Positions 1-64,000 are shown, numbered from the stretch's first letter. The stretch is 64,000 nt of DNA from Flaccisagitta enflata (GCA_965153355.1 OZ231126.1:40176001-40240000), one strand, 5' to 3'. Notes: generated from the letters alone by a model not told the origin. Translations and numbers: made by a program.

Positions 1-453
1 TCGGTTAGAGATGCAATGACGCATACAAAAACAAGAAAAAGAAATTCATCTTATCGTAAAGTTTGAATAAGAAGATAGATAAAATAAATTTGATACTCTA
101 AAGGCGATCCTCCTCATCGCCACCAAGAAAGAAAGTATATCTGCATGAGAGATAGAAAAATTTATGGACTGGAAGAACGGGTATAAATTTCCATTTTTAA
201 GAAAACCAGTGACGGGTGGCACAATAACCACATTCTCGATGACAATTGAAGATAATGAGATTTTTTCATCCTTTCTCTCCTCTTTTTCTAACTCCATTTT
301 TTCTTCTCCGCTCAGACTCTCATTTTCTTAGATCTTCGTTCGATTTGTTATTTTCTTGGTCGATTTGTCTGTCGCTCTGTGGATCTCATTGCTGGTTCGT
401 CTAACTGTTTGTCTGTTTGTCGATCAATCTTACTGACTATGTTTGAAGGTGTG

Positions 454-507
<54 letters not shown>

Positions 508-509
<2 letters not shown>

Positions 510-1827
510 GGGTGGCTTAAAGTGGGGTCATTTTCAAAATTAGCGTTGCCATTGGAGGAAATGAGACCATTTCCATCATAAATTTCATCCAATCCAAATT
601 CCATCCAAAATTTTAGGGTAATTGGATGAAGTTCACTCATGACCGCCACCCCCCTATTTTCAATAGGAAATATACAGGAATGATTTTCTCCTCCAATGCT
701 TCCTATACTTTACAGTGCGGCGCACAAAAAACAGGACAGTACATTTCTCTATATTTCTAGGCTCAAAATAATAGCATCATATCTTTATTGGTGACCAATT
801 TGAAGCTCTTTGAAAGACAAAGCCCTTGCCGCAAACCGCTTTTAAATCGGTTAATTTGTTTGGACGCAGTGACGCTCTGACGAGAAGCTATAAGAAATAG
901 AATGGGAAAAAACTAACTATGGAAAAAAACAAAAAGCGAACCACTTGTTTGTTAGTTTTTCACATCCATGCAATGAGAAAAACATAGCAAAATCCATGAC
1001 CATTTTGAAGCTCTGCAAAAGATCTTTCAAATGAGACCTTTCTGGATGCCCTGACTCAAACCGTTTAGAAATTTACCACGTGATTTTAAGGGGTTATCTT
1101 TATTCTAACATAAAAATTAGACTCATTGAGTTAGATATTTGTTCATAGCGCCATTTTAAAAAGAATTTAAAGCTCTTTAATTTGCCCCTGGATATCGAGT
1201 ATAAAAGAAAATCCTAAGCTTAATCATTGACAAAAACCGAAAGACTTTAAATGCTTGTTGGAAAAATTTGAAATAAGCACTTATTTCAATCAGCGATTTT
1301 TTTCTTCAAACCATCGCCATTTCTAAATAAATGAAGCTACAATGACCAGCAACATCGCATTTCGAAGATTTTTTGCAGGGCTTTCAAACGGTCATGAATT
1401 CTTTGTGTCTCAGGTCAACAGTTAAGCAGAAACTAGCATTACAAAGTGTCCTTTGCCATAGTTACTTTTACAGTTTGGTGCCACCTTACCATTGACTACC
1501 TCGCCAACTTATTTCCCTCAATGCCACGTTCTATGGAGCTTGTCATCCAGGCCGAAGGCGGATTCATCAACTACAAACTACATGAGTGACATATTCATCC
1601 GTATTTGGTTTGAACAATCCATTTTTGCGCATTAAAATACTATTGATACAAACTATCCTGTTTTTAATGCGGCGCACTGTATAATGGGAAAGGGGTGGGG
1701 TGGCGGTCATGAGTAAACTTCATTTGATCACCCCCAAGTTTGGGATTCTTCATGTATGAGGTAAATGATCACATTTTCTCCAATGGCATCATGAGATTTG
1801 ACTATGAGCCCACTTCAGGTCACCCTA
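508..1827. mobile_element. hAT-type MITE (TAGGGTG...CACCCTA) carrying a nested MITE
   Basis: Imperfect TIRs of about 23 bp; 8-bp TSD GTGTGTGT at the end of a (GT)n tract. Confidence 0.75.
713..1679. mobile_element. Tc1/mariner-type MITE nested in the hAT MITE
   Basis: TA|CAGTGCGGCGCACAAAAAACAGGACAGT...ACTATCCTGTTTTTAATGCGGCGCACTG|TA. Confidence 0.85.
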
Positions 1828-1936
1828 GTGTGTGTGTTTCTTTTATCTATTCCTCTATCGCCATTTTCCCTTCCACTTTTTCTCATTTTCGTTCCTCTCC
1901 ATCCACAATTTTCTCCCTTTCTTCTCTTTCCCTCTC

Positions 1937-2540
1937 CTTTTTGGGCAGCGGCTCCAAAGGGGTCCATGACCTATGCTTTCACACATATGGGGGATTTTCT
2001 CCTCTTTCTCCGTCCGTCCGTCCGTCCGTCCCCCCAGTCTCGAGGCCCAAGTCCCAGTGCCGAGACCCAAATTCCAGTCTCGTGGCCCAAATCCTATCCA
2101 AAAGGCCGAAATCCTAGCCTCAAGGCCCAAATCCTAGCCTGGAGGCCCAAATCCCAGCCTTAGGGCCCAAATCTCATCCTTGGGGCTCAAATTCCAGCCA
2201 TGAGGCCAAATCTAAGCCTCGAGGCTCATATCCCAGCCTCAAGGATGAGATTTGGGTCTCAAGGCTGGGATTTGGGGTTCCAGGCTAGGATTTGGGCCTT
2301 GAGGATAGGATTTTGGCCTTTTGGATAGGATTTGGGCCACGAGACTGGGATTTTAGTCTCGGGACTGGGATTTGGGCTTCAAGATTGGGGGGGTGGGTGG
2401 GTGGACGGAGGAGGAGGAGAAAATCCCTCATATGTGTGAAAGATAGGTCATCAACCCTTCAGGGCTGCCTGCTTCCTTCAACTTCAAGCACAACCTACTA
2501 GGCAGGGCACGGGCATGCTGACCATCTAGCGCTTTTGAGT
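1937..2540 (+). mobile_element. Helentron/DINE-like element, family 1 (TTTTGGGCAGCGG), with inverted arms of 20-bp repeats
   Basis: Sub-terminal inverted repeat, (GTCC)n, central GGCCCAAATCCCAGCCTC-type repeats in forward then reverse orientation; multiple copies in the window. Confidence 0.75.
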
Positions 2541-2629
2541 ATTTTCTTTCTCTTCTTTTTTCTTCTTTCTTGTTTTTTTTCTTTTTTTTCTTTCATTCTT
2601 TCTTTCTTTCTTGCTTTCTGTTTTTCTTT

Positions 2630-2724
<95 letters not shown>

Positions 2725-3002
2725 GTGTTTTTGTTTATCTGTGCGTGTGCAAGACACAGTTCAAGGGACGTCCGGGACGTCCGGAATGTCCTAATTTGTC
2801 GGTCTAAGATTGGAGTCAGTCAAAGTTTTAAATGCAAAATTCAGTTAAAAAATGATTGTTGAATGTTTGAACTCTACCGCTAAATAAAGATGAATCTTAT
2901 TTTCAAAAAAGGTTTCTTATTGTTTTTAGATTGACTTTAGTCTAAGATCTACCAGGCACCTTTCTGTTGTAGAGACATCTCTGGATGTTTGTGCAGGCAA
3001 CT

Positions 3003-3076
<74 letters not shown>

Positions 3077-3695
3077 ATGATTCCCCATAAGCGTGAATCG
3101 TGATTGTCGTTAAATTTTATGATGACAAACCCTCATGTTCAGCAATGAGCCCATTAGCTATTATAAAAGGCGGCTCTCTTGAAACTGGCAATTCACGAAC
3201 TCTCATGTGATAAACCATTTCCCCAATAAGAGCAGCGGCCTCAAAGTGATAATCTATACTGATGAACCTCACCAAGATAAGTAACCTCTACTTAATACAG
3301 AACTGCAAATAATCAGGGTACCCAAATAATCTCAGGACCTATTATAGGCTATTTCCCACGGACTGTAGAAAAACTAATTTTGAGTGAACAAATCCGAATG
3401 CTGAAAATACCGGAAGGACGATAAAAAAAATTGAAAAAGCAACTTTTCTTGGAGGTCTTCCGAAAAAAGTTACTTTCTCTCATCAAACACCCAGTTTAGC
3501 TCATTACTTAGATTGTCTCATTGACCCTGGAAACAAAATCGCATTATTGTCTAATCCAGGCCTTTTATACCAAATAAACCAAAAATTGCAGCGTTCAGGT
3601 ACTGATAGCCCCACATTGACTTTGGCTATACAGACATAGTTCTCCCTCTCAGTTCTCTCTTCCTCTCAGTTTTGAAATCACAACTCATATAACTC

Positions 3696-3796
<101 letters not shown>

Positions 3797-3847
3797 GCAC
3801 GATATCGCTCTCACGTGTGATGTTAGCCTATTCAGTTGGGATCTCAC

Positions 3848-26649
<22,802 letters not shown>

Positions 26650-26851
26650 CTGACATGACATTGCAGAGAGAAAAGAGAGGAAGTGATGACATGAACTGAA
26701 ATGAAAAATTGTTTGGCTTTAGTATCTCTATGGTGCCACGGGAGCACGATATCGCAGTGATCCTGACATGAGATAGAAGTAATCAAGTATAAACTCATGC
26801 CTTAAGACTAGATAATGTCAATTTTCCAACTGAATAAGTTTGACTTAAAGG

Positions 26852-27086
26852 AACAAGGCCGGATACACGGCTACCCCAGTCGCGTGCGGGTGGGCAGGGG
26901 CCATAATTGAGGTCAGTGGAGCATTTGGGCAGGAGCAGTGAGGCCAAAAAACCCATTAACGCCGAAAAAGTAAAGTGTGACGGACGGACCCACGGACAGA
27001 CCAACGGACGGACGGACCGACGGACCAACGGACGGACGGACCGACAAAGCAGGGTGTAGAGTCGCGTGGCACGCGACTAAAAAAAA
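26852..27086 (-). mobile_element. Family-2 element, reference-like copy; other copies or fragments at about 10005, 10617, 19316, 36497, 42625, 45974, 46770, 48170, 53047, 54089, 56005, 57559, 57861 and 62360
   Basis: Plus strand reads AACAAGGCCGGATACACGGC...(GGAC)n...TAGAGTCGCGTGGCACGCGACTAAAA. Confidence 0.85.
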
Positions 27087-27467
27087 CTGAAGTATTCTCG
27101 TTTTGACCTGTGCTAATTGGCCTTAATCATATCTATTGAAACAAACTAAAGCGATTTCTGTAATTCAAACAGATAAGCCGGTATCATTTTGTACGGGTTC
27201 GTTTTGACTGAGATTTTAGATTATTAGAAAAATGATCAAGAATTAATGTGGATGGTTGGTCATGGTTTTGGTCCACAAAGAGTAAGTCACAATCTTTTAG
27301 CCCAGTGATGCGTAGAATGGTTTTACAGGAAACAATTATTTTGCGTAGTTTAGCAGTTTAGTTCCGTAGTTTACTTATTCAGTGAACTGTGTAATCTGTG
27401 TAACTGTGTAATCAGGAATCTGGGCTTTCAATCCATATGATCCCCGGTGAAAAGTCCAAAGAAAAAA

Positions 27468-28213
27468 ATAGTCGCAAAAGCGTTAGATGGTCAGCGGTAC
27501 CCGTTGCCCCTATGTGAGTGTATGAGGGTGTGAGGTGGTGAGAGGGGCAGCGGCCCCGAAGGAGCCGATGACCTATGCTGTTTTTATTTGAGCCTGGAGG
27601 CTGGAATTGGGGCATTGAAGCTGGGATTTGAGCTAAGAGGCGGGGATTTTAGCCTTGTGGCTGAGATTTGAGCCTTGAGACTGGGATTTGAGCCTCAAGG
27701 TTGGGGTTTGAGCCTGGAGGCTAAGATTTGTGCCTCGAGGTTGGGGTTTGAGCCTCGAGGCTGTGATTTGGGCCTTGAGGCTGTAATTTGGGCCTTGAGG
27801 CTGTGATTAGGGCCTTGAGGCTGGGATTAAGGCCTTGAGGCTGGGATTTGGGCCTTGAGGCTGAGATTTGGGCCTTGAGGCTGGGATTTGGGCCTTGAGG
27901 CTGGGATTTGGGCCTTGAGGCTGGGATTTGGGCCTCAAGGCTGGGATTTGGGCCTTGAGGCTGGGATTTGGGCCTTGAGGCTGGGATTTGGGCCTTGAGG
28001 CTGGGATTTAGGCCTCAATGCTGGGATTTGGGCCTTGAGGCTGGGATTTGGGCCTTGAGGCTTGGATTTGGGCCTCAAGGCTGGGATTTGGGCCATAAGG
28101 CTGAAAGCGGGGGGGGGACGGAGAAGGAGAAGAAGGAGGAGGAGAAGGAGGAGGAGAAATTTCCCCTGTGTGAAAGCATAGGTCATCGGCCCCTTCGGGG
28201 CCGCTGCCCAAAA
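27468..28213 (-). mobile_element. Family-1 element with an expanded 20-bp repeat, left of the satellite
   Basis: Sub-terminal inverted repeat GGGCAGCGGCCCCGAAGG.GCCGATGACCTATGCT; (CTGGGATTTGGGCCTTGAGG)n. Confidence 0.85.
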
Positions 28214-29989
28214 GGGCCTTAAAGGGCCTTAAAGTGCTTTAAAGGGCCTTAAAGGGCCTCAAAGGGCCTGAAAGGGCCTTAAAGGGCCTTAAAGGGCATC
28301 AAAGGGCCTTTCTCAAAAGGCTTTCCTTAAAGGGCCTTAAAGGGCCTTAAAGGGCCTTAAAGGGCCTTCCTTTAAGGGCCTTCCTTAAAGGGCCTTAAAG
28401 GGCCTTAAAGGGCCTTGAAGGGCCTTAAAGGGCTTTAAAGGGCTTTGAAGGGCTCAAAAGGGCCGTAAAGGTCCTTAAAGGGTATTAAACAGCCTTAAAG
28501 GGTCTTAAAGGGCCTTAAAGGGCCTTAAAGGGCCTTAAAGGGCCTAAAAGGGCTTTAAAAGGCCTTAAAGGGCCTAAAAGGGCCTTAAAGGGTCTTAAGG
28601 GGCGTAAAAAGGCCTTAAAGGGCCTTAAAGGGCCTTAAAGGGCCTAAATGGGCCTTGAAGGCCCTCAAAAGGTCTCAAAGGGCCTTAAAGGGCCTTAAAG
28701 GGCCTTCCTCAAAAGGCTTTCCTTAAAGGGCCTTAAAGGGCCTTAAAGGGCCTTAAAGGGCCTTAAAGGGCCTTCCTTAAAGGGCCTTCCTTAAAGGGCC
28801 TTAAAGGGCCTTTAAGGGCCTTATAGGGCCTTAAAGGGCCTTTCTCAGAGGCCTTCCTCAAAGGGCCTCAAAGGGCTTTAAAGGGCCTAAAAGGGCCTTA
28901 AAGGGCCTTAAAGGGCCTTAAAGGGCCTTAAAGGGTCTCAAAGGGTCTTAAAGGGTCTTAAAGGGCCTTAAAGGGGCTCAAAGGGCCTTCCTCACAGGGC
29001 CTTCCTTAAAGGGCCTTCCTTAAAGAGCCTTGAAGGGCCTTAAAGGGCCTTAAAGGGCCTTAAAGGGCCTTCCTTAAAGGGCCTTAAAGGGCCTTAAAGG
29101 GCCTTAAAGGGCTTTAAAGGTCCTTAAAGGGCCTTAAAGGGCCTTCCTAAAGGGCCTTCCTTAATGGGCCTTAAAGGGCCTTAAAGGGCCTTAAAGGGCT
29201 TTAAAGGGCCTTGAAGGGCCCTAAAGAGTCTTAAAGGGCCTTAAAGGGCCTTAAGGGCCTTAAAGGGTCTTATAGGGCCTTAAAGGGCCTTAAAGTGCCT
29301 TAAAGGGCTTTAAAGGCCTTCCTTAAAGGGCCTTAAAGGGTCTTAAAAGGCCTTAAAGGGCTTTAAAGGGTCTTAAAGGGCCTTAAAGGGCCTCTCTTAG
29401 AGGCCTTCCTTAAAGGGCCTCAAAGGGCTTCAAAGGGCCTGAAAGGGCCTTTAAGGGCCTTAAAGGGCCTCAAAGGGTCTTAAAGGGCCTTAAAGGGCCT
29501 TAAAGGGCCTCAAAGGGCCTTCCTCAAAGGTTCTTCCTTAAAGGGCCTTGAAGGGCCTTAAAGGGCCTTAAGGGGCCTTAAAGGGCCTTAAAGGGCCTTA
29601 AAGGGCCTTAAAGGGCCTTAAAGGTATTTAAAGGGCCATAAAGGGCCTTAAAGGGCCTTAAAGAGCCTTCCTTAAAGGGCCTTCCTTAATGGGCCTTAAA
29701 GGGCCTTTAAGGGCCTTAAAGGGCTTTAAAGGGCCTTCAAGGGCCCTAAAGGGTCTCAAAGGGCCTAAAAGGCCTTAAAAGGGCCTTAAAGGGCCTTCCT
29801 TACAGGGCCTTCCTTAATGGACCTTAAAGGGCCTTAAAGGGCCTTAAAGGGCCTTAAAGGGCCTTCCTTAAAGGGCCTTCCTTAATAGGCCTTAAAGGGC
29901 CTTAAAGGGCCTTAAAAGGCTTTAAAGGGCCTTGAAGGGCCCTAAAGAGTCTCAAAGGGCCTTAAAGGGCCTTAAAGGGCCTTAAAGGG
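28211..29989. repeat. (AAAGGGCCTT)n 10-bp satellite, left part
   Basis: Direct reading; recurring CCTTCCTT and TCTCAGAGG variants. Confidence 0.98.
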
Positions 29990-32900
29990 TAGGACAGGGG
30001 TTCTGACACAAATTTTGGCAGATCCTTCTTGTTAACGGCACTTTGGCTCAAAATCAATGTAGTATTAATGTTCTGCCTTCAAAAGTCGCATTGGGTATCA
30101 GGAAATTGTGACCGCCACCCCCCCACCCCCCCTCAGAAGGTGGTGACCTTCTTTTGCTAATAAATTCTAAATGGATCATTCAAAAAGCCTGGTGATGGTC
30201 TCATTTGAAAGGTATTTATGTGAAGAACATGAAAGATTACTGATATGAAAGAGGGGTCCCAAGGGGGGCCCCTAAGGGGCCCCTAAAGTGATTGAAGGGG
30301 CCCCCAAAGCATCCAATACATGAAAATGTGCAATGATTTGTTAAAAAAAACTAGGTAATGGTGTCATTTAAAACGTTTCTACCCATAGAATATGAAAAAT
30401 TACTGATATGGAAGAGGGGGCTCCAAAGGGGCCCCTAAAGAACCCCAAAGAGGTTAAAGGGGCCCTTGAAGGATCTATAACCATAAAAATGTAGATTGGA
30501 CTCTTTGATAAATCTGATTGTGGTGTTTTTGGAAGGTATCTATGTGGAGAACATAAAATGTTATTGACATGGATGATGGGGTCCCTAGGTGGGCGCTCAG
30601 GGCCTTCAAAGGAATTGAAGAGGACCCCAAAGGATCTAAAGTCTTGAAACTTTAAAATGAATTGTTCAAAAAATCTGAAAGTGGTCTCATTTAGAAGGTA
30701 TTTACATAAAAAACATAAAACGTTACTGACATGGAAAATTTGGTTCCCAGGGGGCCCCTGAGGAGCCGCTAAGGAGAAAACAGGGCGCCAATGAATCTAA
30801 AATCATAAAAATCTTGGATTGTCATAGTTTTTTCGAAAAGACAGACCAAAATAAACAAATATAGGTATACAGACAGACAGACGGACAAAAAGACAGACAC
30901 ACAAAAAGACAGACAGACAAATGGGCGGATAAACCAAGAGAGTGACAGTGCAGAGTGTGGAATTTAGTTGAATTTAGCTAGGCAATCAGTTATGGATGTC
31001 AACTCCTATGTGTCAAAATTTTCTGTTTATCTTGACACATAGGAGTTTACATCCATAACTGATTGCCCAGCTAAACTCAACTGAACTCCACACTCTGCAC
31101 TCTCACTCTCTAGGTTTATCCACCCATTTGTCTCTGTCTTTTAGTCCGTCTGTCTGTCTGTATACCTATCTGTTTGTTTATTTTGGTCTGTCTTTAAGAG
31201 AAAACTATGACAATTCAAGATATTCATGATTTTGGATTCATTGGGTCCCTCTTTGACTCCTTAGCGGCTCCTTAAGGGAACCAAATTTTCCATATCAGTA
31301 ACGTTTTATGTTTTTTATGTAAATACCTTCCAAATGAGACCACTACCTTTTCAACAATTCATTTCAAATTTTCAAGACTTAAGATCCTTTGGGGTCCTCT
31401 TCAATCTCTTTGGGGGCCCTAAGCAGCCACCTAGGGACCTTATCATCCATGTCAATAACATTTCATGTTCTCCACGTAGATACCTTCCAAAAACACCACA
31501 ATCAGATTTAACAAAGAGTCCAATCTACATTTTCATGGTTATAGATCCTTCAAGGGCCCCTTTAACCTCTTAGGGCCCCCTTTGGAGCCCCCTCTTTCAT
31601 ATCAGTAATTTTTCATATTCTATGGGTAGAAATGTCTTAAATGACACCATTACCTAGTTTTTTTTTATCAATCATTGCACATTTTCATGTATTGGATGCT
31701 TTGGGAGCCTTTCAATCACTTCAGGGGCCCCTTAGGGGCCCCCCTTTGGACCCCTCTTTCATATCAGTAATCTCTCATGTTCTCCACGTAAATACATTTC
31801 AAATGAGACCATCAGCAGGCTTTTTGAATGATCCATTTAGAATTTATTAGCAAAAGAAGGCGAATTGCTTAATCTTTAGAGGTCACTACCTTCTGAGGGG
31901 GGTGGGGGGGGTGGCGGTCACAATTTCCTGATACCCAATGCAACTTTTGAAGGCAGAACATTAATACTACATTGATTTTGAGCCAAAGTGCCGTTAACAA
32001 GAAGGATCTGCCAAAATTTGTGTAAGAACCTTGCCGTGTCGGTCGGTAGGTCAGTCAGTATGTCCGTCCGCCCGTCCATCCGTCCGTACGTCCGTCTGTC
32101 TGTCTGTATACCTATCTGTTTGTTTATTTTGGTCTGTCTTTAAGAGAAAACTATGACAATTCAAGATATTCATGATTTTGGATTCATTGGGTCCCTCTTT
32201 GACTCCTTAGCGGCTCCTTAAGGGCCCCCTGGGAACCAAATTTTCCATATCAGTAACGTTTTATGTTTTTTATGTAAATACCTTCCAAATGAGACCACTA
32301 CCTTTTCAACAATTCATTTCAAATTTTCAAGACTTAAGATCCTTTGGGGTCCTCTTCAATCTCTTTGGGGGCCCTAAGCAGCCACCTAGGGACCTTATCA
32401 TCCATGTCAATAACATTTCATGTTCTCCACGTAGATACCTTCCAAAAACACCACAATCAGATTTAACAAAGAGTCCAATCTACATTTTCATGGTTATAGA
32501 TCCTTCAAGGGCCCCTTTAACCTCTTAGGGCCCCCTTTGGAGCCCCCTCTTTCATATCAGTAATTTTTCATATTCTATGGGTAGAAACGTTTTAAATGAC
32601 ACCATTACCTAGTTTTTTTTAACAAATCATTGCACATTTTCATGTATTGGATGCTTTGGGAGCCCTTCAATCACTTCAGGGGCCCCTTAGGGGCCCCCCT
32701 TGGGACCCCTCTTTCATATCAGTAATCTCTCATGTTCTCCACGTAAATACATTTCAAATGAGACCATCAGCAGGCTTTTTGAATGATCCATTTAGAATTT
32801 ATTAGCAAAGGAAGGCGAATTGCTTAATCTTTAGAGGTCACTACCTTCTGAGGGGGGGTGGGGGGGTGGCGGTCACAATTTCCTGATACCCAATGCAACT

Positions 32901-32994
32901 TTTGAAGGCAGAACATTAATACTACATTGATTTTGAGCCAAAGTGCCGTTAACAAGAAGGATCTGCCAAAATTTGTGTAAGAACCCCTGTCCTA
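29990..32994. mobile_element. 3005-bp non-autonomous hAT-type foldback element with a duplicated right arm
   Basis: TAGGACAGGGGTTCT...AGAACCCCTGTCCTA, 8-bp TSD TTAAAGGG; inverted arms of about 1 kb centred near 31025; right arm repeated at a 955-bp period. Confidence 0.88.
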
Positions 32995-34382
32995 TTAAAG
33001 GGCCTTAAAGGGTCTTATAGGGCCTTAAAGGGCCTTAAAGGGCCTTAAAAGGCTTTAAAGGGCCTTCCTTAAAGGTCCTGAAAGGGTCTTAAAGGGCCTT
33101 AAAGGGCTTTAAAGGGCCTTAAAGGGCCTTAAAGGGCCTTAAAGGGCCTTAAAGGGTCTTAAAGGGCCTTAAAGGGCCTTCCTCAAAGGGTCTTCCTGAA
33201 AGGGCCTTGAAGGGCCTTAAGGGGCCTTAAAGGGCCTTAAAGGGCCTTCCTTATAGGGCCCTAAAGGGTCTTAAAGGGCCTTAAAGGGCTTTAAAGGGCC
33301 CTAAAGGGCCTTAAAGGGCCTTAAAGGGCCTTAAAGGGCCTTAAAGGGCCTCAAAGGGCCTTCCTCAAAAGGCTTTCCTTAAAAGGCCTTAAAGGGCCTT
33401 AAAGGGTCTTAATAGGCTTAAAAGGGCCTTAAAGGGCCTTAAAGGGCCTTAAAGGGCCTTAAAGGGCCTTCCTTAAAGGGCCTTCCTTAAAGGGCCTTAA
33501 AGGGCCTTAAAGGGCCTTTAAGGGCCTTAAAGGGCCTTAAAGGGCCTTTCTCAGAGGCCTTCCTCAAAGGGCCTTCCTTAAAGAGCCTTGAAAGGCCTTA
33601 AAGGGCCTTAAAGGGCCTTCCTCAGAGGGCCTTCCTTAATGGGCCTTAAAGGGCCTTAAAGGGCCTTAAAGGGCTTTAAAGGGCCTTGAAGGGCCCTAAA
33701 GAGTCTTAAAGGGCCTTAAAGGGGCCTTAAAAGGCCTTAAAGGGCCTTAAAGGGTCTTAAAGGGCCTTAAAGGGCTTTAAAGGGCCTTCCTTAAAGGGCC
33801 TTAAAGGGTCTTAAAAGGCCTTAAAGGGCTTTAAAGGGCCTTAAAGGGCCTTAAAGGGCCTTAAAGGGCCTTAAAGGGCCTTAAAGGGCCTCAAAGGGCC
33901 TTCCTCAAAGGGTCTTCCTTAAAGGGCCTTGAAGGGCCTTAAAGGGCCTTAAGGGGCCTTAAAGGGCCTTAAAGGGCCTTAAAGGTATTTAAAGGGCCAT
34001 AAAGGGCCTTAAAGGGCCTTAAAGAGCCTTCCTTAAAGGGCCTTCCTTAAAGGGCCTTCCTTAATGGGCCTTAAAGGGCCTTAAAGGTCCTTAAAAGGCT
34101 TTAAAGGGCCTTCAAGGGCCCTAAAGGGTCTCAAAGGGCCTAAAAGGCCTTAAAAGGGCCTTAAAGGGCCTAAAAGGGCCTTAAAGGGCCTTAAAGGGCC
34201 TTTCTCAGAGGCCTTCCTCAAAGGGCCTCAAAGGGCTTTGAAGGGCCTAAAAGGGCCTTAAAGGGCCTTAAAGGGTCTTAAAGGGCCTTAGAGGGCCTCA
34301 AAGGGTCTTAAAGGGCCTTAAAGGGCCTTAAAGGGGCTCAAAGGGCCTTCCTCACAGGGCCTTCCTTAAAGGGCCTTCCTTC
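32995..34382. repeat. (AAAGGGCCTT)n 10-bp satellite, right part
   Basis: Same unit and same variant blocks as the left part. Confidence 0.98.
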
Positions 34383-34866
34383 CGCAAAAGCGTTAGATGG
34401 TCAGCGGTACCCGTTGCCCCTATGTGAGTGTTTGGGTGTAAGGTGGTTAGAGGGGCAGCGGCCCCGAAGGGGCCGATGACCTATGCTGTTTTTATTTGAG
34501 CCTCAAGGCTTGGATTAGGGCCTGGAGGCTGGCATTGGGATTTGAGCCTCAAGGCTGAGATTTAAGCCTCGAGGCTGGGATTAGAGCCTCGAGGCTGAGA
34601 TTTGAGCCTCAAGGCTGGGATCTAAGCCTCGAGGCTGGAATTTGAGCATCCAGGCTAGGATTTAGGCCTCCAGGCTGGGAGTTGAGACTCCAGGCTGGGA
34701 TTTGAGCCTCCAGGCTGGGATTTGAGTTTCCAGGCTGGGATTTGAGCCTCGAAGCTAGGATTTGAGCCTCGAGGGGGGGGGGGTACGCTGGAGAAGGAGG
34801 AGGAGGAGAAAATTCCCCTGTGTGAAAGCATAGGTCATCGGCCCCTTCGGGGCCGCTGCCCAAAAA
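34383..34866 (-). mobile_element. Family-1 element, right of the satellite
   Basis: Shares CGCAAAAGCGTTAGATGGTCAGCGGTACCCGTTGCCCCTATGTGAGTGT with the 27468 copy. Confidence 0.85.
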
Positions 34867-36074
34867 GGAAGACACTAAGAATGTTTTATATAGCAAATGC
34901 ATGACGGGTGTCCCCATTGACAAAACAAAATCGTCTTTGATGGAATTTAACCACATATGCAATGACTCCGAAAGGAGAAAAGGTTATCCGATTATTCTAT
35001 CGTACTAAATATACGTCAGGGGTAGAAAAAAACGGAAATTGACATCTTATCTTTTTCCTTTTCCAGACAGAGGAAAGGGTCATGCCCTGGATGTACCGAT
35101 ATTCAGGTTGACCTATATATTATCCACAGGAGCAAGAGTAATGCAATTAACTTTATTTCCAGGAAAGGGGAAGGGGAAGGGTACCTCGGGGAAGTTGGAA
35201 TGCATTAAGGTCAGGACAAGTTGCGATAGTGAATGAGGGTCAGGGCAAGTTGCAGCAATCAAAGGACGTCATGGCAAGCTTTGGCAATCAATGAAGAACA
35301 TGCCAAGTTGCGGTGTTTCAGAAAATAGCAGAACCACCGAAATTTCGGGGGGATAGAAAGCGATGCCGATAGAGGGTGGTTGGACAAAAAGACGGAGTAG
35401 AAATGCAGGAGGAGATACGCAAATGGAGGAATCAGAGAGAAGAAGAGGAGAGGGAGCGCAGTGACAATAAGAAAATGTTGAGGTATAATGGGAGAAGGTG
35501 AGAAAGTCCAAGAATAGAGAGAAAAGGAGGCAGCGGCGTATCGCTGTAAAGGGGATGATGGAGAAGATGTGAAAGAATGAGGAAAAAGACGAAAAAAACC
35601 GTGACAATCCCGTGAAGCGGTGGTGTGAGGGGAGTAGGATAAGAAGATAAGAAGATGACTAAGTTGAGGAGAAGGGGGAGAAAGAGAATCAGTGGCAATA
35701 GGGCGAAGCGGCGATATAAGAACTTGAGATCAAAGGATTACGAAAAGCTCAAGAAAAGGAGAATAGAGCAGAGTAGAAAGAACCAGTCATCTGTAGACTG
35801 CACTAGGCGAACGGTACCCGAGCATTTCTGGGCCGAATGTGCTGCAATAGCTGGACTAAAACAAGGCAAGCGTCTTGGATAAATTCCAATCATCCCTTCA
35901 GAGCAGAGGTAACAGAGGTAACAGAGGGCCCAAGTCATAACCTCAATGCAAAATAAAAGGGATGATTGCAAGATGTCTAAAATGACGTTTGGGCCTACAT
36001 TAAAAAATTCTATTCAGTTTTCCGCGACAAAGAGAAGATCGCAAACAGTGCAGGGAGGAACAAGAATGAAAAAG

Positions 36075-36116
<42 letters not shown>

Positions 36117-36593
36117 TGAGAGAGAGCAGAAACTCTCGTCTGTGTGTTGCGAGGTTGTTATCGCTTCATGAAATGAGGCGAAATGGTCGTTTTCGATGTA
36201 AACTGTCAATAATCTGTATGTCTCTATCTGTGTCTCATTTGCCTGTATTTCTCTCATATCTACCTTTTCTTGTTTTACATAGAAAAGTCGTTCTCTATGG
36301 GAAACTGTCACAAACTATTTCCTTGATGCAGAATTCTGGATTTGGATCGTTTACGACAAAACATAAGGTAAATACGTGAAAAAAACGAACATCATGGAAA
36401 AAAATTGCGGGGTATCTTTTTTATTTTGGGTCTATCAAACGTTTTTACTATGCGTCTGTCTTTCTTCATGTCTATGAATCTGCCCACTGCAAAGGAAACA
36501 AGGCCGGATACACGGCTACCCTAGTTGCGTGCGGGTGGGCAGGAGCAGTGTTGGAGAAGGTCACTAGGGCATCTGGGCAGGAGCCGTATATTC

Positions 36594-36890
36594 AACAGGT
36601 CGCCCAAAGTCAATATGTGGTCAGCGATGCCCGTTGCCCTGCTTTGCATGATTAAGAATTGGAGTGAGAGAAAGCAGGGTAGCGGCCCCGAAGGGGACGA
36701 AGTCCTGTAGAACACAGGGGACTTTCGTTCATCCATTCGTGCGTCCGTCCATCCGTTTCCCCCAGGCTCTCTCACGCCTGAAATCTGCCCTCTCAGACCT
36801 CAAATCTACCCTCTCAGACCTCAAATCTGCCCTATCATTCAGATTTCAGGCTCAAGGTTGGGGTGTGAGCCTTGCGGCCGCTGCCCAAAA
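36594..36890 (-). mobile_element. Family-1 variant nested in a family-2 element (36497-36990)
   Basis: Family-2 ends lie outside an AACAGGTCGCCC...GCCGCTGCCCAAAA unit. Confidence 0.75.
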
Positions 36891-39364
36891 GGGGACCGAC
36901 CAACCGACCGACCAACCGACCAACCGACCGACCGACCAACCGACCCATCGACATAACAGGGTGTAGAGTTGCGTAGCACGCGAATAAAAAAGAAGAAAGA
37001 GTAACTATAAAGTCCAGTGTGGATGAGCGAAACAATGGATAGAAGTAGCCTCCGTTCATTTTGAAGTGAGAAAAAAGTCCACGAAAAAGATTTACAGGTG
37101 ACCAATGAAAAAGGGGAGTTTCTAAGCGGAAAGCTTCATTTCTCGATATTCTGCGGTATCTTTAAAACAGAATATTCATCGGTATAGCAGAAGCAAATGC
37201 AATGATGCAGGGTAAAGTAGTACTTAGCTTATGTTATAAAGGGAATCACCTTTCCAATGGAGCAGAGAAATGTAGTAGCCGATGTAACAGAGCAGCATGC
37301 AGAAAGCCAAAGGAAAAAAAAAGGACATAACTAACCAATGGAGTAGAGGAAAGAAGAAGCCAATGGAGCATAAAATTGAAGAAGTGAGGCAATAAATCGG
37401 TTGCCTGGGAAATCTCAACCAACGGCAACGAGTACGTCTTTACCTTTGTCTCATTTCCTTGTATTTCTTATATCTTTATCTCCGTCTCTTTTTATACCAA
37501 CGGCTGCGAGTTTCTCATTATAATAAAGTTGCTTGAGAAACTCGGTCCCGCGGCGAAGACCATGTGCAAGCCAGGTGCCCGTTTCCGTTTATTGCGCCAT
37601 GAGCATCTACACGCACACGAGTTACGTGCACATGTACGAATGTGCTTCATGCACATTGTGCGAAAAGCGGCGTGAACACGTGCGCACGGACTTTATGTTT
37701 AAACTATGAACACGCATACTCGAGCTTTATCATGATTGTGTTCATGCGCGCAAAAATATATTGCTAATAATTTCATGAGCTCAATGCGCATCCACATACG
37801 TGTGAGTAGTTGCTCCGATTTACACACACGTTCTCGTGAGACGGAACTTCCATTTGAGTCGGTGCCGGTCTCGTCCCCAGACTCTTGAGGGAGTACAGTG
37901 TACTCAGTACACGCACGCAATGGCGTCTCTATTCGCTTGCAGTTGGTTGGCAGAAGATTGAGGGGTAGGGGCAGCGGCCTAGAAGACTATCCCGATGTTT
38001 GGGCAGGGACAGTGTCCGATTATTGTCGGTAAGTCACAGTGCAAACAAATACAAAATTTGACAAGTCAAAACGATTTATACAATATTTTTTTTTTCATAT
38101 ATTCAAAGAATTTTTATTGAGATTAAGGATTTGTGGTTGGTAATCATCAATTTTTTGCATAGAAAAACGTTTTTCTGAAACATATGCTTAGGAAATGTGA
38201 GAAAAAAGGATGCGAAATTGATAGATTTTTAATAAAAATTGATTCTTGTGCATTGACATGTCTCGCGTAAAAAACCAAATCTGTCTCTTGATTCAAAATT
38301 TTGCATTTTGAAAAACATGGCATCAGTCTAAACACTTTTAAGAAACAGGCCATGTGTTTAGAAATGCAAAATTTTGCATTCAGAGACAGATTCGGTTTTT
38401 TACGTGGCAACATCTCATGTTTTCCGTGCAATTCTTTTTAAAGAATTCTGTTGTTTCACTGAGTATGCTGCGACTTTACCCATGCGAGATCAATACCATT
38501 GGTCATTTAACCGTTTTTTAATTGATTTAGGGAGTATAAAGCATGCATAAGACTTTAGTTTTTGTTATATTTCCGCTGCATAGCAGCATATTCCATCACA
38601 GAACAGAACGATTTGTAAAATTTGACGCTGATCTGCACCACGACGTAAAAAAAAAAAGTGAATTTGAGCCAACTGACCATTCAATAGATCGACCGACAGA
38701 CACCATTTTAGTGGGTAGAATTTAGCGAATGGGTGCGCCCACAAACGTATTTCCAAGCAGATACAACTGGAGGCAGATAAACATTTGATAGAATCATATG
38801 TCTTCCATAACAGCGCCAGCGTAAGACTTTGATTTCAATGAAGCAGAGGAGAGAGACAGTTGAAAAAAAAGTTGAAGATTGACAGAAACAATTGCGTGAA
38901 TTTCTGATGCCCTCGCACCATTTTTTTTTTCAAATCGAGCTGTGAATCAACACAACTCATCAATCAGAAAAGAAGAACCAAAAAATGTGATTGGCAAAGT
39001 TTTGTGCGTTTTCTTATCGGGTCGGGAGTGACCATACTTTATGGGTGGATTGACCGGCAAAGGGACAATGCAAGGCTCGCAAAAAGAAAATGGTAGATGG
39101 ACCAAGACAGATGCATACATGATGAATGAGCAACGTGGTTCGTGCCATGTTAGACAGAACGGCCATGAATGATAGATCAGCGTAGTCAGGACAAAGAGAA
39201 AGGGAAAGAATAAAAGGAAACAGCGGCATAAATTGTAAAGAGAAAAATTCATGAATTTTGAACATGCTTCGTGACTTTTCTATTTGGACTCGAACAGACT
39301 TATAGAAACGACAGAATGACAGAGAAAAAATGCAACACAATAGAGGAGATGAGACGGATACAAG

Positions 39365-39935
39365 TTTTTGGGCAGCGGCCTCTAAGGGGCCGATGACCTA
39401 TGGGAAAATTTCTCCTTCCTCTCTTCTTCTTTTCCTACTACATCCCCCCCTCTCCCCTGGCCTCAAAAGCCAATTTCCAGCTTCGATGCCCATCTCCCAG
39501 CCTCGAGGCCAAAATCACAGCCTCAAGGCCCGTCCCTGCCTGAAGGCCCAAATCCCAGTCTCAAGGCCCATATCCATGCCTCAAAGCTTAAATCCTAGCC
39601 TCAAGTTTGAAATCCTGCCCCGAGGCCAAAATCCCAGTCCCAAGGCCCAAATCCAAGGCTTAAAGCCTAAATCCCAGCCTGAGGAACAAAATCCGGCCCC
39701 GAGGCCCAAATCCCAGCCCCAAGGCCTTAATCCTAGCCCAAAGGTCTAAATCTAAGCCCAAAGGCCCAAATCTCAACCGCTAGAAGGAGAAATTTCCTCA
39801 AGTGTGAAAGCATACAGTATGAACTGTAACATGCCCCTATGGGGCCGCTGCCCTGCTACCTCCCTCAACTTCAATCACAACCTGTGCTTAGGCAAGACAT
39901 GGATACCGCTGACCATCTATCGCTTTTGCGACCAT
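39365..39935 (+). mobile_element. Family-1 element, older and diverged
   Basis: TTTTGGGCAGCGGCC start, degenerate 20-bp repeats, GCTGACCATCTATCGCTTTTGCGAC end. Confidence 0.8.
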
Positions 39936-40764
39936 TTAAGCATGCTACCTGGTTTGTGCCAAGTGGGAATGTAGACGGCTACAGCCGATAGATCAGCGCT
40001 GAAAGACTGACAGAATCCAACAACAAATAGCAATGTAGATAGAAAGCAAAGACAGAAGCATACAATTCAAATGCACAACGTGGAGGGTGTCATTTGGGAC
40101 TGGGGACGCCCAAAATCGATGAATCAGAACCAAAAAATTGACAAAATCTAACAGCAACTAGCAACCTAGATAGTAGGACCGAGACAGATGTCTGTATGTT
40201 AAATGTGCAACGCGGTCGGTGCCATTTGGGACTATGGACGGCCATAATCGATAAATCAGAACAAGCTGCGTCACATGAGAAGAGGAAGGAAAGGAATGTG
40301 GGAAAGAAAGGGACTGAAAAGTAAAGACGGATACACGTGGGAGCAGTTATGATGTAGGCTTCATTAAGGCAGGGCTAAAGAGTCTGTGTCCATCTTCAAA
40401 AAAGTGAGAAAAAAAAAGAAAAATCAAAGCTTACTGTGACGAAACTGCTAAGCGAAACGATTGTAGCGACAAACATCAGTTAAGCGACCCGATGATTATC
40501 ATGAAGGAGTAAATTAACGACTAGGTAAATGACAAAGTGAACGATCGAATGAACGAATTGTTAACCAGCCAGGTAAATTTGTGACCGTGTTAAAGTGAAC
40601 ACGCACTCTTTCCATCACCGGTTGTCCGCGACCAAAAACAAAACAAAAGATGAAGACCCGGCGCATGCACTCAAAAAACTGGGGGGCAAATCCCTTGAGC
40701 CCTCTTTATATCTTTTTTTCTGCACCAAAATTGGGAAAACTACGTTACTTGAGGAGAAAGAGCA

Positions 40765-40820
<56 letters not shown>

Positions 40821-41865
40821 CACTGTGCCGTATCTCTACGAAAAGTGAACACAGGGCCAACTTTGGGGGGTCAAAAATTGATTTTGAGAAATGGGCATCA
40901 ACACTGGTCTAGAAGGCGAGGAAAAACATAAACTAAGACCAAACCAACTTTTTTAGACCTATTTTAGAGCTACAGCGGCGTCACGAGCTCCTCGAAGTCA
41001 AAAATTTTTGTGTCAAAAACTGTCTCCTTTTTGCAATGACATGAGGGTGAAAAAACAGTCATTGCGGCTCCAAAAATTGGATTTTTGATATGCGGATTTT
41101 TTTGCTGGTTAGGTATTGAGCACCTCTACTGACATCAGGAAAAAAAATTCGACCTGGGTTTAAAATTTTGGGGGAAAATTAAAGTATCTTAATTTTTATT
41201 TTTTTTTTTTTTTTTATGAAAAATGAGCAAACAGTAGTTCTGAAAGTCATATAGCCCCAGAAAGTCCCAGCATTTTTTTTCCAGAATTTGGTAGCCCTAA
41301 GAGTTTACAATTAGGGACCAGTGTCAATTTTTGAGGAACCTAGTGGAACTTCAGCCATTTTTGACCATATTTGGCAAAATGTAAAAAATGTCATCTTTGG
41401 TAAAAAACAAGTCAATTTATCTCTTAACAAAATTAAGTGAGGATGTCAATTTTTAGCAAGGGACTATGTCTTTACATTATGTTTGATGTTTTGGATCCAA
41501 ATTTTGCAGTCAATTTGCAGACCGGCTCAACTACCCTACCGACACGAATTTTGAAAAATGGGTATGAACTGGTCAAAAATTCTCAAATTAAGCTGAAAAG
41601 TTGCATACAGGTTGATTTTGACCTTTGAAATCATTTGCTATTGTTTAGATGTGAGTGAAACGTGTGCAAAGTGCCTAGACGTGGCCTTATTTTTTTATTG
41701 ATGAAAAATGGGCAAAATTGGTCAAAATTTGAAAATCTGAAATTTCAGGGTTCAGACCCCATCAAAGAGATTCATTTACATCAAAAACAATTGATTTGCA
41801 TATTTATGGAGATTTTAAGTCAATTTTTGGCCATTTTGAGCCATTTCTGGCAATTTTGAGCCATT

Positions 41866-42610
41866 TTGGGCCAAAAAAGGCCTAAAATGGCCCAAAATCA
41901 GCATTTTCTTCAAACTGATTGTTACTATTTTGAATCTTTTTGCCGATATCACTCATTCCATTTAGAACTAGATAAAACATACTCATTAGGACCTTTGAAC
42001 ACTTACACCGGGGCCAAAACAGGCCAAAAACAGGCCAAAAAGGCCAAAAATGGCCAAAATCAGCATGATCTTCAAACTGATTGTTGTTATTCAGATTTTT
42101 TTTGCCAGTCTTACTCATTCTAGACAAAAATGGCCTAATATTGCAAAAAATTGCATTTTCTTCAAATTGATTGTTGTTATTTGGAATTTTTTTGACAATC
42201 TCACTCAAACCACTCAGAACTAGGAAAAATATACTCATTTGGACCATTAAACAATTATCTCCGGGCCATAACAGGCCAAAAACAGGCCAAAAATGGCCGA
42301 AAATGGCCAAAATCAGCACTTTCTCCAAACTGATTGTTGTTATTCGGATTATTTTTGCCAGTCTTACTCATTCTACACAGAATTAAGAAAAATATACTCA
42401 ATTGGACCCTTCGACCTTTATACTGGGGCCATAGCAGGCCAAAATCAGGCCAAAAATGGCCTAAAATGGCGAAAATTGGCATTTTCTTCACTCTGATCGT
42501 TGTTATTTGGAATCTTTTCACCAATCTCACTCAAACCACTCAGAACTAGGAAAAATATACTCATTTGGACCATTAAACACTCATGCCAGGGCCATAACAG
42601 GCCAAAAACA
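41866..42610. repeat. About 163-bp tandem units
   Basis: GGCCAAAATCAGCA...CAAACTGATTGTT recurs at about 41889, 42052 and 42306; CTCACTCAAACCACTCAGAACTAGG recurs at about 42200 and 42526. Confidence 0.8.
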
Positions 42611-43011
42611 GGTGGGTCGAATCAAACAAGGCCGGATACACGGCTACCCCAGTTGCGTGCAGGTGGGAGGTCCCTTGATGATTTGGGCAGGAGCAGTGAG
42701 GTCAAAGACCGCAAAAACCCAAAAAAAGTAAAGTGTGACAGACGGTTGGACAAACCGACGCACGGACGGACCGACGCACGGACCGACATAGCAGGGTGTA
42801 GAGTCGCGTAGCACGTGACTAAAAATCTTCAACCTTGTTGATTTCATTATTTGAATTATACTCAATCACTTCTATACAATATTTGGGATTTAGAATGACA
42901 TTTGCAGCCTTATGCAAAGAAGAAAAAAACGGCCAAAAATGTCTTTTTTTAGTCGCGTGCATGCAACTCAACATCTGCTCTGTCGGATGGTCCATCCGTT
43001 GTTCCGTTTGA

Positions 43012-43462
43012 GAGAAAGCAGGGCAGCGGCCCCAAAGAGGAGGAAGTCCTGTAGAACACAAGGGGACTTTCGTTCATCCGTCCATCCATCCGTCCATCCA
43101 TCCGTCCGTCCATCCCTCCATTCCCCCCAGGCTCTCTTAGGCCTGAAATCTGCCCTCTCAGAGCTGAAATCTGCCCTCTCAGGCCTTGAATCTGTGAGAG
43201 CAGAGCTTGAGAGGACAAATTTCAGGCCTGAGAGGGCAGATTTCAGAAAAGAGAGGGCAGATCCAAGGCCTGAGAGGGCAGATTTCAGGCTGGAGAGGGC
43301 AGATTTCAGGTCTGAGAGGGTAGATTTCAGGCCTGAGAGGGCAGATTTCAGGCTTGAGAGGGCCTGGGGGGGACGGACAAACGGACGGACGAACAAATGG
43401 ACGAACAAAAGTCCCCCTGTGTTCTATAGGACTTTGTCCCCTTCGGGGCCGCTGCCCAAAAA
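43012..43462 (-). mobile_element. Family-1 variant with inverted 21-bp repeat arms
   Basis: GGGCAGCGGCCC...GTCCTGTAGAACACA and its inverse; GCCTGAAATCTGCCCTCTCA in forward then reverse orientation. Confidence 0.8.
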
Positions 43463-43629
43463 CCAATAAATGATCAAATGTGCCGAAATTTTATGGCAAA
43501 AAATGATTCTGAATGATGATGGATTGACTTGAATTTGTGCATGATGGTGTCTCAGTGCCAGATCAAGGCCGTATGGCAAGGGGCCGCCAGGGCCGCCATG
43601 GCAGTCCCTTGTTGGGACACACACCATAA

Positions 43630-43724
<95 letters not shown>

Positions 43725-43983
43725 GAGAAAGAGAGAGAGGGAGAGAGAAAGAGAGAGAGAAAGAGAAAGAGAAAGCAAAAGAGAAAGAGAAAGAGATAGA
43801 GATGAAGAGAGAGAGAGAGACAAAGAGAGACAAAGCTTTCTTATACTGAAATGCACGAAGAATTATTGTTGTCTTAATATGTGGAGGCAAAAAAATCACT
43901 AGTTAGATAATTGGGACACTAAGAAGTTGTTGTGACACAAATTGGAGGTGGCACCCCCAAAATCATAGGCTCCCATACGGCGC

Positions 43984-44760
43984 TGTGCCAGATTATCATT
44001 GTTTGACCATTTTCTGACAGAAGCAGCAGTTTGGTAGTCACAAAACAGTGAAAAATGCCAATATAAAAGCTTTTTACGGCATTTTACGAACATTTACGGC
44101 GATGAAATGAGACTCAAACTCAACTCAATGTTTTAAAACTCTGTAGTATGTGTGTCCCTGGTCCAAGTACACATTTTCTAGCAATTTTCGAGTACTTGTC
44201 CATCTACAACAGTAAGAAAAAACCCCAGAAATGGACAAAAATGCAATTTTGACGGCAGTTTACGGCATAAAAATATGCTTAATGATGACATGGTGACTTG
44301 AACTTGTGCATGACAGTGTCACAGTGCCAAATTGTCATTGTTTGACCATTTTTTGACAGATGCAGCGGTTTGGTAGTCAAAAAACAGTCAAAAATGCCAA
44401 TGTAAAAGCTTTTTACAGCATTTTACGAACATTTACGGCAATGAAATGAGACTCACACCCAACTCAATGTTTTGAAACTCTGCAGTGTGTGTGTCCCGGG
44501 TCTAAGTACACATTTTTTTGCAGTTTTTGAGTAGTTGTCTATCTACAACAGCAAGAAAACCCCTTAAAACGGTAAAAAATGCCATTTTGACGGCAGTTTA
44601 CGGCATAAGAATATGCTTAATGATGACAGGTTGGCTTGCATATATGCTTGAATGTGTCATAGTGCCCGTACGTCATTATTTAACGGTATTATGACAAAAG
44701 CAACGGTTTTAGACAAAAAAAACTGGCAAAAATGCCATTTTTACGGTATTTTACGGCATT
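43984..44760. repeat. About 338-bp tandem units (two full, one partial)
   Basis: GTGCC..ATT.TCATTGTTTGACCATTTT at about 43984 and 44323, degenerate at about 44661. Confidence 0.8.
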
Positions 44761-44890
44761 ACGTGCGTCTACCTGAACCGAATGTGCTCTATAACTTTTT
44801 TTGGCTTCTATGGGATAGTTCTAATGGGCTTATGGCGAAAAATTGGGTCATTGGTCACTTTTGGGATTTCGCTTAGGGTGTACCTACATA

Positions 44891-44973
<83 letters not shown>

Positions 44974-45868
44974 ACAAGCAAGTAAATAATCATTAATCAA
45001 CAGCGCAGGATATTGGAGATACAAACCTTTACTGCTTCTCACACAATTGTGCTTCTCCAATTTGGTTGTATTTTGAATACGTTTTAACTTGAATCTAACA
45101 AAATGCAAAGCACTTTTATGATAAAACAAGCCTGCTTAAGTCAATTCCGCGCTACATATGTGTCATATAAAGGGAACAGGTCGATAAAAAAGAGCCTCCC
45201 AAAACACGTTAATCAATCTTTTAATACATTTTCGGGTCTGGTCTTTTCTGATAAGTGTAAAAAAAAGTCTGTTTTTAATATCTATACATAAACCAACCAG
45301 TGCACTGACCCTCTTACAGAGATACGAGGATGCATCTAAAAACATCCATCCAACACGTTCAATCAAATAAGACACATCTGTTGGGAGTTGAAAGAGATAT
45401 GACACATCTGTCGTAGCAGATGTGCATATTTAATCAACGGATTGTTGTCTATTTGTCAATGTTCCAGGGTCCATTTGGTGCAAAGCACAACGGGACAAAA
45501 AGTTATTTGGCTGATTTTATCATTGCTAAACTGGCCCGATTTGTTCTGTAGCCTTACTGAGGAACAAAGTGAGGCTAAAGAACACATCCGTTAAAGGATA
45601 TATGAACCTCCAGAATACTTGATAGAATGAAAGTATGGAATAAAAAGAGAATTATAATCATATAAAACTTACAAACCAAACAGCCAACATAATGGCATAG
45701 AATGTTCCCCATGTCCAACTACTGATCCCAAGCGGAACGAATTCTAGAATGTGAAGTTTTGCGAAACGCCGCAATAATATGGCTTGTCATATTTGCCAGA
45801 TATAAAAATCAATATTGACGGGTAGGAGGAGGAATAAGGAGGAAGAGCAAGGCGAGAGAGAAAGGCAG

Positions 45869-45921
45869 ATTTGCATATTTATAAGCAGAATAATCTCTCT
45901 CTCGTTTCATCCTCGGTAAGT
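45869..45921 (+). promoter_or_regulatory. Candidate core promoter and 5'-UTR splice donor of the DEG/ENaC gene
   Basis: Octamer ATTTGCAT overlapping TATTTATAA, then a consensus donor CG|GTAAGT at 45916; candidate acceptor ttttctcaaaag| at 46292, 15 nt before the ATG. Confidence 0.35.
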
Positions 45922-46307
45922 AAAGACTGCATTCGCGTGTTTCACTTTTGAAAAGGGCATTTCCGTTAAAGAAAACAAGGCCAACGCGTTACAAGTCGCG
46001 TGCGGTCTTGAATACTAAAAGACTAAAAGACCTAAAGACCAAAAGACAAAACAACTAAAAGCAGGAGCAGTAATGCAAAAAACGCCCAAAAACGCCAAAA
46101 AAAGCTAACGCGGACCGACCGACCAACCGACAGACTGACAGACCGACCGACATAGCGGTTCATAGAGTCGAGTAGCACGCGACTAAAAAGAATGCTTTTT
46201 CTTCTGCTCCAAAGGCTCTTGTCCTTATTTTGGATATTGTTGAGTACTAATGTTGTCCAACTTTCATATGATGTATATATTTTTCTCAAAAGGCGAGAGG
46301 TACCAAA

Positions 46308-46685
46308 ATGACAAGTTTGAGTAATATTTTCGAGGAGTATTTGATGGAAGCATCTCCTCACGGTCTCAAAAAGATCTTCCTTTCGTCCCCAACATCGTCA
46401 CGCGTTACGTCAATCGTAATTCGCGTTTTCTGGCTGGTCTCCTGGATCGTGGCTTTCTATCTCCTTTCATTGAAGATCTCGAACATTGTCAACGAGTATC
46501 GTCAACATCCTACGGTCACAAAGTTGACCATCGAACAACGGGAGACTGTGGCTTTCCCGGCTGTAACAGTCTGCGCCGTGAATCCCTTCAAAAAGTCCAA
46601 AGTATTGGAATGGCTGAAAAATTGCGATCAAATCAAAAATGAAAACGGAAAACTGAAAAAGATTTGCGCCAATTATGCGAAATGC
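46308..46685 (+). CDS. DEG/ENaC coding exon 1 (N-terminus, TM1, FPAVTVC); 3' boundary uncertain
   Basis: AAAATG start; the frame is open to TAA at 46758-46760. Phase-0 GT candidates are weak (TGC|gtggag at 46686, AAA|gtattg at 46602). Confidence 0.8.
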
Positions 46686-47653
46686 GTGGAGCAGGAAACG
46701 GATAGATGGAATATTGGAATTCAAAAGACAGGGATATGCAGAGGAGGAACAAAGCCTTAAAAAAGTTTCACCGGCCCGGATACACGGCAACCTTGGTCTA
46801 GAACGGGTGGGCACGAGGGCCTGCTTCGAAAGCCTCAAAAAACTTTATGACCGATGGAATGACCAACCGAACAGTAACGTATCGAGTCACGTGTCCGCGA
46901 CTAAACATAAAAGCAGTTAGTTTAGCTTATTGAGTGACTAATTCATTTTAAACAGGCGGTGTTTGAGATTGAACTTTAGCAAATTTACTTTGTCAAATGA
47001 CTAAGGCTGGCTTGTCTGAATGACAATTGAAAATCAGACATGAAGAGTGAGACAAGACATCGGCATATTAGCTTGTGGGTGTGCTTAGGACTTCTCTGCA
47101 TATTTCTGGTCAAAAACGCGAATCACAGTCTATCAAACAAAACCCAAGTGCAAAAACGTTTGGTTTCTGCGTCTCAAGAAAGATTTGTCTGATGGAGGAT
47201 ATTTTGATCTACAGCGGAATTTGGGGGAAGATGCTTTGGACATTTTTGCACATAAAACCCGCAAAAATAATACGGATATCAGCTTTTTCAGGTTTTATTC
47301 GCTGAACCCTATTAACAATTTAGTCATTAACTTATCCAAATGATAAAGATTCAAACATTGATACTTCTACTAAATTTGTTCTTCCTCACTTTTGGATTAA
47401 TGCTCTCATGAAATACGCCTTAAAATTTCTCAACCTTCATTAGGTTTAACAGGAAATGGTATCAAGATCTGTCATATTGGAAATTCAATTTTCTTGTGGA
47501 GAGACAGCCGAAATTTCTTCAGAGTGGAGGAAATTGTTTCACCTTCAACAACGACGGGCAGTTGGAACAAGATGAAAGAAGCAATTTGGGGGGACTAATC
47601 TTCTACTTGGCGAGGACGAGAAATGAGACGGAAAACAACAACAAAAACAACAA

Positions 47654-47736
<83 letters not shown>

Positions 47737-48923
47737 GCAACAACAACAACTTCGATAAAAAAGGAATAGAAAGGGCACTCAAACCCATCGCAGACAATAA
47801 GAAAAACTGTTTTCAAGGAACGGACCCCGATCTCTGCGGCTGCTTCATTCTCTTCGTTCATCCACCATTGACTGTCCCGACTTTGATGCAGACCAAGACG
47901 ATGATCGTTTGTAATGACCAAGTCATTCCATACGAGTATCAACTAAGGCTCAATCTGAAAGGTGAGATCACGCCACAACGAGTGGAAGGGCATATTTGAG
48001 GTCTGGAGGGCATATATGAAGCGTGGAGAGCTGATTGGAGGCCTGGAGGGCTGACTCGGGGCTAAATTTTGGCTGGGAGGCTTATTTTAGCGCCTGAAAG
48101 TGCTGTTTTTAAGCCTTGATGACCATCAGGGGGCGGGGCGGATGGACGGAAGGTCGGCAGATGGATGGACAGATGGATGGACAGACGGATGGACAATTGG
48201 ACAGACATAGCGGGGTGTAGAGTCGGGTAGCATGCAACTAAAAATCACAATTTAGCATTCGCTGTTCCGTGATTTTCCCATCATGAAGCTCCTTTTGGCA
48301 AATGCGTGGATGAGTTTCCGGAGTGTCTTCGCGTGAACATGCCACGAATTCAAGCTTACAATTACACCATGGATTCGTGCATTGCAGCCTCGAAGGATAC
48401 ATTGGACATGCCTTTAAAGTGGGCGAAACGGCAACCGCAAAACATCTCTTCGAGCGAGGACAACGACTATGGAGAAGATGAAGACAACAGCAACAATGAC
48501 AGCGACGAAGACAACGACAACGACAGCGGCAACGAAAACGACAACGACAACTTCATCGACAGCGACAACGACAAAGAGGAGAAAAAACGCCGTCGCACAA
48601 AAATTGACTACCATAAGCTGTGTCCTCCAGCATGCGTCCAGCAAGTCTTCAAACCCACGACAGCTTCGGGCAACGACATGGAAAATGGACGGAAAGATTC
48701 CTTTTCCTTGCAAATTTTCAACGTTGATTTCGAGACGACGATCGTGCAGCAGCTTCCGGCCACTGGACCGGAGGAAGTGTTGGGCACTGTTGGCGGACTG
48801 TTGGGACTCCTGATCGGCGCCTCAGTTTTGTCCGTTTTAGAAATGGTTGAAATGATGGTGCGACTGATTTTCGCGCTGGCTGGCAAGTTGAAAGCGAAAG
48901 CTGCCAAGATAGCACCTAGATAG
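46308..48923 (+). CDS. DEG/ENaC (amiloride-sensitive Na channel/ASIC/pickpocket family) subunit; model 46308-46685?, 47089-47291, 47444-47961, 48289-48923, about 577 aa
   Basis: Pre-TM1 HG (SPHG), TM1, FPAVTVC, GNCFTFN, GLIFYL, FVHPP, PFGKC, CPPAC, and TM2 GTVGGLLGLLIGASVLSVLE with the GAS filter. The exon lengths sum to 1734 nt (578 codons). Confidence 0.9.
47089..47291 (+). CDS. DEG/ENaC coding exon 2 (DFSAYFWSK...LDIFAHKTRKNNTDISFFR); this reading frame is not in the ORF track
   Basis: Stop-free frame after gcttag|; donor TTCAG|gtttta is phase 2 and matches the next acceptor. Confidence 0.7.
47444..47961 (+). CDS. DEG/ENaC coding exon 3 (FNRKWY...GNCFTFN...poly-Asn...FVHPP...LNLK)
   Basis: Acceptor ccttcattag|G, strong donor AAAG|gtgaga. 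Confidence 0.85.
48289..48923 (+). CDS. DEG/ENaC last coding exon (APFGKC...CPPAC...TM2...stop)
   Basis: Phase-1 acceptor ttttcccatcatgaag|CT (AAG type, weak); TM2 with GAS; TAG stop. Confidence 0.88.
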
Positions 48924-49284
48924 TTGGCATATATATGTTTTTTTTTGTCCACTGAAAACGATTTTTGATAATGAAATAATGGTATAACAAGGAGCGAACT
49001 ATTCCTCAACATGCAAATGGAAGAGGGCCTTGTGAACCCTCATTGACTGCTTAATACGTGCATCATTACGCGTCTTCCATCGGATAAGCATCTACCAAAA
49101 TATTCTCACAAGAAATAGTGAGATATTGTTACCCGTGTAACCAGAATCAACTGGATACAAACTTTTCCTTCTTACAATCATGACTGGCTGGCAGCTTTAT
49201 GACCTAGTTGACGACTCTTTCTGCGACGAGGTGAATGAAACAAATAATTGTCTGTCGGCAGACTGGGAAGACATATCTCTTTAA

Positions 49285-49888
49285 CCATGGGCAAAAAAAA
49301 ACCGTACATGGCGGTTTTCGATGCTTTTGACCGGCTTGCTTTCAATGAAAATACAAAAAATCGGTGACCATTTGAAAGATATTCGAAAGTTCTTCAAATC
49401 TAGACCGAGCAGAAAGTTGTAGCTCAATTCGTTTGGAAATGGCAACAGTTTGAAGTGAGCATCACCATAATATATCAATTTAAGGGACTCTGTACTTGTA
49501 GTTCCGTCTTTGAAAGCATGAAAAACATATCTGACAAAAGGAAAGTAAGAAAAATTTAAGAGAAAATGAAAATATAACTTATTATCTACAAAATGGCGCC
49601 AAGTAGACCTTTTTAAGTCAAATTGTTTAGAAATAGTAATCAAACAAAGTCATTTAGTCCATGAATTCAAATTAGAAAAAAACATCATATCTGGCAGATT
49701 TCAATTTGATACTTTTTTTTTCAAATTAACATAACTTCTAGAGTTTTTAAGTTAGAATTTCGTTCAATGACTCAAATCAGAGATTTTTTGAAGCTCTTTA
49801 GAATGGTCATAAATTTTATGTACTTTCTCAAAAGCAGCACCAAGTTGAGGTAGAAATAAGCAATGTACGGTTTTTTATTTGCCCATGG
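49285..49888. mobile_element. TTAA-flanked (piggyBac-like) MITE
   Basis: TTAA|CCATGGGCAAAAAAAAACCGTACAT...ATGTACGGTTTTTTATTTGCCCATGG|TTAA. Confidence 0.8.
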
Positions 49889-50094
49889 TTAAAAGACGCA
49901 AAAATGTGTTGAGAAAGTGAAAAAAAACCGCGCCGGATAAATTGGGCGCATCAATCTTTTAACTTGTTTTCTTTTTTCAATCAAGTAGGATATTTTTGTC
50001 TTTGTTCATTCTACGGTAAAGTTGGCTGATCTTTCTTTTTTGACTCAGTTTACCGTCGTGTTTGGCGCCATATCAAAATTGGCTCAGCCAGTAG

Positions 50095-50159
<65 letters not shown>

Positions 50160-50790
50160 ATCAAATAGCTTCCCTTTTTGGCACAGAAATGAGAGAAGCG
50201 CGCGCTTGAAAGCCTCAGGCTAAATTAGCAAAAGAAATTCAAACTTGGATACATTCATTTTTTTCCTCATTTGATGTCTAGAAGAATCCTATGGTTTTTT
50301 CACTTAGCTTAGTGCAAACTTTTTAAAATACTTTACAATTAAGATCAATCTTTCCGCAGGTTGTTTACCATTAACTAAAACATTAGAAGACTACACTCTA
50401 ATTGTGTCCGCGATTGCCAACGGAGTTTTAGTTTCACAAGGTTGCATTCTCCTCCCCCCCCCAGTGGCGGGGGTAAGTAAAATCAAAGGGTCTGGTGATG
50501 GGGAAGAAAATCAAATGGTGGAAAAGAAGAAAAAACAAAACTTAAAAAGATTTTACCCTTTTGACAGTTCCAAAAGATAGTATTTGATTCCTACAACACT
50601 CTTTTACGCTTTCCTGTCAATATTTATACTATAGTTGTACTCTGTGGGGTAGAGGGTCAAACAATTTTTCAACTTGGCGGGGAAGGAAATCAAAGACCAG
50701 GGGGGAAAAGATATCAAAAGCCGCTTAACTAAATACACCCCTGGTTGTAACATCTCTCCCAAATTTTTTGTCAAAGCTGCACTTGTATCA

Positions 50791-50920
50791 AAACCATGAA
50801 AAGCCTACTTCCAGTTGGAACAGCATCATGAAGTTTTAACTGAAGTAGCATGAAGGTGTCATAACACTTTTGTTAAGATTTCTTTTTTATGGTCCAACTA
50901 GAAGTAGGTTTTCATGGTTT
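50791..50920. repeat. Short inverted repeat, probable mini-MITE
   Basis: AAACCATGAAAAGCCTACTTCCAGTTGGA / TCCAACTAGAAGTAGGTTTTCATGGTTT. Confidence 0.6.
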
Positions 50921-51689
50921 AAGTGCTGCTCAATTATAGGACAGACGTTACGATGAGGCGCATTATACACGATCCATGATGCGCGTGATGACGTAAAATA
51001 AAAAGCATATTGCATGTATATGGGATGCATCGTTGCGAAAAGAATATAAAGTTTGATTTATGTGGAATCTCTGAAAGCTCGACTATGGCAAACGGGGGTG
51101 GAGGTAAGTGATGGTGAAGAGGAGGAGGGGTGAAAACGGCGGAAAAGGAAAAAGTGGAGAGGAGTAGGAGAGGTGAAGGAGGGAGAGGACGACGACGACA
51201 ACAACGACGATGCGTTGGTCGTTGAAAGGCGAAGAAACGAGGTAAAGATGATGGAAGGCGTGTCTACCTCATGGCATGTCTCCCCCTTCTCATCCTCTTC
51301 TTCTTCCTTCGCTTCATCCTCCTCCTCCTTATCTTCTGGCAGGTCTAGATGATCATAACGAGAATATATTTCACGCAGCTAACTCTCTAACAGTTTTTTT
51401 CTCACTTTCTCTGACAATGATGTCATAATTTTTTCTCTCGCTTCATCTTAGTCTCTAGACTCTTCGTCTGATTCTGACTCTGTGAGTTTCCGTCTTTTTC
51501 AGAGTGTAATTATCGTTGGTCCTACATTTCAATCTTGTTTTAGTTAGTTTTGTTTTTCTATCTTTGTATTGTCTTTGTTTCTGTCTGTCTCTGTCTGTCT
51601 GCCTGTCTGTGTGTCTGTCTCTGTCTGTGTGTCTGTGTCTGTCTGTGTCTGTCTGTCTCTGTCTGTGTCTTTCTTTCTTTCTTTCTTTC

Positions 51690-51729
<40 letters not shown>

Positions 51730-54088
51730 TTTCTTTCTTTCTTTCTCTCTTTTCATTTATTCTGTCTGTCAGCCTTTGTGTGTTAGTGTGTGTTTCGGAC
51801 CTTTTTTTTTATAACCGATGTGAATGATCTCAGAATTTCACCGATAGATGTTTGAATAGTGGGCAAATTAGCAAACGGAAAACGTCTCTCGCGATGATCC
51901 GAAGCAAAACGCACAAAAACGATCTATCTCGGACCATCTTGACATTCACAGAGCGGTGCTATACCAGTACAAATTTAGATCCACTAAACAAGAATAACTC
52001 TTCCGCGGCAAATATATATACATATATCTTTGTGCAAGTGTAGATCTGGAATTTATACTATGAAACTATGAATACCCAAGTTTGTCCTCGTTGCTCATTA
52101 CATTCTAACGGTATTTTGGTTTCTATTGTGAGAGTTGGACCCTTGCAACGTTAAACAAGCCCGACCGGGCAAAGATGCGTCCGGACTGTGTCTCTGCGTG
52201 TATTGATCATGTGACATATTTGGAGAGACAGATGGACGACCAGACGGGTGAAACGACTGAGTAATAGAGGAGGCTCTCAAAACATGTTGGTTGATCATTT
52301 GTTTCATTGTAGGATCTCACCGTGGCCAAAAACAGCCGAGAAACGCGGTTTTTGCACAGGCGTAACGGACGGACCGACCGACGGACGGACCGACCGACGG
52401 ACGGACGGACGGACGGACGGACGGACAAACCCTCTTATAGAGATGCGAGGACGCATCTAAAAAGAGTATGAATAGCACAGGCTTGTGTGACATTAAGTGG
52501 TTCAATATTCGGGATGTATATATTTTTGCATAAAACACTCTGTTTTAAAATTTTGTGGTAATATCTATTCCAGGTTTGCTACATACAATTTATTGTGCCT
52601 ATCTATAAACACCATTTGTGCTATACCGTTTTTTGTAATTAGATTTTTAGCATATGATATTATACAATTTTTTATTTCCAGTTTATTTCAAAGTTTGGTC
52701 CCCTTATTGTTATAAGAGCCTTCATAAAGTTCCGAGGCCCTCGTTGGGTTCCAACTTCCACCACATTCTCGGTTGGACCCCGGAGTCATGATCCCTCCAC
52801 TCGGGGAAGCGATGAGGCAAAAGAAAGAATTGCCACGAGGAATTTCCTTCCTCTGCCTCCTTCTTCTCCTTGTCCTTTGCCTCCTCCTCGTCACCCTCCA
52901 CTTTATTCTTTGCCCTCGTGTGGAACCAAAGGTTTCTGACCTCTTTGTGATCACTGCCAAGTGAAAAAAAGACAGAAACTAAAAGAGTCAAAAAGAAAAA
53001 AGAAAGAGAAAATACAGAGATAGCTAGAAACTTCTTAGATACGAAAACAAGGCCAACACCTTACAGTCGCGTGCGGTTGTTAAGACCATAAGACCAAAAG
53101 ACTAAAAGACTAAAAGACCAAAGGACTAAGAGGCTAAAAGTAAATTGACTAAAAATAACTTCAAATAACTGAAAATGACTTAAGATGACTTAAAATGACG
53201 TCAAACGGCAAAAAAAAAAAAAAAAAGCAAAATGTTATGGACCGACAGACGGATGGACGGACAGACTGGGTCATGCGACTAAAAACATAGTTGGTATGCA
53301 ATTGCGTTGAAATCTAAACGTCTTTATCTCTCTGAAAACAACAAACATTTGTAAATAACTGTCTATTACTAGAACATATATATATCGGCGAGCGTTTTGG
53401 GTCATATCTCTACTAAAAATAAAAAAATCATATAAAAATCAGTGAGATTCTGAAACTACATCGAATTTCTGATCTTGTGCCACCAACCGCATTCTTGTAG
53501 TAGGCATCCAATATGGCGAGAATCCCAGGATTCAGGGCACCTCGGGGGGCCATAAGCTGTCTTAACTTTCAGGTTAGACGCCAATTTCACCTTGTTATAT
53601 CGAAAATCATAAAGCGCCTGTGCCTTTGTCATCATCTACAAAGAAAGTACTTGAAAAAGTTGTTCTTCTGCCTTCCTCTTGATCTCTGTTTTAGCGGCCC
53701 TCTAGGGACACAAGGCAGAAAACGCAAAAAAACATATGAACAATGGCTGCGGCAGCGTCAGGAGCAGCGGCAGAGGATTTAAAAGCAAGCTGCGGTCTCT
53801 TGATCGTTGAGGAATTTATGATAATGGTACACATTTAAAACTCAAAAGCGCAGTATGTTTTACTTTGAACCAAGCATTGTCCACTTACACACAGCAAGTT
53901 AAGACAGCCCCTCATTCACTTATCCAAATCTTTCACTGGTGCTATGCCTTTTTAGCTTAAAATTCCATGCCTACTTGTAGCTTGATTCGTTTAGAAATGA
54001 CGGGCAAAACAAGAATGCTACTTCAAATGAAAATGGCTGAAAAATCATATTTTATGTCTTGTCGCTTTTGGTACTTGGCTAAGTGTTA

Positions 54089-54588
54089 TTTTTAGTCGCG
54101 TGAACGCGACTCCAGAAGCCGCTTTGTCGGTCGGTCGGTCTGTCGGTCTGTCGGTCGGTAACTTTTTTGAAATATAGACTTTATAGTCGTTTTAAAGGTT
54201 ATTGAAGGTTATTAATGGTAATTATAGGTAATTTTTTGGTAATTATAGGTAATCTTAGGTAATTCTAAGTAATTATAGGTAAATATAGGTATTTTAGTAA
54301 TCTGTATCATCTAAGACAGAAAAGTTGTCCCGGACTATAAATTGAGGTGATTGTAGGAAATATAGGAAATAATGGGTAATTATAGGTGATCATAGGTAAT
54401 TTATGGTAATTTAATGTAATTGTAGGTAATTATAGGTATTTTCAGGTAGTTGTAGGTAAATGTGGGTAATTATAGGAAGATATAGGTACTAAGTTATCTT
54501 CATTATCAGTTATCTTCATTATCTTTATTACCTTAATTACCTTAATTGCCCTTATTACCACGCGACTAAGGTTTGTTGACCTTGTTTT
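54089..54588 (+). mobile_element. Family-2 element with central (TAATTATAGG)-like repeats
   Basis: AGTCGCGTGAACGCGACT start; CACGCGACT...CTTGTT end. Confidence 0.8.
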
Positions 54589-55364
54589 GTTAGTTTAAGG
54601 TTGTTGTCTAACTTTAAGGCTGCTACAGTGATGCCATAGGATCGCCTTGTCATTTCCATGGTCACTCCAAACTCGGTCATAGATCGGATGGTTGGTAAGT
54701 AAGCAGCTATGGAGAAGGTATCGTGCATCATTTGACATGGATAAAAAAAATTCTGCTCTGAAGGTGTGAGGGAAGACTGCGTCATCCTTTCTCAAAATAT
54801 CGATTAAAGAGCATATGAAGATAATTTAGGCCATTATTGTTGTTCACAAGATACATACAAAGAGTCTCAATGATCAAATTATGGGTTTTCTAGTCATTTG
54901 ATGAATTAACAGCCTGATAATGATCTTACCGATATACTTTTGTTCTAGATAGTAGTTATCATTTGTAACCAAGGCTATAGTCTTTCCAACTTCATTACAA
55001 TTGAGCATAATGATGTACGTAGAAACAGACGCCATTGGAAAAAGATTTACTCATTACTCACCTTTGTAACCACATTTCGCTGTCAAACAAATGCAGTATG
55101 ACTTTTACTTTCAGCAAAATCTCATTAAAAGCTTCATCAGAAACCACATAGCAGCTGTCGATTTCATTTTGCGTGATAGTTGATTCAATGAATTTTGTTT
55201 CCCTTTGCATATGCATAAATATGCCGGTCATTTTTGTATGTCGGGTGCCATTGCAAAACTGTTCCGGCTTTTTTTTTCAGTTTTGTATAGGCATTCTTTG
55301 TTTGACTTTGTGTTTTAGTCACTTGTTAAGCGACTCTATAATGAGATGACAAACAGACAGAGAC

Positions 55365-55447
<83 letters not shown>

Positions 55448-55647
55448 AAAAACTTCGATAAGAGGATAGCGGGATAAAAGAATAGCCAAACAGAAAGACA
55501 AACAGATGATAGAAAAATAGACAAAAGCAATTCACAATAGATCATATACAGATAAGAAAATGGAAAGTAAACTTGTTTTTTTTTTTTGTCATATACTAGG
55601 TACAACTAGGATATTATACCAACTATACAAAAATGAGTAAATGGGGT

Positions 55648-55853
55648 CAGGATCTGAAGTGGAAGTGGAAGCGGAAGCGGAAGCGGAAGCGGAAGCGCTT
55701 GATTGTGTCCTTTTGCTTCCATAAGGCATCAAAAAATTTTTACACTTCCGCTTCCGCTTCCACTTGATTTTGAATTACGCTTCCACTTCCGCTTCTGCTT
55801 CCATGCTGAAACTACCGCTTCCATCCGCTTCCACTTCCGCTTCTGCATCTCTA
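55648..55853. repeat. Inverted (GGAAGC)n/(GCTTCC)n hexamer arrays, probable MITE remnant
   Basis: Direct reading; no clean TSD. Confidence 0.6.
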
Positions 55854-58194
55854 GTATCCGGCCTTGTTTGCTGTATTATTACAAGCAACTAACGCCGGTT
55901 ATTTCTAACGAATGGCTGAGTGAGACAATGGAGAGCTCTGTCAGCAAAAGAGATGCCTCTTGCCGCTTGTAGTCTGAATTTATTACACGACGGACATAAG
56001 GGAAACAAGGCCAGATATACGACCAATCATTTGTGATAGTAAGTCGGGTGGGCAGGGGCATAGTCTGACGTAGGTCTCAATTTGACATGGACAGATTTTG
56101 TCAGAAATCTAATGACCAACTTCTTTTTCTTTCTCCCAATGGGTAAAGCATTTATTTGGTTAAATGTTTAAATGAGTTATCCAACCTTAAAAGTGACTTA
56201 CATTTGGTTACCGACCGACCAACGGACCAACGGACCAACGGATATACCAACCTCAAGAGTCGCGTTCACGCAACTAGCAAAAGTGTGAGCGTTTACCATC
56301 TGACGCTTTTGCGACTATTTGTGCTGAATAATCTCAGAAAGAGACAAATGGACAAATAGAGAGTTACTGTCTTGTTGTCTTGTCGTATTGGGTGATCACA
56401 GAAAAAGACAAATGGAAAAAAGAGAGATGGATGATCAAGAGTGAGGACTTCGGAAACGCGAAGACTGATTAGAAACTCCAATGATCCACACAATTCATGG
56501 TCAAGGATTCCCCTTCTTTCCGGCAAAAAAAAAAAAAAAATGGTTTGGGATGGATGAAAAACAAACAGGAACCAAGCCATTTGGTGACCAAGGACAAGAC
56601 AATATAAACAGGACAAAAGCCATTTGCGAGCCGCCAATTAAAAAGAATATGTAGACCATGGAAAAAAAAAACTTATGTAAGCCATCACCTGACAGAAAAG
56701 GTTAAGAATGGGACACCGACCAATTTAGGGACGCTTCTCAAAGGAAAATTCGCTGCAAGTTGGAGAGGAGAAAGTCGGACGATTTACATCGAAAGTTTTA
56801 GATTGAAGTGCGGAAGTAAGCCAAAAAGAAATAGATGGAAGAAAAAAACAACACAGGATGCAATTTCAGCTCAAATTAGGGTACTCAATCGAAAACGGCT
56901 AAATGGTCAAAAATCCGTTTGTGCACATGGATTGACTCGTAATTATATGTATTTTGATAATTAGAACCATAAATGACACTGTGGATAATTTTCATGGCCC
57001 CAATGTAACTGAATGTGAGTGGAATCCACCAATCGTTTTCTGGCACTTCTTTCCCCCGAAAAGATTGGGCCATATCGAGTTTCAAATTGCCTCAATATGT
57101 GCGCCCGCACAGAAAAACCTTGCCGGGTGACTAATTTTGATACTGACTGACACGCTGGCACAAGTCAGAATGCTAGAGAGTCAAAACATGAGTGTAATAG
57201 TCTCATTTTGTACCAAATCTAAAACATCTTTTGATAGGTCAAAAATCTACACATAACTTCATCAGAGAGAGACAGAGAGAGACAAAGAGAGACAAAGAGA
57301 GACAGAGAGAGACAGAAACAGTCAGAAACAGTCTGAGACAGTCTGAGACAGACAGACAGAGACAGACAGACAGAGACAGACAGACAGAGACAGACACACA
57401 GAGACAGACACACAGACCGAGACTTAATTGATTTTTTTATAGGGGCACATTCAAACTCTGCATGAGGGCCGAATAAACAGAAAACATTGTCATGTGCGGG
57501 TGGGCAGGGACAGTAACTGACTGTCTGACCATCTGACTAAAAAGTGAATAGTGTGATTAACAAGGCCGGATACACGGCTACCAAAGTCGCGTGCGGGTGG
57601 GCAGGGGCCATATTTGAGGTCACCAGAGCATTTGGGCAAGAGCAGCGAGGTCAAACAAAAAAAATCATAAAAAAAGTAAAGTGTGACCAATGGACCAACA
57701 GACCAAGCGGGTTGTAATTCACGTGCACGCGACTAAAAAGCACACAACTAAAAAGAAAATAAGATGTCACTGTATGTAAAGTAAATTCACTTAATTTTCT
57801 ATTTTACCCATGAAATGTGCAAAACTGAAAAAAAATAATTTATTATTGCAAAAAGAAAATAACAAGGCCGGATACACGGCTACCCTAGTTGCGTGCAAAT
57901 GGGCAGGGGCAGTGATGAAATAGACCAACCAAGCAGTTGGGCAGGAGCAATAACCTCAAAATCGCCAGTAAATGCCAAAAAAGCATAGTGTGACGGACCG
58001 ACCAACAGATGGACGGACCAACAGACAGACAGAGCGGGTTGTAGAGTCGCGTGCACGCGACTAAAAATGTTGTTAAATCATCTAATTCACATGTTGACCA
58101 AAAAAGTCAACCCAAGGAAATGGTGAATTTAAACTTGGCAACCATCTCAGCCAGCGAGAATGCAACATTGTTTTGTGAAAAATAACCACAGCTA

Positions 58195-58777
58195 CAGTAC
58201 GATGGGAGCAAAGACGACCTAGACTGGAGGATAGGTTTTAGGTATTCTAATTTCATTTTATTTATAAAAAAAAAATAAAATCTATACTGATTAAAAGTTG
58301 TTTTTTTTTTGTTTGAATATGTTAGCTTTTCTCATTCTTTAACTTGTGACTTGACTTCATTAGGACTTCATTTTTCAACATTCTAACCCAGACTATCAGA
58401 TTGAGCTAAAAATTTTATATAATTTTGAAAAAAAAATCAGCTCAACTGGACTATTTTTACAGGTTTTACAGTTATTTTTAAAGAAGAATAATTATGTTAA
58501 TTAATATCTTCGCAAACATTAAAACAGGCATAAAACCTGTAAAAACAGTCCGATAAGGTTGATCTTTTTTCTTCAAAATTTGTAATCTTTTTTGCCCAAT
58601 CTAATTAGCTAATCCTGATGATGTCAAGTCACAAGTTGAAAAATGAGAGAAGTCAATATATTTAAGCAATAAAACAATTTTTAATTAATATAGATTTAAA
58701 TCTATGATATATTAAATGAAATAAAGATATTAAAAATCTATCCTCCAGTCTAGGTCGTCTTTGCTCCCATCGTACTG
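58195..58777. mobile_element. Tc1/mariner-type palindromic MITE
   Basis: Perfect 40-bp TIR CAGTACGATGGGAGCAAAGACGACCTAGACTGGAGGATAG, TA on both sides. Confidence 0.9.
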
Positions 58778-59959
58778 TAGCTGGAAATTTCTGGTCCATG
58801 ACTAGAAACGCAAACGCAATGCATGACTAGCAACGTGAATGCGGTGCATGAATCATTTGCGTCAGTTCTACGCGTCGATTCCATGGCAATATTTATTCTC
58901 CTACCTTTAATGATAAGGGTTCACGGTTTCGCCTCTCGCCATTTTCCGCCACATCGCTGGAGATTTTTCAAAACAGATTTAGAATCAGAAAAGCTTAATC
59001 TACAAGGCATATGGGCGAACATGACCACACGGTTCTCTGATTTTGGTCAAAACGGGGTTTTATAAGCATATTTTTATTTTCTGTTAATTATTACTATTTT
59101 CATCGCCAAAAAAAGTACTATGGACTGACTCTGTGACAAATTAAGCAGAGTCTTATAAAAATAATGATGTTTTCTTAAGTTTTGTAGCAGATATGCTGGG
59201 GTCAACGGACATTAAAATTTCTGACAACTTTTTTCTCTTCCTCAATTGCTCTTGAGTTGGCGCGTGTTAGTAGCCTACTCAAATGGTTAAGCAACAGGAT
59301 TATGTTAGCGGCATTAGATGCGTTTGTGAAGGTGAAGTAACAAGAATCGTGGCAACATACTATCTTGCTAAAATAGTATGAAAATACTTTAAAATCACAA
59401 TCTGGATTCCTAAAGTGACAGGCTGGACAGCAACATGTGATGGGAGAATACAATCGTAGTTCAGAATGTAAACTGGTGTTCAGGAAAAGTGGCGGATTGA
59501 ATGGAATTGGAGTTCAGACTTTGGAAGTTACAGTTCAGGAGGTTCATAAGGCTGATTAGACAGATGAGGGAAGAGTGTCATTGCGAGTTACGTGATTTTG
59601 ATTGGTGGTAATAGACATTGAATGATATTTGCCATGTCAGGATCTTTAAAAAGCTCTTTTAAAGCTAGCCATCAGTGGCAGGTGATACTTGCCATAACAT
59701 GAAGTTAGCCAAATGTCATCCATGGAAAGCTCTCATAGTCATAGCTGTTGATCAGTGGCAGATGAGAATTGTCAAACATAAACGCAACCAAATGTCATCC
59801 GAGAAAGCTCTCAAATCAGTCTCTCGGTGGCATATAAGATTTGCTATAACATGAACTTAACCAAATACCATTCAAAGAAAAGCGACGTTGAGTCTTCACT
59901 CTTCACACTTGTCTGCATTTAAAAAGTGGTGATAATCGCCGCAGCATCTCAAATAGGCA

Positions 59960-60790
59960 ATGAAAGAGGAAGGAAGAGCAGGCGGCGTTGACTGTAATGG
60001 AAGAGGAGGAATTAGTGACGTTCAATCGTCTGATGAATGCGATGAATGTAATGGAAGAGGAGGATTAAGTGGCGTTGAATCGTTTGATGAATGCAATGAA
60101 TGTAATGGAAGAGGAGGATTAAGTAGCGCTGAATTGTCTGATGAATGCAATGAATGTAATGAAAGAGGAGAATTAGGTGGCATTTACCACTCGAATCAAT
60201 AAAAAAGCCGCACTTTGGCAAATTGTCATATTGAATTTCAAAATAGTTAATTGAAATCTGAAACTATTAGAAAGCTCTTGAAAAGATCTTTCATTTGGCT
60301 CCAATCTGGCAATTCTAGCTTTATTCGTTTAGAAATGGCATAAGAATGAGTAAAAACATTGCCATTATCAGTTTGCAATCCCATTGAAGACGAGCATTTT
60401 TACAAATAAGGAGATAACTTTGACAAGCTCTAGCTCCTAAACTGTTTGAGGTACAGATCGGGTCTAGAATGAAAGAAAATTCAAAAATCTTTAAAATCAC
60501 TTCAACAGAAAAATGTTCAAATGATTTCTTTTTCTCATTTATTAACTCAAAATAGGGTGCGGCTTTTTTTTTAGTCGAGTAGTAATTGTCTGATGAATGA
60601 AATGAATGTAATATACATATTGTTTATTTGTCAACAAAATTTGCGACAGTACATACATTCATCATTCGGAAATGAAAGATGACTAAGTGGCGTTGAATTG
60701 TCAGATGAATGCAATGTATGTAATAAGAGAGAATGATTAAGTGGCGTGGAATCGTTGGATGTATGCAATGTAAGTAATGGAGGAGAAATG
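59960..60790. repeat. 54-bp minisatellite interrupted by a MITE
   Basis: GATGAATGCAATGAATGTAATGGAAGAGGAGGATTAAGTGGCGTTGAAT units. Confidence 0.8.
60187..60582. mobile_element. TA-flanked MITE, copy 1
   Basis: TA|CCACTCGAATCAATAAAAAAGCCGCAC...GTGCGGCTTTTTTTTTAGTCGAGTAG|TA; homologous to 63165-63575. Confidence 0.85.
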
Positions 60791-61065
60791 GTGGATTATG
60801 TATGCAAAAATGTGTGTACAGAGCATTGGTTTCAATTTGAAACTCTGTTGCTAGTGGTGGCAGTAATGGTAAATTACCATTTAGAAAAACTAGATACTAA
60901 TGCTTGTTTTGGTTTTGTATTAAGTGTCATCTTGATATTTTTATGTGATTTTGCTGCTTTATGTCAAAACGACATGAAAAAAGGAGTGAGCGGCGAAAAA
61001 AGAAACTTCAACATTTTGCTATCTACAACAGCGGTTTTTGGCATTTAAGGCATTGTTGGTGAATA

Positions 61066-61682
61066 CTATCTTGCTAAAAAGTATATCGACAAGATACAAT
61101 ACAGTTCAATTTTTTATCAAATTATGCATGTAACATTTGTAAACTATGACTTCTACTTTGTTTGACCTCTCTAGGCATCAACTTCGGCTTCCATGCGCCT
61201 TGGTATGCTTTTGTAAAGCAACTGAAGGTATGATGGCGTGGTGTTCTCCCACATCTAGAGAGATTATTTCAGCCCAGCTTTTAACATGGCACGTTCTTAA
61301 TTCTGCAGCTTCTTAATTTGAGTTCACGACTATTCATCAGTTTGAGGTCTGGACTGTTTCCAGGCCAACCTGGAAACAACTTGATGCTGTAGTGAATGCT
61401 TTATTGTAAGGGCGCTGTCCGCCAGAGCAACACTTCTCCTCAGCTGGTGTCTTCCACAATCTCTAAAATTCTAAAATGCAATTTTTTTGCCATTTTCCAC
61501 TTAAAGCAGTAACTTTGTTTTGCTTGTCATTTCTAAACGAGTAAACTTAGAACAATGCGGTTTGCGCCATTCGATCGGAAATTCGATGAAGTTTCCAAGC
61601 GTCACCAATTTTCCTATGTTTGCATCATTTTTTTGGTAGTTATGGCCCATAAAGCTTGTCGATATACATATTAGCAAGATAG
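61066..61682 (-). mobile_element. Internally deleted Tc1-like transposon
   Basis: 28-bp TIR CTATCTTGCTAA.A.GTATATCGACAAG, TA TSD, internal transposase remnant. Confidence 0.85.
61153..61380 (-). pseudogene. Tc1/mariner transposase C-terminal remnant
   Basis: FPGWPGNSPDLKL (family motif WPxxSPDLNPIE) and YLQLLYKSIPRRMEAEVDA*RGQTK* (family motif SMPxRxxAVIxAxGxxTKY); disrupted by a stop. Confidence 0.8.
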
Positions 61683-61721
61683 TAGTAAAAACATTTGAGC
61701 GTTTCCCATGTCATCATCGTG

Positions 61722-61792
<71 letters not shown>

Positions 61793-62068
61793 TACGTTTG
61801 CTTCACCACCCTAATCAAGGTTGAAAAAGACGGAGCAGCAATGAAGGAGGAAGAAGGATGAGAAGGTCAATGGGGGGAAAGTAAAAGAGAAAGCACGAGA
61901 CAAAATGGAAGGTTAGAAAATAAACAACCCAGGAAAAGACTAAGGAAAAAAGAAGAAAAACTGAACAGAAAGAAACAAAACTTGTGAGAGGAGGAAAAGG
62001 GCAATATAATAGAGGCGAGCAGCAAAGGACAACTCGTAGCTGAGGGGAAAGGAGGATAGTCGGAGGTC

Positions 62069-62168
<100 letters not shown>

Positions 62169-63164
62169 TTTGTATGTATCAGACTGCATTGCGGGCACAA
62201 TATATTGCTTTATGGTAATAATACCGTCCCTTTTCTAGCAATATTTCGATAGGCCAGCTGTAAAAGGCGCCATGAAATAAAAAAACAATAATGGCGTGAT
62301 CAATTTGGGAAAAGACACCTTACCATTTGTTATAAGCGTGCTGCGCAACTGTTTCGGCCTCTTTTCTGTCCGTCCATCCATCCATCCCTCCTACCGTCTC
62401 TTCGTCTGTCAGTACAACCATCCTTCCATCTGTCCGTCAATCTTCCGTCAATCTATCCCTCTGACCATCACTGTATCCAACCTTTTAACTATCTATCCAT
62501 GTCAATTCATCTATCTATCTGTCCATCTGTACATCTATCCATCAATCCGTCTAATCGTCCATCTATCCGTCAATCTGTCCATCCATTTGTCTGAGCTTCT
62601 GCCTATCCATCCGTCCATCCCTCTGACGGTCCATCTATGCGCGCGTCTGTCACATTTGTTGATTTTGCAGCCTTAATGCACCTGCCCAAATGATCAAGTG
62701 ACCTCAAATATGGCCCCTGCCGACCCGCACGCGACTGGGGTAGCCGTGTATCCGGCCGTGTTTCTCTTCACTCGAGTTCAGCTGAAGATGTTTCAAGTGC
62801 AAATAATGTATGATATTTTCCTCCACTTGATGTACCGCAGAAGAAACAATCAACTATCTGTCATGTTAAAAAGATTGATACTCGCAAGAATTCATGTTGA
62901 AAAAATACCGCGCGTTGAAGGAGGAGGTGCTTGAAAAGTCTTGGTAAGTGAAAAAATCACAAACCCTGTTTTAGGGTCATTGGTATCTGCAGCAGTATCT
63001 GTAGCAGACTGCTAGTAGTATCTGTAGCAGCAGTATCAGTATTCATTGAATAGGTTATGAGAAAAAGTAGGGAGGTGGAGTCAAAAGCAACGATCAGTCT
63101 TGAATGACAAATAAAATGCAACCTAGCCTCAGAGCTAAAAAGTGACTTGTAATGTATAGAGCTA

Positions 63165-63575
63165 CTACTCGACTCAATAAAAAAGCCGCACTTTTAAATG
63201 ACAAATTGTCATACTAAATTTCAAAAAAACTAATTAAAATCTTAGACCATTAAAAAGCTCTTGAAAAGATCTTTCATTTGGCGCTAATCTGGTATTGCTA
63301 TCTTTTTTCGTTTAGAAATGGCATTAGTTTGAGTAAAAACATTGCCAAGTTCAGTTTCGCAATCCCTATGAAAAAAATGCATTTTAGCAAAATAGTGCTT
63401 TTCTTTGCAGAGCTCTAGCTCCTAAACCGTTTGAGATACAGATCTGGGATTGGTCTAGAATGAAAGAAAATTTGAAAATCTTTCAATTAACTCTGACAGA
63501 AAAAATTTCAAATAATTTTTTTTTTCTTATACATCAACTCAAAATAGGGTGCGGCTTTTTTTTTTAGTCGAGTAG
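63165..63575. mobile_element. TA-flanked MITE, copy 2
   Basis: TA|CTACTCGACTCAATAAAAAAGCCGCAC...GTCGAGTAG|TA. Confidence 0.88.
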
Positions 63576-63836
63576 TAGAGACTTTGCCCAATCTTCGGTT
63601 CTATGATTTGTCAATAAAACAATCACCAATCCCAATTTTGCATTCTTCATGTAACAAACCAATGGTCGCGGAGACACATAAAACCCGTTATGGAGCCCGG
63701 AGCCGCTGCTCAAAAAGCAAAGGAAGAATGAGAAAGCATCCAGGCAGAAAATGGGGAAAAGTAAAACCAGAAAAAAAAATTGGAATGAAAAAAATATGAG
63801 ACAGAACCAGAGTGGTAAAAAGAGAAAATAAATGAG

Positions 63837-63881
<45 letters not shown>

Positions 63882-64000
63882 AAGATAGAGAGAAAGAGAG
63901 AGTGGATGGGGACAGAAATAGACATCAAAACTGCAGGAAAGACTTACTGAATCAAACCAGTCATCCAAGGATCCCACATGGACAGTGGTACCCGTTACTC

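What the first reader, a model, noticed from the sequence alone, without database searches (positions are those of the whole stretch)
48289..48640. DEG/ENaC channel whose cysteine-rich thumb is replaced by an acidic Asp/Asn tract
Seen: between PFGKC and CPPAC there are only five Cys in total. About 42 residues of EDNDYGEDEDNSNNDSDEDNDND... (48456-48581) plus KKRRR occupy the space. Known: the ASIC/ENaC thumb is a nested ladder of about five disulfides that takes part in gating. Inference: the Cys that remain (GKC with the last Cys of CPPAC; YTMDSC with the first) match the two outermost bonds, and the inner pairs are lost together. The CxFxGxxC pair is also gone, while FPAVTVC/GNCFTFN, HG and GAS are kept. 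Pairwise loss suggests a selected redesign, for example a cation- or salinity-sensing, constitutively open or modulatory subunit, rather than decay.
Basis: partly seen in the sequence, partly recalled or inferred. Interest (0 to 1): 0.72.

Follow-up and report, generated by a model that had tools for sequence, protein, structure and literature searches.

The report
Sodium-channel gene with repeat-derived acidic loop
This is an animal DEG/ENaC-type sodium-channel gene from a little-known branch that has a stripped-down "thumb", and its odd acidic stretch looks like a DNA microsatellite that expanded inside a floppy surface loop, not a purpose-built sensor.

Summary
The last exon (48289-48923, +) of a four-exon DEG/ENaC gene (46308-48923) has 5 Cys between PFGKC and CPPAC. 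It also has a 42-residue Asp/Asn/Glu tract (48456-48581) followed by KKRRR. HG, FPAVTVC, GNCFTFN and GAS are present and the CxFxGxxC pair is absent.

The Cys-poor thumb is not special to this gene. The nine related sequences that cover this region (all unnamed) have the same pattern (GxC ... YxxxxC ... CxxxC, 4-6 Cys, 56-68 residues). The six of them that cover the CxFxGxxC position also lack that pair. They group with this gene in a tree (SH-aLRT 89).

The acidic tract is an extra insert of about 50 residues relative to all of them. It is a decayed (GAC-AAC)n microsatellite: 39 of 42 codons lie within one change of GAC or AAC. It is predicted to be disordered. A purer (AAC)n tract sits in the previous exon, and 24% of the window is tandem repeat.

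A near-identical sequence from another source keeps the tract in frame, with two in-frame length changes. Canonical splice models give an intact reading frame. No expression data could be obtained. A sensing or cleavage-regulated role is not excluded but has no support.

The parts
46308..46685 (+). Exon 1 in the best-scoring model: ATG, HG motif (46353-46373), TM1 (46416-46472), FPAVTVC (46554-46574) and the start of the finger. The 3' end is uncertain. Its donor TGC|GTGGAG is weak. Alternative models run on to 46915 after a 46-61 nt mini-intron or a 1-nt frame change.
   Evidence: Pfam ASC E 1.8e-18. Aligns to TM1 and beta1 of ENaC alpha, FaNaC and ASIC2. Model tests.
47179..47291 (+). Putative exon 2 (finger). 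Acceptor ...ctgcgtctcaag|AAA, donor CAG|GTTTTA, in phase with exons 1 and 3.
   Evidence: Phase-consistent canonical sites and an intact frame. Only weak similarity to the finger of P0047 (tblastn 17.7 bits). Inferred.
47444..47961 (+). Exon 3: the Cys-less counterpart of CxFxGxxC (47475-47507), GNCFTFN (47529-47549), the poly-Asn/Asp tract (47631-47750), NCF...LCGC (47805-47843) and VHPPLTVP (47856-47879).
   Evidence: tblastn to six relatives, alignment A1, coordinates.
47631..47750 (+). Second coding microsatellite. It encodes 40 residues, mostly Asn (AAC 32, GAC 5 of 40 codons). It is an insert relative to all relatives and sits in a loop that has low confidence in the P0047 model.
   Evidence: TRF: 47634-47750, period 6, 19.5 copies, 94% matches. 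Codon counts. Alignment. P0047 pLDDT is 56-66 at residues 251-270.
48289..48923 (+). Exon 4: reduced thumb, beta10-beta12, TM2 (48804-48878) with GAS (48816-48824), stop TAG 48921-48923.
   Evidence: Pfam ASC E 2.1e-14. PDB best hit is FaNaC 7yvb, E 9.7e-07, over beta12-TM2. The AF2 model shows the TM2 helix.
48291..48635 (+). Thumb span PFGKC to CPPAC: 115 residues and 5 Cys (GKC 48303-05, PEC 48324-26, DSC 48378-80, LC 48621-23, AC 48633-35). Short helices are predicted at exon residues 12-23 and 28-37.
   Evidence: AF2 pLDDT is 83-91 for exon residues 10-40.
48456..48581 (+). Acidic Asp/Asn/Glu tract of 42 residues. It is a decayed (GAC-AAC)n repeat, an insert relative to the relatives, and predicted disordered.
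   Evidence: TRF: 48493-48574, period 6, 13.7 copies, 73% matches. GAC 13 / GAT 1 and AAC 10 / AAT 1; 39 of 42 codons lie within one change of GAC or AAC. pLDDT is below 52 with no secondary structure. Kept with in-frame indels in P0151.
48582..48596 (+). KKRRR polybasic cluster just after the tract. It is also present in P0151 and absent from the other relatives.
   Evidence: Any role as a cleavage site is inference only.

Best explanation
The locus is a four-exon gene for a divergent DEG/ENaC channel subunit, probably from an arthropod. It belongs to an unnamed branch of the family whose thumb is reduced to short helices held by only the two outer disulfides. Those are GxC with the last Cys of CxxxC, and YxxxxC with the first. 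The branch also lacks the CxFxGxxC pair.

In this lineage a (GAC-AAC)n trinucleotide repeat expanded in frame inside the variable loop between the alpha4-like helix and CxxxC. That is about where canonical channels have helix alpha5. The result is a disordered polyanionic loop of about 50 residues. A younger (AAC)n expansion did the same in a loop of exon 3.

The tracts are most likely tolerated by-products of a very repeat-rich genome, not a designed sensor. The protein would still be expected to form a trimeric Na+-conducting channel, since it keeps HG, the GAS filter, and a small residue at what I take from recall to be the degenerin position.

Shown: family membership, the clade-wide Cys pattern, the insert status, the repeat origin and the predicted disorder. 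Inferred: disulfide pairing, channel function and the neutrality of the tract.
For: Family membership. Pfam ASC hits. A profile built from 59 family members scores the spliced models at 197-208 bits.

Clade trait. Between the GxC and CxxxC motifs, P0002/P0152/P0153, P0003/P0154, P0007, P0047 and P0126 have 4 Cys in 56-68 residues and P0037 has 6. P0008 has 6 and P0155 has 4, read from their sequences. More distant hits have 6-10 Cys in 80-106 residues. None of the 6 relatives that cover the CxFxGxxC position has those Cys. The 10 reduced-thumb rows group together (SH-aLRT 89).

Conservation. 21 of 22 residues invariant in the 7 relatives are kept here.

Insert. The tract is gapped in all 7 relatives.

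Repeat origin. TRF arrays. In the tract, Asp codons are GAC 13 / GAT 1, against 7/10 in the rest of the coding sequence (Fisher p 0.007). Asn codons are AAC 10 / AAT 1, against 11/14 (p 0.011). 39 of 42 codons lie within one change of GAC or AAC. 23.9% of the window lies in tandem-repeat arrays, including a 441-base (AAC)n array at 17362-17802.

Disorder. pLDDT is below 52 and no secondary structure is predicted for exon residues 45-100, while the flanks score 83-98.

Fold of a relative. The P0047 model has pLDDT 80.3 and matches ASIC2a (Foldseek E 2.9e-20). Its thumb consists of helices 319-335 and 340-354, after which the chain goes straight to C360.

Reality of the tract. P0151, which comes from another contig in ENA, carries it in frame with indels of 4 and 1 residues.
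Against: There is no expression evidence.

Neutrality of the tract is an inference. Slippage of 3- or 6-base units keeps the frame by itself, so the in-frame indels in P0151 speak neither for nor against selection. The tract is old enough to have decayed to 73% repeat identity and still stands in two sequences, which would also fit retention by selection.

The tree support for the clade (89) is below the tool's star threshold, and the Cys columns were not removed from the alignment used for the tree.

The 5' gene model is uncertain, with a weak donor at 46685/46686.

Disulfide pairing was not checked on coordinates.

The span has an odd number of Cys (5), which leaves PEC without an obvious partner.
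Confidence: 0.62

Rival explanations
1. The acidic tract, together with KKRRR, is a functional module. It could be a polyanionic divalent-cation or salinity-sensing loop at the place of helix alpha5, which contributes to the acidic pocket in ASIC1. Or it could be an inhibitory tract freed by a proprotein-convertase cut at KKRRR, by analogy with the protease-released tracts of ENaC.
For: The tract and KKRRR are both kept in P0151. The tract has decayed from a pure repeat (73% matches) yet stays open and 50% acidic (21 of 42 D/E). It lies where alpha5 would be: the P0047 model goes from the alpha4-like helix straight to C360. In cASIC1a the acidic pocket is formed by alpha5 of the thumb and the finger loop (PMC12714832, passage). 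ENaC subunits have protease-sensitive gating domains (PMC6197857, abstract and passages).
Against: No relative has the tract or the polybasic site, so it is not a trait of the clade. Codon monotony points to slippage. A compositionally similar poly-Asn tract with no acidic bias sits in another loop of the same gene. The genome is 24% tandem repeat. The only comparison available is with one near-identical sequence, so conservation carries little weight.
Confidence: 0.15
2. The gene is decaying or non-functional: a young pseudogene or a relaxed duplicate in which repeats expand freely.
For: The stem to window plus P0151 is long (1.3 changes per column, against a median end branch of 0.93). A clade-invariant Glu is replaced by Gln. 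The Trp of GLWLGAS, found in 6 of 7 relatives (Tyr in the seventh), is Leu here and Met in P0151. Further differences between the two lie in TM2. Exon 1 has no good donor. A +1 frame open from 46657 to 46917, with weak likeness to a relative's finger, would need a frameshift or a 46-61 nt intron. P0001 is an 81-residue product starting at a Met after the tract on a 1011-base contig, so the frame upstream may be closed in that copy. There are two large low-complexity inserts. No expression evidence was found.
Against: All six canonical GT-AG models that include exon 2 give uninterrupted frames of 544-625 residues. 21 of 22 invariant residues are kept, including all four thumb Cys and the GAS filter. 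P0151 keeps the frame open across 193 residues and is 94% identical over 159 tree-alignment columns, or 180 identical, 11 different and 5 indel positions in the pairwise alignment.
Confidence: 0.2

Closest known systems
Acid-sensing ion channels (ASIC1/2, and ASIC5/BASIC as the best solved match)
   Same: Same fold and family. The clade profile matches ASIC5 (9mky) at E 7.7e-23. The P0047 model matches ASIC2a and ASIC1 at Foldseek E about 1e-19 to 1e-20. HG, FPAVTxC, GxCxTFN, the wrist turn followed by GxC, CxxxC before beta10 and the GAS filter are all present.
   Different: Only 3 of the 7 family-conserved disulfides have both Cys. There is no CxFxGxxC pair, no inner thumb ladder and no alpha5-length segment. 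Two repeat-derived low-complexity loops are present.
Insect pickpocket (PPK28-like) channels
   Same: They are the only named proteins among the hits of the clade profile (E 5.8e-12 to 6e-6). The nearest ESM Atlas clusters are arthropod ASC proteins of 443-502 residues.
   Different: PPKs keep 10 conserved thumb Cys (PMC3583452, passages; seen directly in P0159, P0163 and P0166). They form a separate group of 19 rows with support 100 in the tree.
FMRFamide-gated Na+ channel (FaNaC, 7yvb)
   Same: Best single-sequence PDB match of the last exon (E 9.7e-07), over beta12-TM2.
   Different: The match is limited to the pore-proximal part. The thumb does not align (domain score -3.5).
ENaC alpha/gamma with protease-released inhibitory tracts
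   Same: An accessible extracellular loop next to a polybasic site. This is an analogy only.
   Different: In ENaC the tracts lie in the finger/GRIP domain and the thumb keeps its ladder (PMC6197857, passages). No cleavage is shown here.
Centipede PDPNaC1 (9jf7)
   Same: An arthropod DEG/ENaC in which a whole ectodomain element is missing. This shows such reductions are compatible with function (PMC12714832, passage).
   Different: It lacks the knuckle, not the thumb ladder. It is a weaker match (E 4e-15).

Membership tests
DEG/ENaC (Pfam ASC, PF00858) | Profile match above the curated cut-off | tested here: met
   Exon 1 frame 67.3 bits and last-exon frame 53.9 bits, against a cut-off of 23.6.
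DEG/ENaC (Pfam ASC, PF00858) | Two transmembrane helices around a large ectodomain, with an N-terminal HG motif | tested here: met
   TM1 at 46416-46472 aligns to TM1 of ENaC alpha, FaNaC and ASIC2, and SPHGLKK aligns to the HG of FaNaC and ASIC2. A TM2 helix is predicted at exon-4 residues 161-208.
DEG/ENaC (Pfam ASC, PF00858) | GxS selectivity-filter motif in TM2 | tested here: met
   GAS at 48816-48824. G424, A425 and S426 are invariant in the relatives and kept here.
DEG/ENaC (Pfam ASC, PF00858) | Seven ectodomain disulfides conserved across the family (PMC6197857) | tested here: not met
   Both Cys are present only for FPAVTVC/GNCFTFN and the two outer thumb pairs. The CxFxGxxC pair and three inner thumb pairs are absent. 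Pairing itself was not tested.
DEG/ENaC (Pfam ASC, PF00858) | Trimeric, amiloride-sensitive cation channel activity | not testable with these tools
   Needs expression and electrophysiology.
Insect pickpocket (PPK) radiation | Ten conserved thumb Cys forming five bonds (PMC3583452) | tested here: not met
   There are 5 Cys in the span. PPK28-like hits have the full set.
Insect pickpocket (PPK) radiation | Groups with PPK sequences in a tree | tested here: not met
   The insect PPK-like rows (the named ones plus one unnamed) form their own group of 19 (100*). The window groups elsewhere.
Unnamed reduced-thumb branch (P0047, P0037, P0154, P0007, P0126, P0152, P0008, P0155) | Thumb with GxC ... 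YxxxxC ... CxxxC only (4-6 Cys) and no CxFxGxxC pair | tested here: met
   The window has the four shared Cys plus one extra (PEC).
Unnamed reduced-thumb branch (P0047, P0037, P0154, P0007, P0126, P0152, P0008, P0155) | Shares the branch's invariant residues and groups with it | tested here: met
   21 of 22 invariant residues are kept. A group of 10 rows has SH-aLRT 89, which is below the star threshold.

The most novel reading that the evidence does not exclude
A so far undescribed, probably arthropod, branch of DEG/ENaC channels works with a minimal thumb: two disulfides, no alpha5, and 3 of the 7 family-wide bonds. In this lineage the vacant alpha5 position has been filled by a repeat-born polyanionic tether, followed by a polybasic convertase-type site. 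Together they act as a cleavable or Ca2+-binding regulatory module. This would be a new gating appendage created from a microsatellite.
Probability: 0.1. Interest if true: 0.7.

Novelty: new variant of a known kind. Interest (0 to 1): 0.36.

Why it matters
The thumb ladder is treated as a hallmark of the family. Seven disulfides are described as conserved family-wide (PMC6197857), and ten thumb Cys as conserved in all Drosophila PPKs (PMC3583452). A whole branch that keeps only the two outer bonds shows which part of the thumb is dispensable. It also points to the wrist-coupling bond, the C291-C366 equivalent, as the indispensable core. That gives a natural minimal scaffold for gating studies.

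The acidic tract is mainly a caution. In genomes very rich in simple repeats, striking charged tracts in receptor loops can arise by slippage and should not be read as design without comparative or functional data.

Tried and rejected
1. RNA evidence. The look-up of sequencing runs listed no RNA holder. Expression and splicing therefore remain untested.

2. No whole genome is held for the window, so no paralogue census was possible. Within the window, tblastn found no second copy.

3. Word-indexed protein searches with the last exon and with exon 1 (longer proteins only) found nothing.

4. Two metagenome-contig scans, one with the last exon and one with the clade profile, found no relative. 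No DNA of an orthologue was obtained and dN/dS could not be computed.

5. Earlier findings of this scan: three look-ups, nothing.

6. Splicing the tract out. Only one GT lies upstream of it in 48380-48625 (AAA|GTGGGC at 48419), and the possible acceptors sit in purine-rich sequence. This was rejected as unsupported by sequence.

7. A direct exon 1 to exon 3 join is out of frame, with 15 stops.

8. Literature. Three searches and passages of the papers opened found no description of a reduced-thumb branch. Supplements and alignment figures were not seen, so an unremarked example may exist.

9. Trimer prediction was not run. Three copies of even the ectodomain sit at the size limit, and the result would not bear on the tract.

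Full report
**What is in the sequence**

The window is animal DNA and is very rich in simple repeats. TRF arrays cover 15,284 of 64,000 bases, or 23.9%.

Between 46308 and 48923 on the + strand lies one DEG/ENaC gene. The Pfam ASC profile matches the frame 46272-46760 (E 1.8e-18, profile positions 2-102). It also matches the frame 48273-48920 (E 2.1e-14, profile positions 347-454). No second copy is in the window.

The last two exons are well defined. Exon 3 ends at 47961 with donor AAG|GTGAGA. Exon 4 starts at 48289 with acceptor catgaag|CT. The two are in phase and read ...LRLNLK-A-PFGKC.

- The span PFGKC to CPPAC has 115 residues and 5 Cys.
- The 42-residue tract is EDNDYGEDED...NDKEE at 48456-48581.
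- KKRRR lies at 48582-48596.
- HG, FPAVTVC, GNCFTFN and GAS are present.
- YWKFNFLVERQ stands where CxFxGxxC would be.

**Gene model**

The 5' half is less certain.
- Exon 1 opens at ATG 46308, and its frame runs into a stop at 46758.
- The only GT before that stop that gives a usable model is TGC|GTGGAG at 46685/46686.
- Joined to a short finger exon (47179-47291, or from 47149) and to exon 3 (47444-47961), it gives an uninterrupted frame of 547 residues (557 with the 47149 start) using only GT-AG introns.
- Alternatives keep the +1 frame that is open from 46657 to 46917. They use a 46-61 nt mini-intron and an exon starting at 47129, and are also uninterrupted (620-625 residues).
- The short model scores best against a profile of 59 family members: 208.5 bits against 197-200.
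- The likeness of the +1 frame to a relative's finger is weak (17.3 bits, E 0.3 in a 900-base target).

So no disabling lesion has to be assumed, but a frameshift in exon 1 cannot be excluded without cDNA.

**The relatives**

A full HMMER scan of 1.84 billion representatives with the last exon gave 158 hits at E <= 1e-3.

The best is P0001, an 81-residue fragment 98% identical. Its cluster also holds P0151, 193 residues on a 757-base contig. Next come unnamed proteins held by ENA, on contigs of 0.5-2.3 kb. They include full-length P0047 (488 aa), P0037 (444 aa) and P0154 (464 aa).

Between the GxC that follows the wrist turn and the CxxxC before beta10, the counts are:

| Proteins | Cys | Residues in span |
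|---|---|---|
| P0002/P0152/P0153, P0003/P0154, P0007, P0047, P0126 | 4 | 56-68 |
| P0037 | 6 | 68 |
| Remaining, more distant hits with recognisable motifs | 6-10 | 80-106 |

That script mis-parsed P0008. Read by eye, P0008 has 6 Cys and P0155 has 4.

The six relatives that cover the CxFxGxxC position (P0047, P0037, P0154, P0007, P0008, P0156) all lack both Cys.

C313, C343, C360 and C364 (P0047 numbering) are invariant in 7 of 7 relatives and are kept in the window. In all, the window keeps 21 of the 22 invariant residues. The exception is E301, which is Gln here.

In a maximum-likelihood tree of 60 rows, the ten reduced-thumb rows group together with SH-aLRT 89, which is below the tool's star threshold. 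In this tree:
- Window and P0151 are sisters (99*) on a long stem of 1.3.
- The 19 insect PPK-like rows form a separate group (100*).
- P0156 was left out because it is an N-terminal fragment.
- The Cys columns were not removed from the alignment.

The only named proteins reached by the clade profile are insect pickpocket 28-like and similar proteins, at E 5.8e-12 or weaker. They carry the full ten-Cys thumb. The nearest ESM Atlas clusters are arthropod ASC proteins of 443-502 residues.

**What the tract is**

Relative to all seven aligned relatives, the acidic tract is an insert. So is the poly-Asn tract of exon 3. Without it, the window's thumb span would be about 65 residues, which is the length seen in the clade.

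TRF calls 48493-48574 a period-6 array (ACAACG, 13.7 copies, 73% matches). It calls 47634-47750 a purer one (AACAAC, 19.5 copies, 94%).

Codon usage in the acidic tract points the same way:

| Residue | Acidic tract | Rest of coding sequence | Fisher p |
|---|---|---|---|
| Asp | GAC 13 / GAT 1 | GAC 7 / GAT 10 | 0.007 |
| Asn | AAC 10 / AAT 1 | AAC 11 / AAT 14 | 0.011 |

Further, 39 of 42 codons are within one change of GAC or AAC. A 441-base (AAC)n array lies elsewhere in the window. This is the footprint of replication slippage followed by point decay.

The AF2 model of the last exon (33-row alignment) is confident for the first thumb helices, with pLDDT 83-91 at exon residues 10-40. It is also confident for TM2 (93-98). 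For residues 45-100 it gives pLDDT below 52 and no secondary structure.

The model of the tract-free relative P0047 has pLDDT 80.3 and pTM 0.78. It has the family fold (Foldseek E 2.9e-20 to ASIC2a 6l6p). Its thumb is made of helices 319-335 and 340-354, and the chain then goes straight to C360. No segment of alpha5 length is present, and the window's insert lies at that place.

**Is the tract real, and is it kept?**

P0151 carries the same tract. It has two in-frame length differences (4 residues and 1 residue) and 3 substitutions in 38 aligned tract positions. The flanks are 37/41 and 108/112 identical. One of the four pre-tract differences is the called start codon.

So the tract is not an assembly artefact of this window. 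Because the repeat unit is 3 or 6 bases, in-frame indels are expected from slippage alone and do not show selection.

P0001 is unexplained. It is an 81-residue product that starts at a Met downstream of the tract on a 1011-base contig, so the frame upstream may be closed in that copy.

**Comparison with what is known**

- Seven ectodomain disulfides are described as conserved throughout the family (PMC6197857, passages).
- Ten thumb Cys are described as conserved in all Drosophila PPKs (PMC3583452, passages).
- The C291-C366 bond of chicken ASIC1 ties the wrist turn to beta10, and C291A or C366A abolish opening (PMC2701601, passages).
- The numbering of the other thumb bonds (C309-C362 and the inner pairs) is recalled and was not seen in a call.
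- Loss of a whole ectodomain element is documented in an arthropod channel: PDPNaC1 lacks the knuckle (PMC12714832, passage).
- ENaCs were found in the transcriptomes of four decapods, without ppk23 or ppk28 homologues (PMC7067487, passage).
- Three literature searches found no description of a reduced-thumb branch. Supplements and alignment figures were not seen.
- A tandem-repeat share of 23.9% resembles the more than 23% SSR content reported for penaeid shrimp (PMC7878876, abstract and passages). This is a lead to the organism, not an identification.

**Verdict**

The pairwise Cys loss is real but is an old trait of a whole, apparently undescribed, branch of the family. The acidic tract is a later repeat-born, disordered insert in the loop at the alpha5 position, paralleled by a second repeat insert in exon 3.

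| Reading | Probability |
|---|---|
| Tolerated microsatellite expansion in a divergent but probably intact channel gene | about 0.6 |
| Decaying gene | about 0.2 |
| Functional polyanionic or cleavable module | about 0.15 |

The reduced-thumb branch itself is the more interesting result. The tract is mostly a caution about repeat-rich genomes.

Noticed in passing
window 47631-47750: A second coding microsatellite in the same gene (exon 3). It encodes 40 residues, almost all Asn (AAC 32 of 40 codons), at 94% repeat purity. It is an insert relative to all relatives and sits in a loop after GGLIFYLARTR.
   Followed up: yes
window 46657-46917: A +1 frame of 87 codons is open across the end of exon 1. 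It has weak likeness to the finger of P0154 (RIDGI shared; 17.3 bits), and its donor GCA|GTTAGT is in phase with an acceptor at 47128. It is either part of the gene via a 46-61 nt intron or a frameshift, or it is chance.
   Followed up: partly
P0001 (cluster of P0151): An 81-residue product, 98% identical to the window, begins at a Met downstream of the tract although its contig is 1011 bases long. The frame across the tract may be closed in that copy.
   Followed up: no
window 48324-48326 (PEC) and 46683-46685 (AKC): The thumb span has an odd fifth Cys (PEC). P0008 and P0037 have an extra Cys pair nearby, but the second member is missing here. The best gene model has 14 Cys in all, so PEC might pair with the extra finger Cys (AKC). 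This is pure speculation.
   Followed up: no
window 3626-3991 (-) and 17203-17628 (-): Two exons of a carboxylesterase-family gene on the minus strand (Pfam COesterase E 3.2e-14 and 5e-05, consecutive profile positions 102-133 and 127-169). They are separated by about 13 kb. A 441-base (AAC/GTT)n array at 17362-17802 abuts the upstream exon.
   Followed up: partly
window 21500-23950 (+): A long array of open frames repeats a unit of about 28 residues (CMSHxPxFSDVCHTxQxSPMYVTxP...). It is a minisatellite with no credible Pfam match.
   Followed up: no
whole window: 23.9% of the bases lie in tandem-repeat arrays. (AG)n is the commonest, with 18 arrays covering 1360 bases. This level is reported for penaeid shrimp genomes.
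   Followed up: partly
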